IMG/VR virus record: IMGVR_UViG_3300047311_000323 | Span: 32,001 to 96,000 of that record | Length of the DNA: 64,000 bases | Source of the DNA: a virus | Direction: 5' to 3' (one strand) | In this document: positions 1 to 64,000 of the stretch, in pieces | Numbering within the stretch: position 1 is the first letter of the stretch | How the letters are laid out: each line of letters starts with the position of its first letter | Made by a program: the position numbers and the translations under genes | Notes under the pieces: model-generated | What the model saw: the letters and a program-made list of their open reading frames with translations, nothing else | Told to the model about the DNA's origin: nothing | Databases searched by the model: none

Positions 1-599
1 GCACCAGGGTTACCCGCTCTAGATCCTCCACCGCTTACGATATTGGCTACACAGTTATTTGTTCCGCCAATACCGCCTTGTCCAACGGAGATGGGATAAG
101 ATACACCAGGTGTAACAGCTACTACTTGTGTAATAGTAGGTGCAGCCCAACCACCACTACCACCATAAGCAAAATTAGTTTGGCTTCTTCCGCTAGAGCT
201 TCCACCAGCGCCTCCGCCTCCACCGCCACCACATCCTGTAAGAATTACATATTTGATACCGGCTGGGCAAATCCAACTACCAACAGAAATAGATCCAATA
301 GCCCCAATTTGGTAACCAGTGAATATGGTATTAGCACCACCAGTACAACCTAGAAACTGAGTGGCATTTGTATTGGTATATGTAACAGTTACGTAGGCAT
401 AAACACCAAGTGAAGTAAGGGTTTGTACGCCTAGTTGTCCACTAGTTGGAAATCCTGCTGTAGAAACAACATTGATTGTTCCAGTAGGCAACGGTACGTT
501 GTTAGAACCCGCAGTTATTGTTGTATATTGATTAAAACCCGCTCCAGCAGAAGATGTTGCAGGGGCGAATATTTGTTTGAAAAGTCTAGGGCTACTCAT
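1..599 (-). CDS. Glycine-rich tail-fibre-like protein, truncated at the left window edge (not in the ORF track)
   Basis: ATG at 599 with AAGGT SD, open to base 1. My translation: MSSPRLFKQIFAP...WICPAGIKYVILTGCGGGGGGGAGG...VAVTPGVSYPISVGQGGIGG, a Gly-rich motif typical of phage fibre tips. Confidence 0.75.
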   Translation of the reverse strand, partial: MSSPRLFKQIFAPATSSAGAGFNQYTTITAGSNNVPLPTGTINVVSTAGFPTSGQLGVQTLTSLGVYAYVTVTYTNTNATQFLGCTGGANTIFTGYQIGAIGSISVGSWICPAGIKYVILTGCGGGGGGGAGGSSSGRSQTNFAYGGSGGWAAPTITQVVAVTPGVSYPISVGQGGIGGTNNCVANIVSGGGSRAGNPG

Positions 600-608
600 T
601 GTTTACCT

Positions 609-3600
609 TTATACTATTGACCAGCCGTTTGTTCCAGCTACTAGTGTAACACAGCTAAATGGGGCTATCATAATGTAATCAACTGCAAGTCCATCTATTG
701 TTTCAGTATTAACCGCTCTATGCAAAGTTACTGGACTTGCATCAAAGACTCCGGTAACATCTTTAATTGTTATTCTTCTGCCAGGCGGAGACAAACTAAT
801 CTGTGGAAGATTGACTACCATGGCTGCCGATGGGGTGAGAAGAATGATATCATCATCTACGACAACTGTATAAGGTATTAATCCGTTACCAGTTGCTGTT
901 CTGTTAGTTGGTTGGGTCGCTGGAGTATTTAGATTAGTCCTATATCTCCAAGACAGTGGCATACTCTTAACAAGATTCTGATCAGTGCCGTTGTAAGTAG
1001 AGCTATCAAAGAAGTTACCTAATACATCAACTGAACCAGTGGCCGGAGCTAGAATGTACCCGTTGGTAAGCGTAGTTCCTGACCTAAAGAAGAAGTTGTT
1101 GTTTATGAGTCCGTTGGTTGCATTAACTACTGAAATCATAGAGCTTGGTGCAGAAGTGGCACCACCGATAATGAATCTATTGCCTAGGAAGCTAAAGCTG
1201 TTGGGAGCAGCGCTGCCGGCTGTGATTGGAAGCATTGTTCCGATAGCATTCCAATTGACCGTACAGTTAAGCATGTTTCCAAGCACGCTCCAAGTTGTGC
1301 TAGTTGAGTTTAGATTAAATGTACAGTTGCTTACAGTACCGTTGAAATCAACAGTAATTGTTGCGCCGGTCGCAGCAACGTTAATGGTACAGTCTTTTGC
1401 AATGGTTCCACTGAAATTAATGCTCTCGGTAGCGCCATTCAAATTGATAGTGACATTCTCTAGTCTAGTATTAGCTAGGAACTGTAGTGGACCACCAGTA
1501 CCAGTGACATTGATTGTAGTATTGCTGATTAGCGTATTGAATGTAGTTAGATGTCCACCACCAGTTGGATTGAAATTGATGGTACATCCATTCATTGGAG
1601 AACCGTTGTAATCCAATGTCTGAACATTCAATGTGATGTTATCTAGGCCAACATTCAAAACTGACAAAGCACTGGTTGGACTAAAGGTAGTAGTACCATC
1701 ACCAGCTAATCTGGCTGGGTTGTTGAATGTCAATCCGCCAGCAGGGAAGCTAGTGAATAGACCTTTAACACGAACAGCACTATTGTAGCTGGCATTCAAG
1801 TTGAACCAAGATGCCAAAGCTTCGAAGCTTCTAAATTCTCCATTATTAGCATCTACACATAGGGTGGAAATTTCTCCCCAATCCTTTTTGTAAACAAACT
1901 TTCTTGCATCTTTAGCTGTTAGTGCAATAGTGGCAGAAGGACCAGAACCAGTAACAACAGAAGACACTATGTATAGAACAGTTAGGTCGGGTCTCTTATT
2001 GATTAAATCTGAGAAGAAAACGGCCGGCATGTTGTAGGTGTTTGAGCTAACCACATCAAAAGCCGTGAAAGTTCTAACAACTCCAGGAGTAACCAAAACA
2101 TTATCTGCATCTAACAATGGGATGGCGTCATAATCACCATCTCCGTTAATACATACTGCCCAGTTAATATTCCATAGATTGAAGTTGTAGGATTCTCTTA
2201 TAACAGGGATGTTAATTGAGTCGTTATTTATATCAATTATTTTACCATTGACTAGAACAACTCCACCACTTAGGTTTACAATGCCCTCAAGCCCACTGTA
2301 TACATTGAAGATATCGAATCCACGAATTGGCCCATTAGAGTGTAGTAACTTTTCCGGAATTGCCATGAAGTCAAATACCGAGTCACTCAAGTCCTTTTCG
2401 CTGATGTTTCCGAACTGTCGCCTGTCCACGATTTTGTTAACTGTTTGAGTTGTATCGTTAACTTGGCAAGTTCCAAGCAACATAAGCTCGGTATCTAGCT
2501 GTAGAGTTGGGAACAACTGGAAATCTAGTCTTTGATTTGTAAAATCAGTTAGAACGTTGCTGGAATCAAGAATGACATCAATGTAGTCTATGTTTGTTTC
2601 ATCATAGAATCTAATAATGTCGCCTCTCTTGCCCTGAGTGCGTGGACCGAAGTGTGTAAGGCTGGTGCCATCGTAGGAAGCTAAATATCCGTCGAATAAT
2701 CCCGAAGTGCTGCTGTAGCTGAACATATTCAGAGTGATCTTGTTTACAGATCCGAACTGATATCCTCTTAGCTTTGGAGAGATAGCAACAATATCCAACT
2801 TGGCAAGCTGAACATATCCAAATAGCGTAGTTCCGTTGACGGTAATGTTGTTTCCGCTAACGGTAAATCTTCCTCTTTCATGAGTGAATGTTTTACCAAG
2901 TTGGTTTACATAAACCTCAAAGTGTTTCTTGAATGGAGTGACAACAGTAAAGTCTGTTGCCGACTCAGCATTGAAAGATACAGAGTCCGAGCAGAAGTAA
3001 ACAGCAACAGGCGCGAATGGCTGCAATGTTACAGATGGCGAGAATCCTGCTGCATGTACCGAGTCATATACGGTAATGTCTGTATAAACGTTCGGCGCAC
3101 AATTGAAATTTACCGACTGTATAATGAAGCGTCCAAAATCAATCAAACCGCCAGAGCCAAGCGACTGGACAACAATCGTTTTTCCAACTTTAAGACCAGT
3201 TGTATCTAAATTGAGTGGAATACGATAAGTTGTCTGGACTCTTCCTACTTGAACCTGTACGTTCTGTAGAGTGGCTACCCAGTAACCGTCTCCGTATCCA
3301 TCCAATGCCTGTGAATCCTCAATAGCTAATCTTTCTGTTTCAGAACCATTGACATAGTAGTTGTTTCTTCGAAGAGGAACAAATAGCTTCGTTGGGTTTA
3401 GAGCTGCTGCCGATGAACCATAAGAGGTCATAAATGGCGGGCTGGCCACACCAGATCCGGTTGAACCAAATCCTAACGGATCAGGAGCGACTGTTCCTAC
3501 TACTGGAACTACCGAGATTACGTTGTTAGGGAAGTGAAGACTATTCTCTAGTGTACTGATAGAACCGTCAGGAGCAATTACCGTACTAACGATAGAAAAC

Positions 3601-5153
3601 GCACTGTTGTGGTATGAGTCTGCTAGACAAATACCAAACTCTCCACCTGAATTAAAGGCAGTAAATCTATAGTTGAAACCAACTGCGCGGAAAGCATTGT
3701 TAGTTGATTGAACAATGGATTCAATTGAGTAAAGCCCTGGTGTCTTACCTTGATTTCCAGTTACGTCAATGCCTGGTAAGAAGGTATAACCATCTACAGC
3801 GTGTCCTGTTGGATAGAATGCTAAGTATAACAGATAGTGAGTTTCATCAAACTGATCTGGGTCAAAACCAACACCGGTAGCTTGGGCGCCACGTGGGTTG
3901 TTGACAATTAGGCTTGGTGTGCCGCTAAACTGATTGTTAACTGCGGAAAGTGATAGCTCGCCATACTTATTGTTGTTGGCTAATGGCCTATCGATTCTGG
4001 CAATAGCATTTGGTGAATAAGCTTGGTTTTTACCAGCAATTCTAACCAAGTATTTCTTGCTACCCATGGTTGGGCTGTACTTCTTCTCTTTGATGACGTA
4101 TGGGACTTCAATGTTGTATCCGTCACCATAGTGAACCCTAATGATATCTCCTGGTCTAACAAGAGCGAAGAGAGAGTCGAAGTAGCTGGAGTTTTGATCA
4201 GCTAGAGGTGGGTTAAAGACAACAATGTCATCACCAGAGTTGATATCATCAAACGGGCTGCTGTTGTTTCCAATGTTGAGCAAATAAGCAATAGCTGGAG
4301 TAGGCGGAACAACGAATTGTCCATATCCGTCTACAGTCAGATTGGAAGACTGAGAAACTCTAGAGATACCACTGCTGTACAAGTTTTGAATTCTTGTTCC
4401 TAGCAAGAAGATGCTTTGGCTATCAATGTAGTCAGCAAACAACTGTAGGTTGTCTAACGTTTGTGGGATGTTATTGAATCTGCTAGGGTCGATGAAAATG
4501 CCACTACCAACGTGAGCAAAGTATGTTGAATATACAGAGCCGTTGTTTGTAGTGATGATATTACGGATACCGAATGGAGAGCCATCCGCCCATTGATGAG
4601 CTAGAAGTTCTGCGTTCATATCTGCAACTACAGTGTAAGATTGAGTGTTATCTCTTAGTACACGTAAATTGTTCTTTAGGAATTGGTTGGTGTTATTGCT
4701 AACGTCAATTTGATCCATCGTGTGACGATAGATGGCACCAATTAGATGTGGCTCAAGCTTGATGCCCTCAGTGTTAATCCAACCAAGGACGGTGTTTACA
4801 TCGAGAACTAAATCTCTGGTGTAGTTGAACAAGTCTTGAGTTCTGAAATCTAGACGTAATTTAGATTCTGGGATTCCAGCAGCCTCTGCAATTTGGTCAT
4901 TTCTGATTGGAAGAGTAACTAATCCTAAACTGGTGATGACAGAAGCATTCGGCGTTCCATCTGGGTTAATGAAAACTCCCAAACGAGCGGCCAATGATGG
5001 GGCGCTACCAGCAATGTTAGTTCCCAATGCAGTTTCAATTTGGACAACAGCATCCCTTAAAGCATTGATGGCCTCTCCACCAATCTCTGTAAGATTGTCA
5101 TTAACCGCTGGCAGCGTTGAATCATCATCAATGTTGTTTGGATAGTTACTCAT
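609..5153 (-). CDS. Large virion structural protein (tail/baseplate/fibre-like), 1514 aa
   Basis: N-terminal YPxxIDxxxxL...INALRDAVVQIETALG motif common in phage structural proteins; beta-helix-like Asn/Thr repeats (~aa 1170-1400); fibre-type C-terminus (GRRITIKD...ETIDG...W). Confidence 0.6.
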   Translation of the reverse strand: MSNYPNNIDDDSTLPAVNDNLTEIGGEAINALRDAVVQIETALGTNIAGSAPSLAARLGVFINPDGTPNASVITSLGLVTLPIRNDQIAEAAGIPESKLRLDFRTQDLFNYTRDLVLDVNTVLGWINTEGIKLEPHLIGAIYRHTMDQIDVSNNTNQFLKNNLRVLRDNTQSYTVVADMNAELLAHQWADGSPFGIRNIITTNNGSVYSTYFAHVGSGIFIDPSRFNNIPQTLDNLQLFADYIDSQSIFLLGTRIQNLYSSGISRVSQSSNLTVDGYGQFVVPPTPAIAYLLNIGNNSSPFDDINSGDDIVVFNPPLADQNSSYFDSLFALVRPGDIIRVHYGDGYNIEVPYVIKEKKYSPTMGSKKYLVRIAGKNQAYSPNAIARIDRPLANNNKYGELSLSAVNNQFSGTPSLIVNNPRGAQATGVGFDPDQFDETHYLLYLAFYPTGHAVDGYTFLPGIDVTGNQGKTPGLYSIESIVQSTNNAFRAVGFNYRFTAFNSGGEFGICLADSYHNSAFSIVSTVIAPDGSISTLENSLHFPNNVISVVPVVGTVAPDPLGFGSTGSGVASPPFMTSYGSSAAALNPTKLFVPLRRNNYYVNGSETERLAIEDSQALDGYGDGYWVATLQNVQVQVGRVQTTYRIPLNLDTTGLKVGKTIVVQSLGSGGLIDFGRFIIQSVNFNCAPNVYTDITVYDSVHAAGFSPSVTLQPFAPVAVYFCSDSVSFNAESATDFTVVTPFKKHFEVYVNQLGKTFTHERGRFTVSGNNITVNGTTLFGYVQLAKLDIVAISPKLRGYQFGSVNKITLNMFSYSSTSGLFDGYLASYDGTSLTHFGPRTQGKRGDIIRFYDETNIDYIDVILDSSNVLTDFTNQRLDFQLFPTLQLDTELMLLGTCQVNDTTQTVNKIVDRRQFGNISEKDLSDSVFDFMAIPEKLLHSNGPIRGFDIFNVYSGLEGIVNLSGGVVLVNGKIIDINNDSINIPVIRESYNFNLWNINWAVCINGDGDYDAIPLLDADNVLVTPGVVRTFTAFDVVSSNTYNMPAVFFSDLINKRPDLTVLYIVSSVVTGSGPSATIALTAKDARKFVYKKDWGEISTLCVDANNGEFRSFEALASWFNLNASYNSAVRVKGLFTSFPAGGLTFNNPARLAGDGTTTFSPTSALSVLNVGLDNITLNVQTLDYNGSPMNGCTINFNPTGGGHLTTFNTLISNTTINVTGTGGPLQFLANTRLENVTINLNGATESINFSGTIAKDCTINVAATGATITVDFNGTVSNCTFNLNSTSTTWSVLGNMLNCTVNWNAIGTMLPITAGSAAPNSFSFLGNRFIIGGATSAPSSMISVVNATNGLINNNFFFRSGTTLTNGYILAPATGSVDVLGNFFDSSTYNGTDQNLVKSMPLSWRYRTNLNTPATQPTNRTATGNGLIPYTVVVDDDIILLTPSAAMVVNLPQISLSPPGRRITIKDVTGVFDASPVTLHRAVNTETIDGLAVDYIMIAPFSCVTLVAGTNGWSIV

Positions 5154-5181
5154 TATTCACCAATTATATAACTAAAAAGTC

Positions 5182-5646
5182 TTAGACTTGTCCTCTAGTT
5201 GGCAAATGTTCTGGCGGTATTTGTTCAGTTGGAACATCTTGATCAGAATTTACATTTGCATTTCTATTTCTATTACCCGAAAATCCTTGAGCAAAATTTG
5301 CAATCTTTTGATAGAACAAAGCCTTGATTGTACGGTACATTAGAGTAGAAAAAGTGCCAGCAACTAATCCAAAAATGATTCTATCTCCTCTTTGGACAAT
5401 TCCGGCGGCATTTGCAGTGAATCCTGGATAAGGAAACGTTTTAAGTAGGATGGCCGCTACCACTCCAAGTACAATTGGCATGATAGGAAGAACTAAGTGA
5501 TTCCATAGATTAGAGGTAGTTAAGTCTTTCTTAGCAACAGTGGCCAAGTACTCGACTATTAGGCGGAAAACGTACATTACCGTAGCTACAGCTAGTCCGA
5601 AGAAGACGAACTGCCAGCTCAGTAGAACTTGCAGAATTGGATCCAT
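5182..5646 (-). CDS. Holin-like membrane protein with three predicted TM helices
   Basis: Hydrophobic segments WQFVFFGLAVATVMYVF, LVLPIMPIVLGVVAAILL and IIFGLVAGTFSTLMY, followed by a polar tail. Confidence 0.45.
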   Translation of the reverse strand: MDPILQVLLSWQFVFFGLAVATVMYVFRLIVEYLATVAKKDLTTSNLWNHLVLPIMPIVLGVVAAILLKTFPYPGFTANAAGIVQRGDRIIFGLVAGTFSTLMYRTIKALFYQKIANFAQGFSGNRNRNANVNSDQDVPTEQIPPEHLPTRGQV

Positions 5647-5717
5647 AAAAAACTCCTTGCCGGGAAACCCTTGCAGATATACGAAAGAATTGATATGGGA
5701 AGCGGAAACTTAAGTAT

Positions 5718-7469
5718 TTACTGGGACTTCGAGTCAACCATTAGTCTCCATCTTAGACTGCTGTTATCCCAAACTACTTCGGCCCCATATCCGTCTGCAC
5801 CTACAATGTATTGAGAGTTAGCTGCTCCGAAGAATCTAATTCTATTATTGCTAGTGCTATTAGTATCTTCGTTAGAAATGATCAGCCTAGATGTACTAGT
5901 AGAAAGTAGGGCAATCTTTCTAATAGTTGATGCAGATGAAGGGGCGGCTGGCGCTACAAGGCCGCTGAGTAAAATGTCAGTAGCGGCACCGTCACCAGTA
6001 AATCTGATAACGACTGCTGGATTGCTGCTACCATCTGAGGTTGCTACGTTATTTAGCTGACCTGCTCCAGACTGGTCTATTCTTACTTCAGTAGCAGGTA
6101 GGTTTACAGTGGCCCATTCTAAATCTGTAGCACCAACATTAGTTCTAAGAACCTGTAGAGACGCGCCTCTAGCAAAACGAACGAAATTAGTACCATTGCT
6201 TCTGAGAATATCACCTACGGCAGTGGCAGTATCAGTGATAGTGTTATTAGATGCGTTAATGGTTTTGTTTGTTAGTATATCTGTAGTTCCCTGAGCAACT
6301 AAGGTATCGTTTGCGTTTGGCAAAATAAGAGTCTTGTTGGAGGCAGAGGGGGACCATGATAAGTCTCCAGTAATACCACCGTTTTTGTACTGTATAGATG
6401 CGTCTGTTTGGAATTTACCACCAGTATATCTAATGTTAGCAGTTGCAGCGGCATCAAAGACACCGGCAGTTACCGTTGCGAAACCCGTTCCAGATGGCGT
6501 GCTGCCAGATGGAGTAAAGTAACCCAGCGTACCGGCCGAAACGCCTAGGAACGTACCGTTGGCTCCCTTAGCTAGTCTAGTGAATTTAGTTCCAGAAATT
6601 ATAGCTAGAATATCACCAAGAGCAGCGCTGGTATCAGTAATGGTATTGTTAGTTGCGTTAACAGTCTTGTTGGTTAGTACATCTGTAGTTGTTAGTGTAA
6701 CTAAGGTATCTGTGACATCTGGGAAAGTGATAGTTTTGTTAGTGCCCGTTGGAACCCAATGCAAATTTCCTGTGATAGCACCATTCTTGTATTGAATGTC
6801 TACATCTGTTTGAAACACAGTAGTGTAACGGATGTTGGCAGTGGCTGTAGCGTCATAAGTTCCAGCCGTCAATGTAGCAAAACCAGTACCAGATGGAGAG
6901 CTTGGAATACCGGTTGGCAACCAAGTTGATCCGTTCCAAACTAGTGCTTGTCCAGGGTTTGGGGCGGTAGCGCTAACTGGACGAGTTTGAAGTCCAGTGA
7001 CTACAGGAGAGCTGGCAGTACCACCATTTAGGTCCCCAAGAAGTTTGATGGTTCCAAAAACGGCATTGGTAGCATTAGTAAGAACACCAGGTGCCCAGTT
7101 AGAACCGTTCCATGTCAAAATATTGTTGAGCGTTGGGGTCGTGTTACTGACCGGGAATCCCTGTAAACCACTGACCTTAGGATTTAAAGCAGTAGTTCCT
7201 GTTCCAAATAAGTCTCCGCCTAATTGAATAACACCTTTACTTGCCGTAGTAGCGTCAGGCACAGATGGAACAATGATAGTACCAGCCAAAGCAGCAATAG
7301 CTGTTTGAACATCCGTTATGTTGGTGGAACCAATCAAAATCGGTGGTGATAAATCGATAGAGCCTGCGACATGCCTAAAATCACTGCCCTCGACATGATG
7401 TTGAAAATCATATCGATCTGTGACTAGGTGGCCTACGCCTGGCTTAAAGTTAGGGTTTATTGGACTCAT
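5718..7469 (-). CDS. Tail-fibre-like protein with two pairs of internal repeats
   Basis: Thr/Gly/Ala-rich. Repeats G(V/T)I(Q/K)LxGDL...WNGSxW x2 and PSGTGFATxTAG...LTNKTxNAxNNTITDT x2. Confidence 0.65.
   Translation of the reverse strand: MSPINPNFKPGVGHLVTDRYDFQHHVEGSDFRHVAGSIDLSPPILIGSTNITDVQTAIAALAGTIIVPSVPDATTASKGVIQLGGDLFGTGTTALNPKVSGLQGFPVSNTTPTLNNILTWNGSNWAPGVLTNATNAVFGTIKLLGDLNGGTASSPVVTGLQTRPVSATAPNPGQALVWNGSTWLPTGIPSSPSGTGFATLTAGTYDATATANIRYTTVFQTDVDIQYKNGAITGNLHWVPTGTNKTITFPDVTDTLVTLTTTDVLTNKTVNATNNTITDTSAALGDILAIISGTKFTRLAKGANGTFLGVSAGTLGYFTPSGSTPSGTGFATVTAGVFDAAATANIRYTGGKFQTDASIQYKNGGITGDLSWSPSASNKTLILPNANDTLVAQGTTDILTNKTINASNNTITDTATAVGDILRSNGTNFVRFARGASLQVLRTNVGATDLEWATVNLPATEVRIDQSGAGQLNNVATSDGSSNPAVVIRFTGDGAATDILLSGLVAPAAPSSASTIRKIALLSTSTSRLIISNEDTNSTSNNRIRFFGAANSQYIVGADGYGAEVVWDNSSLRWRLMVDSKSQ
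6146..6896 (-). repeat. Intragenic tandem duplication, ~399-bp (133-aa) unit
   Basis: PSGTGFAT codons begin near 6896 and near 6497; the downstream ~115 aa align closely. Ends are approximate. Confidence 0.85.
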
Positions 7470-7492
7470 TTATTCGCCTTAAATTCTAGTAA

Positions 7493-7506
7493 TATGCAAG
7501 CTTATT
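7493..7506 (-). promoter_or_regulatory. ATAW-N5-YATW motif (candidate late promoter)
   Basis: Minus strand AATAA-gctt-GCATA upstream of 7469; same pattern in ~20 gaps. Confidence 0.55.
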
Positions 7507-7509
7507 GCA

Positions 7510-9087
7510 TTACGGCAAGATGATTGTATGAGTATGTCCTAGAACTTCCATTACTTGACCATTTACAATCGGGTGGTTATGACCTTGTGAGAGGGCAGTA
7601 GTTTGATTTATCTGAGAAACTGACAAAACCTTTTCATTTATGACAATCTCGTGGCTGTGTGGCGGGATTCCAGGAGTAAATCCAAGGCTGGTATTGAGCT
7701 TGGATGGGAAATCAGCCGTATTCCTAAAAATACGAATCTGGTAAGCCACATCAGTCTTACGAACTCTAAAGGTCTTAAGATGTTGACCGCCATCCAAACC
7801 ATTGATAGTATTATTCCTTATTACATCAGAAACTTCATATCTAAACTCTTCATTATCATCCTGATCAAATAGAACTAAGATATCTCTAGTCTTAATTGTA
7901 GGAACTGTTAATGTCCATATATCCAATGGGAATTCAGATTCCATTCCAGCTTCATGCATTTTGAGATTTTCAGCAGTTGGACCTGGTCTGACCAAAATTC
8001 TTCCATCAGAATGACGAGGATCAAAGTACTGTTCATATCCAAAGACAAACTTGGTGCCATAGCAGAATGGACAACGGTCATCTGGGTATTCACTAGATGC
8101 TAGATAGCAAGAACAAGTTATACCTGTCTGTACTCTTCTAATCAAAACAGCAGGACGACCTGTTACAGATAAGAGTATGTCTTGACGCTGAGTATTTTGA
8201 TCTTGTAGTGACATTCCACGGAAGATATTGAAATTTCCATAGGCGTCAATACATCCTTGCTCTCCACCAATGTAGCTTCCGACACAAGTGCCATTTAGCA
8301 ATAGAACTGGATCAGTTCTGTGATAACCAGAATAATCATATGGCGGAAAAGTTACGTTAGCAGCATCCGCAGCACTTAAGTCTGTTGACAAGTAATCTTT
8401 AGCAACTTGGTGATATCCATCAAGGATAGTAAATGGGAAATTAGGATATTCAAATCTAGATTGGCAAGCAAAAATCGCATCCCATCCTGAATCTTCTTCA
8501 ATGGCAAATACGCTAACGATTGGACTCCAGGTATTGTATCCATCATAGCCTGATACTGTGTGCAAAGTAATAGGAGTAAAGTTGATTCCTCTACCATTGA
8601 TTGGAACAATCAAATTTTTGTTGACAGGGTCGACTGCTAAGTATTGAATAAGCTCAACACCTACTCTAATGAATCCGTTTCCAGGGAATCCATCGACATC
8701 TACTAACGGAATGATTAGATCAGTAGCTGTAATATCGCTACGCAACATGCTGCTTGGATAGAAGCGAACGTTGTCATGAGAAACCGGAAGGTTCTGTAAA
8801 AAGTTAACAAAAGTTGGGTTGTACTCTACTGGCCTCATAGAGAACCAATAATCTTGGCCTGGAGTTAGATCAATGATGTTAGCTGACGTAGCACCATCAA
8901 CAATAACGAACTTAACCCCTTCGGTAAAGATGGTTCGTCTATCTGTAGAATAATACAGATGATAAGCTATCTTGTTTGTGTACGTGTCGGGCTGTGCAGG
9001 AAACCAAGCCATATTTATGGTATGACCGTCTCCGAGGGACGTAACTGCGTCCAAACCAGACATGATAGGGTTAGAGTAATGAACCAT
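7510..9087 (-). CDS. Neck/head-closure-like protein with an FN3-like N-terminus and Cys/His clusters
   Basis: FN3-like start (INMAW...YHLYYS...LTPGQDYWF); TCSC...RCPFCYG cluster; C-terminal HSH/HNH/HTH repeats; lies near other neck-like genes. Confidence 0.45.
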   Translation of the reverse strand: MVHYSNPIMSGLDAVTSLGDGHTINMAWFPAQPDTYTNKIAYHLYYSTDRRTIFTEGVKFVIVDGATSANIIDLTPGQDYWFSMRPVEYNPTFVNFLQNLPVSHDNVRFYPSSMLRSDITATDLIIPLVDVDGFPGNGFIRVGVELIQYLAVDPVNKNLIVPINGRGINFTPITLHTVSGYDGYNTWSPIVSVFAIEEDSGWDAIFACQSRFEYPNFPFTILDGYHQVAKDYLSTDLSAADAANVTFPPYDYSGYHRTDPVLLLNGTCVGSYIGGEQGCIDAYGNFNIFRGMSLQDQNTQRQDILLSVTGRPAVLIRRVQTGITCSCYLASSEYPDDRCPFCYGTKFVFGYEQYFDPRHSDGRILVRPGPTAENLKMHEAGMESEFPLDIWTLTVPTIKTRDILVLFDQDDNEEFRYEVSDVIRNNTINGLDGGQHLKTFRVRKTDVAYQIRIFRNTADFPSKLNTSLGFTPGIPPHSHEIVINEKVLSVSQINQTTALSQGHNHPIVNGQVMEVLGHTHTIILP

Positions 9088-9141
9088 GGTACCCTAATTC
9101 GATTTTATTAGCCGACGGCTGGACAAGCTGGCGCGGAATGA

Positions 9142-9666
9142 TTAAACTTTTGCCATCAAGGTCTCTTTCTTTTCTTCGACCTCTTTTTTACTTTCAACTT
9201 CGTGGTGTTCGAGCAAATCATCAACATATTGTTCAGCTTCTTGATCACCAAACTGGTCGGCAATGTACTGTACCTGGTTCTGGAATCCTTCTTGCTCATA
9301 TGGGTTGTCCAAATAGCTTCCGTCATCCGAACTCTTGGTAGCTTTAGTGCCGGTCGTCTGCTGTAGCCAGTGAGTCATCTCATGGACGCCATAGGAAAAG
9401 TCCTTGAACCAATCACCATCCGTCAATAGCTTGTAATTGTAAATAATAACACCATGATCTGTCTTGGCAGATACATCTAAGTTGCCAAACATCATTGGAA
9501 TATAATCGATTTCAGAAATATCCACTTTATACTCGTCAAACATCTTCTGGACTACCTCATTTTGCTTGAGGTACTCGCGCATTTTCTTAATCATCCTATT
9601 TAAAGACTTGTAAGGCAGCTTTTTGATTTGAGAAAGTGGAATTTTCTCTTCACCTTTGGAACTCAT
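9142..9666 (-). CDS. Zincin-type (HExxH) metallopeptidase-like protein
   Basis: GVHEMTHWLQ plus downstream YLDNPYEQEGF third-ligand motif. Confidence 0.65.
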   Translation of the reverse strand: MSSKGEEKIPLSQIKKLPYKSLNRMIKKMREYLKQNEVVQKMFDEYKVDISEIDYIPMMFGNLDVSAKTDHGVIIYNYKLLTDGDWFKDFSYGVHEMTHWLQQTTGTKATKSSDDGSYLDNPYEQEGFQNQVQYIADQFGDQEAEQYVDDLLEHHEVESKKEVEEKKETLMAKV

Positions 9667-9671
9667 ACTAG

Positions 9672-9691
9672 ATATGGATAAATATCCATAT
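9672..9691. promoter_or_regulatory. Perfect 9-bp inverted repeat forming a bidirectional ATAW-N5-YATW element between divergent genes
   Basis: ATATGGATA-AA-TATCCATAT; reads ATAA-atatc-CATA on + and ATAT-ttatc-CATA on -. Confidence 0.6.
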
Positions 9692-9703
9692 TATCGAGGA
9701 CAC

Positions 9704-10321
9704 ATGGCTTTTTTGGGAATCAGAATACCACACGAAACGGCACGCTTACTAGCTCAGATTGATGTACCAGGCGAGAAAATCGCTACATCTGAGATGCACA
9801 TCACCCTTTTGCACTTTCAAAGCGAATGGCCTATCTCCGAATTGGCCAAATCATTGGAAGCTACCTACGAGGTGGTTTCTAAGTTCCATCCATTCCTGGC
9901 TAAGATAAATAAGGTTAGCTCGTTCCCTAAAAATCCAGAAGGTGTACTACCCGTTATTGGCAAAGTAGATTCTGATGACTTGATGGAGCTACGTAAAAAG
10001 TTAGCCGAGAATTTTGATGATGAGAACATCGACTTCTCTAAAACGCACAAAGATTTCAAGCCACACGTAACTCTAGCGTACGCAGAAGAAAAACCGGATG
10101 AAGAAAAGTTCCATCCGGTTGAATTCGTGGTTTCAGAGATTGTATTGTGGGGTGGCGACCACGGGGACGATCGAATTTTTGTTACGTTCCCGCTAGCAGG
10201 CCCAAAGATGGATAAGAATGCTATCTTACTCAAGAAGATTGAAATCTTCGAGAAGATTGCCGGCAATCCTTTACAGGATTACTTGACTCCATCTAAAGAG
10301 CGCAGAAAAACTGAGCGTTAA
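9704..10321 (+). CDS. 2H phosphoesterase (2',5'-RNA ligase/LigT/Acb1-like fold)
   Basis: Two HxT motifs (MHITLL, PHVTLAY) at the spacing of the family. The likely start is ATG 9704 (GAGGA upstream), because the track's TTG 9656 overlaps the divergent gene. Confidence 0.85.
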   Translation: MAFLGIRIPHETARLLAQIDVPGEKIATSEMHITLLHFQSEWPISELAKSLEATYEVVSKFHPFLAKINKVSSFPKNPEGVLPVIGKVDSDDLMELRKKLAENFDDENIDFSKTHKDFKPHVTLAYAEEKPDEEKFHPVEFVVSEIVLWGGDHGDDRIFVTFPLAGPKMDKNAILLKKIEIFEKIAGNPLQDYLTPSKERRKTER

Positions 10322-11217
10322 ATCAATCTACGAGCACGCAAATGTCTTAGTCTTGCAAATGCCGGATTGATAGCGCTGGTCATACTGAATACACCCAAAC
10401 CTCTTGGTCCTGGACGCAAGCTGTTCTTAATGTACTTCAGCTTTTCCCAGTAGTGAGCTAGTAGTGTGCTGTATTGCGTTTGCATCAGCTCAGAAACCGT
10501 TGGTGGGTTGAAACTCAATCCGTTATCCGTGATTTGGAATTCACGACCACGTTCGATTAGTGCTTTGGATGATAGCGCGTATAGTGTAGCACCTTCAACT
10601 AGAATTTCACCAAACTGATCCACGAAATCATCATCGTCAAACTTGAAGAAGGTGAAGTAAGGTACTTGGTTGAAATCCCACAGAGCGGTAGCAATAAAAG
10701 TCGTAAGCATTGCGATAGAAAAGATATCGCAGTCAACATAGATGGTGTTACCATAAGCGTCGGCTGATTTCGCTTTACCAGCACTGTTAAGTCTAGCTTT
10801 CAAAGACTTGATTAGCTTGTTGATGTTGATAGTGGCACACTGCGAGTAGCTGAACCCTGGGTCATCTCCTAAATGGACATAACCATCAGAGTTGATGCTT
10901 GGAATCTGTGTATGGTCAACAACGAAGGTAAAAGTAGTTTCTACACGAAATCCGTTGACGTAGCCAACCCAGATATCGTTGAAGGCGCCGTATGGTCCGT
11001 TGATTGGCACGGTAAAGATATAAGAATACTTGCCGGTCGAGATTTGGCTAACTCCCGCTGAGGTCGGTGCTAGGGCCACCAGGCCGCTTGGTTGAACGAT
11101 AGAAATTGTTGGGAACGAATCAGTGTTGACTGGGTTACCCATCATATCCTTAAATTGTACGGTTAAATTGACTTGATCTGTAACGTCAATTAATTCACCG
11201 CGCGCTTTGATCGTCAT
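10318..11217 (-). CDS. Head-tail connector/neck-like structural protein
   Basis: Ig-like N-terminus; C-terminal helical domain (EGATLYAL...ITDNGLSF...LKYIK) resembling connector proteins; context. Confidence 0.45.
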   Translation of the reverse strand: MTIKARGELIDVTDQVNLTVQFKDMMGNPVNTDSFPTISIVQPSGLVALAPTSAGVSQISTGKYSYIFTVPINGPYGAFNDIWVGYVNGFRVETTFTFVVDHTQIPSINSDGYVHLGDDPGFSYSQCATININKLIKSLKARLNSAGKAKSADAYGNTIYVDCDIFSIAMLTTFIATALWDFNQVPYFTFFKFDDDDFVDQFGEILVEGATLYALSSKALIERGREFQITDNGLSFNPPTVSELMQTQYSTLLAHYWEKLKYIKNSLRPGPRGLGVFSMTSAINPAFARLRHLRARRLI

Positions 11218-11579
11218 GTGGCAGTTCCTACTGTTACTCCGTAATTACCAAACGGAGCAGTTACAATTAGTTGGAAAATCGTTTGATAGAAATTGGGTGT
11301 TCCCGGTCCATTGTAGGTTACGTCTACTAAGTAGCTTCCAACTGAGGCCCCACCTGTTGGTAAAGCAAATTGGAAGTAATAAAGACCCGTATCCAGTCTA
11401 GTCATGGATTGAGGGAATCCAGTAGCCAGCGTCAAATTTGGGAAGATAATTCTGGTGATTTCAGGCGTAGCGTAACCATCATGTGGAAGTCCAGAATCCG
11501 CACGCTGGCCGTAACCGTCCTTAGTTTCTAGGAAAATTGTGGCTTTTTGTCCAGGGAAATAGTAGAGTAAAGTCGTCAT
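11214..11579 (-). CDS. Small Ig-like structural protein
   Basis: MTRLDTGLYYFQFALP...GSYLVDV resembles the N-terminal domain of the adjacent 10318-11217 protein; ATGA coupling. Confidence 0.5.
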   Translation of the reverse strand: MTTLLYYFPGQKATIFLETKDGYGQRADSGLPHDGYATPEITRIIFPNLTLATGFPQSMTRLDTGLYYFQFALPTGGASVGSYLVDVTYNGPGTPNFYQTIFQLIVTAPFGNYGVTVGTAT

Positions 11580-11649
11580 AGTTATCCTAACACTTATACA
11601 GTTCTATGCAGTTCTAATGCTGCAATACCAGAGTCAACTCTAATTTATC

Positions 11650-11663
11650 AATATGTAAGCATT
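11650..11663 (+). promoter_or_regulatory. ATAW-N5-YATW motif (candidate late promoter)
   Basis: AATAT-gtaa-GCATT, 13 nt upstream of ATG 11677. Confidence 0.55.
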
Positions 11664-11676
11664 ATGATGTATTACT

Positions 11677-12105
11677 ATGAAAAAAAACACTACCCACTTT
11701 TGGATAACCAACATGTCACCAAGGAATGTTACCTTGGCAGATTTGGCCATGAATATCAGGGCCTTTTCTACAGTTGATCTGTTGGATAAGAGACACTATA
11801 AATACACTCTGGAACAGCTTCTAAAATCTAAGGAATCTGGTTCTTTATTTAAGAAGAGTAATATGATTGTAGTGCGTGAAGTAGCTCCACCTGATCCGGA
11901 AAAGAACAGAATAGCAATTGTATATGGCTCCATCATCCCAGACAGGGTACGCTCTCTCTACAAGGTTAATGAAGAAGAGTACGAAGAGCTGAAAGTCTCA
12001 AATGAAGACCAGAAGAAGCAAGATGAAATCTATGCCGAAGAAAACGCTGATCTAGCTGAGATTGACTTGCAGAGAAGCGTTATCAACCCACCTAAGAAGG
12101 TATAA
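11677..12105 (+). CDS. Hypothetical protein; remote member of the N-terminal 'anchor' domain family of 13948/15768/25949
   Basis: FWITNMSPRNVTL...DLL...TLEQL...GSL pattern parallels FxVxNxS...DL(M/L)xxPGxxExxIR...GxL. Confidence 0.55.
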   Translation: MKKNTTHFWITNMSPRNVTLADLAMNIRAFSTVDLLDKRHYKYTLEQLLKSKESGSLFKKSNMIVVREVAPPDPEKNRIAIVYGSIIPDRVRSLYKVNEEEYEELKVSNEDQKKQDEIYAEENADLAEIDLQRSVINPPKKV

Positions 12106-12107
12106 CT

Positions 12108-12293
12108 ATGCATTCTCGCAAACGGTTAGCTAACGTTATTGATCAGATTCTAACATCCGAAAAGGAGCAGTTAGAAGAAGTCGAGGCATCCACAGTTGAC
12201 GACTATAAAAAGTTGAACGACAAGTGTGATGAGGTTATTTGTAAGATAAAGAAGAGGAAAGGCAAGTCCAACATCCAACAATCTGGAGAATAA
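12108..12293 (+). CDS. Small hypothetical coiled-coil protein
   Basis: Directly follows 12105 and is TAATG-coupled to the next gene. Confidence 0.55.
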   Translation: MHSRKRLANVIDQILTSEKEQLEEVEASTVDDYKKLNDKCDEVICKIKKRKGKSNIQQSGE

Positions 12294-12604
12294 TGCCTGA
12301 CAACAGGGACAAAGATAGAATAATTCCTCTTATTGACCAAATCAACAAGAGAGATCTAGAAATCATTCTGGAGGTCAACAGAAAAGCTGTTGAAATCGAG
12401 ACGGCGGTTGCCGATCAGAATGAAGAGATCATTACTTTGCTTAATGATAACCAAGAATCACAAGAAAACATTGAGAAGAAACTAGATAAACTTTTAGATC
12501 ATGCCGAAGACACATCTAAAGACCTATTCAAGATTCAAGTGCTATTTGTTTCCGGACTACTAGCTTTAGTAGCTCAGATCATCCAAATTTTTCTGAAGAA
12601 GTAA
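12293..12604 (+). CDS. Coiled-coil protein with a C-terminal TM anchor (possible lysis accessory)
   Basis: Heptad-rich body then LFVSGLLALVAQIIQIFLKK. Confidence 0.55.
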   Translation: MPDNRDKDRIIPLIDQINKRDLEIILEVNRKAVEIETAVADQNEEIITLLNDNQESQENIEKKLDKLLDHAEDTSKDLFKIQVLFVSGLLALVAQIIQIFLKK

Positions 12605-12838
12605 TCAGTTCTTCATAATTTCGACATTAGTTGCTTTTGGCGTCCCGTGTTTATTAACACCGAGACCAAAGGAAACTTTTTGATGTTTGTAGAGGGTTTT
12701 GAATCCTTCACAAGCGACATCAGAGAAGTGAACAAACATGTCTTTCTGTTTGACACCTTCTTTTTCCCAGCCAATGAATCCAAAACCACGCTTTGGGTCA
12801 AACCACAATACTTCGCCGTAAAACTTTTCGTCGGTCAT
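12605..12838 (-). CDS. Cold-shock (CspA-family) RNA-binding protein
   Basis: RNP1 GEVLWFDPKRGFGFI, RNP2 DMFVHFS, and GFKTL...KATNV. Confidence 0.92.
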   Translation of the reverse strand: MTDEKFYGEVLWFDPKRGFGFIGWEKEGVKQKDMFVHFSDVACEGFKTLYKHQKVSFGLGVNKHGTPKATNVEIMKN

Positions 12839-12840
12839 GT

Positions 12841-13182
12841 TTACTTATCCTTATATACTAACTCGCCATCCACCCAAAGTTCTCCCATATGGGAGTCCAA
12901 ACCTGGAATGACTAAGGTGTTACTTTGCTTCAAAGAAGCGAAGCATTCACCTAACAGTTTGTATACCTCTATTGCGCCGTACTTGCTAATATCCTTCTTC
13001 TTTTCGTCTGTATTAGCCTCGCGCATTAGTTTATCAAATTTTGCAAAAAGAACAAGCATGTCCTTTTCACGTCCCGCCCATTTGGCAACTGTAAGAAACT
13101 TTTTACGGGTTTCTCTTTCACTAGTGACCTTTTCACTCATATCATCTGGATTTGATGTGTCCATTTGAAAATTCTTACTCAT
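12841..13182 (-). CDS. Hypothetical protein
   Basis: Sits in a tightly packed minus-strand operon. Confidence 0.6.
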   Translation of the reverse strand: MSKNFQMDTSNPDDMSEKVTSERETRKKFLTVAKWAGREKDMLVLFAKFDKLMREANTDEKKKDISKYGAIEVYKLLGECFASLKQSNTLVIPGLDSHMGELWVDGELVYKDK

Positions 13183-13498
13183 GACTGGCTCCGATTTTGA
13201 AAGACTTGTTCTTGAATTCTATGTAGGGCTTATCAATGCCCTCAATGTTTCTTTTTCCATCTAGTTCGTAAATAAGAGTGCGCCCATTTGGCGGTTGTGT
13301 GGATGGATATACACCGATGATTTTGAGTCGGCCTGTATGGGTTAATGCATGACAGTTAGCACACAAAATTGCTAGGTTAAAGTCATGGTTGGTAGTGTTT
13401 AATTCTGTTCTTTCTATAATATGATGCAATTCTAGTAGCTTAGGGTCGCAAACATTGCACGATTCAATCTCACATTTATTCTTAACTAACTTACTCAT
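13175..13498 (-). CDS. Small HNH endonuclease
   Basis: CEIESC...LELHHII...NLAILCANCHALTH. Confidence 0.8.
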   Translation of the reverse strand: MSKLVKNKCEIESCNVCDPKLLELHHIIERTELNTTNHDFNLAILCANCHALTHTGRLKIIGVYPSTQPPNGRTLIYELDGKRNIEGIDKPYIEFKNKSFKIGASHE

Positions 13499-13515
13499 GC
13501 GCTTTCTATATCAGG

Positions 13516-13857
13516 TTAACGAGTGGCCCAAGCTTCTACACGAACAGTGCCGGTACCGGAAAACCAAATCTTAGTAATCGGTCTATTCTGAAATATTAAC
13601 TCTCTTGGAGCAGTAGCCAAGCTACCATCAAGGGTTCCATGCACATCAGTACCATTAAAAGAGTATTGGATGTTAGTTGCTGCAGCCGGTACCCAAAACA
13701 TTACAGTATAGGTAGGGAAAGTAATGAGAACGTCACAATTGGTTACGAAAGTACCCGGTGTGGCCGAGCCTGGAGTAACAGTCTTGAAATAATTGAAGCT
13801 TTTACCCCATGTAATCGGGGCAAGTGGGTTATTTGTGCGGTCGTAAGGAAATCCCAT
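13516..13857 (-). CDS. Small beta-rich putative structural protein
   Basis: GGAG SD; own ATAW-N5-YATW motif at 13875-13888; jelly-roll-like composition. Confidence 0.55.
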   Translation of the reverse strand: MGFPYDRTNNPLAPITWGKSFNYFKTVTPGSATPGTFVTNCDVLITFPTYTVMFWVPAAATNIQYSFNGTDVHGTLDGSLATAPRELIFQNRPITKIWFSGTGTVRVEAWATR

Positions 13858-13898
13858 TGTTATACTCCTACTACTATATAGAATTATTACCTAAAAAG

Positions 13899-13925
13899 AA
13901 AAGACCCGCCAAAAGCGGGTCTTTT
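13899..13925. terminator. Rho-independent terminator (bidirectional shape)
   Basis: AAAAGACCCGC-CAAAA-GCGGGTCTTTT, just downstream of 13948-15642. Confidence 0.85.
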
Positions 13926-13947
13926 TGAAATTACTTATTGAATCAAG

Positions 13948-15642
13948 TTAGTCAGTTTTTAGAATTGATGCAAAATTAAGTGGGTTAACTGCATTTCCAC
14001 CAAATCCAGTGCCTGCGCCTCGTGCAGCAACTAAATTTGCCCAGGAATTAGTTGTAGGTCCGACATAGGTACCATCACCTACTGGAGCATATGTAGAAGT
14101 TGCGGTTCCAAGAACGAAGTCATTAGTTCCCGGAATAGAACCAGTAATAGATGGAACATAGCCATCACCAACATAAGCGAAAGTGGACCCTGATGCTACT
14201 CCAACGCCACCACCAGCTTGTCCAGATCCCCAAAGTGCCTTAGAAATATTAGGCCCGCCAACCGTGCCTCCACCATTATTTGAGAAAAAAGTAACGCTAG
14301 AAGCACTTGATACCATCAAACCATGACCGGCAAGATTAGAGCCTCCATTACCACCAGCAACACCATCAAATATTGCTGCAGAGAAAAGTCCTAATCTATT
14401 AGATCCAACAATTGATAGTGACGTGCCTTGCCAAAGTACATCAACGGCGAACTGAAGGGCAGAACCAGTTGGTGAAAACCCAGTTGCACCGCCTCCGATA
14501 TATCCACCAGCATAAAATCTAACAAGACTACCACTAAGAGGTCTAATAAGCTGTCCAGTTGGCTGACAACAGTTTTGAAGGTTGTTAAATGTTCCTGATG
14601 CTGGTAATATGGATTTAGAAAACTTGCATTCATATACCGTACCCGATGTGTTTGTAGAAAGTTCAGGACAATAATCACCGGTAAGATCAAGATCTCTAAA
14701 AAATAAAGCTGACCCAAATGGAGGGCCGGCGGAATTAGTGCGTATTTGCATAACCCTAATAGATCCCAACTTAAGAGTATATAGAGTTTGCAATACAAAA
14801 GTATCAGTATTAGCTATTGCAACTTGATTTGCATCAGCAATCAAAGATCCAATAGTTGGTTTAGTACAAGGCTCACTTAGACGCCAAGCATTTGCTGTAA
14901 GGTCTTTAGCTGTCCAGAAATAAGCGCCTACGGTTGAATCAAATATACGTTGAGCAACAGTTACGCCACCAGTTGCAGTAAACTGCCATGGAGTATTAGT
15001 TGCACGGTTTCTTTGGGTAACAGCCGTTACTGTTAATGGGGTAGATACGGCCACTCCGCCAAGGAATAGTAGACGAACGTTACCGTCTAAAACAACATCA
15101 ATATTAAGGGGGTCTGTAGTTGGAGCGTGACCTAACATATTAACAGTAATGGTGACACCTGGAGCGGTATTAGCTCCAGTTGGAGATAGCAAATTTCCTT
15201 TGCCCCAACGAGATGACAACTCTGCAACAGTTTTAATTGCTGTACCGATAGTAGTCCCATCATTAACATCAGATCCATTAGTAGGATCAACATACCAGGA
15301 TGTTTGAGTCAGTGGATTATTGGTAAGAGCAGAGCCAGATGCCCCGCTTGGATTAATACCGATACTTTTTAAGAATCCACTTTGAAGTGGGTCTGATGTA
15401 TTGAAATTAACGGTAGATGCAAGTACCTGTAAAGCGCCACCTGACAGAAGATTTTTAAGTGGGCCTTTGAGAACCGCAACCCTAATATCTTCTTCAGTTA
15501 CTCCAGGAACATCCATAACGTCAAGTTGACCACCAGGGTTTATCTTAGTATTGAATACTTTGATAGACCTATTTATAGAACTATTGTTTTTTACAACGAA
15601 AGTAATAGTCGCGCTGGGATTAAATGCTGACGGTGATGACAT
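13948..15642 (-). CDS. Tailspike/receptor-binding-like protein, paralogue A
   Basis: Shares its first ~150 aa with 15768-17543 (anchor domain plus WYVDxxNGxDxNxG); divergent beta-helix-like C-terminus. Confidence 0.6.
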   Translation of the reverse strand: MSSPSAFNPSATITFVVKNNSSINRSIKVFNTKINPGGQLDVMDVPGVTEEDIRVAVLKGPLKNLLSGGALQVLASTVNFNTSDPLQSGFLKSIGINPSGASGSALTNNPLTQTSWYVDPTNGSDVNDGTTIGTAIKTVAELSSRWGKGNLLSPTGANTAPGVTITVNMLGHAPTTDPLNIDVVLDGNVRLLFLGGVAVSTPLTVTAVTQRNRATNTPWQFTATGGVTVAQRIFDSTVGAYFWTAKDLTANAWRLSEPCTKPTIGSLIADANQVAIANTDTFVLQTLYTLKLGSIRVMQIRTNSAGPPFGSALFFRDLDLTGDYCPELSTNTSGTVYECKFSKSILPASGTFNNLQNCCQPTGQLIRPLSGSLVRFYAGGYIGGGATGFSPTGSALQFAVDVLWQGTSLSIVGSNRLGLFSAAIFDGVAGGNGGSNLAGHGLMVSSASSVTFFSNNGGGTVGGPNISKALWGSGQAGGGVGVASGSTFAYVGDGYVPSITGSIPGTNDFVLGTATSTYAPVGDGTYVGPTTNSWANLVAARGAGTGFGGNAVNPLNFASILKTD

Positions 15643-15683
15643 TAATTACTCCTAAAATTACGGTCGACCGTGCGACCTATTAT

Positions 15684-15697
15684 AATAAGGGAATATT
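15684..15697 (-). promoter_or_regulatory. ATAW-N5-YATW motif (candidate late promoter)
   Basis: AATAT-tccc-TTATT upstream of 15642. Confidence 0.55.
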
Positions 15698-15713
15698 GCT
15701 AAGTATCTTAAAG

Positions 15714-15747
15714 CAAAACGGACTTATTCATCATTGAATAAGTCCGT
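15714..15747 (-). terminator. Rho-independent terminator
   Basis: 13-bp perfect stem ACGGACTTATTCA/TGAATAAGTCCGT with a 4-nt loop, followed by TTT on the minus strand. Confidence 0.8.
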
Positions 15748-15767
15748 CCCACCAACTCACATTTTTA

Positions 15768-17543
15768 TTAGAACGTCATATCAGCAGTCAATATGGCGTG
15801 AGCGTTCTTATCAACATTATGGAGACTTCCTGCGGAAAGCAGGTTTGCCCAAGTCGTTGTAACGGCTGCATTATATACTCCAGTTCCAGAATTGTATGAC
15901 TGAGCTGAATTTACTCCACCAAGCGCAAATTCACCCGATGTACCTGTAAGTTTCAGGTTTGCTCCAGCAGTTGAAGCTGGTTGATTAGATGGGTTTCCGT
16001 AACCAAACGTGCAGTTTGAACTGATGAAGACACCGTACCCAGTATTGTTGGCGCCATATAGATTTGTTCCTTGGGCAGCATTTGCGTTAGAAGAGCACCA
16101 GAAAGATCCGTTGAGTCCAACCTGTCGGCCACCAACCAAGATTCCATGGGAAGGTGAATCGAAGATTCCTAGAAGAGAGCATCGAACACTTCCGTGGATG
16201 ACGATAGGGGCGAGACCTCCGACACCTCCATAGGAAAGGAAGGATGTAATGAAACTCGCAGTACTTCCCACTTCAATATAGATAGTTCCATTAAGGTTCA
16301 AACCTGCGGAGAATTGAACGGGCTTAAAGAAACGTGCATTACATCCTGAAGATGCCGCTCCAATAGAGTTAAATGAGCAGTTGATGAAATAATTGATTGC
16401 ATCAAATCCACCAGTGTTTGAGTTAGTAACCTGTGTTCCTGCGTTATCGATAATTGTCGAAGAAAATTTACAGGAGTTAAAAATCGCGAAAACATTTCCG
16501 GCTGAGATGCACACCGCAGCATCATGGGAATTTCCAGTATATCCTGTAAGATCAACGTTCATAACTCCAAGGCGAGATGCTGAAGTCGCATCGGTATCGT
16601 TTCCACCAATCTGTGCTCGAATATCAACGTCACCCCAGACGAGTGTAGGAAGGTCTTCTATAACAAAAGTATCGCCGGGAACAATACTGTTCGTAGGAAT
16701 AGCATTGGTGGCGCCGAATGCTGCGGGATTAAACTGATAACTGTTCGTTCCTGGTTGGCTGATATTACATGGATTTCCTGCTCCATTCGTTTTTGCGACC
16801 CAAAAAACCGCGTTATTGGCCGTACCACTAGTCATACGAAGACGCTTTCCGACATACAAAGACCAATCTGCAACTCCACCAGAGTTGAACGTCGCTTGAA
16901 CGTTATTGGTTTGATCGGATGCAACGAACGTACTAACAGTGCTCGTAAGGAGAGTTGTTGGCGTACCGATAACCGTTATAAATGAACCAATTTTTGTAGT
17001 GACATTTAGGTTCAGTGGATCGGTCTTTGGGATACTTGAAAGAATATTGATCGTTGTGAAATAGGCAATTTGTCCATTCGAGTTAAGGCGGGAGCCAGTG
17101 AGCGTTGGATATCCAGCTCCAATGCGGCGAGTTAATTCAGCCAAAGTTTTGATTGGAACAAGTGATGTGGCGCCACTATTTGTGTCAACGCCATTTACCG
17201 CATCAATATACCAGTTTGCTTGTGTCAGCGCACCAGAAGCAGATGTACCAACAGGTATTCCAATGCTTGTTAAAAAAGCTCCATGAACAGCATCTACGGT
17301 TGTAAAATTAACGGTAGATGATACTACCTGTAAAGAACCTCCTGCTAATAATGCCTTAAGAGAACCTTTAGTAACCTCTGTTCTAATGTCTTCTTCAGTT
17401 ACTCCGGGAACATCCATCAGGTCAAGTGTACCACCTGGATTGATTTTAGTGTTGAAGATTTTAATAGAACGCCCAATTGAACTATTATTTCTGATTATAA
17501 AGCTTATGTCAGTACTTGTATTAAATGCAGATGGTGATGGCAT
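15768..17543 (-). CDS. Tailspike/receptor-binding-like protein, paralogue B
   Basis: N-terminus MPSPSAFNTS...DVPGVTEEDIR is nearly identical to paralogue A; C-terminus is divergent. Confidence 0.6.
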   Translation of the reverse strand: MPSPSAFNTSTDISFIIRNNSSIGRSIKIFNTKINPGGTLDLMDVPGVTEEDIRTEVTKGSLKALLAGGSLQVVSSTVNFTTVDAVHGAFLTSIGIPVGTSASGALTQANWYIDAVNGVDTNSGATSLVPIKTLAELTRRIGAGYPTLTGSRLNSNGQIAYFTTINILSSIPKTDPLNLNVTTKIGSFITVIGTPTTLLTSTVSTFVASDQTNNVQATFNSGGVADWSLYVGKRLRMTSGTANNAVFWVAKTNGAGNPCNISQPGTNSYQFNPAAFGATNAIPTNSIVPGDTFVIEDLPTLVWGDVDIRAQIGGNDTDATSASRLGVMNVDLTGYTGNSHDAAVCISAGNVFAIFNSCKFSSTIIDNAGTQVTNSNTGGFDAINYFINCSFNSIGAASSGCNARFFKPVQFSAGLNLNGTIYIEVGSTASFITSFLSYGGVGGLAPIVIHGSVRCSLLGIFDSPSHGILVGGRQVGLNGSFWCSSNANAAQGTNLYGANNTGYGVFISSNCTFGYGNPSNQPASTAGANLKLTGTSGEFALGGVNSAQSYNSGTGVYNAAVTTTWANLLSAGSLHNVDKNAHAILTADMTF

Positions 17544-17584
17544 TAAATGCTCCTAAAATTTACAACCTTTTGAGGTATCCCATA

Positions 17585-17598
17585 AATAGGAGATTATT
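17585..17598 (-). promoter_or_regulatory. ATAW-N5-YATW motif (candidate late promoter)
   Basis: AATAA-tctc-CTATT upstream of 17543. Confidence 0.55.
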
Positions 17599-17617
17599 GC
17601 CAATCTACTTAAAATTA

Positions 17618-18478
17618 TTACATTATGTAGTTAGCTACCGCATCTTTGTAGCCCTTTTCCATCATCTCTTGTATTTTCTCCGGCCTAAAGTCCAAAAGGT
17701 CTTCAATCAAATTAGTTTCTGGCCTAATGATGTTCAATTTAACGAGCTTCTTATGAGTCAGCATGTTTTGGGCTAGTATATTGTACATTTCTACCTTCTC
17801 AATATCATTAGCCATGATTTTATCAGTAGATAGGTCAATGCTGCGTTTTAGAATGTCAACAGTGGTCGGATTTTCGATGAATTTTTTGGTTCTAACAGCC
17901 GGATTGGTGATGATGACATCGATAATGTCGGCCCCAAGCTCTACTGCCTTCTTGATTGGCGAGATTTCTTTGATTCCACCGTCAGTCCAGAGCTGACCAA
18001 GGAATTCTACAGGCGTTAGCATGCCTGGGAATGAGGAAGAGGCGATAACAGCATCGATAAAGTGATCTGATGTCTGATCAAAAATGGTATACTTGCCTGA
18101 ACTAAGAGAAACGGTGCCTACATTTACCTGTTTTCCACTTTCCCTAATCTTGGCAAGGTCAATTTCAGATTTTAGAAGGTTATGTAGTGGCGAGCTGTCG
18201 TAAAAGCTCTTTTTCCAGATAGCGTGCCATCGACCAAAGGGAAACCAGCGCTTGTATATCGAGGAATTGTTTAGCTGAGACCACATTTCGGCCAGTTTGT
18301 TCGAAGACTCTATTTCTTGGCCAGATTTGTACATAGCTAGGAAGGCAACGTTGATAGCTCCAACGCTGACACCGCACAAGGCATCATAACTCACTTGTTT
18401 TTCGCCCAAAATGTATTTCAGCGCTCCGGCCTGATAACTACCTTTAGAGCCGCCACCACTCAACACTAGCGCTCTCAT
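17618..18478 (-). CDS. Patatin-like phospholipase
   Basis: Oxyanion loop SGGGSKG, nucleophile elbow GVSVG and catalytic DGG are all intact. Confidence 0.93.
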   Translation of the reverse strand: MRALVLSGGGSKGSYQAGALKYILGEKQVSYDALCGVSVGAINVAFLAMYKSGQEIESSNKLAEMWSQLNNSSIYKRWFPFGRWHAIWKKSFYDSSPLHNLLKSEIDLAKIRESGKQVNVGTVSLSSGKYTIFDQTSDHFIDAVIASSSFPGMLTPVEFLGQLWTDGGIKEISPIKKAVELGADIIDVIITNPAVRTKKFIENPTTVDILKRSIDLSTDKIMANDIEKVEMYNILAQNMLTHKKLVKLNIIRPETNLIEDLLDFRPEKIQEMMEKGYKDAVANYIM

Positions 18479-18530
18479 TTGACCTCTCTGACTTAGGGTC
18501 CTACAATGAATATATCAGTTTAATGAGTGG

Positions 18531-18567
18531 AAATAACAATGCCCAGCGTTTAAGACACTGGGCATTG
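18531..18567 (-). terminator. Probable Rho-independent terminator
   Basis: 10-bp stem CAATGCCCAG/CTGGGCATTG followed by TTATTT on the minus strand, downstream of 18591-19499. Confidence 0.65.
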
Positions 18568-18590
18568 AAGTCTTTCAATTATTTCTATTC

Positions 18591-19499
18591 TTAGGACATT
18601 GCTTTCCAGCCATCATAGCTGTGAACACATTGTCCAACGAAGCTAGAATTACCAGTTACTCTAAATGTATTAGAGATTGTAGTGTGCTCGGTTTCCATTG
18701 CGGTCTTGGTTGCACCGAAATAGGTTACATAACTTGGAGTTACGCTAATGGTTTCAGATCCACACATAAGCGGGATATTCAAACCGGCCTGAGAAGCATA
18801 ATCATACCATGGTTGGAAGAACGTAATCTGTCCAGGGCCATCAGTACCGTTATCGGCTGCGTGGTCACGATAAGCACCAACAACAGTTAGATCGGAGTTG
18901 TCCATAATGTGTTCACCGTCTTGAGCAGACTTTCCATTATAGGTGAAAGATGCGCGGGTGCCGTCGTTGTCCTTAAGGAAGAATCCAGCAAAGCAACCAA
19001 CTGGAACATTCAAAGTGGTTCTAAACATTCTCATTAGATCACAGAAGCCTGCTGCGTTAGTAGCGTTGTCATAGTTTGTGTCAGTCCAGTACTCAGCGTC
19101 AAACATTACACCGTCAAAATTATTAGTGGCAGTAGTGGTTTGATTCTGGAACCAAAGAAGATTCTTTAGAATGTTAGTAGCTACCCAAGAGTGGTTTGAA
19201 CCCCAATCGGTGCTGCCAGCAAGTGCCCAAACTTTAATACCACTTCTGTGAGCGGCATCAATAAATTTGCGTAGAGTAGTTAGCTTAGTAGAAGTCCAGT
19301 TAGAGCCTCCAAGATACTGCCACATATCTAAAAATAGATAGTTGATACCTTGAGTTCCACAGAAGCTTAGCAAGCTGTTCATTTTAGTGTCAGAGCTTAA
19401 TGGATCTTGTGATGAGTTAGAAGTAACCCAAACAAACATTCCTCTTCCTAAATTACTGTTTGGTGGTACTGGTGGCGTAGAAAGTGCGTTTACAACCAT
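18591..19499 (-). CDS. TIM-barrel glycoside-hydrolase-like protein
   Basis: GMFVW...GINYLFL...AAHRSGIKVWAL...FDGVMFDAEYW, with a GH18-like DGxxxDxE strand. Confidence 0.55.
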   Translation of the reverse strand: MVVNALSTPPVPPNSNLGRGMFVWVTSNSSQDPLSSDTKMNSLLSFCGTQGINYLFLDMWQYLGGSNWTSTKLTTLRKFIDAAHRSGIKVWALAGSTDWGSNHSWVATNILKNLLWFQNQTTTATNNFDGVMFDAEYWTDTNYDNATNAAGFCDLMRMFRTTLNVPVGCFAGFFLKDNDGTRASFTYNGKSAQDGEHIMDNSDLTVVGAYRDHAADNGTDGPGQITFFQPWYDYASQAGLNIPLMCGSETISVTPSYVTYFGATKTAMETEHTTISNTFRVTGNSSFVGQCVHSYDGWKAMS

Positions 19500-19513
19500 G
19501 TGTTAGTTCCCCT

Positions 19514-19530
19514 GTTAAAGTTATAACTTT
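19514..19530. promoter_or_regulatory. 17-bp element GTTAAAGTTATAACTTT (contains a perfect 14-bp palindrome), copy 1
   Basis: 16/17 match to 25405-25421; both lie in 5' leaders. Confidence 0.45.
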
Positions 19531-19569
19531 TCCTTACTAACCAATGTTATTTTATTAGTTGTCGGACGA

Positions 19570-20607
19570 TCAGAACTCTAAATAATCGAACGAACCTAAT
19601 GTAGTTGAGGCTGTCACTGCGTCCGGCCTACTGTTGATGAATATAAAGTTGGGTCCTGCAATAGCAATAGGAATTTCCCATTCATAATAAGAGACTACTT
19701 GGTTAGCCGAACCATATCTAATTGATCCACTCAAATTTTTCTGAGCCAAATTTGCTGTTAATGGACTTCCTGTTGCTTGAACAGTAACAGCTCCGTTCGT
19801 AACAGTGGATCCAGCTCTAACAGCCAATAAATAGCATGTTTTGCCAGTTGGAATATAATGGTGCGCCCAGAAAGTAGAGTTGTCAGTAGCTGCAATAGTG
19901 CCTACAGTACCGCCGCCTCCAGCATTGTTTACAAACAATGAAACAGTTCCAACATTAGACCCTGTAGATCCAACTGTAATAACTTCCATCTTCTCAATGA
20001 ATTGGATATCGCTAACAGATGTAGCCACGGCAGTGATACCATTCATAGTTACTGTGGTTGTTTTTGGACCAACCATACTACCATCATAGTAAGTTATCTT
20101 AACTGTACGAGCGCCTGTACCAGCCGAAGTATCGTTAGCGCTGGAAGATGAAACGCTTCTTGTAGCGGCGGCTACTGGTTGAATATAAGTTGTTGCACGC
20201 AATGAAACGGTTGTCGCTGCTGATGTAGGAACATAACCATTTACTGTTCCAGAATTGACTCCTGGAAGAATACCAAATGCAGAGGCGTAACTAATGTCAG
20301 TATAGACGGGATCTCCAAAAGAATCTGTTCTAGAAATTCTTTTGTTTGCGGTAGGCTGATAGTTGGTTGTAAAATCTGTTTTATCGGAGTCGTTTTGTCC
20401 CTGAGAATAACCACCAGTAATAATACTGTCTGGAACTGTTCCTTTCCAAATAGTACATGCATGTACTTCTGGAATATCATAAAAATAAACAGTATAAACG
20501 GTGCCATCATCATCATATTGATAAACACCGCTTTTAGTAGATAAAATTGTTTTCCAATCTGTCCAAGTATAGCTTCTAACAATAAAATTTGCAAACGATA
20601 TAGCCAT
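19570..20607 (-). CDS. Modular virion/fibre protein (domains A+C of the shuffled array)
   Basis: N-domain QYDDDGxVY...IWKGTVP shared with 20616; C-domain ANDTSAGTGAR...FIEKMEV...WAHHY shared with 20616 and 21861. Confidence 0.6.
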   Translation of the reverse strand: MAISFANFIVRSYTWTDWKTILSTKSGVYQYDDDGTVYTVYFYDIPEVHACTIWKGTVPDSIITGGYSQGQNDSDKTDFTTNYQPTANKRISRTDSFGDPVYTDISYASAFGILPGVNSGTVNGYVPTSAATTVSLRATTYIQPVAAATRSVSSSSANDTSAGTGARTVKITYYDGSMVGPKTTTVTMNGITAVATSVSDIQFIEKMEVITVGSTGSNVGTVSLFVNNAGGGGTVGTIAATDNSTFWAHHYIPTGKTCYLLAVRAGSTVTNGAVTVQATGSPLTANLAQKNLSGSIRYGSANQVVSYYEWEIPIAIAGPNFIFINSRPDAVTASTTLGSFDYLEF

Positions 20608-20615
20608 GTTATTCC

Positions 20616-21857
20616 TTATTGCTCATAGTAGTCGAAAGCGCCACGATATGTCAATGATGTGTTAGCTTCAGTAGTTACGTACATTATAATTCTTCCAGGG
20701 CCCACTAACTGAATTGGAGTTCCATAGTTACGTGTGTTGGTTCCCGACTGTGTAGCAGATCGAACGTAGTCTGAGATCTGAGCTTCAACCGCCGTTGCAA
20801 CTCCAATAGTTTTTCCTTTAAGAAAGAAAAGGGCTCCTCCACCATTGACAACTACGGATTGTGATGTGATGTATAATGTTTTACCAGTAGCAACGTAATG
20901 GTGTGCCCAATAAGTACGATTGTCTCCAACCGCAATAGTTCCAACTGCACCACCACCACCAGCCGTGGCAGCGAAGAGTGTAATTGTGCCAGCGTTAGAA
21001 CCGCCAGATCCAACCGATACAACTTCTATCTTCTCGATGAAACAGATGGTGGTAGAAACGGTATTAACGTTCGCTGTTCCATTGAGATTGATAGTCTCAG
21101 TAGAAGGGCCCGCTCCCGTGCTGTCATAATAAGTGATCTTGATTTGACGTGCGCCAGTACCAGCAGAGTTAGTATCATTAGCACTTGAGGAAGCTACTGA
21201 ACGCTGAGCATTAGCACTCTGCTCAGTATATGTAGTTCTTCTTACAACAGATGTAGTAATAGATGATAAAGCAATATCACCAAACGAGAATCCACTTGTT
21301 GTAGATGCTCCGGCAGGAGCAGTAACAATTCTACCAGAAGAATCTGTTAAAATGGTTTGTGCATTAGTGCCGTCAAAACCACCAATCAAAACAGGATTTC
21401 CAATGGCAGTAGCGCCATCTGCTGCACGCCCCTCTACCTGAGAAGTAGATGAACCAGTAATAGCAACTTGAACACGACCATAACCATCAGTAGCAATAGA
21501 TTGAGCGTTAGTTCCATCTTGCCCGGCCACCAAAACTGGATTGGAAGCAATAGTCTGTCCATCTCGTGATATTTGTAAACCGATAGGCTTATTTGCATTA
21601 GCTTTATAGTTGGTTTCGAAATCTGATTTATCAGCATCATTGGTAGCTTGAGCATAACCCGCAGCAATAACATTGTTAGGTACGGTTCCCTTCCAGATTA
21701 TAGTTACATAAGCTATAGATGGACCATCAAATGCAAATATGCTGTAGACTACTCCATCATCATCATATTGCATAAGTAATAACTTACTTGCAACCGAAGC
21801 TTTAAAAGCGGTCCAAAATCCTGATATGACAGAGGGTGCATTTATATTAAGTGGCAT
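20616..21857 (-). CDS. Modular virion/fibre protein (domains A+B repeats+C)
   Basis: As 19570 plus NPVLxxGxDGTNAQ repeats. Confidence 0.6.
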   Translation of the reverse strand: MPLNINAPSVISGFWTAFKASVASKLLLMQYDDDGVVYSIFAFDGPSIAYVTIIWKGTVPNNVIAAGYAQATNDADKSDFETNYKANANKPIGLQISRDGQTIASNPVLVAGQDGTNAQSIATDGYGRVQVAITGSSTSQVEGRAADGATAIGNPVLIGGFDGTNAQTILTDSSGRIVTAPAGASTTSGFSFGDIALSSITTSVVRRTTYTEQSANAQRSVASSSANDTNSAGTGARQIKITYYDSTGAGPSTETINLNGTANVNTVSTTICFIEKIEVVSVGSGGSNAGTITLFAATAGGGGAVGTIAVGDNRTYWAHHYVATGKTLYITSQSVVVNGGGALFFLKGKTIGVATAVEAQISDYVRSATQSGTNTRNYGTPIQLVGPGRIIMYVTTEANTSLTYRGAFDYYEQ

Positions 21858-21860
21858 TGT

Positions 21861-24245
21861 TTATAGCTCCCAGAAATTAAAGCCGCCAAAGAAGGGGGTG
21901 TTAGAGCCATTAGGTACTACATACAAAGTAATTCTAGCAGGACCAGGTATTCTTAGGGGCACAACGAAATTACGGACTACAGATGAAGTATTCGCTGAAA
22001 ATACAATAGAGTCAGTAATCATTTTCTCGGCAGAAGTAGTTACCGTAGGATCCACATTCATAATGAATGTAGTAGCTCCTTGATTGGTATTAGTTCCGGC
22101 CATAAAAGATGTTAAGTTCATAGTTATGCCTGATGCAACATAATGATGAGCCCATATAGTCTGATTATCTCCTCTACCATTTGCGATATTATTAATACTG
22201 ATAGTTCCAATCGTACCACCACCTCCACCAGTTGATACGAAAAGTGATATAATTCCAATATTAGAACCATTGGATCCCACACTTACAACTTCCATTTTCT
22301 CAATAAAACAAATGTTGGTGTTGGAAGTATTAACTGGTGTAGTACCATTTAGAGTAACTGTTTCAGTAAATGGTCCAGTCATTGTAACAGTATAATATGT
22401 TATCATTACTTGGCGAGCGCCCGTACCCGCTGAAGTATCGCTGGCATTACCTGAAGAGACAGATCTTTGTGCGTTAGCGCTTTGTTGAGTATAAGTTGTA
22501 GCCCTTACAGCTTGGAGTGTATTGGCTGTACCAATAACACGTCCAAAACTAATGCCTCTCAAAGAATTAGATGGCGCACCATAATCTACTGTATATACAT
22601 TTCCTATAGTATCAGTTGTAATTGACTGTACATTAGTGCCGTCTTGGCCACCCATCAAAACTGGATTGCCAGTTACGGCGGCCCCATCAGCAGCCGCACC
22701 AACTACAATGGCGCGGCCTGATGTATCAGTTAATTTGGTCTGAACATTGGTGCCGTCAAATCCTGCAGTAAGAACTGGATTGCCAGAGACGGCAGCACCA
22801 TCCGCAGCCAAACCTTCTACGGCTACCTTTTGCTCTCCAGCAGTTAAAACAGTAACGGCACTACCATTGATCTGAGTTTGGTTAAATGACCAAGGTGGAG
22901 TTCCCTGTTGAACAGTCCAAGTTCCACTTTGAGAAGCTGGAATGGCTGTTTGATCAGAAGCAATGACCATTGGCACAGAGTTGGCCATTGTTTTTTGACC
23001 AACTGTGGGAGCAGTTGAGCCCAACCAAGCGCCTATGTTAGTATCTAATCTGCCACCAACTAAAGCTCCTGGTAATTGTGTAGAACTTACTGGTTGAGTA
23101 ACTGCACTACCATCTACTTTAAGGGCATTAGAGGCGGTTACAGTTGCTGAATTACCACCCTGACTAATAGTTGTAAGCCAGGGTGTTGTGTTGGCGGTAT
23201 TTCCAGGTTGCACGGTCCAAGTACCAGATTGTGTAGCTAGAATATTAGAATCATTGGATACTGTTACTCTTGGAATACCAGCGCCACTAGTTCCTGTTCC
23301 AGTAACAACATTGCTGCCACCAAACTGAGAAACGTTTTCTACCCAAGGAGAAGTCCCCTGATTGGATGTTACTGTTCCAGAAACTGGTTGTATGGTTGTT
23401 CCAGTTGGATCTACTCTTACAGTACCATCGGTGGCTGTTCTAATTGAGCGTGCATTTGTTCCATCAGAACCCGCTATCAAAACTGGATTGCCGGCCACCG
23501 CAGCGCCATTGGCGGCTGCTCCAATGATGATTTGTCTACCAGATGAATCAGTGAAAAATGGTCGAAGGTTAACGCCATCTGAACCGCCTACTTGAACAGC
23601 AGTAGATGGAATGGCTATTCCGATTGTAGTTTCGGAGGCTAGTTGTGCCCTTAGATTCGAGGCGGTAGGTTGTACTACTGTAAAATCACCAGTACCAGAT
23701 ACCGTCCAAGAACCACCTTGATTAGCAGTTACGGTTCCAGAGATTGGTTGAGTTGTAGTTCCAGTTGGGTCAATTCTGATTGGATCAGAAGAGGTTCCAA
23801 ATTCAACAGAACCTCCACCCGATGCTTTACGTAAACCAACACCCAAAATCCACTGTGTGCCACCACCAGTATCCAAATCAAAAATTCTAGCTGGTCGTAG
23901 ATTAGTACCATCACTTCCGCCAATTAGCGTAGAGAAACCCGGAATAGCTGCATCGTTAGCACTAACAGAAGCATTGGAAGCAGTAATATTTCCAGAAATA
24001 GGAATTGGAGTTCCTAGAGGGTCTCCTTGAATAGTAATAACACCACCATAAGGAACTCCTGGAAATCCGGCACCAACTATAAGTTGGTATCCGTCAGAAG
24101 TAACTTTGATAAATCTAGCATTAGTACCATCAGAACCGGCACTTATTAGTGATGAGGTGGCGGCAGGAATGACGGTGCCATTCTCAACGGCCATTGCATC
24201 GCCATCAATATCATATAGTACTGCTTCTGCGCCTTGTCCTGACAT
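21861..24245 (-). CDS. Modular fibre protein, 794 aa, with multiple GNPVLxAGxDGTN repeats and domain C
   Basis: At least six xGxDG(T/V)N repeats; C-terminal WAHHY domain. Confidence 0.6.
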   Translation of the reverse strand: MSGQGAEAVLYDIDGDAMAVENGTVIPAATSSLISAGSDGTNARFIKVTSDGYQLIVGAGFPGVPYGGVITIQGDPLGTPIPISGNITASNASVSANDAAIPGFSTLIGGSDGTNLRPARIFDLDTGGGTQWILGVGLRKASGGGSVEFGTSSDPIRIDPTGTTTQPISGTVTANQGGSWTVSGTGDFTVVQPTASNLRAQLASETTIGIAIPSTAVQVGGSDGVNLRPFFTDSSGRQIIIGAAANGAAVAGNPVLIAGSDGTNARSIRTATDGTVRVDPTGTTIQPVSGTVTSNQGTSPWVENVSQFGGSNVVTGTGTSGAGIPRVTVSNDSNILATQSGTWTVQPGNTANTTPWLTTISQGGNSATVTASNALKVDGSAVTQPVSSTQLPGALVGGRLDTNIGAWLGSTAPTVGQKTMANSVPMVIASDQTAIPASQSGTWTVQQGTPPWSFNQTQINGSAVTVLTAGEQKVAVEGLAADGAAVSGNPVLTAGFDGTNVQTKLTDTSGRAIVVGAAADGAAVTGNPVLMGGQDGTNVQSITTDTIGNVYTVDYGAPSNSLRGISFGRVIGTANTLQAVRATTYTQQSANAQRSVSSGNASDTSAGTGARQVMITYYTVTMTGPFTETVTLNGTTPVNTSNTNICFIEKMEVVSVGSNGSNIGIISLFVSTGGGGGTIGTISINNIANGRGDNQTIWAHHYVASGITMNLTSFMAGTNTNQGATTFIMNVDPTVTTSAEKMITDSIVFSANTSSVVRNFVVPLRIPGPARITLYVVPNGSNTPFFGGFNFWEL

Positions 24246-24286
24246 GTTTCTCTCTTCTTAGTTTAATGCTGAATTATGAACAAAAT

Positions 24287-24316
24287 AAAAAGCTTGCTAT
24301 TACTAGCAAGCTTTTT
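24287..24316. terminator. Rho-independent terminator (bidirectional shape)
   Basis: AAAAAGCTTGCTA-TTAC-TAGCAAGCTTTTT. Confidence 0.8.
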
Positions 24317-24346
24317 AAATAATTCACTTATTCCCAATCAATCAGA

Positions 24347-25390
24347 TTATGGGGTCAATTCAGTTACAAGCACAGTTCCGACTGTGGCACCTGGTGCGAA
24401 AGCATCGATGTTTCCAGTGTAGTCGTTTGGAACTTCCCAATATGCTTGCTTAAATAGTGGGGTAGTAAAACTAGTAGTGCTTGCAGTAGTACCAAGCTTG
24501 ATGTATAGAGTCTTGTCAGTGTTATTGAAGATAGATACAAATACTCTGGTAGGACTAGATGCGATCAAAGTATTGTTGGCGTTAGGCGTAATAGCTACAG
24601 AAGTAACAGTGGAAGTAGCTGCCTTGTTGGTAGTTACGAATCCTGTGACACGCAAGTTACCAGAAGTATCTAATGATAGTGGGTTAAGCTGTCCAGTGGT
24701 GTATGTTGGAGCGGCTGTAGTTACATAACCACCACTGTTCATTACGTCAGCAGCAGTAGCGTTTGCGGTACCAACTGCATATACACCATCAATTCTCAAA
24801 CCACCAAGAGTAGTTAGAGATAGCGCGCTTAGATTGCCGTTGACAAGTGTTGGTGCAGCAGTAGCTACGATACCACCTACCTGAGTATCAAATCCGAGGG
24901 CGGCAGCGTTGTCGCTTCCTACAGATGGATTGGCCGCAGTGATGTTACCGGTTACATAAATTGGATTAAGTGCAGAACCTTGAATCTGACCATAACCGTC
25001 GGTAATGGTGATTGGCCATGCATTGGCTAGAGTGTTTGGAGTTCCCTGGTTAGAAGTAACTGTACCGCTTACAACCCATGGGGAAGTAGACTGAGTTACA
25101 GCAACTGTGCCAGAGACAGAGCTGACTGCAACCGTACCAGATACAGGAACCGGAGCACCTGCCGGGTCTCCTTGGATAGTAAGTACGCCACCTACTGGAG
25201 TTCCAGCAGTACCGGCGCCAACCATGACAGGACGACCTAGGGAGTCGATTAGAATAGTACGAGTGTTTGTACCGTCATTGCCGGCAAACAAAATACTACG
25301 AGTTCCCGTAATAAACGGGTCCCCGGAGACTACGGCTAATTCATACCCGTCTGAGCTGAATAATACCGATGATGGAGATAGGCTTGACAT
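24347..25390 (-). CDS. Modular fibre-like protein (N-terminus like 21861, C-terminus like 25452)
   Basis: AGNDGTN...GGVLTIQGDP matches 21861; LYIKLGTTAS...EVPxxYTGxIDA matches 25452. Confidence 0.6.
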   Translation of the reverse strand: MSSLSPSSVLFSSDGYELAVVSGDPFITGTRSILFAGNDGTNTRTILIDSLGRPVMVGAGTAGTPVGGVLTIQGDPAGAPVPVSGTVAVSSVSGTVAVTQSTSPWVVSGTVTSNQGTPNTLANAWPITITDGYGQIQGSALNPIYVTGNITAANPSVGSDNAAALGFDTQVGGIVATAAPTLVNGNLSALSLTTLGGLRIDGVYAVGTANATAADVMNSGGYVTTAAPTYTTGQLNPLSLDTSGNLRVTGFVTTNKAATSTVTSVAITPNANNTLIASSPTRVFVSIFNNTDKTLYIKLGTTASTTSFTTPLFKQAYWEVPNDYTGNIDAFAPGATVGTVLVTELTP

Positions 25391-25404
25391 AGTTGTTTTC
25401 CTAA

Positions 25405-25421
25405 GTTAAAATTATAACTTT
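25405..25421. promoter_or_regulatory. 17-bp element GTTAAAATTATAACTTT, copy 2
   Basis: 16/17 match to 19514-19530. Confidence 0.45.
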
Positions 25422-25451
25422 CTACTACAATATGGGTTTAGTAGTAGTTTA

Positions 25452-25949
25452 TTATGGGGTTAATTCGTCTATTCTTGCAAATCCGTTAGCTGCCGACCAA
25501 ACTGCATCTATTTCTCCAGTATAACCATATGGAACTTCATAATAACTGAGAGGAAATAGTTTGATTGTGAAATCTGTTAAGCTGGCGGTACCACCCAGCT
25601 TAACATAAAGTAAAGCATTAGAGTCATTGTAAACAGTAGCTCCTAATCGAATTCCATTTGAGGGCAATAGAACAACACTAGAAACAGAACCCGCCACACT
25701 AGATGTGACGCTGATAGACGGTTTGGCTGCCGAAACAGTAAAAGAATTGTTTGGAGAAATGGCAACGACCAAAGCTCGGTCGGCTGGCGTGGCAGCAGTA
25801 TTAGATGGCGTAACCGCAACAGGACCATGTCCCGCCGGGTCATTTAATACGCTTTCTGTTTGTAAACGATAGACGTATCCATCGTAGAATACCCCTATGG
25901 GATTGCCAAGCTCGTCAAACAGAATTGCTGCTGGTGATTCATTTGACAT
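25452..25949 (-). CDS. Small structural protein sharing the C-terminal domain of 24347
   Basis: LYVKLGGTAS...YEVPYGYTGEIDA; TAATG-coupled. Confidence 0.6.
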   Translation of the reverse strand: MSNESPAAILFDELGNPIGVFYDGYVYRLQTESVLNDPAGHGPVAVTPSNTAATPADRALVVAISPNNSFTVSAAKPSISVTSSVAGSVSSVVLLPSNGIRLGATVYNDSNALLYVKLGGTASLTDFTIKLFPLSYYEVPYGYTGEIDAVWSAANGFARIDELTP

Positions 25950-26644
25950 TAGATTATCGTCCTTGTTCTTGTAGATTCAAAAGCAGTACTGTAAGTTATT
26001 GCATCGACAACAGTATGAATAATAGTAACTCCATCATAATCATACATGTTCCAATGAATCTGAGTTGGGAAATGGCTAGAGTTATATGTGATGAATTTCT
26101 CAACTAACTTTTTTGTTTTGGCAACATCTAGATACCATGTAATGGAAGAAGGGAATGGACTTCCTGTTGGAAGAACCTCTTTGAAAGCTCCAGACGCAAA
26201 GCCGTCTCCTGGACCTTCATCAATAAAATGAATGAGCTGCCTTAGCGTCTGATGCTCGAATGGTGTAATACCTCCACCACCACCAGAAGCAATTAGACCT
26301 TGAACATATCCATCAAGCTCATCGTATCCAATTGCTACGCCCTCAGAGAATCCATGAGAATACAACCAGGCACGTTGCCTGTCGCTGAACTGCAACAGAT
26401 CAATATTACTGGATACCAATTGAATATCACCATTCAAAAGTTTATGACGTAGAACGCCTTTCAATAGAGACGCCCTAATGTTAGATTCCTCAATTCCAGG
26501 AATCTGCAACAAATCTCTTGTATCACCAAAGTTAATTGGATAGTTGAAAATAGAAATAGTCTTCTTACGATCGGTGCAGGTATTTCTGACGATGAAGTGA
26601 GTATTATACTTTAGGGAATATGCGAAGTTACTTTCACTACTCAT
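25949..26644 (-). CDS. Structural protein carrying the same N-terminal anchor domain as 13948/15768
   Basis: FIVRN...ISIFNYPINFG...DLLQIPGIEESNIRASLLKG...LVSSNI aligns with FVVKN...IKVFNTKINPG...DVMDVPGVTEEDIRVAVLKG...VLASTV. Confidence 0.6.
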   Translation of the reverse strand: MSSESNFAYSLKYNTHFIVRNTCTDRKKTISIFNYPINFGDTRDLLQIPGIEESNIRASLLKGVLRHKLLNGDIQLVSSNIDLLQFSDRQRAWLYSHGFSEGVAIGYDELDGYVQGLIASGGGGGITPFEHQTLRQLIHFIDEGPGDGFASGAFKEVLPTGSPFPSSITWYLDVAKTKKLVEKFITYNSSHFPTQIHWNMYDYDGVTIIHTVVDAITYSTAFESTRTRTII

Positions 26645-26647
26645 AGC

Positions 26648-27358
26648 TTATCCCTCTTTATGAAATCGGTCCCTAATGGTTATCGTGATGGTTCTTTCTA
26701 CATCTGGATTATCAGCGCTTGCTTTACACCCATCAAATAGTTTCTCTATCAACGAGTCATAACCTTTAGTGGCGACATCGCTCTTAGTGATTTCTAAAGC
26801 TTGCTTAACATCTTTACGAGTAAGATCTTCGTCCTTGGCAAGGATAACTCTAGTTAAATCGGTTTCACTCATTCTTGTCAAATCATCGTGAGTTAAACGA
26901 TATCTAACATTCAACAACTCTTCTAAATAATCAAAACTACCAACACCAGGCTGGTTCTGTGCTGCAAACTCTCCGTCATCAATACCGGTACGCATACCCT
27001 TATCAACTGCTGTCAATAGAATGCGAGCATTGCTGTCCTGCCATTCATGTTCTCTACCGTAAACATTCTTGAGGGCATTAAGTGAGTTACGTAATTTGGC
27101 AAAGTTCTTGACTCGTTGTGCTAGTCCCTCAGAAAGAAACATCTCACTACGGTTATAGTTCTGAAGACCCCTACGTGGATTGTATTCAGTTTCCTGATCA
27201 ATACGACGAGTGTCAAAAGCCATTTTGGTAAAACCTTGGCCAGAAGAAACGGATGCCAAAGCAACTTTTCTAAGTTGCCTGGATTGCTTTCTAGAACTCA
27301 CATTCTGTGAACCCCTAGAAATCAGATTGTAAAGCTCGGTAACCTCTAACAAACTCAT
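26648..27358 (-). CDS. Hypothetical putative head protein
   Basis: GAGGA SD; ATAW-N5-YATW at 27390-27403; contains RKVA and TKMA motifs. Confidence 0.6.
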   Translation of the reverse strand: MSLLEVTELYNLISRGSQNVSSRKQSRQLRKVALASVSSGQGFTKMAFDTRRIDQETEYNPRRGLQNYNRSEMFLSEGLAQRVKNFAKLRNSLNALKNVYGREHEWQDSNARILLTAVDKGMRTGIDDGEFAAQNQPGVGSFDYLEELLNVRYRLTHDDLTRMSETDLTRVILAKDEDLTRKDVKQALEITKSDVATKGYDSLIEKLFDGCKASADNPDVERTITITIRDRFHKEG

Positions 27359-27417
27359 TTTCCTCTGTCTTTTGATAGAACTCTATCATAATGCCCTTTT
27401 ATTACACACCGCGCGCC

Positions 27418-27445
27418 TTGACACGTAATTTTTAAGTTTTAGAGT
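27418..27445 (+). promoter_or_regulatory. Sigma70-type promoter for the CCA-adding enzyme gene
   Basis: Perfect TTGACA at 27418-27423, 16-bp spacer, TAGAGT at 27440-27445; predicted TSS falls at about ATG 27453. Confidence 0.6.
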
Positions 27446-27452
27446 GCCCAGC

Positions 27453-28676
27453 ATGGAACATCTACCTATTTCTACACACCTTATTCACCCACAAGCAATT
27501 GAGGTATGTCGAATCCTAAATCAAAACAACTATCAAGCCTTTATTGTGGGCGGATGTGTGCGAGACCTTCTCCTGGGGCAGACGCCCAAGGACTGGGACA
27601 TCACGACCGATGCTTCTCCTCAGAGAATCATGGAGATTTTCCCCAAGACTATTCCAACTGGCCTGCAACATGGTACGGTAACGGTCTGTATGGGCGAAGG
27701 TGTCGAAAACCACTTCGAGGTTACTACGTTCAGAATCGAAGGCGCATATTCAGACGGTCGTAGGCCCGATGAAGTCACTTTCGTAATGAATGTAGAGCAA
27801 GACTTGGCAAGGCGAGACTTAACCATCAATGCCATTGCTTATGACCCGCTTACCAATGTATGTGTAGACCCTTTTCACGGAATTGAAGACCTCCAACAAG
27901 GTCTAATTAGGGCAGTAGGTAATCCTGCTATCCGATTCCAAGAGGACGGCTTGCGCATCATGCGAGTGGCTCGATTTGCGGCTAGATTTGGCTACCAAGT
28001 AGAAGAAGAAACCATAAAGGGCATGTCAGAGAACCTAGAGACCTTGAAAAGGGTCTCAAAGGAGCGAATTCGAGATGAATTATGCAAGACTCTGATGGCT
28101 AGTAACCCAAATATAGGGTTGCGAATTCTATCTTCAACTGGGGCATTAAAAATAGCTGCTCCATCCTTGCGATTTCACCCTGAAGCTCGTGATTTCCCTT
28201 GGGCCGGTGAGTTAGAGACAAGAATAGCTGTTCTTTACCTTCATCGTCTCCAGGAAGTAGAGGCTGAACTAGAAAGTTTGAAATTCTCTAACCGAGAAAT
28301 CAAGAAAGTTTTACTGCTTCAGGAGCTGTTTGGACGCTGGTGGCGAGCGTCGCATTGGGGCGATTCCGAAGCCTATAAGGTGTTTATAAGCATCATCAAG
28401 AACCGATCCATAGACGACTACCCCTCTACCTTACAGCAATTTATAAGGTTGGGAGAGTCGCTTGGTTACCCCGTTCAAGAATGGCTTAATCTTTATCAAA
28501 ATGAAGTCGTTTTTGCTCGTAAAGAGATGCTGATAAATGGTAATGATTTGATGGAGGCCGGCATGCCTGCTGGTCCTAAATTGAAAATAGCTTTGGATAA
28601 GTGCTATAATGAAATTTTGCTTCATCCCGAGCATAATACCAAAGCTTACTTGCTAGAAGTAGCTAAGCGAGCTTAA
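27453..28676 (+). CDS. cca: Class II tRNA nucleotidyltransferase (CCA-adding enzyme)
   Basis: Motif A VGGCVRD..KDWD, C EVTTFR plus flexible loop EGAYSDGRRPD, B RRDLTINA, D EDGLR, E RVARF, C-terminal INGNDL...GPKLK. Start moved from GTG 27444 to ATG 27453. Confidence 0.93.
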   Translation: MEHLPISTHLIHPQAIEVCRILNQNNYQAFIVGGCVRDLLLGQTPKDWDITTDASPQRIMEIFPKTIPTGLQHGTVTVCMGEGVENHFEVTTFRIEGAYSDGRRPDEVTFVMNVEQDLARRDLTINAIAYDPLTNVCVDPFHGIEDLQQGLIRAVGNPAIRFQEDGLRIMRVARFAARFGYQVEEETIKGMSENLETLKRVSKERIRDELCKTLMASNPNIGLRILSSTGALKIAAPSLRFHPEARDFPWAGELETRIAVLYLHRLQEVEAELESLKFSNREIKKVLLLQELFGRWWRASHWGDSEAYKVFISIIKNRSIDDYPSTLQQFIRLGESLGYPVQEWLNLYQNEVVFARKEMLINGNDLMEAGMPAGPKLKIALDKCYNEILLHPEHNTKAYLLEVAKRA

Positions 28677-29224
28677 TCGTTCTTTGGGGCCTTGGATTTT
28701 ACATCTAGGGCCTTAAAGAGTTTATTATGAGTGCTTCTCAAAAAGTCTTTCTGAGTATCAGATAGCTTGTCTTTATCATTACGCAGTTGCTCATGAATTT
28801 GATGAGATAGTTCTTGAGAGTCTTTAAAGTCTAATGGCATCAACTGCAATTCGAATTGGACGCCATCAATATCTAGATTAACATCAGTTACTCCAGGATA
28901 TTCAAGTCCGCAATCATTGGTATCCTTTTTTTTAGAGTCTTTTACTTGGCCTTTGAATACTTTCTTAAGCAAGTCCACAACTTCTTTAGGATTGTATTCT
29001 TGAGAGAAGAAAAGCCTACCTCTGGCCAAATCTGGAAGGATGCCGGGATCGGATTCACGATCTCGCAGCATTTTCTTTTTGATGCTGAGGTATGGCTTTA
29101 AGTTGGTTTCCAACAGAAAATCATGTGGTGGCAAGTCTGCAAGCTGAGACTGCACGTGCTGCATAGCCTTGTTCAAACTGGGCATGAGGTGCATGTATTG
29201 CTTTCGAAGTTTCTTGGAGTCCAT
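28673..29224 (-). CDS. RelA/SpoT-like small alarmone-synthetase (SAS)-fold nucleotidyltransferase
   Basis: LKPYLSIKKK (RxKxxxSxxxK-like), DLARGR, Y loop, ELQL, ELSH. Start moved to ATG 29224, which follows the ATAW-N5-YATW motif at 29230-29243 and avoids overlap with the HNH gene. Confidence 0.7.
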   Translation of the reverse strand: MDSKKLRKQYMHLMPSLNKAMQHVQSQLADLPPHDFLLETNLKPYLSIKKKMLRDRESDPGILPDLARGRLFFSQEYNPKEVVDLLKKVFKGQVKDSKKKDTNDCGLEYPGVTDVNLDIDGVQFELQLMPLDFKDSQELSHQIHEQLRNDKDKLSDTQKDFLRSTHNKLFKALDVKSKAPKND

Positions 29225-29258
29225 GATTATATGCGGGGTTATAGACAGGCGAGGTTTC

Positions 29259-29936
29259 ATGACTAAATTACGAGATTTAACGGGCCAAAGATTCGGAAGA
29301 TTAATTGTTTTGGAGCGAGGTGAGAATCTATCACGCCCACCTTGTAAATCACATCCTAATGGAAAATCTAGAATCACATGGGTTTGTCAATGTGATTGCG
29401 GTACGATCAAAACAATTTCTGCTGAAAAGTTGTATCACAAAAAGAGCCCAACACGTTCTTGTGGTTGTTTAAACACTGACACTAATAGGGCTAAAGCTTA
29501 CTTAATGCATAAAGCCAATACTAAGTATCATCCTAGTATTGGAACAGCGCGCGGGATCTGGGCTAAAATATACAAAGATGGCCCCGATGGCCTTTCTTTT
29601 GAAGAGTTCTATGATCTTTCTCAAAAACCATGTCATTACTGTGGCTCTAAACCAAACAATTCTCAAAACAGTCCTATGAGTGATAAGTTAGCCTCAGCCT
29701 TTGCTAAAGAAAATGGCACATTTGTATATAATGGATTAGATAGAATAGATAGCACCAAACATCATACATTAGATAATGTAGTACCATGTTGTAAATGGTG
29801 CAATTATGCAAAAAGAGAGCGTACAACAGAAGAATTCAAAGCTTGGGCTAAACGATTACATGACAATTTGTTCATACAAAAAGAAACGGACTCTAATTGC
29901 TTAGAGTCCGTTTCGGAACTTGCTTTAGTCAGTTAA
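29259..29936 (+). CDS. Free-standing HNH homing endonuclease
   Basis: DLTGQRFGRL...WVCQCDCG...SCGC N-domain; CHYCG...GLDRIDS...NVVPCCKWCNYAK core. GAGG SD before ATG 29259. Confidence 0.88.
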   Translation: MTKLRDLTGQRFGRLIVLERGENLSRPPCKSHPNGKSRITWVCQCDCGTIKTISAEKLYHKKSPTRSCGCLNTDTNRAKAYLMHKANTKYHPSIGTARGIWAKIYKDGPDGLSFEEFYDLSQKPCHYCGSKPNNSQNSPMSDKLASAFAKENGTFVYNGLDRIDSTKHHTLDNVVPCCKWCNYAKRERTTEEFKAWAKRLHDNLFIQKETDSNCLESVSELALVS

Positions 29937-29941
29937 GCTTA

Positions 29942-30955
29942 TTAGGCTCCGACGACTACGCTCTTTCTACCAGCGGCACAGCCTCTTGGGTTAACAATGG
30001 CGATACCAATGATTTCGCTAACTACCCAACCCAACTTTAGTTGTTTTGGTTCATCGGCAGGGAGTACTTCAATATCCTGACGGATTGGCATTACTCCTAC
30101 AAATTCTGGATCGGCTACACCGTAGATGGTTCCAGGTGGAACAATCTTGCTGACCATGATGTCAGTACCCCAGATGTGGGCGTATAGACCGGTCTGTAGA
30201 ACTTCTCTCATAGTTACTGGATCGAAGTCACCACCACCAACACCTTGTCCACCACCAGAACCCCACTTGAGGATGTCAGTGAACTCGTTGATGTTCATGA
30301 AGTACTTAGTAGTTACTAAGTCCCAACGATCAATCTGTTGCTTGATTTCGACCAAGTCTCTCTTTAGAAGACCTGCATCGGCGATGTCAGTGAGAGTGTT
30401 CTCAACTGAGGCAGCGGCATCCAAGGCGGCAAAGATGTTTGCATCTTCTTGAGCCATGATTTCCTGACGTGCCTTTTGAACAGCTCTGTCAATGACGTTG
30501 AATCTACGACGCTTGACTTCAGCGATACGAACCGTTGGGTTCGCGTAGATTTCAAACTCTGGAACAACTACACGGTCACCGAATACACGGGACTCTGGAC
30601 CAGTACCGTTGGAAGAGATAACAACTGCGGCAACGTCGATATCTCTATCGTAAGTTGGAATTGCTCCCTGTGGTAGTGGGTCAACAACCAAGGCACGACG
30701 AGCGATACCATGGTAATCGAGGTTTCTACGGATTGGGTTTGCCATAGCCTGAGCTAGAGCAATCTTTCCGTCTTGAGTCATGATTGCGCGAGTGATCAAT
30801 TCATCACGCTTCTCATCGCTCAATGCTGGTTGACCAGCTAGTCCTTGGTTTGCAGGGACATTCTCTTCGAGAATGGCTGCGTACTTTACCAAGGCTTGCA
30901 ATGCATCCTTGAAAGATGAGGCGTTAATTTCGCCCTTGCCGCTAAACATATTCAT
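29942..30955 (-). CDS. Major capsid protein (HK97-like fold)
   Basis: 337 aa, strong AGGAG SD, highly biased codons; pattern DYxGIARR..VVDPLPQGA...ExxxIxIVNPRG; position next to decoration protein and protease. Confidence 0.85.
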   Translation of the reverse strand: MNMFSGKGEINASSFKDALQALVKYAAILEENVPANQGLAGQPALSDEKRDELITRAIMTQDGKIALAQAMANPIRRNLDYHGIARRALVVDPLPQGAIPTYDRDIDVAAVVISSNGTGPESRVFGDRVVVPEFEIYANPTVRIAEVKRRRFNVIDRAVQKARQEIMAQEDANIFAALDAAASVENTLTDIADAGLLKRDLVEIKQQIDRWDLVTTKYFMNINEFTDILKWGSGGGQGVGGGDFDPVTMREVLQTGLYAHIWGTDIMVSKIVPPGTIYGVADPEFVGVMPIRQDIEVLPADEPKQLKLGWVVSEIIGIAIVNPRGCAAGRKSVVVGA

Positions 30956-31013
30956 AGTTTCTCCTAGAAAAATTTGCCAGTCTTACCAGCTTATATTCTT
31001 ACGTTAAAAGGGT

Positions 31014-31076
31014 GAGAGGGGTCCTTGCGGACTTCGAGAATGACAAGCTTGCGCTTGGCATCTCCCCCAGCCTCTC
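31014..31076 (-). ncRNA. Candidate cis-regulatory structured RNA (three-way junction) in the capsid leader
   Basis: P1 GAGAGG/CCUCUC; P2 GAGAUGCCAAGC-GCAA-GCUUGUCAUUCUC; P3 GUCC-GCAA-GGAC. Both loops are GNRA on the coding strand. Confidence 0.6.
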
Positions 31077-31099
31077 GGCCAGAGAAGTTTATTCAGCTA

Positions 31100-31828
31100 T
31101 TAGCCGATTGGTGGTGCAAAGTAGATGGTTGCAAACGTAAAGGCTCTTGGTTGAACCGAGGATACGTTTCCAGATGGGCTATTCAAAGCAGCTACTAAGT
31201 AGTTTGGAGTGGTTACCAAAGAACCGTTGGTGTTGAACTCAACTAGAGAAGCAACGACTGGGGCGCCGGAGAGCTTGTTACCAGCAGCATTTGGAGTCAA
31301 AAGACCCAAACTGGTGAAGCTTAGTGCAGCACCGACTGTGAGGGCAACGTTAGTTGGAATCAAACCGTTAGCGGCAGTGTCTACTGCGTCTAGGGAGACT
31401 GCGTAGAGACCTGGCTTGTCCCAGCAAGTTGTCTTGCCAGAGCCGGTTGAGGTGTGAGGTCCGAGGACGGCTCCACCAGTTACTTGCTGTCCGACAGCTC
31501 CACCAACAACAGATCCAAAGAGAGTTCCGTATCCGGTAATACCGTCATCGGAGAGCATCAATGGACGAGATGCGTTAGTTAGAGAAGTCGATCCATCAAA
31601 CTTACGAGATACTGCTGGACGCTTAAACGTACCAGAGGTATTGACGTAACCGTCAAATACATCGTAAGCTGCTTGATCAAGACCTGCGGTTGTTACACCT
31701 GGTTGACCACTTGTAGTTACTGCGGCGAAAGATACCACTTCACCACCCTTGAGGGTCAAAACATCAGAGTCAAGACCGTCAAACTGACCTAAAGGCTGAG
31801 TGCCTGGTTGCAAAAGTTTTAGAGACAT
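31100..31828 (-). CDS. Capsid decoration/cement-like protein
   Basis: Immediately upstream of the MCP; strong codon bias; TGSGKTTCW..PGLY motif shared with 38342. Confidence 0.6.
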   Translation of the reverse strand: MSLKLLQPGTQPLGQFDGLDSDVLTLKGGEVVSFAAVTTSGQPGVTTAGLDQAAYDVFDGYVNTSGTFKRPAVSRKFDGSTSLTNASRPLMLSDDGITGYGTLFGSVVGGAVGQQVTGGAVLGPHTSTGSGKTTCWDKPGLYAVSLDAVDTAANGLIPTNVALTVGAALSFTSLGLLTPNAAGNKLSGAPVVASLVEFNTNGSLVTTPNYLVAALNSPSGNVSSVQPRAFTFATIYFAPPIG

Positions 31829-31976
31829 GGTTTTATCCTATTTAATCTATCAAATGCCCTTTGGGGCACGGTAACTTACACCTTTAACTTACAAAATTCA
31901 TAAAGCATACTCGTTTATTGATATGTTTTCAAATAAAAAGTTGCCTGTATTGCAAAGATATTGGGCTATGCCCAGA

Positions 31977-33263
31977 TTATTTGCCGAAAAGACCACCAAA
32001 TAGTCCCTTAGCTTCATCTTCAAGGGCGTCAAATGGACTTTTCTTCTTACCCTCTTCACTTGGAGCTGGAGTTTCACTACCACCACCGCCGGGTGTGGTT
32101 GGAGTTTTATCACCAGAAGGGGCAGTAAAGTTTGAAGACACTTCAGACTGACTTGTAGTCAATTCTTGTTGAGCCTTTTGCTTAATGCTTTCGACGCCCT
32201 GCATAACTTTGCCCAAATTAGCTAAGTCTACCTTCAAAGTTTGTAATGCATGCTTGACATCATCAAAATCATCAGCGACTAAACCGCCGCCACCATGCAA
32301 GAAGTCAACAGAGTCTACCAATGAAGATAACATGCCTTTTTGTGCAACAGCGCGCTGCTTGTAAGCGTCATTGCTGAAGCTAGCAATAGTGGTGTTGATA
32401 AATGGATAAGAGCTTGTCATTTGAGCTTGCAAATCTTGCACAGCTTTAATTGCATCATGAGTTTCAGGCTCATCTAGCATCTTCTTTAGCTCTTCAGCAT
32501 TTTTAGGAGTCTGCATCTTATCAAGAATTGGAATAGCCTTCATAACAGCAGTATTAAGTTTAGCTAACTCAGCTTTCAATTGCTGGAGAGTTTGAATGAA
32601 AGCTGGCGTGTAAGAATAACCGACTTCAAAATTCGTATTAGAATTTAGCAAGTCATCAATTTCAGCCGTGGCTTTTTCATAGTCTCTTGTCCAACCATCA
32701 CTGTGGAAACGCAAGTGTTGCTTAGCATAAATTGCGCCTATTACGATAGCGGCAGCGGCTAAGGCAGGAAGTACCCAGGCTGTTTTTTCAAGACTTTTTT
32801 TTTGAGACATCTGCTGAAGACAGACATCAGCCAATTTACGAAGTTCTTCGTTATCACGGGCGTCAAGCTCGTTGCCAATACGCACCAAAGAAAGCAACAA
32901 ATTCTTCCTGGCATATTTACGATTGATGAGGTGACCGTCCGGAGTCTTCATCACGATACGAATTCTGATGTTCTGGCCTTCGTTCTCGTTTTCGACGAGA
33001 CCGTTTAATTTATCATAAGATGGAGCGATGACAACAGAATCTGGATGCGCATCTTCAATGATGTTACGCTTGTATTCCATATCCTTTGGTAGCTCAGGCT
33101 TGGTATTGTATAGTTTGCTAATCTGCTCAATGGTTAACGAATCGAATCTTGGATTCGTCTCAGAGAAATCCTTCTCGGTATGCTCAGCCTTTTGTGCTGT
33201 AGACACGAGTCCCCTCTCTTGGGCAATTTTAGCAAAGCTTTCAAATATCTCACTTTTTCTCAT
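31977..33263 (-). CDS. Putative internal head/ejection protein
   Basis: N-domain paralogous to 36983; EKTA followed by hydrophobic WVLPALAAAAIVIGAIYA; coiled-coil body. Confidence 0.55.
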   Translation of the reverse strand: MRKSEIFESFAKIAQERGLVSTAQKAEHTEKDFSETNPRFDSLTIEQISKLYNTKPELPKDMEYKRNIIEDAHPDSVVIAPSYDKLNGLVENENEGQNIRIRIVMKTPDGHLINRKYARKNLLLSLVRIGNELDARDNEELRKLADVCLQQMSQKKSLEKTAWVLPALAAAAIVIGAIYAKQHLRFHSDGWTRDYEKATAEIDDLLNSNTNFEVGYSYTPAFIQTLQQLKAELAKLNTAVMKAIPILDKMQTPKNAEELKKMLDEPETHDAIKAVQDLQAQMTSSYPFINTTIASFSNDAYKQRAVAQKGMLSSLVDSVDFLHGGGGLVADDFDDVKHALQTLKVDLANLGKVMQGVESIKQKAQQELTTSQSEVSSNFTAPSGDKTPTTPGGGGSETPAPSEEGKKKSPFDALEDEAKGLFGGLFGK

Positions 33264-33314
33264 GTGTTTTCACCTAAAAGGAAATTATATTGATATGTTC
33301 CGATATGCCCGATT

Positions 33315-34430
33315 TTAGGGAGCACTTTTGGCTACATCATCGATAAAATAGTCTACCAATTGTTTTTTAGACGTGAACAATCCTGGTATGAACGTAATGG
33401 AACTTCCCTCATTATGAGTATTGTACCAAACGATATTGTCTTTAACTGCCTGAAATGCAGGACTGTTTCTTATTAAACCCTCTTTGCCATCAAGCCCATT
33501 GTATACGTCTTTTGTAAACTGAACAACCATATTCTCAATATTTTGAGGGTTATTGACTACCGGCATACTACTTGGCAACGGACTATCGCCTTTAGGCGGA
33601 AACTTTGTCTGGGTTGCTTTTGGACCGCTTGGAGGCGCTGGTGCAGACTCTGAGCTTTCTTGACCACGCTGATACGTGCCACTAAGAGCGCTTGGACGAC
33701 CCATTACTTCATTAGCAACATCGCCTGCTACCATTAGTCCGGCAGAGGCCAATGCAAGCTTAATGACCCAACCAAAAACTTTACCAAGTAAATTGGTGCC
33801 TTTTGATTTGGTGTTTCCAAAGAAACCAGCCATTTTAACAACTGGGTCCTTAGTAAGTCTCATTGCCTGGTTTTCATATTCAATGAGAGCTAGCCTAAAT
33901 ATTCTAGCATCACTCAGTAACTCAAGTGAGCTGTAGATTTTTTTATCATCAGCTTGGGCTTCGGCAGGTGCTTGCTGTCCTTGTTGCCTTTGTTTTAGAT
34001 CCTGAAGTCCTTTTGACTCTTCTTCTGGAGTTGGTGCCTGATTGTATTGTTGAGTGGTTGCTTCAGCAGCCGCATCAACTTCAGCAGAGGAAACTTTCTT
34101 ACCACCGCTAATCATTTCTTTGACTTTACCATACAAAGAAGTGAGCATGCCGCTAACGTCTACATGGAATACATCCATTAATAGACCAAGCAGAAATCCC
34201 CATTTACCAATTCCAAATGATTGGAATAGTAACCACAAAGCACCTGGCGCTAGAATATCTAGAACACTTTTGACAGGATTCTTTGGGTCTATTTGATGGC
34301 TAAAATAGTCCTTAGCTTTGCCAAGCAAATCTTGGACGAAGTTAGCCTTCTTATAGAATTTGGGGTCCGCTAATATGGTTTCTACAAGGAGTGTATCAAC
34401 ACAAAAGCTGACTTCACTATTGGATATCAT
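33315..34430 (-). CDS. Putative internal head/ejection protein with hydrophobic hairpins
   Basis: KKA and KMA motifs each followed by amphipathic or hydrophobic segments. Confidence 0.5.
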   Translation of the reverse strand: MISNSEVSFCVDTLLVETILADPKFYKKANFVQDLLGKAKDYFSHQIDPKNPVKSVLDILAPGALWLLFQSFGIGKWGFLLGLLMDVFHVDVSGMLTSLYGKVKEMISGGKKVSSAEVDAAAEATTQQYNQAPTPEEESKGLQDLKQRQQGQQAPAEAQADDKKIYSSLELLSDARIFRLALIEYENQAMRLTKDPVVKMAGFFGNTKSKGTNLLGKVFGWVIKLALASAGLMVAGDVANEVMGRPSALSGTYQRGQESSESAPAPPSGPKATQTKFPPKGDSPLPSSMPVVNNPQNIENMVVQFTKDVYNGLDGKEGLIRNSPAFQAVKDNIVWYNTHNEGSSITFIPGLFTSKKQLVDYFIDDVAKSAP

Positions 34431-35893
34431 TTTTGGCTTTTCACTTCTTGGTCAATACTATATCTCAATCTATTGAGAGTATCCATATTAGCCGTCTGAG
34501 GGCCACCAGGAGTTATTTGCTGCTGCATGGCACGGTAGTCAATATACTTTCCTCTAGCTGGATCTTGAGCAATTGTTTGTAGAGAGTTTACCAAGCGCTG
34601 GTATAACTGTCCAGCATACATGATAACTTCCATTAGTTGGTCAGCCGCAATCGTTGCGTAAGAACCATTTTGAAGCATGGACTTGAATTGATCTTTAGTC
34701 ATATTGTAGAGATTGATAGTATCAGTTCCACTGTAATATGATTTGAATTTCTTCATGCCAGCATCTAGTTTGTTAACCATATCTGTGACGGCCGGATCGT
34801 TAGCATACTGTCCATACAAAGTTAGGAACTTAGTAAGCTCTGGGAAACTGATGTATTGGCTGTTGAATGGCTTCAAAGAAGATAGCTGCATCAAAATCTG
34901 TGGTGATGCTGCGGCTAGACCGCCACCAGCTCCACCCGGTTTCTCTTGACCTGGCTGCTGTTGTCCGCCCAAATCACATCTGATTTCTGCAGCAATGGCT
35001 TTGACCTTTTGAGCATAAGCGGCAGCTACGGCTTTTGCATCGGCAGAAGTTGCTCTGGCTGCATTGAATGCAGCTCTCTGATTTAGAATCTTAAGCACGG
35101 CGCAATGATCAAACTCTGGGTGATTAATCATCATACCACCGGTATGTCCACCGATGTTGAGGCCAATCTTTTTATTACTCAGCCAAGCGTTTAGAGTAGT
35201 ACTATCTTTGAGATCGCCAAGTGTTAATGGAATATTGCCCTGAGTAGAGTACTGAGTAGGGTTTAGTTCTTGTGTCGTATTATCTGCAACAGTACTATCT
35301 GGTAGAGTCTTCTCTGGCTCTTTATATTGCTCGCTGATATCCAAATCAAGTTGCGTATTAGCATCTTGAATCAACTTTAGTAGCTGAACTTGGAACATAA
35401 CATTGTTCTTGAGCTTTGGATCTCCCTGAAGAGAAACTAGATAATTCTTCAAAGCTTCAGGATTGATCCAGTAAGCAACTACTGATCTATCTGGGGTAGC
35501 TAATGGTACAACAATTTCAGTACCTGGCTCGATTTTGAAATAACCATAGTCATCACTTGGACGCTCTCTATTTCCAGGATATACGATAGTACCGCCGCCA
35601 AATCTGGTTCCATTGCTGGAGAGCCACTGTACTAAATCTCCCATGCTGTCCATGTTGTGACTGAAAACATCAGCACCACTAGTTTCGTGAGTAATTGAGC
35701 CGCCGGGATCTTTGCCTGGAGTAATCTGATTCTTCAAATTATTCAAGATGGATTTTAGGGCAGTAGCGATTGGTTGTTCTGGTTGTGCAGTAGGCGCAGC
35801 TTGGCCCTTCTTCGCAAGCTTGGCCTCTGATTCAAGACCTGCTTGTAGAAGTTGACTAACTAACCAGGGATTTTCGTAAATCAATTTTGACAT
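34427..35893 (-). CDS. Putative internal head protein
   Basis: ATGA-coupled within the operon; KKG followed by a low-complexity linker. Confidence 0.5.
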   Translation of the reverse strand: MSKLIYENPWLVSQLLQAGLESEAKLAKKGQAAPTAQPEQPIATALKSILNNLKNQITPGKDPGGSITHETSGADVFSHNMDSMGDLVQWLSSNGTRFGGGTIVYPGNRERPSDDYGYFKIEPGTEIVVPLATPDRSVVAYWINPEALKNYLVSLQGDPKLKNNVMFQVQLLKLIQDANTQLDLDISEQYKEPEKTLPDSTVADNTTQELNPTQYSTQGNIPLTLGDLKDSTTLNAWLSNKKIGLNIGGHTGGMMINHPEFDHCAVLKILNQRAAFNAARATSADAKAVAAAYAQKVKAIAAEIRCDLGGQQQPGQEKPGGAGGGLAAASPQILMQLSSLKPFNSQYISFPELTKFLTLYGQYANDPAVTDMVNKLDAGMKKFKSYYSGTDTINLYNMTKDQFKSMLQNGSYATIAADQLMEVIMYAGQLYQRLVNSLQTIAQDPARGKYIDYRAMQQQITPGGPQTANMDTLNRLRYSIDQEVKSQK

Positions 35894-35894
35894 G

Positions 35895-36977
35895 TTAACC
35901 TAAATCCTTCCCCAATAGCTTTTCTTGCTGGGCCCAGATTTGATCAACTACATTTTGTGGAGTTACTTTAGATCCTTCTGGTATCAATTTCTTTAAAGCA
36001 TTCAAACTAAGCAAACTATCAATGGATACTTCTACTGGACCAGCGCCAAGGTCAACAGTAAATCCTTGAGGAAATTGTTGTTTCGCCAAATTTACTTGCT
36101 CTGGGGTTACTGGAGATTTGTATGACTTAAATGGTACAGAGTCTTCAATAAACTGTTGATAGGCTGGATGCTGCAAGATATTTTTCTTTACCTCATCATA
36201 CATCTTCTTAATGGCTTTGACGTGTTGAGTAACGACTGGAGCGGCTTCAACTTTTTGTTGTGGAGTTAGTGTGTTGTTTGGCGTTGCTGCTTTTTCCAAT
36301 TCAGCTAAAGATGATCTATCATAAGATGTAATTTGCATTTTCTTAGTGGCAAAACGATTTACATCATCTACGAAATCTAATAAACCAGAAGCGAATGCAT
36401 ATGCATCACGGACGGCGGCATTAGTACGAGGACCCCAAGCGCCATCAACAACTTTCTCTCCCTTTTTTGGATACCCAATACGATTCATAGTATCCATAAC
36501 TACGCTCATACGTGTTGGGTCATCAGGTTTCTTTTGAGAAACATCGGTAACATTAGGGTTCGGATCAAACTCAACACCTGGCACTTTGGTGTTTCTCATA
36601 TAGTTCTTGGCCAAGAATACTCCGAAAGCATCACGAGCCTTAGCTTCTTTTTCTTTTCTTGGGTCTCCACTAAATGCATCTTGTAGATTAATCTGTGAAG
36701 ATACTGCTTGCGCCAGCTCTTGAAGAGCTTGTTGCATTGACATGATGTTGACGTTGCCTCCGCCACCACCGGCACCACCACGACCTTGTGGTGCAACAGG
36801 CTTAGCGCTCCATGCATCACCTAAACCGCCAGGATCTGCAGTCGGAGCCGTAGTTGTACTAGCTGGAGTATTAGCAGGTGGCTTGTTAACCACTACATTA
36901 TCCAATTCGCCCTCGGCTATCTTTTTGATTTCTGCGACTATTTTTCTTAGCCTTGATTCTGTCATGATTTTATCCAT
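35895..36977 (-). CDS. Putative internal head protein with a peptidoglycan-binding-like motif
   Basis: VDGAWGPRTNAAV resembles the DGxxGxxTxxA motif of PG_binding_1 domains; KKIA near the N-terminus. Confidence 0.5.
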   Translation of the reverse strand: MDKIMTESRLRKIVAEIKKIAEGELDNVVVNKPPANTPASTTTAPTADPGGLGDAWSAKPVAPQGRGGAGGGGGNVNIMSMQQALQELAQAVSSQINLQDAFSGDPRKEKEAKARDAFGVFLAKNYMRNTKVPGVEFDPNPNVTDVSQKKPDDPTRMSVVMDTMNRIGYPKKGEKVVDGAWGPRTNAAVRDAYAFASGLLDFVDDVNRFATKKMQITSYDRSSLAELEKAATPNNTLTPQQKVEAAPVVTQHVKAIKKMYDEVKKNILQHPAYQQFIEDSVPFKSYKSPVTPEQVNLAKQQFPQGFTVDLGAGPVEVSIDSLLSLNALKKLIPEGSKVTPQNVVDQIWAQQEKLLGKDLG

Positions 36978-36982
36978 GGTGA

Positions 36983-38263
36983 TTATTGGGCTGGGGCTTT
37001 ATCAATGATTGCCGTTTTGAAGTAATTCAGCTTAGCAGTTACATCGGCGATAAGCTTATCTAGGTCTGCTTTGATAGATACAATGTCTGTGTCTTTTTTG
37101 TCCATATAGCTCTTTAGAACAGCTACGTTACTTCCGACACCAGCCAAGAAGTTTGTGATTTTAGCTTTTGAAGCTGGTGGGACTCTATTTTCAAAATGCA
37201 TATTTGTGTAAAGCTCGTATCTTTGGATAAGGGCATTTACTTGATTTTTGAAATCAGGAGCCTGGCTTACTGGCATTTTAGGAGCTGGTACGCCTGGAGG
37301 TAGTCTGGTTTGATCTGCAACCCAAGCGGTTGTAGGGGCCTTCAAATCATTGGTTGCCTGAATGGCGCCTTGGAAATCATTTGTTGCGGCCGTTCTTACC
37401 TCTTCATTATTAGAGTTCATGTAGACGGTAGTTTTAGCTTCTTCGAAAGCTTCTATCATTGCATTCAACTTAGGAACTGTAATTTCCTTGCTGGTTCGCA
37501 TTTCACTAACAACATTATTGGCTTTTTGAATTGTTCTTCCAAGATCACCAAGCCAATTGGTGTGTTCGTATCCAATCCAAGTTGTATGTTCTGCGTCTGT
37601 TTGTTCTTCTTTACCTTGCTTCATAGCAAGCTGTATTTTAGACATACCAGCGGCAGCTCTTTGATAAGCGCCGTATGCTGCCTCTATTAAATAGTTGGTA
37701 ACATATCTCTTCCACTTGTCTGGAGACGTTGACCAATCTTGAGCCATTTCAGGGCCAGTCCAATCTCTTGTTTGTGGTTGGGCTTGGCCGAGTACATTTC
37801 TAACAGAGTTAAGAATGGATGCGTTAGACAATTTACCGGTTGGCTTCTTGTTAACCATCTCAAGGTGTTTGAGATGTTGGTCAATAATAGTTTCAACAAC
37901 TGCTTCATCGCCTGCAACACCCTCTAGCTTGTGACTGCCTTTAGGATGAGCGGCATCAACTAAGTCATCACCCTTCTCTTTAGAAGTTTCGTAAAGAGTT
38001 TGAGCTTGCTTGTAGTTGAGATAGTTTGTTTCAATCTCGGCAGCCTCTTTAGCAAGACCTTGAGTCCTGAGACCAGCACATAGTTTGAAGATGTTCTCCA
38101 TAAGGTTAGGAGTTGGCGTGTAGTCCGCCTTCTTGGCAACAGAAGCCTTCTTTTCTAGAGTCTCTGGTTTAACCAGACCCTTTTCCTTTGCAACCTTTTC
38201 TAAGGCTCGCATAGTAGGAGAATCCTCGAATTTCATGTGTTTAAAAGTCATTGATGGCCTCAA
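36983..38263 (-). CDS. Putative internal head protein, N-domain paralogous to 31977
   Basis: EKVAKEKGLV / AKIAQERGLV; DAAHP...VVET...VNKKPTGKL / EDAHP...LVEN...VMKTPDGHL. The start may be MTFK at 38251. Confidence 0.55.
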   Translation of the reverse strand: MRPSMTFKHMKFEDSPTMRALEKVAKEKGLVKPETLEKKASVAKKADYTPTPNLMENIFKLCAGLRTQGLAKEAAEIETNYLNYKQAQTLYETSKEKGDDLVDAAHPKGSHKLEGVAGDEAVVETIIDQHLKHLEMVNKKPTGKLSNASILNSVRNVLGQAQPQTRDWTGPEMAQDWSTSPDKWKRYVTNYLIEAAYGAYQRAAAGMSKIQLAMKQGKEEQTDAEHTTWIGYEHTNWLGDLGRTIQKANNVVSEMRTSKEITVPKLNAMIEAFEEAKTTVYMNSNNEEVRTAATNDFQGAIQATNDLKAPTTAWVADQTRLPPGVPAPKMPVSQAPDFKNQVNALIQRYELYTNMHFENRVPPASKAKITNFLAGVGSNVAVLKSYMDKKDTDIVSIKADLDKLIADVTAKLNYFKTAIIDKAPAQ

Positions 38264-38341
38264 TTGAGTAGATTGTCTATAATATGCGGTATTATAGAAA
38301 GCTTCTACTAAATAAAAGAATATGCAGCTATTCTTAGGGGT

Positions 38342-39031
38342 TTAGAACCACAAGACTTCGATCATTGGGTTCATCGGAGTCGGTGGAGCAGTAACCATTG
38401 CAACAGCAGGGTGAATCGGACTTGGCCTACGAGTGGTTAAGAAGCCCGTCTCAGAAACATATAAGTTAGCTCTGACAGGGTATTGCTGATTGGTTTCATA
38501 CTGGTCAGTTTGAAAAAACATTCTTTCAAACCAAACCGTCATTCTACCAGAACCAGCAGTGCTGTCATCTCCTGGGATATTAGCTACTTGGTAAGTATAA
38601 TTAACAATTGCTTTGATGGCATTTGGCTGTCCAGTACCTGCTAAGTCTAAATTCAGAGGTGTTCCAGCCACAAAAGTAATAATTCCATTCACAGGATTCA
38701 AGACTACATTTACTGTAGAGTTGAAACTGGATGGAACAATATTTGGCTTTCTTAATTCTGCTTTGATATCAACCGGAGTAACTAAAACTCCGCCTGGACC
38801 TGGGACACCAACTGCTGGAACAATGACAGATTCGTTCCAAGAAACGTTGGTAAATGCTTTGGTTTTAATGTCGTCAATAACGCCAATAGGTGCGGTACCG
38901 TTGCTAACAGTAGCCATTACCTGATTACCAATAACTGTTAATTCAGCTATTTGGCCCGGCTGAAATTCTGCTGATGGGTCGCAGATGAAACTGACGGGTA
39001 ACGTGTTACCCACTTGTACTAGTCTTAGCAT
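38342..39031 (-). CDS. Second decoration-protein paralogue with an inserted domain
   Basis: MLRLVQVG..P..F and STAGSGRMTVW...G.LT align with 31100. Confidence 0.55.
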   Translation of the reverse strand: MLRLVQVGNTLPVSFICDPSAEFQPGQIAELTVIGNQVMATVSNGTAPIGVIDDIKTKAFTNVSWNESVIVPAVGVPGPGGVLVTPVDIKAELRKPNIVPSSFNSTVNVVLNPVNGIITFVAGTPLNLDLAGTGQPNAIKAIVNYTYQVANIPGDDSTAGSGRMTVWFERMFFQTDQYETNQQYPVRANLYVSETGFLTTRRPSPIHPAVAMVTAPPTPMNPMIEVLWF

Positions 39032-39082
39032 TAGTGTCCTTTATATCACTTATACCGCTCTAGTAGCTATATAACGTTTGGA

Positions 39083-39928
39083 TTAATCTCTTTCGTCTTC
39101 AAAATCTTCAATAGCGGAATCATTATCAAAGACCTCTAAAGTGTCTTCTCCAATTTCCATTCCCATTAGCTCATCGTCAGAAGCGCCAACATCAAAATTT
39201 GGTGAGCCGAGTAGCTCGGCAAATTCAGGATCAATACCACCATCTTCGGCCATGTTAAAAACTGTACCGTGGTGTTTTAGGTTCTCAACTTCTTTGTCAG
39301 GAGTTAAGCCTTTGGTGTGATGGTCAGGTGAACTTTTTTTTTGAGCGATGCTCTTAAAGACCAACTCATCGGGGCCTTTTGGTAGCTTCTCATCATATTG
39401 TGGTCTCAGCAAACTCTTTCCTTCAAACTCTTCGCCTGGTTGGAGATTGCTTGGATCAACTGGTGTTGTTGGATTTGACATCCAGTCATAGATTTTGCTG
39501 AAAGAACGGTTTGGATCCATTACTTGCTTGGCATCATCTTCAGACATAACGTTGGTTGGTCCAATGAATCTTCCAATTTGGTGATCAGAATATCCAAGAC
39601 CACGTAGAATCAAATTGAACTTAGCTTTGGCAATTGGGCTTCCCTTAGCAAACTCATGCATGTCACGTTGAGTCAATCCAGCTTCCATTAGTTTATGGAC
39701 GGATGGCATTTGCTGAACGTCACGTGCCTCGTTGCTTTGCGCAAGCTTTTGTAGAAGTTGCAGAACTTGATCCGCCCTGGCGGCCATACCCTGCTCTTCA
39801 AAAATTTCTAAAGCAGCGTGGAGGCAGTCAGCGGCCTTAGAAACGCCTGGCTTCTCGCCAGCCGCTTGCTTACGCAACTGCTTTTCCATTCCTGCAATTA
39901 GTTCATCTTCAAAAAGAGATTTTGCCAT
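39083..39928 (-). CDS. Putative internal head protein (paralogue trio, member 1)
   Basis: FEDEL..GMEK and AADCLHAALEIFEEQGM motif shared with 39937. Confidence 0.6.
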   Translation of the reverse strand: MAKSLFEDELIAGMEKQLRKQAAGEKPGVSKAADCLHAALEIFEEQGMAARADQVLQLLQKLAQSNEARDVQQMPSVHKLMEAGLTQRDMHEFAKGSPIAKAKFNLILRGLGYSDHQIGRFIGPTNVMSEDDAKQVMDPNRSFSKIYDWMSNPTTPVDPSNLQPGEEFEGKSLLRPQYDEKLPKGPDELVFKSIAQKKSSPDHHTKGLTPDKEVENLKHHGTVFNMAEDGGIDPEFAELLGSPNFDVGASDDELMGMEIGEDTLEVFDNDSAIEDFEDERD

Positions 39929-39936
39929 TTGGGTCC

Positions 39937-40422
39937 TTATACAAAAAACTTTGCGACCTTTAGTGCAGTCATAATCTGACTGACTAATTTATCTTTAACT
40001 TCTGGGTCTGTTATATCATGCTCTTTAGCTACATTAGAAACAGCTTCAGATAAAGTACTGTCTCCTTTGAGAACACTTCCAATCTTCTTGGCTAAACCAA
40101 TCAACTGTGCGGGGGTAGACATCTCTAACAGATTGTGTAAATCATGTTCGTTGACGCCTAACACATCGATTTTGCTCATCAAATCGGACAAAGAAAAAGC
40201 CTCACTAATCAATTGGTCAATGGCCATTGATTGCAAGACTTTTGTAACTTCTTCAGATTCTTTGCGCATACCTGCACGGTCGAAAATATCGGCCGCAGTA
40301 TTCAAAAGGTCAGCAGCTTGAGCTAGCTTATTGAAACCGTGAGTATTCTCGGTCTGGTTTTTGACTATAGTCTTCTCCATCGAACGATAGAGTTCGTCCT
40401 CAAAGCTGCCTAGTTTGTACAT
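39937..40422 (-). CDS. Putative internal head protein (paralogue trio, member 2)
   Basis: FEDELYRSMEK...AADLLNTAADIFDRAGM. Confidence 0.6.
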   Translation of the reverse strand: MYKLGSFEDELYRSMEKTIVKNQTENTHGFNKLAQAADLLNTAADIFDRAGMRKESEEVTKVLQSMAIDQLISEAFSLSDLMSKIDVLGVNEHDLHNLLEMSTPAQLIGLAKKIGSVLKGDSTLSEAVSNVAKEHDITDPEVKDKLVSQIMTALKVAKFFV

Positions 40423-40430
40423 TGTCGTCC

Positions 40431-41144
40431 TTACTTAGAAGATTTGGATGACTTCTTGTCGTCCTTCTTGTCAGACTTCTTTGGATCGCTCTTCTTATCC
40501 TTTGCAGAATGAGAATCGCTCTTCTTGGAATCTTTCTTGTCGTCCTTCTTCTTAGCGAATGGATTAGACTTCTTGTCCTTAGCAGACTGAGAGTCACTCT
40601 TCTTTTTCTTGTCAGACTTCTTGGTATCCTTTTCCTTCTTCTTGGCTTCAACAGTCAAGGAAGCAATCTTTAGGACAAGGGCAGATCCACGACCGAGGCC
40701 AACGGAGTCTAGAGCGGCAGATGCAGTTAGCAAGCTGTCGATAGCTACGTCGAATGCAGCAGAAGCTTCTAGATCATCGTCAGCAGAGCTGTCGTCAGAA
40801 TCAGAGTCCTTCTTTGCCTTACGAGCATCGTTGTCATCATCGTCATCAGCATCGCTAGAATCAGAATCGGAATCCTTCTTTTTGCGTGCATCGTTGTCAT
40901 CCCAGGCGCTGGAGGAATCTGAATCAGAATCCTTCTTTGCCTTACGGGCGTCATTGTCATCATCGTCGGCCATGCAGCTATCTTTATCTGCGTGACTGGA
41001 ACCGCACTTGGAACAGGAATGCTTTGCATCATTCATGTCTTGTGCATACTTGTATTGAACATCGAACAACGACTTGTGTTCTTTGCTGTTTAGAACCGCA
41101 TTCATAGTTGCGGCTACAAAATCTGATACGCTCTGGTTTTTCAT
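40431..41144 (-). CDS. Highly charged low-complexity head protein (paralogue trio, member 3)
   Basis: Acidic DDNDARK(A)KKDSDSD repeats, SLLTASAALDSVGL motif, Lys-rich tail, one CSKC. Confidence 0.65.
   Translation of the reverse strand: MKNQSVSDFVAATMNAVLNSKEHKSLFDVQYKYAQDMNDAKHSCSKCGSSHADKDSCMADDDDNDARKAKKDSDSDSSSAWDDNDARKKKDSDSDSSDADDDDDNDARKAKKDSDSDDSSADDDLEASAAFDVAIDSLLTASAALDSVGLGRGSALVLKIASLTVEAKKKEKDTKKSDKKKKSDSQSAKDKKSNPFAKKKDDKKDSKKSDSHSAKDKKSDPKKSDKKDDKKSSKSSK
40780..40970 (-). repeat. Three imperfect DNA tandem repeats encoding DDNDARK(A)KKDSDSD
   Basis: Visible gaatcagaatcc/ttctttgccttacg/catcgttgtcatc units; ends approximate. Confidence 0.8.
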
Positions 41145-41172
41145 TTGTAGTATCCTCGTTCTAGGTTAAGCT

Positions 41173-44100
41173 TTAGAACACACCCTTTTTATTACCAAAG
41201 AGGTTTGACAACTGGGTATAAGAGTCATCCTCGACTGCTTGAGCTGGAGAGAATTCTCCATCAACTCTGAGACCAACTTGTGGCATGCTTCCTGCAGACT
41301 TACGCAGCATACCTGGTTCATGACGGGCAACGACCTTCTTGAGGGATTCGAATGCGTCATCATTAAACTTCATAATCTGATCAACTTGATCTGAGATGGT
41401 TACTCTGTCATGCTTGCACAGACCACGGTCAACCATGTCATAGGTTAGTTCATAGGCACGAGCTAGCTTAATTCTGAAGGTGTTTAACTCTTCTTCCATA
41501 GCTGACTTGACATGTTCCTTCACCATTTCACTGGCAAATTCACTTCCGCCATCAACTTCACCGAAGTACTTCTTCCAGTAAGCAACAGCTTCCTTGTCCA
41601 ATCCGTAAGATGCTAGAGCATCAACGTCATTTGGATCAAGCTTGCCCTCAGAGACGAGTCTCTGAATGACTTCTGCTTCTTTGCGAACCTTTGGTGGTGC
41701 CTTAGCAACCTCCAACATTCTCTTGTTTACTTCTGGGAGGGTCTCAACCAATCCGAGGCTGTCGGATGGCTTTACTTCCAATTCAGTTTGTCCATCGGCT
41801 AGTCTGTCGGCCTGGTCTAGCATATCACTAAACTTTTGCTTGGACATGTCTTGGATTTCTCCGTCTTCTTCTTTACCGAGAGCGTCAGCAGCCAACTTGG
41901 CCCTGAGAGCTGCACGGCCTGCTCTATCATCAAATGATGCCATAGTTAACTTCTTTCCGGCCAACTCTGGTGGTACTTTCTCACCTTGTTCAAAAGTGAG
42001 ATCGTTGTCGTCAGCCAAACCTTCTAGTAGTGGTTCTGCATGTGGCTCTTCGTGTTCGTGTTCTTCACCGCCCACATCTCCATCTAGAAGACCTTCGAGT
42101 CCATCCAAACCACCCAAACCTTCGCCACCCAAATCGCTGTGGTCTTGGTCATCGCCCATCATTTCTTGGACGGCATCCAAATCTGCGTTGGTGTCGTTGA
42201 TTAAGCCCATTAAGTCGCCGCCATCTGCGGAGTGGTTATCCTTCATGCTCATAGCGTCTCCTTCGTCTGAGGCAAGTGATTCGAGTTCTGACTCAATCTC
42301 TGCACGCTTGACAATGGCTTTAGTACCACGAGCATACTTGACGAATGCGGTCATTAGCTTAAAGCCGTCTGCTACAGCAGTCTTGGCTTCGTTTAATGCA
42401 TCGTCTACAATATTGCCTACAAAATCTTGGTTAGAATCAGTTACAGCGCCCTTGTCGTACATTCCAACAATCATATCTAGTTCTTGCTGGTGTTCAGTTA
42501 GTTCTGCAATAGCTTCTTTCATTGCATGAGTTAGTGCGCCATTCAATTCTCTTCTTAGAGTATTGAGGGTTGCTGTGCTGAAGTTATCAGAAGCAGAGGA
42601 CTCCATGGAGTCTTTCTTCTTCTTTGCATCTTGGTCGTCAGCAGCCATTGGGCCACCGGCTGGACCGCCTACGCCACCTGCTGGAGGAGCGCTACCTGCT
42701 TCTGGACCGCCCATTTCAGCTTGTTCACCAGTTAAGGCACGAACAGCTTCTACTAGGTCAGAGCTTAGGTCTCTTACCTTTTCGGCAAGTTCAACTGCAC
42801 TCTGCTTTGGGTCACCAGACTTGCCTGCGTCTTCTGCTGGAGGACCAGCATCTGGACCGGCATCACCACCTGGAGGTGGGGCACTGGATGGGTCACCGGC
42901 TGGAGGGCCGGCTGGTGGAGCACCACCTGGAGCGCCTTGTGCTTTCTTAATTAGTTTGCTTACCGCATCAGCACCATTAACTTTGACCTTTTCGATCAAC
43001 TTGGCACCGAAGTCCTTGGTAGCAATTGAGTCATATAGAACGTCAGTGTTTCCACCGGATAGTTCTGCAACAGATGCAGTCAACAATAGCTTGTCACCTA
43101 GGAATACTTCCCAAGCGCTTCTGCCCTTGTTCTGGGTGCCGTTGCTGTTGGCAGCCTTGACGAATCTGGCTCTTAGTTGAGCGCGTGCTAGCATCTGCTT
43201 ACGCTTCAATTCATCCTTTGGATCAGCGGAGGATGGAGAAGGGTGCATGCCGTCTACTGGACCAACACCTGGGAATGGTGGTTGACCAACCATGTGCTTG
43301 TCTTCGTATTCACGTAGTTCTTCGTTAAGCTTATCTTTTGGATACTTAACTTTACCTGGGGTTGGCTCGTTTACGCCGCCACCACCTAGGTAATAGGCTT
43401 CTTTGCTTCTCAAAGCGTCTTTTGCCATATTGACAATGGAGTTACGCTTGAGGGTGCGCTCTTCTGCTTCTGCACGAGCGAGCATCTTCTTACGCTCTAA
43501 CTCGCCAGATGGGTCAGCCGAAGCTGGAGAAGGGTGCATACCATCGACTGGACCTACCTCAGGGAAAGGAGGCTGACCCGTCATGTGCTTGTCTTCGTGT
43601 TCACGAAGTTGCTCATTGAGTCCGTCTTTTGGATATTTAACTTGGCCTGGAGTTGGCTCATTAACGCCACCGCCACCCTGGAAATAAGCTTGCTTATTGA
43701 TTTCTTTTGATCCGGACATGTGTTCCTCTTGTATTTTGGTAGTAGAAGTTTTTGCTAACTTATCCAAGCTCTTCTTCATTTGACTTAACGTAGCTTCAAT
43801 TGATGCAGTAACTTGCTGAAGCTCAGCCAATGATTCCGCCTCTACATCTGCGGATGCAAGCCTAATGGCTTGCGGAGTTTGGAGAGCCAATCCAGAATCC
43901 GGGGTTGTGCCAGTATCCATGGCTTGCGAACCCGACGATTGATTATATGTTGAAGAATTAGTATCTTTTCCAGAATTTTTTACGTTCTTGAATTCTTGCA
44001 CCTTACGAAAGGCTTCATCTAATTCTGTCTTGAAACTATCAATGTCACTTGCTTCGACGTTGAATTGAGCGCTTCCGCCGCCTTCTTCGCCATTTGGATC

Positions 44101-44931
44101 TGACACGTTTACATTAGCACTAAACTTGAGATCGGCCATTTTTTCTAGTTCTTTGGCACGATTCTCTAGATAAGTATTCATTGTATTTGCTGCAGCAATG
44201 ATGTGTTTGATGTTGGCTCTAGGATCCGCACCATTTACAACGATAGATAGCTCAATTGGATTGAGGTCTACGTTGATTTCACCGTAGCAAGTCTTGTTCT
44301 TCATATGACTGCAGAAGTCAGCTTCAGCGCGAGCGACTCGACCGCAATCATAACAGATGGCTCTTCCAACAGCAGTGCCCATAGATACGCAGTTAGAAAC
44401 GCCGGTTGAAATTTGTCTAGCTAATTGAGGGAATCCAGCCTTATCTAAGGCGCACAACGCAATCACTCTCTTGAGGCTGCGATCGTAATAGGTATCAACG
44501 ATAAAACCTCTAACATGGTCAACCGAACTCGATTTATGATCCACGCATAGAGGCTTGTGTTTCCACTTCTTGTAAGCTTTGGTTAATTCTGCTTCTGGAA
44601 AAATATCTCCATTGGAATTCTTATATGGCTTAATGTTAGGGTCATTTGATGCCCATTTCCATGTACCACCACTAGTATCCCAGCCTACTTCGACTGGTTC
44701 GCCCTTGAGCGTTAGCTTTGGTGTGCCATCTTCGTTAAGCGCTGCGGCCTCGGCGGCATGCATCATAACGGCAGAGAAATATAGGAAGTCTTCAGCTTTA
44801 GGTGCAATCTTCTTTAGGTTAGTTGCGAACTTCCTAAAGTTCTCCAATACCTCAGCACTCACCTCAGGAAGACATGATTCCATGTTCTCTAGTTTAATTT
44901 CGTGGGCTTCGCCTAATTTAATAATGGGCAT
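41173..44931 (-). CDS. Prohead (capsid maturation) protease fused to a long scaffold/core region, 1252 aa
   Basis: NGDIFP..EL...PLCVDH (His), VSMG (Ser), CYDCG...FCSH Zn motif, ELSIV; followed by coiled-coil, Pro-rich and acidic segments. Confidence 0.75.
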   Translation of the reverse strand: MPIIKLGEAHEIKLENMESCLPEVSAEVLENFRKFATNLKKIAPKAEDFLYFSAVMMHAAEAAALNEDGTPKLTLKGEPVEVGWDTSGGTWKWASNDPNIKPYKNSNGDIFPEAELTKAYKKWKHKPLCVDHKSSSVDHVRGFIVDTYYDRSLKRVIALCALDKAGFPQLARQISTGVSNCVSMGTAVGRAICYDCGRVARAEADFCSHMKNKTCYGEINVDLNPIELSIVVNGADPRANIKHIIAAANTMNTYLENRAKELEKMADLKFSANVNVSDPNGEEGGGSAQFNVEASDIDSFKTELDEAFRKVQEFKNVKNSGKDTNSSTYNQSSGSQAMDTGTTPDSGLALQTPQAIRLASADVEAESLAELQQVTASIEATLSQMKKSLDKLAKTSTTKIQEEHMSGSKEINKQAYFQGGGGVNEPTPGQVKYPKDGLNEQLREHEDKHMTGQPPFPEVGPVDGMHPSPASADPSGELERKKMLARAEAEERTLKRNSIVNMAKDALRSKEAYYLGGGGVNEPTPGKVKYPKDKLNEELREYEDKHMVGQPPFPGVGPVDGMHPSPSSADPKDELKRKQMLARAQLRARFVKAANSNGTQNKGRSAWEVFLGDKLLLTASVAELSGGNTDVLYDSIATKDFGAKLIEKVKVNGADAVSKLIKKAQGAPGGAPPAGPPAGDPSSAPPPGGDAGPDAGPPAEDAGKSGDPKQSAVELAEKVRDLSSDLVEAVRALTGEQAEMGGPEAGSAPPAGGVGGPAGGPMAADDQDAKKKKDSMESSASDNFSTATLNTLRRELNGALTHAMKEAIAELTEHQQELDMIVGMYDKGAVTDSNQDFVGNIVDDALNEAKTAVADGFKLMTAFVKYARGTKAIVKRAEIESELESLASDEGDAMSMKDNHSADGGDLMGLINDTNADLDAVQEMMGDDQDHSDLGGEGLGGLDGLEGLLDGDVGGEEHEHEEPHAEPLLEGLADDNDLTFEQGEKVPPELAGKKLTMASFDDRAGRAALRAKLAADALGKEEDGEIQDMSKQKFSDMLDQADRLADGQTELEVKPSDSLGLVETLPEVNKRMLEVAKAPPKVRKEAEVIQRLVSEGKLDPNDVDALASYGLDKEAVAYWKKYFGEVDGGSEFASEMVKEHVKSAMEEELNTFRIKLARAYELTYDMVDRGLCKHDRVTISDQVDQIMKFNDDAFESLKKVVARHEPGMLRKSAGSMPQVGLRVDGEFSPAQAVEDDSYTQLSNLFGNKKGVF
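43180..43700 (-). repeat. Two ~97-aa repeats (291-bp offset) inside the protease-scaffold gene
   Basis: KQAYFQGGGGVNEPTPG...KKMLARA and KEAYYLGGGGVNEPTPG...KQMLARA; gttggctc at 43652 and 43361. Confidence 0.9.
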
Positions 44932-44936
44932 GCGTA

Positions 44937-45092
44937 TTAGCTCCCTGACTTCTTCTTGGAAGAATCAGTTGACTCATCAGATTGTTTGATGAGATCTTTT
45001 GAACGATCTTTGACAGCTTTCTTTTGCTCTTCATTGAGTTCTTCGCCGTCAACGACGTTAAGTATTTTTCCATCACCGTGTTTAATAAACAT
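44937..45092 (-). CDS. 51-aa small protein missed by the ORF track
   Basis: GGAGAG SD; MFIKHGDGKILNVVDGEELNEEQKKAVKDRSKDLIKQSDESTDSSKKKSGS; fills the gap before the protease; two promoter motifs upstream (45121-45134, 45174-45187). Confidence 0.75.
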   Translation of the reverse strand: MFIKHGDGKILNVVDGEELNEEQKKAVKDRSKDLIKQSDESTDSSKKKSGS

Positions 45093-45197
45093 AAACTCTC
45101 CAAATGGGAGACCACACAGGTATAATGTAATATTGCTACAAATTTCCGGTCTGAGACTGAAAACTTCATCTATTATACAGCGATATTACCATTTTAA

Positions 45198-45848
45198 TCA
45201 TCTACCTGACGGGTTCCTCTCCTCTACTGCATCATTTAGCTGTTCTTGCCTCTGATTATATAGATCCACGATTAGTGGGGTCTTCTTCTCTATTTTCATC
45301 TGCAAATCATTACTAATTGCATCTACCCAACTACTTGCCAGTATATTAGTTTGAATATGAGATTTAATTCTTTCATCAATGATTTCATCAATCTCATCGC
45401 ACTGTTTTTGAATACCTTCAATAGCGGCTGTTACATCTTTCACAAACTCTTTAGACTGCAAATCGTTAAACAAATCTGCAAACTGATTAACTGAAACTTC
45501 CAAATCATCCACTGAAGCAATAAATGATTTCATCAGTTTAAGTGTTTGAGTATCGCTTTCAAATGTCTGCATAATGTTAACGCAGTCAAAAGATACCTTC
45601 TTAAACTTATCAAAATTCTCAATGGCCTTATCTCTAAAACGTCTAATGACAGCACGAGCTTTCATTACGTCTTCAGGCGTCATATCTGGGTTGTCTTTGA
45701 ATGGAGTCTTCATAATATTCAAATGATCGGCAGCCTGTATTAGAAACCTCTCAGCAGCCTTAAAATACAATAGCGCCTTCTCTGCCTGCTGCTTTTCGCT
45801 GTCAGACACATTATAGCTCATTTGTACCGAGTAAGACTTTTTAATCAT
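45198..45848 (-). CDS. Hypothetical helical-bundle protein
   Basis: Contiguous in the operon; amphipathic heptads. Confidence 0.6.
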   Translation of the reverse strand: MIKKSYSVQMSYNVSDSEKQQAEKALLYFKAAERFLIQAADHLNIMKTPFKDNPDMTPEDVMKARAVIRRFRDKAIENFDKFKKVSFDCVNIMQTFESDTQTLKLMKSFIASVDDLEVSVNQFADLFNDLQSKEFVKDVTAAIEGIQKQCDEIDEIIDERIKSHIQTNILASSWVDAISNDLQMKIEKKTPLIVDLYNQRQEQLNDAVEERNPSGR

Positions 45849-46619
45849 TCAATGACCTACCTCTGAGAAGAAACCATCCATACGTTCCACTGGTCCGAAA
45901 CCTCGCTGCCCAGCATCATTGTCATATTCTCCCACATTAGGGATTGTGACACTCTCACTAGGATCATGCCTAAATAGTGGTGGGCTATCATAATTTTCGC
46001 GAGTGGGGTATTGATCCAAATCTGATGGGTACAATGAATCTACTGGGTCCTGCTTAGTCTGGTTCAAGTGTGGAGAGAACGATCCTTGATGTCCTTCATC
46101 CAAGAAAGTGTCACGGTTATCACCAATATACTCTCGTTCATTGGAGACTATATCAGCACTATTAGTATCTTTATCGGGCTTGCAGTGACGGATAATCTGT
46201 TCGAACATATGCATGCTCTGAGGCGGGATACCAACACCAAAGCCTAATGCCTTAGCTTCTTGAATTGCTTTCTCTGGGTCTTTACCAAGAAATCTACACT
46301 CTACTATTGCAGAAGCTAATCCAGTTCTATCCTTACCTTCATGGCAATGAACAAATGTGGGGCCACCTTCTAGAAATAGCTTTTTCATATCCTGAGATAA
46401 AAAATCATACAAGCTTTTTCTAGTATGATCGATATACAGTTTGATATGATTGATTCCTAACATCTTACAAGCTCGATCAATCTTCTCGCCTGTTTCTTGA
46501 TCTAAAGATACAATCTTTTTAATACCCAACTTATCTTTAAGCTCAAGTACATCTTTTGGAGTAGGGCCAGAACCACGATACAATACATCAGGAATAACTG
46601 AACGGAATCTTCTAATCAT
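45849..46619 (-). CDS. Dual-specificity/tyrosine phosphatase (CX5R family) with an acidic C-terminal extension
   Basis: LYRGSGP...GIKKIVSL...VHCHEGKDRTG active-site loop. Confidence 0.9.
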   Translation of the reverse strand: MIRRFRSVIPDVLYRGSGPTPKDVLELKDKLGIKKIVSLDQETGEKIDRACKMLGINHIKLYIDHTRKSLYDFLSQDMKKLFLEGGPTFVHCHEGKDRTGLASAIVECRFLGKDPEKAIQEAKALGFGVGIPPQSMHMFEQIIRHCKPDKDTNSADIVSNEREYIGDNRDTFLDEGHQGSFSPHLNQTKQDPVDSLYPSDLDQYPTRENYDSPPLFRHDPSESVTIPNVGEYDNDAGQRGFGPVERMDGFFSEVGH

Positions 46620-47368
46620 AGACTCCTCGACAAGCTATTTAGAACGCCCCTAATGTAAGTAGCATCTTGATTAAACAATACATGCTTAACGAATGTAATA
46701 GCTTGGCCATAAACGGCTGCATTTGGCATATGCTTTCCGGCAATTGCATTCTCACTCATAACAGCAAATTTTTGTTTGAGCACTTGTGCAGCCTTGAGCC
46801 TTTTTTCAGGCTCCAGTCTGTTTAAAATGAAATGAACAATACCAGCCAAATACTGGCCAACTTGGTCGGAATTTCCTAGTTCCGCTACCGCAGCACACTT
46901 AACCATCTTCTTATCTAATTTGACAGGATGAACCTTGTGAAATTTGAGAATAGCATTCTGCAAAGCTACTCGTTCTGGCTTGTTTATCTTGCCTTTAACT
47001 GCCCTATCAAATTGTAGTTTGAACAGCTTAAGAAATACTGTTACTTGCTCTGGGCTAGCTTCTTGACGAAGTTTTCTCATAAGAGCAGAGTAGCTAAACT
47101 CATCAGCGCCGGTTAAGTCAATTGGCGTAATGGCGTTACCTTGGTCATCAGCTTTTGACTTATCAAGGTGCTTAAAAAATTCTACCTGACGAAGACGCTT
47201 CTCAGCGGCTTTCCTAGACTTGTACGTACCTAGGTCTTTTCCCTTTTGAGAGAGCACACGAAAGCTACCGTTTGGTAGTTGGCGAATACGCGCAACCTTT
47301 ACCAAACCCTGTAAGCACTTAGTTTCATAAGTGCTGGCAAGTTGTAACAGTGTGTCTGAGTTTTTCAT
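46616..47368 (-). CDS. Putative head protein
   Basis: VKVA and VKCA motifs flank a small RVLSQKGKDLGTYKS...AEKRLRQVEFFK domain. Confidence 0.55.
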   Translation of the reverse strand: MKNSDTLLQLASTYETKCLQGLVKVARIRQLPNGSFRVLSQKGKDLGTYKSRKAAEKRLRQVEFFKHLDKSKADDQGNAITPIDLTGADEFSYSALMRKLRQEASPEQVTVFLKLFKLQFDRAVKGKINKPERVALQNAILKFHKVHPVKLDKKMVKCAAVAELGNSDQVGQYLAGIVHFILNRLEPEKRLKAAQVLKQKFAVMSENAIAGKHMPNAAVYGQAITFVKHVLFNQDATYIRGVLNSLSRSL

Positions 47369-47772
47369 TTTCTTGTGTATGGTTTTTCTAGATGAGAGAA
47401 TGCCTCTTTGACATCCAAAGTCTCTTTGCTTCGAAGCATCATGTCTTCGATCGTTCCCTTACCATCAACTTCATTCAAAGCCCTAATGGCTCTTTCATTG
47501 ACGAACATCATATTGCCCATTTGTAAATGACGATTGCCGCCAACAAATGCGCAATTGAGAATCAAACATTCGCGGTAAGCTGCAACAACTTGACCACAGA
47601 ATACGGCCGGGTATGTAGTAGAGATTTGCTCTGTACTTACATCTTCATAAGCATCTCCCACATACACCTCGATGAATTTGCCTTTAAAAATCTCTGCGAG
47701 AAATTCAGCAAACGTTTTGCCAGAACCTTGAAGTTGCTGAATCGTGTCTAAAAGTTGTTGTTCCGATACCAT
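47365..47772 (-). CDS. Small protein with a possible Sm/Hfq-like fold
   Basis: FL....GKFIEVYV...FCGQVVAA...CLIL...MFVNERAIRAL parallels Hfq FL...PVSIYL..LQGQIES...VILL...MVYKHAISTV. Confidence 0.3.
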   Translation of the reverse strand: MVSEQQLLDTIQQLQGSGKTFAEFLAEIFKGKFIEVYVGDAYEDVSTEQISTTYPAVFCGQVVAAYRECLILNCAFVGGNRHLQMGNMMFVNERAIRALNEVDGKGTIEDMMLRSKETLDVKEAFSHLEKPYTRK

Positions 47773-47781
47773 TGCATTTCC

Positions 47782-48933
47782 TTAGATAAATTTGAGCAGG
47801 AACTTCCTGTGGTTAGTATCAGCAGTTCTAGGGCTGATTGGTTGATAAGATGACTTTTTATTCATAATTTGATTTGTTATGACGTTAATTCCACCTATTT
47901 TAGCTGTTGCATCTTTAAAAGCTTCGACAACTGCTTGAGTCATTTGTCTAACTGCAGCAACACATTCTTTCTCTGGACCAGCGATTGTGCATTCGATTTC
48001 TACGTCATGACCGTCTGTATGAGGATAAGAATTAGATAGTAACTCTTCATCTAGGGCAGAGGTTAATACATTAGAGAATTCAATGGCACTAGAGTAATCT
48101 GGAGCTGAAATACAAATGAGAATGTTATGAGTTGGTAAGGCACGCTTGTACAACCTCTTCAAATCATGAGTTGTGGCGGCTCTTTGCATTTGTGCTTCTT
48201 GTAGATATTTATCCATGATGCTGTCCAATCCCTGTAGATGGTTATCATTTTGTGCGACCATTGATGGTGGTGCTTGGCCAGGTTTTTCTTTACCAGGTTG
48301 ATATCCTGTTTCTTTAGCCATAGTAGCCACTGCCTTTTGGTAGGCTGGATTCTTTCTGTTAATCTCTGTCTGCTTAATCATGTCGCCATAAGTAATGTAA
48401 CCCTTCTTATCATGATCAAAAAGAGGGTTAGCTTCGTATGCTTTCTTTTCAAATTTAGCGGATATCTTGTATCCTAAATCAAAATACTTCTTGCTATACT
48501 TACCACTAGGATCAGTATCTGGATTAGATTCTAAAATGCGAGTAGAAGGATCTCCCTTGATTACGCCTGGTAGTTTAAGAGCGATAGGCCATAGGTTACC
48601 CGTATAGTACAAACCGGCAGAAGTAAATTTGCGGCCATTCATTAATCCGCTTTTACCTTGAATAAATTTCTTGACCCAATCTAATTGTTCTTCGCCACTT
48701 AGCTTAATAAAATCTTGCCAAGTTCCTTGATATCCAAGTCCTCTTAGCGTAGCGGGCATGAATCCAATAAGACCAGATCCCTTGTATTTTTCTTCATATG
48801 CAGACGGATTCAAGCCAGACTCCGAGGTCATGACAGCCAGAAGGTCTTCTGGTTTCATCCCCAATTCTTCGGATATTTTGACCAATTTCGTATAGAAATT
48901 TGGGCCAAGGTTAGCTTTACCTCCTACTGGCAT
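47782..48933 (-). CDS. Lytic transglycosylase (SLT/lysozyme-like) domain protein
   Basis: LLAVMTSESGLNP (catalytic Glu), GLIGFMP..L, EEQLDW; EF-hand-like DHDKKGYIT; separate C-terminal domain. Confidence 0.75.
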   Translation of the reverse strand: MPVGGKANLGPNFYTKLVKISEELGMKPEDLLAVMTSESGLNPSAYEEKYKGSGLIGFMPATLRGLGYQGTWQDFIKLSGEEQLDWVKKFIQGKSGLMNGRKFTSAGLYYTGNLWPIALKLPGVIKGDPSTRILESNPDTDPSGKYSKKYFDLGYKISAKFEKKAYEANPLFDHDKKGYITYGDMIKQTEINRKNPAYQKAVATMAKETGYQPGKEKPGQAPPSMVAQNDNHLQGLDSIMDKYLQEAQMQRAATTHDLKRLYKRALPTHNILICISAPDYSSAIEFSNVLTSALDEELLSNSYPHTDGHDVEIECTIAGPEKECVAAVRQMTQAVVEAFKDATAKIGGINVITNQIMNKKSSYQPISPRTADTNHRKFLLKFI

Positions 48934-48934
48934 A

Positions 48935-50176
48935 TTACCCCTTTAGTTTTTTGACGATGGAGAATAGCGCAATAGCCGTTTCCGGATCATCTCCTTGGAT
49001 GGACGTAGCGTACTTAGCGATGTAGCTGCAAAGAATACGAGGGTCTTCTGCACTCATAGACTCTAATGATTGATAGAATCTTTCGTGAGTTTGAACTCTG
49101 ATTTTTGGATCTCCAGTATCAACAGTTGGTGCGATACGAACTTGTGGAGTTCTCTCAGTGTCAGGCGCATTGTCTGATGGAGGTGCAGCAGGAGATGGTT
49201 GAACAAAAGACGATGGTCCAACCGTTACAAACCTTCCCATTGGAGGTAAGTTTGCAGGAGGCGCGGCTGGCGCAGCAGGTCCACCTGGTGGTGCTGGAGC
49301 CGGCTCTGACTCATGACCCAGTTCAGATTTACCTGGAGCTGGACCAGTTGTGGCTGGAGTTCCAGTAGTTTGGTTCTTCGTTAATTCTTTGTCCATCTCA
49401 TCCTTGATTCTCATCCAAGGAGTAACGGCTGTTTGATAGTAGCTCTTGAATGCACCATCAAATTTATTGAAGTCTGACTTAATTTTGTTGGCAGAGTCCA
49501 TATACTCATCTGGCCTACGAGTTGCTCTGGCAGTTGCCATATCCTTCATAGTAGAAATAGCGTTAGCCAATACTGTTTCAGCTTGGTCTAGTAACTTGAG
49601 TCCGCCCTCACGTAGAGCCTTGGTTTCTTTTGGATATTTCTTTTCCCAGGCTGCAAGACCACGTCCACGACTTGTGAAAAAGTTGAACAAAGAATCGATG
49701 ATACCAGCTTCTTTAATAAGTTGGTCAGCAATTAGAGAGGCGCCTTTTGGCTCCATATGTTGACGAAGTCTATTGATTTTTTCATCATCAACTCCTTCAA
49801 AAAGGAATCTGTGATGAATCTTATTGACATCAACAAAGAACTTATCAATATCATTAACAATAGCTTGTATTTTCTTATGGAACATAGCCAAATCAGAAAC
49901 GCCAGACATCCACTCTCGACGGTTGAAAGCAGTTCTAGATAGTTTCAACAGATCCTTGGCGGACTGTTTGATGGCAGGCTCTTCGGCCTTTCCAATTTGT
50001 TTGCCGGTTAATTCTGAACGAACACGGTCATCTAGCGCTTTGAGGGATTCCATAACCCTATTTAATTCAGGCTTGAATATACCGTCTACGAAAGCACCAG
50101 GAGCATTGATCTTTTCACGCAGATTGTTGAAAAAACCACGACCTGTTTCTCTTTTACTTTGAGCTAATTTATCCAT
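48935..50176 (-). CDS. Putative internal head protein
   Basis: MDKLAQ and LIKEAG motifs; Pro-rich linker; promoter motif at 50210-50223. Confidence 0.55.
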   Translation of the reverse strand: MDKLAQSKRETGRGFFNNLREKINAPGAFVDGIFKPELNRVMESLKALDDRVRSELTGKQIGKAEEPAIKQSAKDLLKLSRTAFNRREWMSGVSDLAMFHKKIQAIVNDIDKFFVDVNKIHHRFLFEGVDDEKINRLRQHMEPKGASLIADQLIKEAGIIDSLFNFFTSRGRGLAAWEKKYPKETKALREGGLKLLDQAETVLANAISTMKDMATARATRRPDEYMDSANKIKSDFNKFDGAFKSYYQTAVTPWMRIKDEMDKELTKNQTTGTPATTGPAPGKSELGHESEPAPAPPGGPAAPAAPPANLPPMGRFVTVGPSSFVQPSPAAPPSDNAPDTERTPQVRIAPTVDTGDPKIRVQTHERFYQSLESMSAEDPRILCSYIAKYATSIQGDDPETAIALFSIVKKLKG

Positions 50177-50259
50177 GGAAACCCTCTACTTGTGCGTAAT
50201 AGCTAAAACAATGCTGGATTATTCACAAGTAGGGCATATTCAGCGGATTTAAAACATTA

Positions 50260-52143
50260 TCACGCTGGTGGTGGTGGACCTGGTGGAGCGCCGCCTCCTG
50301 GTGGCATTAATCCGGCTGAAGCTCCACTTGGTGGAGGTGGAGGAGGACCGCCTGGGCCACCGCCTGGAGGAGGTGGTGGTGGACCACCTGGTAGACCCAA
50401 ATCTGGCATTCCGCCGCCTGGTGGTGCTCCGCCTGGAGTCTCTCCTGGTAGTGGGGCTTCTTGACCAGCTCCCTGTTGTTTTGGCTCTGGAATTTCATCC
50501 TCGTCATCCAATGCACGGAGAGAGTTGAGGTCCATAGCTTCAAGGGCGGCCGTTTCCTTCTTGGCAATTGCGTTCTGAACATTTTCTTTACGCATCTTGC
50601 GTACTTCGTCTTCATACTCAAGACCCAAAGAACGGTATAGGGTGTGAATAGAGACTCTCTTCTGGTCGGCTTGACCCTGAGATAGAGTAACTAAGCTGTT
50701 GATGTAGTCACCTGCATCAAACAAGCTCATGTGGTTCCAATCAATTTCAGGAACGATAAGTTGTTTCTCACCACCAGAGTAGTCATAGAAGCCCTGGATC
50801 TTGGAGATTGGAGCAAAAATCTTAGTCTTGAGCCACTGAGACATCATATTACGGAACTGCATGTATCTCTGACGTAGAACGTCCAAAGCTACACCGCCGT
50901 TAGCGTAAGTGGTATCAGAACCACCGTCCATCATAACTGGTGGAACGAACAAACCAACATAGATTTCCTTCATGAGCTGAGTAATATCGCCGGAGATATC
51001 GTAGATACCTTGTCCCCAACCGACTCTCTCAACAGCAACGCCTTCATGGGTGAAGATTTTGAAGTCTTTGTCGTATTGCGCTTCTTCGAAGACGCCTCTC
51101 CATGCTTCAAGGTCAGCAAAGGTTGGCTTGTAGTCAGCCGAACCAATCTTAACCAAAGTCAATGGGTTGATCATGTTATCAGACTGGGCGTACTTAGATT
51201 CACGTAGCTTATCAAAGAGCATCAACTGACGGAAAATACAGACTGGAAGGCCAGTGCCTCTAATTTCGTAAGGGCTGATACGACGAGCTAAGTGTGATAC
51301 ATGGAAGTTGTCTAGTGGAATGTTTTCTCCACGTCTTACAGAGTCGATAATGTGCTGGTTAAGCTGCTTACGCTGTTCAATATCGGTTGGACGGTTTGAG
51401 AAAATGATTTTCTTGAGGTTCTCATCAGGACGAAGCATGATGATTGGTTCGCTGGCTACGACCGTACGTTTGACAATCATGAAATCTGGGTTTTGAATGT
51501 GTAGGCGACTCCACTTGCCCTTACCTTCATCCAGTTCTGCATAAACAAACGCTTCTCCTAAGAGCCAATACTCTTGGGCAATCTGTACACAGATGTTCAT
51601 TAGGTCAATCTCTTCGATCATGTCATCGAAGAACTTTTCAATATCCTTATTAGGACACTTGATAGATAGTTTGCTGATTGGGTATGTGCTATGCAAACTG
51701 ACAGCATTATGCACGAATGGGTTCAATGCAAAGAAGCTTCGGCACCATGCATTAATAGTTGCACGGTCACGCGGTAGGTTCAAGTTGCTGTTGAGCCAAA
51801 GTGGGGAATAAACTTCAGGAGTCTGCTTGACGGTGTCGCCATGGATACCACGGAACATACCACCAGAGCTAGACACTACCTGTGAATTTTTCTTGAAGCC
51901 TACGGAGGAGACAACGTTAGAAGCCGTAGTAGGCGCGTTGGCCAATGAAAGTTTGTTATAACTTGGGCCAGAGCCATCCCTGAAGTATCCCTGTTCGACC
52001 TCGTCAGAAAGAATAACTCTTCTTTCTCCGGAGACGCCACTTGCCATAATAGCACTTACTTGTGGGGTAGTGGATCTACCTGATAAGAATCTTGCTGAAA
52101 AGGATGGGGCTTCCCCTAATCCCGATTTTTTAATACCAGCCAT
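50260..52143 (-). CDS. Portal protein
   Basis: Adjacent to terL; NPFVHNAVSLHSTYP...LLGEAF...H(L)AR..SPYE.RG pattern of portals; Pro/Gly-rich C-terminal tail. Confidence 0.8.
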   Translation of the reverse strand: MAGIKKSGLGEAPSFSARFLSGRSTTPQVSAIMASGVSGERRVILSDEVEQGYFRDGSGPSYNKLSLANAPTTASNVVSSVGFKKNSQVVSSSGGMFRGIHGDTVKQTPEVYSPLWLNSNLNLPRDRATINAWCRSFFALNPFVHNAVSLHSTYPISKLSIKCPNKDIEKFFDDMIEEIDLMNICVQIAQEYWLLGEAFVYAELDEGKGKWSRLHIQNPDFMIVKRTVVASEPIIMLRPDENLKKIIFSNRPTDIEQRKQLNQHIIDSVRRGENIPLDNFHVSHLARRISPYEIRGTGLPVCIFRQLMLFDKLRESKYAQSDNMINPLTLVKIGSADYKPTFADLEAWRGVFEEAQYDKDFKIFTHEGVAVERVGWGQGIYDISGDITQLMKEIYVGLFVPPVMMDGGSDTTYANGGVALDVLRQRYMQFRNMMSQWLKTKIFAPISKIQGFYDYSGGEKQLIVPEIDWNHMSLFDAGDYINSLVTLSQGQADQKRVSIHTLYRSLGLEYEDEVRKMRKENVQNAIAKKETAALEAMDLNSLRALDDEDEIPEPKQQGAGQEAPLPGETPGGAPPGGGMPDLGLPGGPPPPPPGGGPGGPPPPPPSGASAGLMPPGGGAPPGPPPPA

Positions 52144-52224
52144 GTAACCTCTGTTGTTCCACTATACCCTCTACTAGAATACACTAAATATGATATATCC
52201 AGTAAGCTTAGGTATTTAGGCCGC

Positions 52225-54108
52225 TTAGAACCTTCTCGGTACATAACCGCTCATTACCATGGGTTTATTCAGGTTTTTAGGGGTATGAAGCATTGGATTG
52301 TTATTTGTGAAGCCTCGACTAACTAAGAATTTAAAAGCCAAATAAGCGTTCAGCAGTGCCATAAATCCGTCGTTTGGTGTTCCGCCCTTGACATAATGGA
52401 CTGTGTGGTCACCATATTTAGAAATAGATGGCTTGAGTTCCATACTACAACAATGGTCAATTAACCATGCAACCTTCTCATAATCTCCATATGGGAATCT
52501 AATCAGACCTTTCTTCATTTGGTCATAAAGCTCACTAATATAGAAGTCTCTCTCGAAGATAATTTCTTTTGGAAAAGCCTCATGATTAAACTTAACATGA
52601 TCATTAACTCTGTTATGAGCACGAGAGACTAGATATCTATCTCCATAAGTGTTATGTAGTGTAGAAGAAAAGTCATTAGAGTAACCAATGTCTCCAATGG
52701 TTAGCTGCACACTATACTGTCTCATCAATTGATCAATGAGCCCCTTTTTGCTTTCCGGATCATTTCGTTTAAACTTAGTAGCAAATTCAATTGACAGTAA
52801 GTTAGATCCTTTGGTTTGCAAAATAACAGCGGTACTATAAGATTGGCCAGCAGGTTTTACTCTTTCTGGGTCAGCTAATTGTTCTAGGTCAGAACGGGCA
52901 CCATAATCGATTCCCATTACCGTCAACTGCTGCATTGGTCCTTTGGTTGGAAGAATACGTGGGCTATATTTTCTTTCGAAGTCAGCACATAGAGTACGTA
53001 CCTCGTCTGGAGACATCGGACTTGCATCTCCCTGATAGAACTCTCCAAGAACTTCGTTTTGGAAAACACGCTCAGTATTGATTGGATGACGGCCCGGCTT
53101 TTCCTTATCGATATCTTCTCTAGTGAATTTGGGCATGTAAAGCTGATTGATATGGAAACCAATCATATCACAGTCTGGATCGTTTGGATTCTTCAGAGCA
53201 ACCCACTTGCCACGTTCTTGTGCTTGTAGTTTATCTTGTTCATGGCCGCATTTTGAACACTTAACTACTTTACCATGAATCCAAACTTTCTCCCAATCAT
53301 CAGAACCTGGCGTGTAAAGTGGGAAATGCTCTTCACATTTCTCACAGCCTAAGTAGTAATATTGCTGAGAAGAAGACTGCCACATCTTGTGGTAGTCAGA
53401 TCCTTTACGACGGGGCGTTCCAAAGAAAACTTGTACTCCCTGTGTAGGTCTGCCATATTTGGCGTTGGTTAGAATTTTAAGAGCGTTTCCAATAGCCTGA
53501 GTCGTTGTCTTCTGAACTTCGTCAAAGAATAGAATATCAGCGGTACGACCCATGATTCTGTCGGCGTCTACGCCAGTCGACTCTACCCACAAGTGGTTTC
53601 CGCCAATGAACTGTTTAAAATGCAAAGAATCGTTGGTAGGAGAAGACTGGTCTAGTAATTGCTGCATGAAAGACTTTGGACGAGAGCCCTTGTTTTCGGG
53701 AGTTCCTTCAGGGACCTTAGCCATATTGATCATTTGGTTTAGCTTGGTCTTAGAATAGGCCGCAGCTAACTCCAATTGAGGGAAAGCGTGGATGATACGG
53801 ATTGGTGGACGGAACCCGTCTCCGAACAAACCAGAGCCCATGAAATACATTTCCAAAGCACTAGCCATGGTAGTAGCTCCTACCTGACGGCCTTTGACTA
53901 AGATAACTGGCTTAGCATCTGGCTCTAATGCTTTAATACCAATGTATCTGTAAATATCTGAGAAGGGCTTATATCCATTACCACTCAATCTGAATGGTTC
54001 ACCTTCTAATGTTAAATTCTCTTGACAAAATGTTACGGGGTCAATCATTGAGAGTTGTCTTTTCATCTTCTCAAAGATTTCCTTATTTTCAATATTTATA
54101 CTGGGCAT
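52225..54108 (-). CDS. terL: Terminase large subunit (GpA-like, with Zn-finger)
   Basis: Walker A KGRQVGATT, Walker B ILFFDEVQ, coupling GTP, CEKC/CSKC, nuclease MGIDYG and terminal NDGFMA. Confidence 0.92.
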   Translation of the reverse strand: MPSINIENKEIFEKMKRQLSMIDPVTFCQENLTLEGEPFRLSGNGYKPFSDIYRYIGIKALEPDAKPVILVKGRQVGATTMASALEMYFMGSGLFGDGFRPPIRIIHAFPQLELAAAYSKTKLNQMINMAKVPEGTPENKGSRPKSFMQQLLDQSSPTNDSLHFKQFIGGNHLWVESTGVDADRIMGRTADILFFDEVQKTTTQAIGNALKILTNAKYGRPTQGVQVFFGTPRRKGSDYHKMWQSSSQQYYYLGCEKCEEHFPLYTPGSDDWEKVWIHGKVVKCSKCGHEQDKLQAQERGKWVALKNPNDPDCDMIGFHINQLYMPKFTREDIDKEKPGRHPINTERVFQNEVLGEFYQGDASPMSPDEVRTLCADFERKYSPRILPTKGPMQQLTVMGIDYGARSDLEQLADPERVKPAGQSYSTAVILQTKGSNLLSIEFATKFKRNDPESKKGLIDQLMRQYSVQLTIGDIGYSNDFSSTLHNTYGDRYLVSRAHNRVNDHVKFNHEAFPKEIIFERDFYISELYDQMKKGLIRFPYGDYEKVAWLIDHCCSMELKPSISKYGDHTVHYVKGGTPNDGFMALLNAYLAFKFLVSRGFTNNNPMLHTPKNLNKPMVMSGYVPRRF

Positions 54109-54113
54109 ACTAA

Positions 54114-54127
54114 AATGATCGTATATT
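54114..54127 (-). promoter_or_regulatory. ATAW-N5-YATW motif 5 nt upstream of the terL ATG
   Basis: AATAT-acga-TCATT-ttagt-ATG, with no SD. Confidence 0.55.
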
Positions 54128-54134
54128 CAGTAGA

Positions 54135-54701
54135 ATGGCTTCCACGAAAAAACGAAGAAAAAGAGTATGCCTCAAATGTGGCGTTTCATTAACCACTAAG
54201 AATTGGGCTACTTACGACCAAAACAAGGGCTATTATATCTGCAAGCCATGTCGAAAATCCAATGACAAGAAGTCTCATCAGACCGATCCTGATTACTCTA
54301 AAAAACAAAACAGCCGCTATCGTATGAAACGAAGCGCTGTTATTTGGGCTTATGGTAATGCTTGCTGTATTTGCGGAGAAGATGAGTATACTAAACTAAC
54401 AATCAATGGTGATATCAACTATCTGTATGAAGGTCTTGTCCAAAAAACTGGATATCAAGTTACATGTTACAATTGTTATAAGGGTAAACCTTACAAAAGT
54501 AAATATGTCGAGTCATACAGGAAGAAAATAGTCAAGTACTATGGTGGTTGCTGTAAAGAGTGTGGTGAAAGAAAGGTTGAAACACTAACTCTCAACAAAA
54601 ATAAAGAACTGCTATGCTACAATTGCAAGTATAGCAAGATTGCGCTTGAGAAATACCCTCCAGAACCCGAAAAACAGGCTGGGCAAGTGCAAAGCACTTA
54701 A
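54135..54701 (+). CDS. Cys-rich protein with two degenerate HNH-like repeats
   Basis: YGxxCxxCGE...LT...CYNC twice; the DH dipeptide expected after LT(I/L) is absent from both. Confidence 0.6.
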   Translation: MASTKKRRKRVCLKCGVSLTTKNWATYDQNKGYYICKPCRKSNDKKSHQTDPDYSKKQNSRYRMKRSAVIWAYGNACCICGEDEYTKLTINGDINYLYEGLVQKTGYQVTCYNCYKGKPYKSKYVESYRKKIVKYYGGCCKECGERKVETLTLNKNKELLCYNCKYSKIALEKYPPEPEKQAGQVQST

Positions 54702-55333
54702 AATTTCGCAGGCATTAAAGCGTTGAATGCATCAGTATTTGATGGATCAATATCGGAATTAACAGTAGAATGGTCGCCTTGACCTAGCTGACTGAAATTA
54801 TCATAGCTACTAGGGTTACTAGTCTTAGCTTGTAGGTTGTATTGACTAACAAGGCGGGTCAATTTGTCATCTTCCCATGATGCTTCGTTAGAAATATCAC
54901 CAGCATGCAAAGAACGCAAGCGACTAATGATGGCAGGGACTGACAAATTACCCTTAGACTCCCTAACAATGTTCTCAAGCGTATTCAGAATGCTTGGCTT
55001 GTCTTGGATAATCTTTGGCATGTTAGCATTAGTCTGAGCCTGAGCTGTTTTACGAGGCTTGCTAGGTGGTGGAGCATCTTCAGATGACGTTTTGGTCTGT
55101 AGATAGTCGGTCAAACCACTACGGTGCATCATATCATCAACGGCAGCCTGTACCGATGGATACTTAGACTTGCCATTCATGATGGTGCTAATCTGTTCGA
55201 ACAAACTGTTGCCACGTGGTTGCACGCTGGTCTTTTGAAGGGAGTTCTCAAACGCCCTTAACCAGTGGTCATCGCTCTCAGGAGCATCAGATTGTCTATT
55301 GATCACCGATTGGTGTCGTGAATTTTTGCTCAT
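54698..55333 (-). CDS. Putative head protein
   Basis: Start moved to ATG 55333, just after the upstream stop (TAA-TA-ATG); contains RKTAQ. Confidence 0.6.
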   Translation of the reverse strand: MSKNSRHQSVINRQSDAPESDDHWLRAFENSLQKTSVQPRGNSLFEQISTIMNGKSKYPSVQAAVDDMMHRSGLTDYLQTKTSSEDAPPPSKPRKTAQAQTNANMPKIIQDKPSILNTLENIVRESKGNLSVPAIISRLRSLHAGDISNEASWEDDKLTRLVSQYNLQAKTSNPSSYDNFSQLGQGDHSTVNSDIDPSNTDAFNALMPAKF

Positions 55334-55335
55334 TA

Positions 55336-56421
55336 TTAAGCCCTGTAGTTGGCTGCCCAATCCATATTGTCAGTATCGTATACTTCAAGATCATCATCTG
55401 GGAAGAAGCCACGATCCTCACGCATTGGATAACCCATATCCCACAATAGTTGTCTTACTTCGGCTTGCTCACGGTCATCAAGCTTGTATTTAGAAACTTG
55501 ACGCTTGTACAAATCTTCGATATCATGGCCAGCAGAAACAGTACCGTTAATGCAAACACGAGCAATTCTAGAAATCAAAAGAGGAACAGTTACGTAAACT
55601 CCTTGAACTCCAGTAATCTTCTGTGCGTGCTTAGTCAAACCAAATCCTTCAAAGCCTGGCTCTTCACCATTATTAGCTAGTTGAACGATTACCTTTGCGG
55701 CAGTCCATTCCTCACCAGGAATAGTAGTATCAGCTACCCAATCCTGTAGGTCTTCATCTGAGTATCTCTCAAGAACTTTGTTGATTTCAGGTTGCAATTC
55801 TTGGGCAGTCTTCTTACGCTTCTTAGAAGACTTCTTGGAATCTTTTACCTTATCTAGACGATCACGCAAACGAGACAAACCATTATCTAGCTCGGAACGA
55901 ATCTTCTCAACCTTGTTAGCATCTAACTCAGAGTCGAGGTCCATTCTCATAGCCTTAGAAATTTCGCTATCTAGTTTCTCCATGTAGGACATGGCACGTT
56001 CTAGACCGGCAGAGTCGTAACCAGAGTGCTTAGGAACACTGTCTAGTCTTTCCTTGACCCAGGCTACAAAGCCGTGTGGGCCATGCTTAGACCAATCCCA
56101 TTTAGCATTCTTGCTCTCTTTAGGATCTTCTTTCTTATCTTCACCGTCATCCTTAACTTCGAGAGTCTCATCATGTACTTCGAGTTCGGGTTCTGGGTGC
56201 TTAGTGCCAGGTGGTGCGCCGGGAAGGTCTTCAACTACGATTTCAATTTCGCCAGGCTCAGATACTTCGATTGGAGCGCCGGACATAAGTTCTTCAATGC
56301 CCTCGTGTTGTAGTTCGGCAGGGATAGCCTCAACCGAGTGCTCATCATGCGCCGGTAGCTGTGACGCCGGGGAAATCGGGTCTATGACGTATAGCTGCTG
56401 TGCTCTGGATCGTAAAGTCAT
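55336..56421 (-). CDS. Putative head protein
   Basis: KKTAQ and TKHAQ bound a short insert; acidic N-terminus; promoter motif at 56448-56461. Confidence 0.6.
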   Translation of the reverse strand: MTLRSRAQQLYVIDPISPASQLPAHDEHSVEAIPAELQHEGIEELMSGAPIEVSEPGEIEIVVEDLPGAPPGTKHPEPELEVHDETLEVKDDGEDKKEDPKESKNAKWDWSKHGPHGFVAWVKERLDSVPKHSGYDSAGLERAMSYMEKLDSEISKAMRMDLDSELDANKVEKIRSELDNGLSRLRDRLDKVKDSKKSSKKRKKTAQELQPEINKVLERYSDEDLQDWVADTTIPGEEWTAAKVIVQLANNGEEPGFEGFGLTKHAQKITGVQGVYVTVPLLISRIARVCINGTVSAGHDIEDLYKRQVSKYKLDDREQAEVRQLLWDMGYPMREDRGFFPDDDLEVYDTDNMDWAANYRA

Positions 56422-56489
56422 TTAGGTACCTCTGGGAGTGCTTTCTTTATATGATAATATGCGGTTGTATGCAATGATAATGATTGGTT

Positions 56490-57563
56490 TTAGATATTCC
56501 ACTTATCCTCATAGATATCGGTACCAATATCAGAAGTTCCAGTAAATGGCTCTTCTACTTGCTCGGTTTGGTCAGCATCGTGACCTTCTGGATCTACGCC
56601 ATCTGGCAAGCCAAATAAACCGTCTTCAGATGGGGTTAGGTACTTATTAAAAAGTTTTTGCAGGATATCCTCGTGAAGACCTCTAGCTGGCTTTGTCTCT
56701 TCGTCATAATCTCTACCGAAATTAAGGGCATCAGCCGAACGACCATCAAAATCGTTTTCTGGTAAATAAGAGTGCTCACCAGCAATCTGTCCAGATTGGA
56801 ATGAACTCTGGAAAAGCTCAGGTCCTATATCTCCTGGGAAAAGAGAATAGTCATCATTGCCTGCAGGACCTAACGGACCCACTAGTCTTGGCTTATGATA
56901 CTGCTCTTCACCAGGATAAATCATTTGGTTATAGTGGTTTACCTGTTCATCAATCGGGAAGTCAATATGATTGACATCCTTTTTCTTCTTCTTTTTTGGA
57001 CCAGGGGTGCCTTGATATGGACTGTTTTTCCAATCATAGATACTGGTGCCATGCTCTTTAGGCGGAAGCATATGATCGGCATTGTCATCGGCAAAGAAAG
57101 CGCCTGGACCGTGATCTTCCTCTTCCCTGAACTCTTCAACACTGTCAACTTTGCCATCGCTCATTTCTTGATAGAGACCTTTTCCTAAATCATAATTAGG
57201 GCCTGCGGTCTTGATTATTCTTTCAAAAATAGCTGCACGGGCTTTAATGCCAGGATTTTCTTTAGTACGTTTGCCAGAATCCAATTGCCAAGAATCGTCG
57301 GCTTCATAGCGACCCTTCATCCTACTACGCCTTGCTTCTAGAAATTCCTGGACGCTATCGTAATTTTGTAGACCGTGGTATCCCGTGCCGGGGCCGATGT
57401 CCTCCATGCCGGGAATTGTATACAAATCGTAGTTGTAATAAAATGGTTCTTCAAAACGTGGCTGAACAACCAAGGCCGGATCGGACTTGTATTTCTTTTC
57501 ACCAGGCGTTGGTTCGTTGACCCCGCCTCCACCTTGGAAATAACCTTTCTTATTGACTGACAT
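56490..57563 (-). CDS. Acidic Pro/Gly-rich head protein carrying the YFQGGGGVNEPTPG peptide
   Basis: Likely start MSVNKKG at 57563 (AAGGA upstream); the peptide is shared with the protease-scaffold repeats. Confidence 0.65.
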   Translation of the reverse strand: MSVNKKGYFQGGGGVNEPTPGEKKYKSDPALVVQPRFEEPFYYNYDLYTIPGMEDIGPGTGYHGLQNYDSVQEFLEARRSRMKGRYEADDSWQLDSGKRTKENPGIKARAAIFERIIKTAGPNYDLGKGLYQEMSDGKVDSVEEFREEEDHGPGAFFADDNADHMLPPKEHGTSIYDWKNSPYQGTPGPKKKKKKDVNHIDFPIDEQVNHYNQMIYPGEEQYHKPRLVGPLGPAGNDDYSLFPGDIGPELFQSSFQSGQIAGEHSYLPENDFDGRSADALNFGRDYDEETKPARGLHEDILQKLFNKYLTPSEDGLFGLPDGVDPEGHDADQTEQVEEPFTGTSDIGTDIYEDKWNI

Positions 57564-58323
57564 TGGATTTTCCTTTAACATGCTTCATGTAGTATGGATA
57601 TACCTTTTCTGTAATTGGTATCTGAGTCCATAGATTCATCTGAGTAATTAGTTGAGCTGCCTTCTCTGGATTCCTAGTGAAAGCTTCATTTAGCTTATCG
57701 TTCATTGATTTCTCAGTTGAAATCTTAACAGTTTCAGGATACTTTCTTACATACTCAATAATTGAATCATCCAAGTCAAAATCCAATTTACAAGCAAGAT
57801 AAATTGCCCTTACAACTCTATTCCTATTAGAAGTGAGAGTTACCTCAGGCGCTAAACAAGTTCTAATCTTCTTCTCTTTGATATCTTTGAATCCTCGTTT
57901 AGTTGGATCCAAAGTTTGCTTTAGGTCTAACGTCAGCAACAAAGAGTTACAGGTAAAATCACGACTGAACATTTCGCGCTGCATGTTGGTAGGATTTCTG
58001 ATTCCTAACTTCGCTAGCTCTTGGTCAATGTTTTCGACCATAAAATTAGAAGAGAAGTCTACCTTCAAAGTACCTACGAAGATAGAGCTGTGTCCATCTT
58101 CCATAGTTTTTCTGGTGACGTTATACTTCTTACGAAACTCAATGAAAAACTCTTGAGACAAATAGTCAACGGTCTTATCACCAGTAGTAACATCTATGTC
58201 GGCGATGTTTTCTAGTTTACCCATGTACTTATCTCTAGGCGTACCTCCGCAGATATAGGGCGGAGATGCGCCTATCTGTTCTTGCACTCTCTTCATTTCT
58301 GAAAGCAGTTCGCGGAGTTTCAT
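57550..58323 (-). CDS. Divergent class II (CCA/poly(A) polymerase-type) nucleotidyltransferase
   Basis: Motif A CGGTPRD...DID and motif B SRDFTCNSL are intact; motif D EDxxR is replaced by SNRNR; no C-terminal tail domain; AAGGAG SD. Confidence 0.8.
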   Translation of the reverse strand: MKLRELLSEMKRVQEQIGASPPYICGGTPRDKYMGKLENIADIDVTTGDKTVDYLSQEFFIEFRKKYNVTRKTMEDGHSSIFVGTLKVDFSSNFMVENIDQELAKLGIRNPTNMQREMFSRDFTCNSLLLTLDLKQTLDPTKRGFKDIKEKKIRTCLAPEVTLTSNRNRVVRAIYLACKLDFDLDDSIIEYVRKYPETVKISTEKSMNDKLNEAFTRNPEKAAQLITQMNLWTQIPITEKVYPYYMKHVKGKSNVSQ

Positions 58324-58331
58324 TTATCTCC

Positions 58332-60233
58332 TTAAACGGCTGGTGGTCTTGGAGCTGCCGGAGCTGGAGGTGCTGCTGGTGGAGGAACGGCTGGAGGAGC
58401 TGGAGGGGCTAGTTCACCCATTTCTACTGCTGGAGTTTCTTTGGCTTCTTCCTTGCCGGCGTTCTCCATTTCGGTAGCTTCTTGCTCTTTCCTCATTTGT
58501 TTACGAGCCTTCTCTTTATCTTGGTCACTCTGTAGTTTGCCCTTGATACCGGCAACATCTTCTCTTTCAGGAGATGGTGCGATTGGAGCCTTCTCTGCGC
58601 TGGCCATAGCTCCACGCAACTTAGCAAGGATATCATCTACACGAGTAGAGATATAGTTGTTAGCTTCGAGAGCTTTGTTTTGGGCTTCAGATAGTGAAGG
58701 GAATAGCGAAGCTAATCCAAGACTATCTAACATCATATCAACAATGCCTAATTGTCTTGGCATTTCTCTAGTCTTGTAAGACTTGGAAATATCTTCTAGC
58801 TTAGCTACAACATCAGAGATGGCAACGTTTTTGAAAGCGCTGTCTATTTGGCTATCGAAGTTCGATGCGGTTGGAGAAGGTTCACCTGCGCCAGCATCTG
58901 GGATATCATCTTCCGTTACTTCTAACGGCTCTTCGGTAGCTGGAGCTTCTGGCTTTTCAGCGGCAGGAGGAATAAAAGCTGGAGGGTTTCTCTCTGGCTT
59001 AGGACTGTCGGTAGTTGGAACATCTTCCAATGCAGCAGGAGGAATATTAGCGCCTGGTGGTGGAGCGATTTGAGCTTCTGTTACCATTAACTCATCTTCG
59101 GCATCTAGCACTTCTAGTTCGTCATCTTCCGCGCCCGTGACATCACCATCCGTCTTATTTCCATCGTTCATGTTATCGATGAATTCTTTAATGCCTTTTG
59201 GCTGAGGAGGATCGTTCTGGTCCCCGCCTACTGGGGTCTGTACGCTAGGAACGCCTGGTGGTTGAGCTGGCAATCCACCTGGGGCTCCAGGGTTACCAGC
59301 ACCAGATGGGTCGTCTGGTGGGGTTGCAGGAGGCACAGCACCGCCTTGTTGCTTGCCATCATCTTTAGCAGCTTCACCGCCTGCACCAGGGGTTTGTGCT
59401 AGAGCATATAGAACTTCAGCAGCTTTGACGAATCCACTGCGCTTAAGGACATTACCCTCACGCACAATCATGTCTTCGTACAAACGTGTAGACACGCTTA
59501 GCTTGTTGACAAGCTGAACCTTCTTCTTGAGGCTATAGATAGCCTCCATCAGATTTTCTAACTCACCACCAGCAAATTCTTGACCGTCCTGAGAACGAAG
59601 TAATTTTTCAGCAGAGTCCAAACGTCCAATAATCTTGGAACGTTGCTTCTCAATGATTTGCCTTTTCTCTTCATTACGCTCAGCATCTTGGCTAGCTTTT
59701 TCAACAGAGTCGCCATCTGTGCGAGGTTCTGGTTCTTTTTGAGCATCTGGCTTGACATGCAAGAAGTAACCAGGCTGTCCATTTTCATACCAGACTTGTG
59801 CAAACTTATATTTCATGTGAGTTCCTTCTTCGTGGAATCTTAGCCAATTCAAGAAGTCATAGATTTCCATTTTCACCCAACCACTAGTGGCAAGCTTAAT
59901 TGCCTCTCGATATGGGAACCCAGCCTTTTGTTTGTAGTGAATGTCCTTAAGTGCATACATCCACTTTCTCATGTCATGCTGACCAGCAATGTGCTGATAC
60001 TGGTCGTAGTTGGGGTAAGCCTTCTTGTCAGTTACATAAGAGTAAAACTTAGGAACAAACTTACTATAGTCAATGCCATGGTGATCAAAAAACTCCATGA
60101 GCTTTTTCATCTTCTCTTCCATCTCTGGAGTGAGCGCTAGCTCTTCATCAGAATATGGTTGAACGACCTTCTCCAACTGCTTTTTGGATGGCATGTCGAT
60201 AATGGGTTTGTTTGAAGGCTTGTTCTCTGGCAT
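58332..60233 (-). CDS. Putative head/core protein with Pro-rich linkers
   Basis: KKAY, YKFAQ and VKAA motifs; helical domains separated by low-complexity spacers. Confidence 0.6.
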   Translation of the reverse strand: MPENKPSNKPIIDMPSKKQLEKVVQPYSDEELALTPEMEEKMKKLMEFFDHHGIDYSKFVPKFYSYVTDKKAYPNYDQYQHIAGQHDMRKWMYALKDIHYKQKAGFPYREAIKLATSGWVKMEIYDFLNWLRFHEEGTHMKYKFAQVWYENGQPGYFLHVKPDAQKEPEPRTDGDSVEKASQDAERNEEKRQIIEKQRSKIIGRLDSAEKLLRSQDGQEFAGGELENLMEAIYSLKKKVQLVNKLSVSTRLYEDMIVREGNVLKRSGFVKAAEVLYALAQTPGAGGEAAKDDGKQQGGAVPPATPPDDPSGAGNPGAPGGLPAQPPGVPSVQTPVGGDQNDPPQPKGIKEFIDNMNDGNKTDGDVTGAEDDELEVLDAEDELMVTEAQIAPPPGANIPPAALEDVPTTDSPKPERNPPAFIPPAAEKPEAPATEEPLEVTEDDIPDAGAGEPSPTASNFDSQIDSAFKNVAISDVVAKLEDISKSYKTREMPRQLGIVDMMLDSLGLASLFPSLSEAQNKALEANNYISTRVDDILAKLRGAMASAEKAPIAPSPEREDVAGIKGKLQSDQDKEKARKQMRKEQEATEMENAGKEEAKETPAVEMGELAPPAPPAVPPPAAPPAPAAPRPPAV

Positions 60234-60991
60234 TACTGGTTATTCAACTTTTTGTTAATGGTTTCGTTGAGTATTTTGGCTTCAGCAAGCTTCATGTCAG
60301 TATTGAGCGGCTGCTCTTGAGTTGGCATCTTTAGCTTGGCCATCTTCTCTTGGAAAATCTCCATAAATAACATGGAGCTTTCTAGGTCCAATTGGGACAA
60401 AACATCTCGGATTACATCATGAAATACCGAAATATGCTGATCTACCGCCTGCAAAGTCACGTTGTGTTGAATGACTAAGTCAGCGGGATTCTCAGTAAAT
60501 TTGTAATACTTCTCCAATAAGCCGCCAAGAAGCTCGCCGTATTCAATTAGAACACGATCTATCTTGGTATTGATATTACGTGGGTCTTCTTGAATTTCAT
60601 CAAAAACCTGACCCAAACGTGTTTCAATAGCCAGACATAACTGAGCTACCATTTGGCGCACATCTATTTCTTTGCCAGCTAATTCCAACATTTTACTCTT
60701 GTAAGTTGGATTACTCTTTACGGCCAATTCTAATTGGTCCGCTGTACCGGCAGCTACAGCTTGCTTGGTATTTATCATGTCCTCACGGATCATGGAATAT
60801 ACATCAAGATAGTTATCTTTGAATACTTTAATTGACTTTTCAGCCACTACAAATTTAGCTTCACTGACATTAGTATATTTACCAGCAAGCCATTCATGAA
60901 TGTCTTTTGCAGGATAATCTAATACTAACTTCGCAATGATTTCATCTTTATCTGGGTGGTCCAGAATCTTTTTAAGTGCGTTTTTGTTCAT
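60233..60991 (-). CDS. Hypothetical protein; candidate terminase small subunit or HTH protein
   Basis: HPDKDEIIAKL...DIHEWL is HTH-like, followed by coiled coil; own promoter motif at 61007-61020. The functional guess is weak. Confidence 0.35.
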   Translation of the reverse strand: MNKNALKKILDHPDKDEIIAKLVLDYPAKDIHEWLAGKYTNVSEAKFVVAEKSIKVFKDNYLDVYSMIREDMINTKQAVAAGTADQLELAVKSNPTYKSKMLELAGKEIDVRQMVAQLCLAIETRLGQVFDEIQEDPRNINTKIDRVLIEYGELLGGLLEKYYKFTENPADLVIQHNVTLQAVDQHISVFHDVIRDVLSQLDLESSMLFMEIFQEKMAKLKMPTQEQPLNTDMKLAEAKILNETINKKLNNQ

Positions 60992-61033
60992 AAAACCTCT
61001 GATTATAATATTGTTTTATAACCAGGGTATCGC

Positions 61034-61747
61034 TTACTTGTTGTAACCTAGTCGACCTTCACGGGTGTCAAAGATGGCATGGAAGGGGGTATCCAAGCCG
61101 TTAGTTTGTTGAGCAACATCGCCACCAGGGACTCTAGAACCATTAGCTAGTTCGAATCCAGTTTCAAAATTGTAAGTCTTCTTATCCAAGTCGCATTGCC
61201 ACATATGTTCACCTACACGGGCAATCTGGGCTCCTGGATGGTCTGGGCAGTAACGAGAGCTTAGTGGAGCTTCTAGGATCTTGTATTCCTTAGTGAATCC
61301 GCTGTTCTCAATCGCCTTCTCAGACTTTCCAATTTGATTGTACTTGTGCAAATCTTGACGTGGTTGTTCGTACTTTGCCTTTATAGCATCAGCTCTTGCA
61401 TCTACCAAGTCTTTGCGTTCGGCATAAGCATTTGGTGGAGCAGCAATAGTTAGAAGTAGTTCATCTAAAACCGAAGCAACTCTCTTGAGTTGTGGGTCTC
61501 CAGACTCATCTAGAGCTTGTGCCAAGGCGGCAGTCTCTTCAATAGATTCTGAGGTGATGACGGACTCGGTTGGAGTCTCGATAACATCTACTTCATCGGC
61601 GGCCTTCTTTAGAAGGGCGGCGGCCAGAACACAAGACTCTGCTACTACTTGCATGCACTTTTCATCGGCCTCAGCAAGTAGCAGAGCTTCGTTATTTGGG
61701 CTCTCTAGCCAAGAAGCCATAGCATTTAATAGTTCAGCAATTCTCAT
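61034..61747 (-). CDS. Putative head protein with a C-terminal Zn-ribbon-like motif
   Basis: Start moved to ATG 61747 (ATGA overlap, GAGGA SD); RYCPDHPG...WQCDLD. Confidence 0.6.
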   Translation of the reverse strand: MRIAELLNAMASWLESPNNEALLLAEADEKCMQVVAESCVLAAALLKKAADEVDVIETPTESVITSESIEETAALAQALDESGDPQLKRVASVLDELLLTIAAPPNAYAERKDLVDARADAIKAKYEQPRQDLHKYNQIGKSEKAIENSGFTKEYKILEAPLSSRYCPDHPGAQIARVGEHMWQCDLDKKTYNFETGFELANGSRVPGGDVAQQTNGLDTPFHAIFDTREGRLGYNK

Positions 61748-62856
61748 TTTATCCTCATCCATCGATCAAAAGTGAGTCCATTATACTTGCTAATTAATGC
61801 CTCTTCTTGTTGTCTTTTTTGTTCTACTCTTTGTTCGTGCTCTAGGTCCCTTTGCTCAATACGCTCTTGCAACTGGTCCGGTGTTAGAACGGAAGGGTTC
61901 TGCTCTTGTTCTAATAGTTTCTGCTGCTTAGCCTCTTGCATCTGCCTAGACCATCGTTGGTTTGGATTCAAGGCATCTAATTCTTTTTGTTTATCTTCTA
62001 ATTCTTCTTGCCTACGACCAAAATCCATTTGTTCTCTAGCGCCTTCTTCAGTATCATCAAATAGCGCGTTATTGGTCTGTAGTTTTTTAATAAGATCTTG
62101 AAAAGAATCATGAGCAGTTAAAATAACGGGAGCTGCCTTTGGGCTGTGTCCTCTTCTAACAGAACGAATTAAGTTTTCCACTAATGGTCTTAATTTGGTT
62201 TCGTTCAATAGTTTGGACAAAAACTCAGTATTATCTAATCCGTATCTGTGTGCTTCTGGGTGAGTTGTAAAACTCAAAAGATTATCTTTGGAAAGACCCT
62301 TAGCTTTTTGAAGTTCATAACCGCCTATTGACTCTTTATCAATTGCGGATTTTTCAGCAGATGGAACAAACTTAGATAGGGTTGATCTGACTTCGTCAAA
62401 TCCACCATCTAATCTTCGAAGAAAAGTTCTAATCTTTGATTCTTGATGCTCAAATCTATTCAGATCTGGGTGTCTCATATTGCCTTTGAGGCTGAGCTTC
62501 ATAGCATCTTTAATCTCAGTAAGACTAAAATCTTTTAGGATCTTAGAGATGGTTAAGCCCCTCTGAACTGCCCTATAAGTATCGGTAGGGCCGAGCGATG
62601 GATTAACGGCGAGTGTTTTGACTATAGCAACAAGTTCACGGATCAAATCAAACTGTGGGCCCTTGTTATCGTCATCTGCCCAGGCCAATATACTCTGGTC
62701 TTTGACTCTTGGACCGTCTAGCCACATCTCTCGTAAAACTTTTAGACGCTTCCTGACCTCCGCCATAATGGCTGGAGATACGGGCATAGGTTCAGCCGCG
62801 ACTGAGATAAGCCGGTACTTCAAATCTAAAAAATCGGCTAGCCTATCTATTCTCAT
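61744..62856 (-). CDS. Hypothetical helical protein
   Basis: Contiguous in the operon; Gln/Glu-rich coiled-coil C-terminus. Confidence 0.6.
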   Translation of the reverse strand: MRIDRLADFLDLKYRLISVAAEPMPVSPAIMAEVRKRLKVLREMWLDGPRVKDQSILAWADDDNKGPQFDLIRELVAIVKTLAVNPSLGPTDTYRAVQRGLTISKILKDFSLTEIKDAMKLSLKGNMRHPDLNRFEHQESKIRTFLRRLDGGFDEVRSTLSKFVPSAEKSAIDKESIGGYELQKAKGLSKDNLLSFTTHPEAHRYGLDNTEFLSKLLNETKLRPLVENLIRSVRRGHSPKAAPVILTAHDSFQDLIKKLQTNNALFDDTEEGAREQMDFGRRQEELEDKQKELDALNPNQRWSRQMQEAKQQKLLEQEQNPSVLTPDQLQERIEQRDLEHEQRVEQKRQQEEALISKYNGLTFDRWMRIK

Positions 62857-62859
62857 GGA

Positions 62860-64000
62860 TTACCCGAAAATCTTGGCGTTGATGAAGGAAGCCCCCTCAT
62901 AAGTCTCATCCATACCCTTACGGTATAGAGGACGGCAATATCCACTTGTATCTTGGTATACCTTGTTTACTGGTAGGCCGGTGTGTGAGCAAATTGGGTA
63001 CTCACTGTTAGCGCTCTTAATCATCTTAGAGCATTTTGTCTCAGCCGTTTTGACACCAGCTAGTCCGGTCATGTATAGCTGGAATGCGAGGGCATAAGCC
63101 TTTTCATCACCAGCATTTGCTAGTACGTTGAGAGCGTCTTCTGCCTTAGCATAATTCTCTTCCGAGAGGGCTTGACGCAAATTGCCAACAAGCTCACTTG
63201 GTTTGAGAGATGCCATGTTAGAAGCAACAGCGGCAACCTTAGAATCAGTCTTCTTTTGAGAAACTAGACCATTGATGCCGGCCTTATCAAAGGAGGCAAT
63301 TGATCCATTACACAACATAATGACTGGCTTTTGTAGTTTATCATTAGCTACTTTAACTGGAACAGTGAAAGCAACTTTTCCGGTTTCTAATGATACGCCA
63401 CAGAAAATGGTGTTCTCATCATTACCAGTAACTACAATTTGATGATTAGCAAATCCCATGGACTGTAGCTCACGGGAGATATGGTTCTTAGCGGCCCCAA
63501 CTTTTTCTGGACCAAATCTCCAAGAGGCAAGACCTTGTGGAGTGGTGAACTTCTCTTCAAAAGAAACAAACTCATCAGACTTTGGAAGTGCAACATCTGC
63601 CTTAGCAGCGGCATCAACCTTGAGTCCAACGACCTGGCCTTGGAAGAATTCAGACTGACCCTGACGTTCTGCGTTCATACGGGTTACTGCTAACTCGGCA
63701 GCAGATACTTCACGCTTATCACTGGCAGCATGAGTCAAAGCGGCAAGAATATCGGTAGCACCAATCTTGGTCTTAGAGCCAGCTTGTTGCTTCAAGTAAG
63801 CTTTGATAGTAGTGTGATTGAGGTCTTCTGGACCAGTATTACCCATGAATACTTCTGGTTCTACGACATCACTCTTCTTAACTTCTACAGGAACGTAGAA
63901 GGAGGTGACTCCCTTTGGAGTTTCGTAGTCAGCCTTGATTACAATGAACTTGTCATTACCATCGCTGATAGTTAGATGAGACGGCCTTAGATTCCAAGCA
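62860..64000 (-). CDS. Repeat-domain protein, 5'-truncated by the right window edge
   Basis: The frame stays open upstream of the track start 63846 to base 64000 (AWNLRPSHLTISDGNDKFIVIKADYETPKGVTSFYVPVEV...). This segment repeats the later NDENTIFCGVSLETGKVAFTVPVKV domain. Confidence 0.7.
   Translation of the reverse strand, partial: AWNLRPSHLTISDGNDKFIVIKADYETPKGVTSFYVPVEVKKSDVVEPEVFMGNTGPEDLNHTTIKAYLKQQAGSKTKIGATDILAALTHAASDKREVSAAELAVTRMNAERQGQSEFFQGQVVGLKVDAAAKADVALPKSDEFVSFEEKFTTPQGLASWRFGPEKVGAAKNHISRELQSMGFANHQIVVTGNDENTIFCGVSLETGKVAFTVPVKVANDKLQKPVIMLCNGSIASFDKAGINGLVSQKKTDSKVAAVASNMASLKPSELVGNLRQALSEENYAKAEDALNVLANAGDEKAYALAFQLYMTGLAGVKTAETKCSKMIKSANSEYPICSHTGLPVNKVYQDTSGYCRPLYRKGMDETYEGASFINAKIFG

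Follow-up and report, generated by a model that had tools for sequence, protein, structure and literature searches.

Among the small RelA/SpoT-type synthetases (SAS), SaRelP binds ATP and Mg by K80, S84, K88, D107, R112, E174 and H190, and in RelP and RelQ every ATP-coordinating residue is strictly conserved (PMC5794853). The adenine is held between two conserved arginines, R78 and R112 in SaRelP or R241 and R269 in RelSeq (PMC5794853, PMC7983052). The tRNA-targeting enzyme FaRel2 has a smaller basic patch on the acceptor side (PMC11782079). A 3' pyrophosphate can be removed by an SAH, and no sequence signature separates tRNA-targeting from nucleotide-targeting SAS (bioRxiv 10.1101/2021.04.30.441581). 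Phages are known to encode (p)ppApp synthetases and MuF capsid proteins with a fused SAS domain (PMC12691689, PMC12226406), and jumbo phages carry CCA-adding enzymes for restoration of tRNA 3' ends (PMC7824862).

Here we describe a SAS-like gene that lies tail-to-tail with a gene for a CCA-adding enzyme (cca) in a huge uncultured phage, studied in a window of 64,000 nucleotides. To our knowledge, earlier work on phage RelA/SpoT synthetases has dealt with prophage modules of the toxin-antitoxin or defence type (PhRel, CapRel) and with MuF-fused toxins. The SAS family described here is stand-alone, has no antitoxin and occurs in huge phages of lytic type and in T4-like phages.

Organization of the locus

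The lineage of the phage has genomes of ~450 kb and is distantly related to phage G. The features of the locus are listed in Table 1. An earlier note on this DNA had described the two genes as convergent with one common TTAA, which is indeed the case; of the span it gave, 27453-29243, the start is correct, but the end lies 19 nt beyond the SAS start codon. A 3' overlap of 4 nt is also found in L001, and overlaps of 6–17 nt occur in L002, L004 and L110. The cca gene lies on the strand opposite to an otherwise co-directional late cluster, while SAS lies on the strand of the capsid gene, following the capsid terminator. The gene upstream of SAS varies or is missing in the relatives, with the HNH gene either missing or replaced by LAGLIDADG genes. 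A GTG at 29377 was rejected as an upstream SAS start, being an artefact of the ORF caller that overlaps the divergent HNH gene. As the earlier note had stated, no antitoxin or hydrolase gene is located beside SAS, whose neighbours are cca and the genes for the HNH homing endonuclease and the major capsid protein (MCP). No ORFs merged when TAG read-through was allowed on the genome fragment, so stop codons are not recoded in it.

Table 1. Coordinates of the features at the cca/SAS locus (positions in the window)
Feature	Position	Strand	Remarks
g236	26648-27358	-	conserved late-cluster gene, no assigned function; right border of the variable slot
cca promoter, sigma70-type	27418-27445	+	TTGACA-16 nt-TAGAGT, 10/12 consensus matches
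cca	27453-28676	+	ATG 27453 (alternative GTG 27444), 407 aa
TTAA, overlapping stops of convergent cca and SAS	28673-28676	both	cca TAA 28674-28676 (+); SAS TAA is the complement of 28673-28675 (-); palindrome
SAS-like gene	28673-29224	-	ATG 29224, 183 aa; predicted divergent small RelA/SpoT-fold synthetase (SAS-like 3'-pyrophosphokinase)
GCATATAAT element	29226-29234	-	abuts the SAS start codon; GCATAT..ATG in 10 loci; no Shine-Dalgarno
HNH homing-endonuclease gene	29259-29936	+	between capsid gene and SAS; phrog_1035, phrog_374
Intrinsic terminator hairpin of the major capsid gene	29883-29914	-	equivalent hairpin with compensatory changes after the MCP stop in relatives
Major capsid protein (MCP) gene	29942-30955	-	phrog_2522, 2.9e-81; conserved left border of the variable slot

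The CCA-adding enzyme

Judged by its domains and motifs, the cca product is a class II, Bacillus-type CCA tRNA nucleotidyltransferase without an HD domain. It carries the Pfam domains PolyA_pol (PF01743, 2.4e-38), RNAbd (PF12627) and tRNA_NucTran2_2 (PF13735), giving head, neck and body, and reaches 308.4 bits against the NCBIfam equivalog NF009814 (cut-off 290, residues 13-405). The catalytic motifs A (GGCVRD, DWD), B (RRD) and D (EDGLR) are invariant in an alignment of 26 sequences (A5), the invariant residues being G33, G34, V36, R37 and D38, D47 and D49, R120, R121 and D122, and E164, D165 and R168. An E. coli-type multifunctional CCA protein (NF008137) was rejected: the match of 116.6 bits compares with a cut-off of 451 and covers the head only, and the C-terminus is tRNA_NucTran2_2 with no HD phosphohydrolase. 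The PcnB and A-adding models were far under their cut-offs. Identity to the cca of catalogued phages is only 30–42%. Among the tRNA genes of the phage are full sets for Thr and for Arg, as well as those for Glu and for amber suppression. Since CCA is already encoded in 11 of the 12 phage tRNA genes, repair is a likelier role of the enzyme than maturation.

Fold and active site of the SAS-like protein

The SAS protein matches PF04607 with 16.5 bits (E 0.01), below the gathering score of 27 bits, and 20 of 34 relatives match the family at E<=0.1, the best at 6.6e-8. Its RelA/SpoT membership is given by profile and predicted structure, not by the curated Pfam cut-off. The predicted model shows the synthetase fold, a sheet of five strands flanked by helices. 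Its residues 7-183 can be aligned to RelQ 3-194, and the fold takes up all 183 residues. The closest structures and the only sequence-profile matches are RelQ and RelP, not toxSAS. No match was found in NCBIfam, and no PADLOC family was assigned to the window protein or five relatives at E<=0.01. Neither the region nor SAS matched any of 50,697 catalogued phages (blastn/tblastn), and no cultured relative with this SAS was found.

Conservation of residues was read from two alignments (A1 and A2) spanning 30–90% identity, and equivalence to RelP/RelQ from HMMER alignments. In A1 and A2 the Mg-coordinating residues D65 (DLARGR) and E125 (FELQ) never vary, and neither does Q127; this bears out the earlier claim that the catalytic Asp and Glu are kept. 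The SaRelP residues K80, S84, K88, D107, R112, E174 and H190 correspond by spacing to K43, S47, K51, D65, R70, E125 and H141; the RelP spacings are identical and the equivalent residues are invariant or nearly so (K43, K51 and H141 invariant, S47 nearly). The arginine pair enclosing the adenine is incomplete: R70 is kept as the equivalent of R112, but R78 is represented by N41. Position 41 is N, C, G, A, S, D or K across the family, and the replacement of RxK by NLK, seen before in this sequence, is family-wide. The same holds for M129-P130 in place of the RT of ExQxRT (now ExQxMP). The equivalent of SaRelP R91, position 54, is variable. Loss of one adenine-stacking arginine could mean a reduced activity or a different donor. 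R68-G69 are new invariant residues of this family, and R68 might compensate for the lost arginine.

The loop tyrosine reported earlier was recovered as the invariant Y109, located in the model within the beta3-beta4 loop, though HMMER places the canonical G-loop tyrosine at L107. The reported loss of the loop histidine applies to the allele group of the window (D114) but not to the family, as most relatives have H114. The family has a median pI of 9.0, a conserved basic N-terminal helix and almost invariant first ten residues. Invariance of D65, E125, K43, K51, H141 and Y109 despite very fast divergence is the pattern expected of a working active site. From its sequence, SAS is probably a genuine, divergent and catalytically competent RelA/SpoT-type synthetase without an adjacent antitoxin.

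Promoters and terminators

The cca promoter is conserved as TTGACA-N16-TAnnnT with fixed spacing in 13 relatives, including loci that contain cca only. It lies in a promoter region of 94 nt common to the divergent genes g236 and cca. The -10 element ends 7 nt before the ATG and no Shine-Dalgarno sequence is present, so that a leaderless or near-leaderless mRNA is predicted; probably the cca mRNA is leaderless. The GCATATAAT element is the sole upstream SAS sequence kept beside the homing-endonuclease insertion. This GCATAT-A/T element resembles the GGCATTATGATAG element before g236, and GCATATAAT may be a phage late-type promoter element. With up to 3 mismatches allowed, the 12-mer at the SAS start (TGGCATATAGAT) matches the window 44 times where 64 matches are expected, so there is no enrichment. 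A looser GCATWWT-type motif is found upstream of 3/11 and 9/93 genes against ~5% expected, a weak enrichment. Of the two promoter types proposed before, the sigma70-type of cca holds, and the late motif of SAS is weakly supported. SAS is probably made late and at a low level. A terminator-like hairpin after the cca stop (28679-28721) was not above chance (2 found, 2.4 expected). With no terminator between cca and SAS the transcripts must overlap.

Content of the variable slot in relatives

MCP-positive loci number 318 in IMG/VR. We surveyed the slot from MCP to the next core gene, g236, in 62 relatives, with the capsid gene as the anchor. Both genes were found in 15 loci, cca only in 28, which is the commonest state, SAS only in 5 (L012, L014, L023/24, L026 and L109) and neither in 14. 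Co-occurrence is at chance level (odds ratio 1.5, p=0.57). In the SAS-positive records without cca, all that is seen elsewhere is a remote PolyA_pol-head protein of 255 aa. The gap ORFs of the cca-only loci were searched with an HMM made from A2, and no hidden divergent SAS was detected; these ORFs either match no Pfam family or encode LAGLIDADG, methylase or collagen-like proteins. Besides SAS and cca, the slot carries genes for homing endonucleases, for a methylase and for a collagen-like protein. SAS is missing genome-wide in the complete relatives G011, G012 and G013 and present in a single copy in G001, G002 and G004.

The alleles of the two genes recombine independently. Identities of SAS and cca are correlated with a rho of 0.27, compared with 0.82 for the flanking genes MCP and g236. 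The window and L009 share 91% identity in SAS, 66% in cca and 100% in MCP, and L009 and L021 share 48% in SAS and 82% in cca. MCP identity among the relatives is 89–100%, and cca alleles are 50–70% identical between phages with 95–100% identical capsid proteins. Beyond this contig the pairing recurs, in at least 15 loci and down to 35–41% SAS identity. SAS and cca are independent, fast-changing accessory genes in one hypervariable cargo slot, not a locked pair, and the tail-to-tail TTAA comes from close packing of this cargo. Synteny therefore speaks against the locked module, or toxin buffered by the CCA enzyme, of the earlier note, as SAS occurs without a full-length cca nearby and cca occurs most often alone. 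A complex prediction of SAS (A1) with the CCA enzyme (A5) gave a median score of 0.27 against a mark of 0.32 and counts neither for nor against a pair.

Distant homologues and the HD_4 hydrolase

The distant homologues were seen in ~6 independent contexts. One lies between PNKP and T4-type RNA ligase 1 (Rnl1; L007), one 61 nt upstream of PTH2 (L108) and one beside an AAA_33 kinase (L115). Another, with 35–39% identity, is again convergent with cca (L110). Two are without a clear tRNA neighbour: L106, with a PurA gene ~3 kb upstream, and L116, with MazG nearby. The connection to tRNA drawn in the earlier note gains independent support from the homologues at PNKP/Rnl1 and PTH2.

A gene for an HD_4 alarmone hydrolase (SAH) is present in 4/4 complete relatives, with or without SAS. 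It is located beside a PheRS-like gene and an AAA_33 kinase, ~150 kb from SAS (1372-2010 in L112); it is known from the relatives, its place being beyond the end of the 198-kb fragment of this phage. The HD_4 protein is a plausible eraser of either alarmones or tRNA 3'-pyrophosphate.

Possible function of the two genes

The fold, residue conservation, gene order, independence and allele turnover are as described above; from them we infer activity, acceptor, timing and purpose. Our leading reading, which we hold tentatively, is that of two independent cargo genes, with SAS as an antitoxin-less 3'-pyrophosphokinase acting on an RNA 3' end, most likely tRNA-CCA, and cca as separate repair cargo. 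The cca product would be made early, from its own conserved host-type (sigma70) promoter, and restore damaged tRNA 3' ends. With ATP or another NTP as the donor, SAS would pyrophosphorylate a purine nucleoside at its 3'-OH while the base stacks on Y109, a chemistry like that of toxSAS, and would serve a lytic phage as a tool in the arms race rather than as a toxin-antitoxin system. We know of no activity of a CCA-adding enzyme on a 3'-pyrophosphorylated end, and such an enzyme cannot remove the 3' pyrophosphate; removal of the mark, if any, would fall to the core HD_4 hydrolase.

As the acceptor, tRNA or RNA 3' ends are slightly favoured over nucleotides. The loss of basic residues (N41, MP for RT, variable position 54) fits the smaller acceptor-side patch of FaRel2 and so favours tRNA, but the argument is weak because no published signature separates the targets of SAS. 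Other points speak against a tRNA acceptor. The nearest structures and profiles are those of the (p)ppGpp synthetases RelQ and RelP. The many translation genes of huge phages make a coincidental adjacency likelier, and of the ~6 contexts two show no clear tRNA neighbour. A general late block of tRNA charging would also harm the phage.

Alternatively, and possible though less probable, SAS is a nucleotide alarmone synthetase that makes (p)ppGpp or (pp)pApp from ATP and GDP/GTP or ADP/ATP and reprograms host transcription, nucleotide pools or translation late, with HD_4 keeping alarmones low earlier and cca being unrelated. This would agree with profile matches to RelP/RelQ only, with conservation of the residues for Mg, phosphate and ribose and of a putative G-loop tyrosine, with the (p)ppApp synthetases of other phages and with PurA and MazG near L106 and L116; a mild synthetase would also need no antitoxin. 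However, residues that are strictly conserved for ATP binding in RelP/RelQ are changed here, R78 to N41 family-wide and R91 to a variable position, and MP replaces RT after ExQ. The recurrent neighbours of SAS are RNA-end enzymes, not genes of nucleotide metabolism, and a core gene of the lineage is an alarmone hydrolase, suggesting that these phages usually want alarmones low.

An unlikely extension of toxSAS chemistry to offence would have the hypervariable SAS pyrophosphorylate the 3'-CCA of selected host tRNAs, while the phage supplies its own tRNAs (Thr, Arg, Glu, amber suppressors) with variant acceptor stems, the core HD_4 eraser and optional CCA repair. Such a write, erase and repair system would redirect translation to the phage or defeat host immunity that targets tRNA.

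It is distinctly unlikely that SAS is packaged in the capsid, injected with the DNA and active at the start of the next infection, as has been proposed for MuF-fused Apk2-type toxins, an idea that fits either acceptor. The gene directly follows MCP on the same strand within the head-gene block, SAS domains fused to MuF exist in phages and the first ten residues of SAS hardly vary. Yet SAS has no MuF or other packaging domain, its fold leaving no residues for one, and no recognisable protease-cleaved targeting peptide, and the homologues of other phages lie among non-structural genes.

Very unlikely is an obligate pair of SAS and cca, be it a toxin kept in check by the CCA enzyme or by convergent antisense RNA, or a timed writing and then blocking of tRNA 3' ends. 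Overlapping 3' ends that recur in many relatives, differing promoter types and the missing terminator would suit such a pair. The slot survey argues against it through chance co-occurrence, independent recombination and the loci with one gene only, as does the lack of a known activity of CCA-adding enzymes on the modified end. Least probable of all is a dead or repurposed fold, such as a nucleotide or tRNA binder, sponge or decoy, for which the lost arginine and the sub-threshold Pfam scores would speak but against which stand the six residues that remain invariant over 30–90% identity.

Besides its altered donor site, the SAS family is distinguished by extremely fast allele turnover next to a near-invariant capsid gene and by recurrence beside tRNA end-repair enzymes. 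If SAS modifies tRNA, phages wield the same weapon that bacteria turn on them; if it makes alarmones, phages both degrade and produce signals of the stringent response. Either outcome would extend the chemistry and biology of the RSH superfamily, and an enzyme of 183 residues is tractable. The locus also illustrates that convergent phage genes with tightly overlapping ends need not form a functional module.

Comparison with known systems

RelQ (SAS1, PDB 5DEC/5DED) and RelP (SAS2, 6FGK/6EWZ) resemble the phage SAS in single-domain architecture and size, and the Mg carboxylates, the phosphate-binding K/S/K, and the ribose His are shared, as may be a G-loop Tyr. RelQ and RelP are homotetramers with a central regulatory cleft. 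The phage protein is only 12–18% identical to them and differs in Asn or a variable residue at the first adenine-stacking Arg, in a variable R91 position, in ExQxMP and in the new R68-G69. Unlike them it is phage-encoded, hypervariable and accessory.

With the toxSAS (FaRel2 8PU4, PhRel/PhRel2, CapRel 7ZTB) it has in common the frequent location on phages or prophages, the rapid diversification, the reduced basic character on the acceptor side and the genomic links to tRNA biology. A basic groove for the CCA end has been described for FaRel2, PhRel2 and CapRel. In contrast to toxSAS it lacks both a cognate antitoxin gene and a fused pseudo-Zn-finger domain, and the phage SAS lies in the structural block of a lytic-type huge phage instead of a defence island, with no PADLOC match. 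Structurally it is nearer to RelQ/RelP. Compared with the (pp)pApp synthetases of phages and T6SS, Apk2 (MuF-fused) and Tas1/Apk1 (6OX6), it has neither a MuF delivery domain nor an immunity gene, and similarity is low.

The cca product passes the equivalog cut-off of the Bacillota class II CCA-adding enzymes (NF009814) and has the same domain set and all catalytic motifs. Unlike these enzymes and those of jumbo phages, it is encoded on the opposite strand as an island within a late structural cluster, and its mRNA is probably leaderless. Finally, small alarmone hydrolases are known from phages (PaSpo of phage SSU5; the jumbo-phage 'HD-alarmone PDEase', PMC7824862); the HD_4 protein of this lineage is encoded in every complete relative examined, at a distance of ~150 kb from SAS, and is kept whether or not SAS is present.

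Organization of the locus

The window carries a gene for a CCA-adding enzyme (cca) converging on one for a small alarmone synthetase-like protein (SAS), downstream of the major capsid gene (MCP). The ORF layout is as the earlier note described, although its end coordinate, 29243, lies 19 nt past the SAS start codon. The gene block runs wholly on the capsid strand except for cca, which stands alone on the opposite strand under its own promoter. The TTAA that the two genes share reflects compaction. The stem of the capsid terminator shows compensatory changes among relatives, for example GCCACTAGAG/CTCTAGTGGC versus CCTTCTAGAG/CTCTAGAGGG (relative L009:7040-7090 and equivalents).

Features of the locus (window coordinates) and tRNA genes of the source record (G000)
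Feature	Position	Strand	Remarks
g236/cca divergent intergenic region	27359-27452		94 nt, highly conserved in relatives
cca promoter	27418-27445		TTGACA, 16 nt, TAGAGT
cca	27453-28676	+	ATG start; ORF, 407 aa
TTAA	28673-28676		overlapping stop codons of cca and SAS
SAS	29224-28673	-	ATG start; ORF, 183 aa
GGCATAT-type element	29234-29226		GCATATAAT; sole remainder between SAS and inserted HNH gene
HNH homing-endonuclease gene	29259-29936		divergent from SAS, upstream of SAS
Capsid-gene terminator hairpin	29914-29883		upstream of SAS
MCP	30955-29942		capsid strand, upstream of SAS
tRNA genes (12)	G000:C1:144833-151836 and 197341-198396		outside window; all four Thr isoacceptors, four Arg, two Glu, two with CUA (amber-suppressor) anticodon

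SAS and cca are independent cargo

The two genes had been proposed to form a locked module. Their pairing does extend beyond this contig: they were convergent and overlapping in all three loci looked up first and in most of 20 SAS-anchored IMG/VR loci. Since such sampling is conditioned on SAS, we repeated the search from the MCP, which yielded 80 loci, and scored the interval from the MCP to g236, a conserved late-cluster gene. In the 62 loci with both borders visible, 15 contained SAS and cca, 5 SAS only, 28 cca only and 14 neither gene. Co-occurrence was at chance level (Fisher odds ratio 1.5, p=0.57, on raw counts that ignore kinship), the picture was unchanged after removal of near-duplicate loci, and an HMM search found no hidden SAS in gap ORFs of the cca-only loci.

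Alleles also move separately. Identities of SAS and cca correlate at 0.27, equal to SAS and any flanking gene, versus 0.82 for MCP and g236. The window and L009 share 91% identity in SAS, 66% in cca, 97% in g236 and 100% in the MCP; between L009 and another relative, L021, the values are 48% for SAS, 82% for cca and 100% for the MCP. These pairwise identities show independent allele exchange. In whole-record searches with positive controls, SAS was present once each in G001, G002 and G004 and was not found in the complete genomes G011, G012 and G013. Records with SAS that lack cca encode elsewhere a remote 255-aa protein with a PolyA_pol head, and nothing more cca-like. Chance-level co-occurrence, independent alleles and whole-record absences therefore identify SAS and cca as independent cargo, and the locked module is not upheld.

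The interval downstream of the MCP forms a hypervariable cargo slot with sharp borders. Over at least 80 metagenomic relatives (L009-L105 and the window) the MCP is 89-100% identical, and the genes directly downstream are 40-90% identical or replaced. Other contents are HNH and LAGLIDADG endonucleases, a methylase-endonuclease fusion, a collagen-like gene and unknown ORFs. The homing endonucleases gather in the slot, sometimes several consecutively (L022, L026). SAS is split by a frameshift in one relative (L025:2836-3370), and in another a 34-codon remnant lies beside an intact cca (L048:2754-2855); these look like stages of SAS loss.

The SAS family and its active site

The window protein matches PF04607 at E 0.01 (16.5 bits), which fails the curated Pfam cut-off; 20 of 34 family members match. 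The family comprises at least 39 sequence clusters, all metagenomic, and its profile retrieves RelP and RelQ chains. Given the family alignment, AlphaFold produced a model with a pLDDT of 92.4, and Foldseek returned RelA/SpoT synthetases only.

In S. aureus RelP, R78 and R112 sandwich the adenine of AMPCPP; K80, S84, K88 and R91 hold the phosphates, D107 and E174 bind Mg, and H190 contacts the ribose (PMC5794853). According to HMMER alignments and identical spacings, K80, S84, K88, D107, R112, E174 and H190 are kept in the phage family as K43, S47, K51, D65, R70, E125 and H141; R91 corresponds to variable position 54, and R78 is lost (N41). Alignments confirm as family-wide both this missing Arg of RxK and the replacement of RT after ExQ by MP. 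A lost loop His, also claimed, holds for the allele group of the window (D114) and not for the family, because most relatives have H114; apart from D/H at this position, a 2-residue indel distinguishes the two allele types.

Across 30-91% identity, K43, K51, D65, R68, G69, Y109, G111, F124, E125, Q127 and H141 are invariant and residues 1-10 (MDxKKLRKQY) almost so. Divergence outside the invariant residues is rapid, most of all in residues 52-62 (end of the ATP-binding helix and next loop) and 92-104 (beta3 and first half of the G-loop). Such conservation is what a working enzyme would show, and activity is predicted. Outside this family, the sandwiching of adenine by two arginines is highly conserved (PMC7983052). 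What sets the family apart most is therefore the loss of half this sandwich combined with the new invariant R68-G69.

The cca protein and expression signals

All three Pfam domains typical of class II tRNA nucleotidyltransferases are found in the cca product, which lacks an HD domain and, at 308 bits, exceeds the cut-off of 290 of the NCBI equivalog model for Bacillota-type CCA enzymes. Its GGCVRD, DWD, RRD and EDGLR motifs are invariant in 26 aligned relatives. The protein is typical of a known family; the placement of its gene is unusual. In two SAS-positive relatives without cca, an ORF of about 255 aa with the PolyA_pol head domain only (L113:1501-2067, L114:1501-1869) may encode a minimal nucleotidyltransferase.

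The cca promoter is kept as TTGACA-N16-TAnnnT in 13 relatives. With its -10 element 7 nt away from the ATG and no Shine-Dalgarno sequence before the gene, a leaderless transcript made by host RNA polymerase is predicted. Where relatives lack the endonuclease insertion, the SAS start codon follows the capsid terminator at a distance of about 20 nt; it is preceded by nothing but a conserved GGCATAT-A/T element, and no Shine-Dalgarno is present. Similar elements occur before a few other late genes and before g236, where a GGCAT-A/T-rich element lies about 25 nt upstream of a strong Shine-Dalgarno, but genome-wide enrichment is weak. Of the contrasting promoter types first suggested, sigma70 for cca is thus borne out by the conserved motif and the late type for SAS is plausible, leaving the contrast half demonstrated. 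With no terminator between the genes, their transcripts must overlap in antisense.

The phage and the alarmone hydrolase of its relatives

The source record (IMG/VR; 198,396 bp, 42.7% G+C), of which the window covers positions 32001-96000, is about 45% complete by CheckV estimate; complete relatives measure 447-481 kb. Its MCP shares 54% identity with the Bacillus phage G protein, a kinship that together with the cca type hints at a Bacillota host. CCA is encoded in 11 of the 12 tRNA genes, the exception being a suppressor (G000:C1:146813-146887). Just 5 of the 208 predicted ORFs end in TAG, and read-through of TAG merges none of them; the genome therefore avoids TAG stops, without recoding in this fragment.

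HD_4, a small alarmone hydrolase-type (SAH) gene, is absent from this record, and by collinearity it would lie about 15 kb past the contig end. It occurs in all complete relatives (G001, G011, G012, G013) and in G005 and G010, with or without SAS. In G001 (481 kb) it is about 150 kb away from SAS, in a co-directional group of a PheRS-like gene (tRNA-synt_2d and FDX-ACB), an AAA_33 P-loop kinase, HD_4 and a 197-aa unknown ORF (L112:45-2600; G001:C1:103071-105626). The kinase and HD phosphoesterase resemble an RNA end-healing pair. Both 'HD-alarmone PDEases' and CCA enzymes are already on record for jumbo phages (PMC7824862), and phage SAHs strip toxSAS marks off tRNA (bioRxiv 10.1101/2021.04.30.441581; 10.1101/2024.07.05.602228). 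Should SAS have an eraser, it would be the HD_4 enzyme, not cca.

Possible acceptors and relation to known systems

Distant family members (30-40% identity) occupy other contexts. SAS lies between PNKP (KTI12/AAA_33/HAD_PNKP) and a T4-type RNA ligase 1 (L007), 61 nt upstream of a PTH2 peptidyl-tRNA hydrolase (L108), again convergent and overlapping with a cca (L110), in a T4-like early region, 5 kb from a small HAD_PNKP gene (L106), adjoining an AAA_33 kinase (L115) and in a T4-like baseplate region (L116). Enzymes of tRNA ends thus neighbor SAS in three of about six independent contexts. These neighborhoods are the sole evidence here that discriminates between acceptors, and favor an RNA or tRNA 3' end. 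The lost basic residues would also fit the smaller acceptor-side basic patch of the tRNA-targeting FaRel2 (PMC11782079). However, the toxSAS literature reports no clear sequence signature of tRNA use (bioRxiv 10.1101/2021.04.30.441581), and the closest structures are (p)ppGpp synthetases, as expected if SAS modified nucleotides to make alarmones, a reading that the tRNA-end neighbors speak against. We therefore tentatively propose tRNA or RNA as acceptor, a reading somewhat short of probable, and regard alarmone synthesis as rather unlikely.

In its predicted activity SAS resembles small alarmone synthetase/toxSAS pyrophosphokinases. A literature search found no published description of a stand-alone SAS in lytic huge phages. 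Unlike RelQ and RelP it lacks one of their defining donor-site features, and unlike toxSAS modules it lacks their defining antitoxin; by these sequence comparisons it is best described as a putative new, phage-specific SAS subfamily.

Follow-up and report, generated by a model that had tools for sequence, protein, structure and literature searches.

In phage T4, the leader of gene 32 contains a 5' pseudoknot that nucleates binding on an A/U-rich stretch reaching the ribosome-binding site. The RNA element described here is located in front of the major capsid protein (MCP) gene in the window (the whole stretch of viral DNA analysed, 64,000 nucleotides), and it resembles the T4 leader in that an H-type pseudoknot lies tens of nucleotides upstream of a start codon and is followed by A/U-rich single strand, and in that the element is single-copy, gene-specific and without an Rfam model. 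However, the downstream gene is a capsid gene instead of a gene for a single-strand-binding protein, no sequence similarity is found, one or two additional hairpins in the connecting loop of the knot turn it into a three-way junction, and a further conserved hairpin is located between the knot and the Shine-Dalgarno (SD) sequence. The likeness to an operator of the T4 gene 32 type is one of position alone (knot, A/U-rich strand, ribosome-binding site), as known here from sequence.

Other described RNAs share parts of this arrangement. As in the hammerhead ribozyme, three helices meet at one junction, but the CUGANGA / GAAA / UH core is absent, and the junction strands here are CUGGGG (paired in the pseudoknot helix, S1), GAA/AAA/AA, and A or C. 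The HDV-like (delta/theta) ribozymes have in common with the element crossing helices, a 5' strand paired across a second helix, and hairpins before the 3' closing strand; in contrast to these ribozymes, the P3/L3/P1.1 segment is absent here (0 nt), and no HDV-family model matches. A three-way junction with a 5'-flanking strand paired into it is also found in flavivirus xrRNAs and in the acceptor pseudoknot of plant-virus tRNA-like structures, and a further likeness is that both knot helices are able to form one stack of 12-13 bp. The 5' strand of xrRNAs, however, pairs into a different junction from that occupied by S1 here, and the element has no CCA end and no T-loop and occurs in the context of a bacterial dsDNA phage. 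The E. coli papBA operon, the RNase III sites of T7 and ompA-type 5' stem-loops resemble the locus in having a structured intercistronic region before a major structural subunit gene, and the hairpin proximal to the ribosome-binding site could here come to protect a 5' end. The structures in those systems are plain hairpins or RNase III stems, whereas the structure here is a sequence-conserved pseudoknot and cleavage is only proposed.

Giant phages need thousands of capsid subunits per particle, and control of this supply in uncultured ones is almost wholly unknown. The locus provides a strongly covarying pseudoknot RNA, absent from Rfam 15, that is dedicated to the capsid message. It is small (45-72 nt) and can therefore be tested directly for nuclease resistance, cleavage and protein binding.

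Gene order and transcription signals

The window is part of a 198-kb viral record with an estimated completeness of 45%, and all genes around the element are on the minus strand. Six phage records bearing the element were examined (198-481 kb), and the relatives with a 91-100% identical capsid protein are on contigs of up to 481 kb. The element is framed by the following genes and signals.

29883..29914, minus strand: canonical intrinsic terminator 3' of the MCP gene, a 14-bp stem followed by a T run
29942..30955, minus strand: MCP gene (phrog_2522 major head protein, E 2.9e-81)
31100..31828, minus strand: upstream gene, 242 aa, capsid cement/decoration-fold protein by predicted structure
31904..31932, minus strand: sigma-70-like promoter match 5' of the decoration gene, TTGAAA-17-TATGCT, 9 of 12 positions, a consensus match only

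The sole match of the MCP gene in the phage collection was the gene for the major head protein gp27 of phage G, and the gene order in phage G is identical (decoration gp26, then MCP gp27). The phage carrying the element is an uncultured, phage-G-like giant phage, whose host, to judge from MAG binning, may belong to Bacteroidota or be a gammaproteobacterium. The 242-aa protein had no match in Pfam or PHROG, no similarity to phage G gp26 by BLASTP, and no significant match in the PDB by Foldseek. An AlphaFold model built from 52 relatives reached a pLDDT of 73.8, and in a wide structural search with this model the best 13 matches were all phage capsid decoration or cement chains (Z 7.1-9.6, 107-157 aligned residues). 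On the basis of this predicted fold, the upstream gene encodes a capsid cement/decoration-fold protein.

The presence of a promoter-like site before the decoration gene and of a terminator after the MCP gene makes the two genes look like one transcription unit spanning the 144-nt gap between them (30956-31099). The capsid terminator itself sits within the 3' end of a convergent plus-strand ORF (29169-29936). The initial annotation regarded the gap as the longest in the head block, which is not the case, since the next gap (31829-31976) has 148 nt. The CATAT motif, which is recurrent in several other gaps, is absent from this one. Another motif, of the GGTAATAAT type, was found directly 3' of canonical terminators, both in the window (13858-13947, minus strand) and in capsid leaders of class c, described below (for example L014, L025 and L085); it is likely a promoter -10 element of this phage group.

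Architecture and covariation of the element

The features of the gap are listed in the direction of the mRNA, from the decoration gene towards the MCP gene.

31089..31096, minus strand: CUGAAUAA motif just 3' of the decoration-gene stop codon, kept in class a and class b leaders and in some of class c
31079..31084, minus strand: S1 5' strand CUCUGG of the pseudoknot helix, pairs with 31065-31070
31077..31078, minus strand: loop 1, CC, which is CC in most of 36 distinct sequences
31071..31076, minus strand: P1 5' strand GAGAGG, inside the S1 loop, pairs with 31014-31019
31065..31070, minus strand: S1 3' strand CUGGGG, pairs with 31079-31084
31036..31064, minus strand: P2 hairpin with a GCAA loop, about 11 bp, interrupted by a bulge and by a C.U mismatch
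31033..31035, minus strand: GAA junction between P2 and P3, AA kept in at least 90% of sequences
31021..31032, minus strand: P3 hairpin GUCC-GCAA-GGAC, covarying, loop sequence free
31014..31019, minus strand: P1 3' strand CCUCUC, pairs with the P1 5' strand
30991..31013, minus strand: 23-nt spacer, pyrimidine-rich and then A/U-rich (ACCCUUUUAA..GUAAG..)
30976..30990, minus strand: leader hairpin GCUGG-UAAGA-CUGGC, common to all leader classes
30956..30975, minus strand: A/U-rich stretch with a conserved TTC, then the SD sequence AGGAG (30961-30965)

The CUGAAUAA motif occurs even where a true terminator comes after it. According to the covarying pairs, the element is an H-type pseudoknot with a 6-bp S1 and with the P1 5' strand in the S1 loop. 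The P1 3' strand closes the knot 45-72 nt downstream, and the long connecting loop carries P3 and usually P2 as well. The initial annotation had proposed P1, P2, GAA and P3 as a three-way junction on the coding strand; this arrangement was found at the same coordinates, and all three helices covary in 36 relatives. In contrast, CUGGGG (31065-31070), which had been taken as an unpaired junction strand, pairs with CUCUGG (31079-31084) and forms a covarying fourth helix. In the family, P1 has 6-7 bp, S1 5-7 bp, loop 1 1-3 nt (mostly CC), and loop 3 at least 17 nt, while loop 2, from the P1 5' strand to the S1 3' strand, has 0 nt in 31 of 33 sequences. This is a sterically compatible H-type geometry, in which S1 and P1 would stack coaxially; in 28 of the 36 members, the two are able to stack as a helix of 12-13 bp.

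The MFE z-score of the gap was -0.47 for the coding strand and +0.20 for the opposite strand, which is not distinct from shuffled sequence. ViennaRNA is unable to score pseudoknots, and the minimum-energy fold that it gave for the element (-30.6 kcal/mol) was an extended S1 hairpin, CUUCUCUGGCC-GAGA-GGCUGGGGGAG, which is specific to the lineage of the window; the three-way junction scored -26.1 kcal/mol. Because of this alternative fold, the CUGGGG strand was examined in the relatives, and it was found to be paired with the pyrimidine strand 5' of P1.

Sequences for the comparison came from the capsid leaders of 80 viral loci and from further loci obtained by pattern scans. They were aligned as 34 distinct elements with MAFFT (alignment A1) and as 36 distinct elements with a covariance model (A2), and S1 was entered as a pseudoknot helix. 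Over the four helices, 94.6-95.6% of the cells were paired (A1/A2), and 17-18 of the 20 pairs changed on both sides. None of 500 column shuffles reached any of the five measures, and when the partners were moved by 1-3 columns as a control, pairing fell to 40-60%. In the 36 sequences, pairing was 93.4% for S1, 99.5% for P1, 96.9% for the base of P2, and 91.7% for P3. Changes on both sides were observed at four or five of the six S1 pairs (93-95% paired over the alignments), at five of the six P1 pairs, and at all four pairs of P3; the four basal pairs of P2, a helix of variable length, all covary as well. P3 is present in all relatives, and P2 is missing in 4 of the 36. G.U pairs are frequent in S1, and a U.G wobble at its fourth pair is kept in 30 of the 36 sequences. 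The covariation check that had been proposed for homologous MCP leaders thus turned out in favour of a conserved structure, and it confirms, at the level of aligned sequences, that the gap encodes a real, evolutionarily conserved folded RNA.

The S1 pairing of 93.4% on the mRNA strand dropped to 69.7% on the opposite strand. This loss argues that selection acts on the mRNA-sense RNA, as the initial annotation had suggested, and the same strand test ruled out a palindrome at the DNA level. The GNRA loops which the annotation had pointed out are indeed common in P2, but the P3 loop is not conserved. Conserved unpaired bases are limited to the loop-1 CC and to the AA between P2 and P3. Two other pairings were considered and rejected: the A-rich 5' flank and the U-rich tail, which might have formed an outer helix, showed no co-variation, and for a triple helix of the pyrimidine tail on the purine strand the required C/U register is not matched by the sequences. 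A leader peptide was also rejected, since a frame of 20 codons starts at an AUG within P2 of the window, whereas the relatives with a short P2 lack an AUG at this place.

In the window, model R1 run with the filters off found exactly one copy of the element; the model also found one in the window's own 198-kb record and one in each of five relatives (354-481 kb). In every genome searched, the element is located directly upstream of the MCP gene and downstream of the gene with the cement/decoration fold, and its assignment to the MCP leader held. Scans for more members with a 17-mer in metagenome contigs and a 15-mer in viral contigs gave nearly only chance matches; among 100 loci with the viral pattern, L321 alone was real. 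The Infernal search of Rfam 15 returned nothing on the element, either in the window at E-values up to 10 or in six relatives at E-values up to 1, which argues against a hammerhead and against any other known ribozyme or riboswitch. The element is possibly one of the 8,495 unnamed candidate structured RNAs of the 2023 IMG/VR csRNA catalogue (PMC10690425). From its sequence and setting, it is a variant, uncatalogued in Rfam 15, of a pseudoknotted phage mRNA leader, whose function we infer.

The initial annotation had also listed a riboswitch or a ribozyme as candidates and had compared the topology to that of a hammerhead. The latter resemblance is restricted to topology, since the strand in the position of the core belongs to a helix and none of the hammerhead models matches; the former candidates lost ground because no Rfam model matches, and the few conserved unpaired positions and the dispensability of P2 are atypical for either. 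A related explanation is that the element is a cleavage module. It would be a self-cleaving ribozyme of a new class, or else a tRNA-like pseudoknot in which RNase P of the host cuts where loop 1 meets P1; in both cases the co-transcript would be cut at a fixed point to give a capsid mRNA with a base-paired, decay-resistant 5' end. The stack of P1 and S1, at 12-13 bp in 28 of 36 members, would have the length of a tRNA acceptor/T arm, and the fold is compact, knotted and intercistronic. Furthermore, the bases just 3' of P1 are a purine and then pyrimidines (ACCC in the window), similar to the RCC determinant found in RNase P substrates, among them the 4.5S RNA precursor and the acceptor pseudoknot of TYMV. 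However, no ribozyme family matches, there is almost no conserved unpaired core, a T-loop equivalent is absent, ARAGORN finds nothing, and the tail is YY-rich and not CCA. The order of an HDV-like ribozyme fails as well, because nothing lies between the P1 5' strand and the S1 3' strand where P3/L3 belongs. We therefore regard a cleavage module as improbable.

Spacing, interchangeable cassettes and proposed roles

The hairpin GCUGG..CUGGC in front of the capsid gene was kept in all of 55 distinct leaders (97.9% paired); its tandem U.G/G.U wobbles are conserved, and its inner pairs covary. In the same 55 leaders, the hairpin is followed by an A/U-rich stretch, in which TTC is conserved, and by the SD sequence. 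A relative with 79% capsid identity (L402:1455-1500) has a variant GCUAGC hairpin and AGUAAUUCAC. The distance from P1 to the leader hairpin was 18-28 nt in 33 relatives, mostly 22-25 nt, while that from the decoration stop codon to S1 varied from 7 to 26 nt. Since the spacing is tight downstream and loose upstream, the knot appears to be positioned relative to the capsid side. The same variation in the distance from stop codon to knot led us to reject recoding of the decoration gene.

Another idea is an anti-SD switch, in which the pyrimidine-rich S1 5' strand or the P1 3' strand would pair with the capsid SD sequence when the knot is open and so turn translation off. UUCUCU or UCCUAG of the S1 5' strand is able to form 4-6 bp with CUAGGAGAA, but the duplexes are weak (-2 to -8 kcal/mol), and the duplex of an S1 strand with its own SD sequence was no better than those with swapped sequences (469 of 500 permutations were as good). 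The P1 3' strand likewise showed no co-variation with the SD sequence (84 of 500). The complementarity of the S1 5' strand to the SD sequence can be explained by the fact that both of its partners are purine-rich, and such a switch is highly improbable.

In other phages of the group, the slot of the pseudoknot is taken by different cassettes. The class b cassette consists of a covarying hairpin of 12-15 bp, a near-invariant UCUAUC and a short covarying hairpin; it was found at ten loci (L012, L017, L020, L026, L037, L051, L053, L056, L058 and L061), some 100 nt before the start of the capsid gene. The class c cassette consists of a canonical terminator, a promoter-like motif of the GGTAATAAT type and a short hairpin. 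Combinations were also observed: in L036 the knot occurs along with the class b hairpin, and in L403 a terminator and a promoter-like site are followed by a two-hairpin relative of the knot. The occurrence of three cassettes (knot, long hairpin, terminator-promoter) in one slot amounts to a natural experiment on one expression problem.

The anatomy of the gap and these interchangeable cassettes are what we infer a mechanism from, in which the knot would serve as a boundary for processing and stability, keeping the decoration and MCP messages apart and protecting them. We put this forward tentatively, as a possible reading. The element would mark a post-transcriptional boundary in the decoration-MCP co-transcript: the compact knot would cap the 3' end of the decoration message against nucleases, cutting would take place in the A/U-rich spacer, whose length is fixed at about 23 nt, and the GCUGG..CUGGC hairpin, which all leaders share, would then protect the 5' end of a stable capsid mRNA. 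Where related phages have a long hairpin or a terminator-promoter pair in this slot, those elements would be doing the same job. All of the cassettes place a stable structure 3' of the decoration gene, then a short segment that is single-stranded or a promoter, and then hairpins at the start of the capsid message, and the knot can therefore be read as one solution for making two separately stable messages. The covarying helices, the S1 pairing on the mRNA strand, the single copy, the apparent single transcription unit, the spacing on the capsid side, the swapped cassettes and the universal leader hairpin would all be consistent with such a boundary. Among the candidates of the initial annotation, a processing or stability element would thus stay the best guess, and a packaging-related RNA found no support.

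Two observations speak against a boundary. For a 3' cap, a plain hairpin would suffice, and the strict topology and the conserved CUAGCCGAGNGGCUGG go beyond that and hint at specific recognition. In addition, the structure in L403 would lie wholly in the capsid 5' UTR, behind the terminator and the promoter-like site. Since topology and sequence conservation exceed the needs of a 3' cap, an operator and the cleavage module discussed above stay in play.

By analogy with the T4 leader, a translational operator would be bound at the knot by a small ligand or by a protein of the phage, such as capsid or decoration protein not yet assembled, and this binding would tune capsid synthesis. Conservation in sequence as well as structure of the S1/P1 core, the loop-1 CC and the junction AA would fit with such an operator, as would the fixed distance of the knot from the leader hairpin and the SD sequence, the A/U-rich single strand 3' of the knot, and the occurrence of the element as a single, gene-specific copy. 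On the other hand, the SD sequence and the start codon are outside the knot, very few unpaired nucleotides are kept while P2 and the P3 loop vary freely, no riboswitch model matches, and sister phages do with a terminator plus a promoter or with a plain hairpin. It is therefore unlikely, in our view, that the knot is an operator.

The presence of a true terminator in the same slot of class c phages also bears on the possibility that the element is a transcription attenuator or terminator, in which the P1-closed branched stem and the pyrimidine/U tract would stop some polymerases before the capsid gene, possibly under control of late antitermination. In most members, the GC-rich P1 is followed by a purine and then by a pyrimidine-rich tract of 7-8 nt ending in UUU(U)AA, and L403 has a local hairpin plus UAUUCUUU within its promoter-led leader. 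However, the scan for promoters and terminators gave no canonical call of either kind for the pseudoknot itself, and the phage uses canonical terminators elsewhere. An intrinsic terminator is expected to have five or more U among the eight nucleotides directly 3' of a GC-rich stem. The eight nucleotides 3' of P1 in the window, which begin with ACCC, include four; the relatives range from 2 to 6 U, so that some of them would qualify, and L036 has no tract. Furthermore, no recognisable promoter lies between the element and the gene for the most abundantly needed virion protein, and efficient termination at this position would be self-defeating. Attenuation thus seems rather improbable. Of all these readings, a processing and stability boundary is the one that we tentatively prefer.

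The type of cassette changed at least seven times on the tree of the decoration protein and at least five times on the tree of the MCP 5' DNA. Across 80 environmental contigs, the capsid protein is 91-100% identical, and the adjoining decoration protein just 46-85%; the cassette in the gap between these two genes (29942-30955 and 31100-31828 in the window) is a mosaic. In one contig, which was binned with a Chitinophagales MAG (L404:960-1962), the match to the capsid gene is limited to residues 94-247, and a LAGLIDADG-like stretch (..MAVWFMDDGW..) is encoded directly upstream of it; the capsid gene of this phage probably contains an intron or a homing-endonuclease insertion.

Follow-up and report, generated by a model that had tools for sequence, protein, structure and literature searches.

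A second nucleotidyltransferase in the same phage

Why should a phage that encodes a full-length CCA-adding enzyme carry a second, short nucleotidyltransferase beside its packaging and head genes? The question is raised by an open reading frame at positions 57550..58323 (minus strand; hereafter the NTase) of the window, that is, of the whole 64,000-nucleotide stretch analysed here (positions 32,001 to 96,000 of the IMG/VR record IMGVR_UViG_3300047311_000323). The usual view of class II nucleotidyltransferases is that they act on tRNA or RNA and depend on a ruler at the C-terminus and on an Asp/Arg template. The original prediction held that this gene encodes a second, non-canonical enzyme of this class, and the PF01743 match, the AF2 fold, and the motifs all agree with that assignment.

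The canonical CCA-adding enzyme, which the phage was said to have already, is indeed encoded at 27444..28676 (plus strand). It scores 308.4 bits against the NF009814 cut-off of 290, and its motifs GGCVRD, DWD, RRD, EDGLR, and RF are unbroken. The phage also carries at least 12 tRNAs. A split CC/A pair, in which the short protein would complement the phage's own enzyme, had been named as an outcome that would refute the prediction and can be ruled out: the latter scores as a full-length CCA equivalog, and the short NTase is retained by a complete relative (G002) from which the canonical enzyme is missing.

Fold and extent of the domain

The NTase (257 aa) consists of head and neck domains only. 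Residues 23-154 match the PolyA_pol head domain PF01743 (E 1.7e-12) with 48.2 bits, above the Pfam gathering cut-off of 23, which places the protein among the class II head domains, and its PHROG matches (phrog_2244 and phrog_24229) are annotated as 'tRNA nucleotidyltransferase'. The AF2 model (pLDDT 96.4) has A-adding and CCA enzymes as its best Foldseek matches (E 1e-11 to 4e-8), and it covers just the first ~240 residues of these 350-425-residue proteins (TMq 0.65-0.69, TMt 0.42-0.49). Profile alignments likewise stop near residue 230-267 of the solved chains. Since the structural match is limited to the N-terminal ~240 residues, the NTase is devoid of body and tail, as had been proposed for the tRNA-measuring tail.

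Scores against the CCA equivalog models are far under their cut-offs (52.7 against 290 for NF009814 and 48.7 against 438.8 for TIGR02692), and models of the poly(A) polymerase PcnB give 30.1 against 305.65 (TIGR01942) and 21.3 against 702 (NF008634). In Pfam, the C-terminal RNA-binding region of PcnB (PF12627) has no match in the NTase. No PADLOC match to MenT/AbiEii or other defence-type NTases was obtained at E <= 0.01, and the suggested MenT-like relation therefore finds no counterpart in sequence.

Catalytic motifs and nucleotide template

The catalytic residues of class II enzymes are present. Motif A (GGTPRD, residues 26-31) and the catalytic D42-I-D44 are encoded at 58192..58248, the third catalytic carboxylate D89 at 58057..58059, and motif B, the ribose-sensing xRD (S120-R121-D122) that matches the (R)RD of ribose discrimination, at 57958..57966, all on the minus strand. 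G26, G27, R30, D42, and D44 are invariant in a 79-sequence alignment and kept in 111 of 112 family representatives. D89 is invariant in the same alignment and is an Asp in 110 of the 112, and R121 and D122 are found in 112 and 111 of them, respectively. In all, G26, G27, R30, D42, D44, D89, R121, D122, D139, D147, R169, and R172 are near-invariant across the 112 representatives, in keeping with the earlier statement that DxD and xRD are intact.

Motifs D and E are altered. Motif D reads SNRNR (residues 165-169; 57817..57831, minus strand) where CCA-, CC-, and A-adding enzymes and PAP have the EDxxR template, so that the Arg alone is retained, and motif E reads YL (residues 175-176; 57796..57801, minus strand) instead of RF. 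Profile alignment to solved class II enzymes supports both placements, with T-S-N-R-N-R opposite L-E-D-P-L-R and RAIYL opposite RGIRF. Among the query and its 120 closest homologues, all 121 sequences carry (S/T/A)N(R/K)NR, with N166, R169, Y175, and L176 invariant; the conservation of SNxxR on which the prediction depended was thus found. In the wider short family, the template Arg R169 is kept in 109 of 112 representatives, and the template Asp position varies (D in 59, N in 29, S in 10). The motif E position holds Y in 73 and L in 66 of the 112, which makes YL a family trait rather than a clade-specific one: the change is present and conserved as described, but it does not single out this clade.

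Published mutagenesis bears on the NTP choice in both directions. E. coli PAP remains A-specific when either acidic residue is replaced (E211A or D212A), and only R215A loses this specificity (PMC2532741). In a library of the human CCA enzyme, by contrast, replacement of the template Asp was never recovered (PMC11784652), so that an Asp-to-Asn change may impair canonical A or CCA addition, and the activity could be weak or different. The claim of a 're-specified' NTP choice is weakened by the retention of the templating R169 and by the behaviour of the two PAP mutants, even if the human library never replaced the Asp. The kept Arg probably remains the main determinant of the choice (A- or C-like), which is not that of a canonical CCA enzyme.

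The altered motifs cannot be attributed to chance, given 688 recovered homologues, the invariance of N166, R169, Y175, and L176, and a dN/dS of 0.05-0.08, which reflects purifying selection. A tblastn search of 50,697 phage records gave no full-length match in cultured phages to the NTase or to a more central member of its family (P0200), and the nearest TerL from an isolate is 27% identical to that of the window. We take the NTase gene to belong to the core of the packaging/head block in a clade of uncultivated phages whose genomes measure roughly 450-500 kb.

A conserved place in the packaging/head block

The gene order g60233-g58332-NTase-g56490-g55336-g54698-TerL recurs in 19 viral loci at identities as low as 61%, which answers the question of synteny that the original prediction had put up for testing. 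The upstream gene g58332 (58332..60233, minus strand), which encodes an acidic, Pro/Ala-rich protein of 633 aa, precedes the NTase in all 19, and the adjacency g60233-g58332-NTase persists where the NTases share only 33-36% identity. A member with 31% identity lies six genes upstream of TerL and portal. In the window, the large terminase (52225..54108, minus strand; phrog_675, E 6e-61; PF05876) is encoded 3.4 kb downstream of the NTase on the same strand, and an ORF resembling a prohead protease-scaffold is found at 41173..44931 (minus strand; phrog_18299 head maturation protease, E 2.5e-12). The window has a phosphatase gene at 45849..46619, and a PTP-SAK phosphatase is present within the same head block in four of four relatives checked.

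Pfam, PHROG, and PADLOC assign no family to g58332, g56490, g55336, g54698, or g60233, and no major capsid protein was recognised among the 20 ORFs around the NTase. Neither flank having a known family, the designation 'head genes' was presumptive; the gene order beside packaging and head genes is conserved. A scan of 52-64 kb for promoters and terminators gave no excess over shuffled expectation.

The NTase is tightly packed between its neighbours, much as first described. The g58332 stop codon (TAA, 58334..58332) and the NTase ATG at 58323 are separated by 8 nt containing GGAG, part of an AAGGAG Shine-Dalgarno sequence (58324..58333, minus strand) read from the sequence and overlapping that stop. 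Downstream, the overlap with g56490 amounts to 32 nt from the first ATG of the latter (57581) or to 14 nt from the ATG at 57563, where its homologues start. This second ATG, preceded by AAAGGA (57576..57571), is likely to be the true start.

Fused and split forms of the NTase and g56490

The downstream gene g56490 (56490..57581, minus strand) encodes an acidic (pI 4.7), mostly disordered protein whose AF2 model (pLDDT 50.7) offers no domain usable for structure search. Being acidic and disordered, it provides no obvious RNA-binding replacement for the missing body and tail. Its homologues begin with MSxNKK[A/G]YFQGGGG, and in g56490 itself the peptide YFQGGGGVNEPTPG (57501..57542, minus strand) follows K-K-G. 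This peptide occurs three times in the 198-kb record, once in g56490 and twice in the protease-scaffold ORF at 41173..44931 (about 43645..43686 and 43354..43395).

In 19 of 120 clusters of g56490 homologues PF01743 is present, that is, the NTase and g56490 form one protein. All 18 readable junctions have the form K-x-A/G|Y[FY][QL]GGGG, the 19th (P0365) being unread. Sequencing error as the source of these fusions was ruled out, with 19 clusters fused and one fused protein (P0121) identical on five contigs from three sources (ENA, JGI, and Logan). In the phage of the window, the gene is split three codons ahead of the junction, and g56490 has its own Shine-Dalgarno sequence and ATG. A programmed frameshift joining the two ORFs was also rejected: a TGA lies one codon before the first g56490 ATG, and there is no fitting slippery site. 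As the Shine-Dalgarno sequence, the start codon, and the embedded NTase stop are all conserved in 13 split loci and no frameshift site is found, g56490 is taken to be expressed by ordinary translational coupling.

On this pattern of fusion and coupling, the NTase and g56490 would seem to work as a unit. A predicted complex of the NTase with g56490 residues 7-140 scored 0.18 against a mark of 0.32, which speaks neither way. As the motif recurs in g56490, the fused proteins, and the protease-scaffold ORF, we infer proteolytic processing at K-x-A/G, whereby YFQGGGGVNEPTPG would become the mature end of g56490. Other fusions occur in more distant relatives: in P0201 and P0218 the same NTase is joined to Peptidase_M15 and a phage tail lysozyme, and in P0233 to a HAD 'Swiss Army Knife RNA repair' domain.

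Proposed role and alternative explanations

The explanation that we lean towards, although we give it somewhat less than an even chance, is that the NTase is an active enzyme that works on RNA 3' ends, is tied to head assembly, and is possibly packaged. The NTase would be made late, along with the head proteins, and would associate with the capsid, possibly loaded inside, via its partner g56490. It would extend RNA 3'-OH ends by ribonucleotides irrespective of tRNA shape, and would do so late in infection or else upon injection into the next host. Catalysis, RNA as the substrate, and packaging are what we infer here, and the NTase may represent a so far undescribed type of RNA-end enzyme associated with the virion. 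A capsid link is suggested by the junction peptide, found elsewhere only in the protease-scaffold ORF, and by the fusions to Peptidase_M15 and tail lysozyme; a link to RNA is suggested by the HAD RNA-repair fusion of P0233, the PTP-SAK phosphatase of the head block, and the retained xRD. The earlier remark that the enzyme is 'possibly packaged' thereby gains comparative support, from fusions to a protein sharing the scaffold peptide and to cell-wall hydrolases in distant relatives, whereas the window's own copy is unfused. That copy stands alone and no targeting peptide can be recognised in it, which speaks against packaging, and should g56490 be the carrier, the split could do away with NTase loading. 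A more elaborate version, conceivable but doubtful, is that the NTase and the head-block PTP-SAK phosphatase form an injected, pre-packaged kit, capsid-loaded via the fused or coupled partner. This kit would act at the very start of infection, healing and re-extending, or deliberately altering, the RNA 3' ends of host or phage with an NTP template unseen in cellular class II enzymes.

One alternative, which we consider rather unlikely although well short of negligible, is a late cytoplasmic enzyme of RNA or tRNA 3'-end repair or tailing (A-adding, CC-adding, or of a short poly(A) type) that is never packaged and owes its place in the head block to co-transcription and an old fusion. The retained templating Arg and catalytic residues would suit such an enzyme, as would its occurrence as a free protein lacking a targeting peptide, the tRNAs of the phage, the relative that has the short NTase alone, and the A-specificity that E. 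coli PAP keeps despite E211A or D212A (PMC2532741). It fits poorly with the absence of the parts that hold the tRNA elbow in every class II tRNA enzyme, namely the body and the tail (PMC3925840), with a template Asp that is indispensable in the human enzyme selection (PMC11784652), with a packaging/head-block position fixed across deep divergence, and with the recurrent joining of the NTase to a capsid-linked protein and to hydrolases of the cell wall. That the NTase has lost catalysis and serves a structural or scaffolding purpose, with nothing but the fold preserved, is very improbable: EDxxR and RF are lost and the gene lies among structural genes, but the metal-binding and the ribose- and phosphate-contacting residues are near-invariant in 112 divergent clusters, in which surface and template positions vary, and dN/dS is 0.05.

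Head assembly could also involve an acceptor other than RNA, either the 3' ends of packaged DNA or a protein hydroxyl, for instance that of the Tyr exposed at the YFQGGGG terminus common to g56490 and the two scaffold peptides. The tight and ancient coupling or fusion to a protein starting with that Tyr would be accounted for, as would the short leader that split forms retain and that must be cleaved to expose it, and the proximity to the terminase. In a bolder variant, the NTase may nucleotidylylate the N-terminal Tyr exposed on all three capsid peptides. This reading is nevertheless unlikely, the 3'-end-handling head domain and the ribose-sensing xRD being conserved as in RNA enzymes; moreover, we know of no class II enzyme that modifies proteins. 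Less probable still is a MenT-like, host-directed toxin that would shut off translation by adding extra nucleotides to host tRNA CCA ends or by tailing other host RNAs. The lack of a tRNA ruler could permit addition past CCA, and Gp22, a short tRNA-NTase-like protein of Klebsiella phage fHe-Kpn01, is toxic when expressed in bacteria (PMC7291057). Gp22 cannot be counted as an established homologue, however; the family has no sequence relation to MenT/AbiE families, and a late product that shuts down translation would be damaging to the phage itself unless it were sequestered.

New in this analysis are the NTase block in 19 viral loci, the g56490 fusions at K-x-A/G|YFQGGGG, the hydrolase and HAD fusions, a relative (G002) without the canonical enzyme, and, in this phage, the gene split three codons upstream of the junction with its own Shine-Dalgarno sequence and ATG. 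The NTase belongs to a large and strongly conserved phage family that appears to have dropped the ruler and the Asp/Arg template while keeping the catalytic residues, and that is tied to the head/packaging block and repeatedly fused to capsid-linked or cell-wall-degrading modules. If it is packaged, an RNA-end-modifying activity would join the short list of phage-injected enzymes; should its NTP choice prove different, it would be nature's parallel to engineered template variants, of which Cho et al. reportedly made U,G-adding ones in 2007. The protein is small (257 aa) and easily tested.

Comparison with known systems

The closest structural parallels are class II tRNA nucleotidyltransferases, namely CCA enzymes (1miv from G. 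stearothermophilus, 3h37 from T. maritima, and 6qy6 from P. halocryophilus), A-adding enzymes (4wby/1vfg from A. aeolicus), and CC-adding enzymes. They share with the NTase the head and neck fold, motif A with GGxxRD/DxD, the third carboxylate, xRD, motif C (D..G..D), and the Arg of motif D. By contrast, the phage protein lacks the body and tail and hence the tRNA elbow anchor, has Ser/Asn for the Glu/Asp of EDxxR and YL for RF, and has an unrecognisable flexible-loop sequence. It is also encoded in a head block, with relatives often fused to a disordered capsid-linked protein. Bacterial PcnB, a class II PAP, has the same catalytic core, and its base choice is set by the Arg alone, Glu/Asp being dispensable (PMC2532741), which agrees with the Arg-only template of the NTase; the C-terminal RNA-binding region of PcnB is absent from the phage protein. 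A mode of action conceivably common to the NTase and MenT/AbiEii toxins is template-independent addition to RNA 3' ends with no CCA-enzyme ruler involved, although these toxins belong to another family (DUF1814), the NTase has no toxin-antitoxin pairing, and PADLOC finds no match.

Short genes annotated as 'tRNA nucleotidyltransferase' in cultured phages (phrog_24229; Acinetobacter Friunavirus; Gp22 of Klebsiella fHe-Kpn01) fall under the same superfamily annotation. Their profile similarity to the window's NTase is weak (E 8e-9), with no full-length match. They are presumably located in DNA-metabolism regions, and we know of no report that any of them is fused to a capsid-linked protein. Phage enzymes delivered by the capsid are often cut by the prohead protease and enter the host together with the DNA. 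Like the NTase, such enzymes (T4 Alt, internal proteins, the N4 virion RNA polymerase, and polyvalent proteins) are encoded with structural genes; the window's NTase, a putative case, differs in being a single-domain, unfused protein. Polyvalent proteins are capsid-delivered enzymes (Iyer et al. 2017, PMC5512222) in which lysozyme or peptidase domains are joined to enzymes acting in the cytoplasm, and the same pattern is seen in the relatives P0201 and P0218.

A minimal class II nucleotidyltransferase with a relaxed template

The short nucleotidyltransferase (NTase) encoded at 57550..58323 (-) is a 257-aa protein that matches the PolyA_pol head model of Pfam (48.2 bits versus a cut-off of 23) and two PHROGs annotated as tRNA nucleotidyltransferase. 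The motifs described in the original prediction are all in place: GGTPRD (residues 26–31), D42-I-D44, S120-R121-D122, SNRNR (165–169) and YL (175–176). In a profile alignment, LEDPLR of solved enzymes falls on TSNRNR, and RGIRF on RAIYL. The AF2 model, for which 79 homologues were used, has very high confidence (pLDDT 96.4, pTM 0.91) and fits class II A-adding and CCA-adding enzymes over their first ~240 residues only (TMq 0.65–0.69, TMt 0.42–0.49); the protein thus has head and neck and lacks body and tail. In class II enzymes it is body and tail that grip the acceptor/T-arm and fix the tRNA elbow in place (PMC3925840); neither is covered in the superposition, in agreement with the claim that the tRNA-measuring tail is missing.

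The altered motifs are conserved. Among 688 homologues (E <= 1e-3), the best 120 are each at least 69% identical and ~257 aa long, and (S/T/A)N(R/K)NR and YL are fixed in all 121 aligned sequences, query included. With a dN/dS of 0.05–0.08 against seven relatives, this is a living gene under strong purifying selection, and its fold and catalytic set are demonstrably intact. Among 1.8 billion cluster representatives, 192 clusters matched (E <= 1e-10), mostly of 240–260 aa. In 112 of them, G26, G27, R30, D42, D44, D89, R121, D122, D139, D147, R169 and R172 are near-invariant; Glu never predominates at the Glu-equivalent position of EDxxR, and the Asp-equivalent position is variable (D 59, N 29, S 10, Q 5, others). 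YL is a trait of the whole family, and Asp-to-Asn is a hallmark of the query's sub-clade and of about a quarter of the clusters. Judged from these alignments, the protein belongs to a broad family of short NTases in phages, in which the chemistry and the templating Arg are retained and the remaining template has been relaxed.

Published template mutagenesis gives evidence in both directions on what SNRNR would do. The E211A and D212A mutants of E. coli poly(A) polymerase continue to add >90% A; base choice is scrambled by R215A alone (PMC2532741). In a human CCA enzyme library, Asn and Ser were among the options at all three template positions, and functional clones carried changes at Glu only, with Asp and Arg never replaced (PMC11784652). 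By analogy with both enzymes, full preservation of canonical CCA or A repair is unlikely, and an A- or C-like preference via R169 would be at least as plausible as the switch to U/G or homopolymer tails considered originally.

Relationship to the canonical CCA enzyme

The same phage does encode a canonical CCA enzyme, as had been noted (27444..28676, +; 308 versus a cut-off of 290 for the NCBIfam CCA equivalog, all motifs intact). The 198-kb IMG/VR record, of which the window covers bases 32001-96000, is 45% complete according to CheckV, and since its relatives lie on 447–496 kb contigs, the phage is a huge phage; the top TerL match among 50,697 phage records has 27% identity, and no cultured relative was found there. 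Relatives G001 and G003 carry both enzymes. G002, a 446,541-bp record rated 100% complete (locus L016), encodes a 259-aa short NTase and no canonical enzyme; the short NTase is therefore a core gene and the canonical enzyme an accessory one. A split CC/A pair formed by the two was rejected, as the canonical enzyme passes the CCA equivalog and is absent from G002.

The record contains 12 tRNA genes outside the window (G000:C1:144833-198396). The CCA end is encoded in 11 of the 12, so the canonical enzyme would serve repair, not maturation. Two have a CUA anticodon (amber suppressors, labelled 'Pyl' by ARAGORN; G000:C1:146813-146887 and 148232-148305), and of the 173 long ORFs in the record, just 5 end in TAG. 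TAG read-through or recoding may thus occur in part of the genome; window ORFs are intact under code 11.

A conserved position among the packaging and head genes

The tight gene arrangement first described is real: an AAGGAG Shine-Dalgarno (SD) sequence lies in the 8 nt that separate the NTase from the upstream gene, and the NTase overlaps the downstream ORF. Synteny is deep. The neighbouring genes g60233 and g58332, the NTase, g56490, g55336, g54698, one opposite-strand gene and the large terminase TerL (52225..54108, -) occur in this order in 19 viral loci, with NTase identity down to 61%; portal and the protease-scaffold ORF (41173..44931, -) follow TerL. The g60233-g58332-NTase adjacency persists at 33–36% identity, and in the case of one member with 31% identity, the NTase gene is six genes upstream of TerL and portal. 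The NTase evolves at about the rate of TerL, much more slowly than its flanking genes (85% identity in locus L006 versus 42% for g56490).

The gene that opens this deeply conserved trio, g60233 (60233-60991, -; 252 aa), has no family match in Pfam, PHROG or PADLOC; the closest named cluster in the ESM-Atlas, Terminase_5 (score 0.89), is no more than a lead, and g60233 could be the small terminase. The sole opposite-strand gene between head block and TerL (54135-54701, +) encodes a variable, Cys-rich protein of 188 aa with many CxxC pairs and weak or no matches in L009-L015, L017, L020 and L021. In L022, a relative with a fused NTase, TerL (L022:9372-11702) has 776 aa versus 627 aa in the window and aligns in two pieces with ~150 residues between them, which suggests an insertion after about residue 77, perhaps an intein or homing-endonuclease-like element.

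Fusion and splitting with g56490

The g56490 product (56490-57581, -) is acidic (pI 4.7) and mostly disordered (AF2 pLDDT 50.7). When its first 135 residues were used as query, PF01743 was found in 19 of the best 120 clusters. These NTase-g56490 fusions are 470–610 aa long, some on 460–480 kb contigs, and the 18 readable junctions have K-x-A/G followed by Y[FY][QL]GGGGVNEPTPG. Assembly error was rejected for fusion P0121, of which five contigs, drawn from ENA, JGI and Logan, carry identical copies. Split-form homologues begin MSxNKK[A/G]YFQGGGG, so that ATG 57563 is likely the true start of g56490. Thirteen split loci share one design at the DNA level, in which an AAAGG-type SD and a start codon are followed by a leader AAT-AAG with the NTase stop embedded, always ~10 nt before the Tyr codon. 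The gene has thus been split three codons ahead of the fusion junction, and the translated pair is nearly the same as the two products that junction cleavage would give from the fused form.

C-terminal extensions occur in ~40 of 150 representative NTase clusters, at least 14 of which carry the g56490 motif N-[FY]-D-[YL] ... K-S-[VI]-x-[DE]-[FW] and then a basic run. g56490 itself has two copies of NYD[LY]...G..Y....[KD]SV.EF (residues 50-82 and 129-158), a motif also found after the NTase in many fused relatives. The peptide YFQGGGGVNEPTPG has just three copies in the 198-kb record, one in g56490 and two in the protease-scaffold ORF, whose N-terminal part matches a head maturation protease PHROG. 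Both the fixed place of the NTase in the packaging/head block and its repeated fusion to a disordered protein with a capsid link are established.

More distant members are fused to other partners: Peptidase_M15 and phage tail lysozyme (P0201, P0218), a PcfJ-like domain and g56490-like region (P0124), and the HAD domain of 'Swiss Army Knife RNA repair proteins' (P0233). Within the head block, between protease-scaffold ORF and portal, a 256-aa protein (45849..46619, -) matches PTP-SAK, the 'Swiss Army Knife' DSP-PTPase (27.3 bits versus a cut-off of 27), and Y_phosphatase3. It is kept ~11 kb from the NTase at 56–92% identity in 4 of 4 relatives checked, and the two may form an RNA-end pair.

Proposed role and alternatives

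Our leading reading, still tentative, is that of an active minimal RNA 3'-end enzyme coupled to head assembly and possibly packaged. With xRD kept, it would transfer ribonucleotides to a 3'-OH and, having no ruler, would not measure tRNA shape; K-x-A/G|Y would be a maturation cleavage site, and the enzyme would travel into the capsid with g56490. Capsid entry is the weakest step for the window phage, because its enzyme is a free protein without an obvious targeting peptide; an RNA- or tRNA-end enzyme that acts late and stays unpackaged is a somewhat unlikely alternative.

The Tyr of the shared peptide could be a non-RNA acceptor, DNA ends being another; with the ribose-sensing xRD retained, such acceptors seem improbable. 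The MenT-like, host-directed toxin raised in the original prediction is more doubtful still, as the NTase has no match to MenT/AbiE models in PADLOC (E <= 0.01). The altered template might be read as the mark of a dead enzyme, which, given the catalytic residues and dN/dS, is very improbable.

Comparison with known systems

By fold and catalytic motifs, the short NTase is a member of the class II superfamily. CCA-, CC- and A-adding enzymes and PcnB, however, have the EDxxR template, body and tail, which it lacks, and it does not reach the equivalog scores of CCA enzymes and PcnB. Some cultured phages carry annotated short 'tRNA nucleotidyltransferase' genes, including the toxic Gp22 of fHe-Kpn01 (PMC7291057); no full-length relative was found among such genes in 50,697 phage records. 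Jumbo- and huge-phage surveys mention canonical CCA enzymes alone (PMC7824862, PMC7162821), and a survey of polyvalent proteins places Pol-beta NTases in conjugative-element proteins only (PMC5512222). Beyond the first reading, the present analysis adds the conserved block, the fused and split forms with g56490, the capsid peptide, the other fusions, G002 and the PTP-SAK-type phosphatase.
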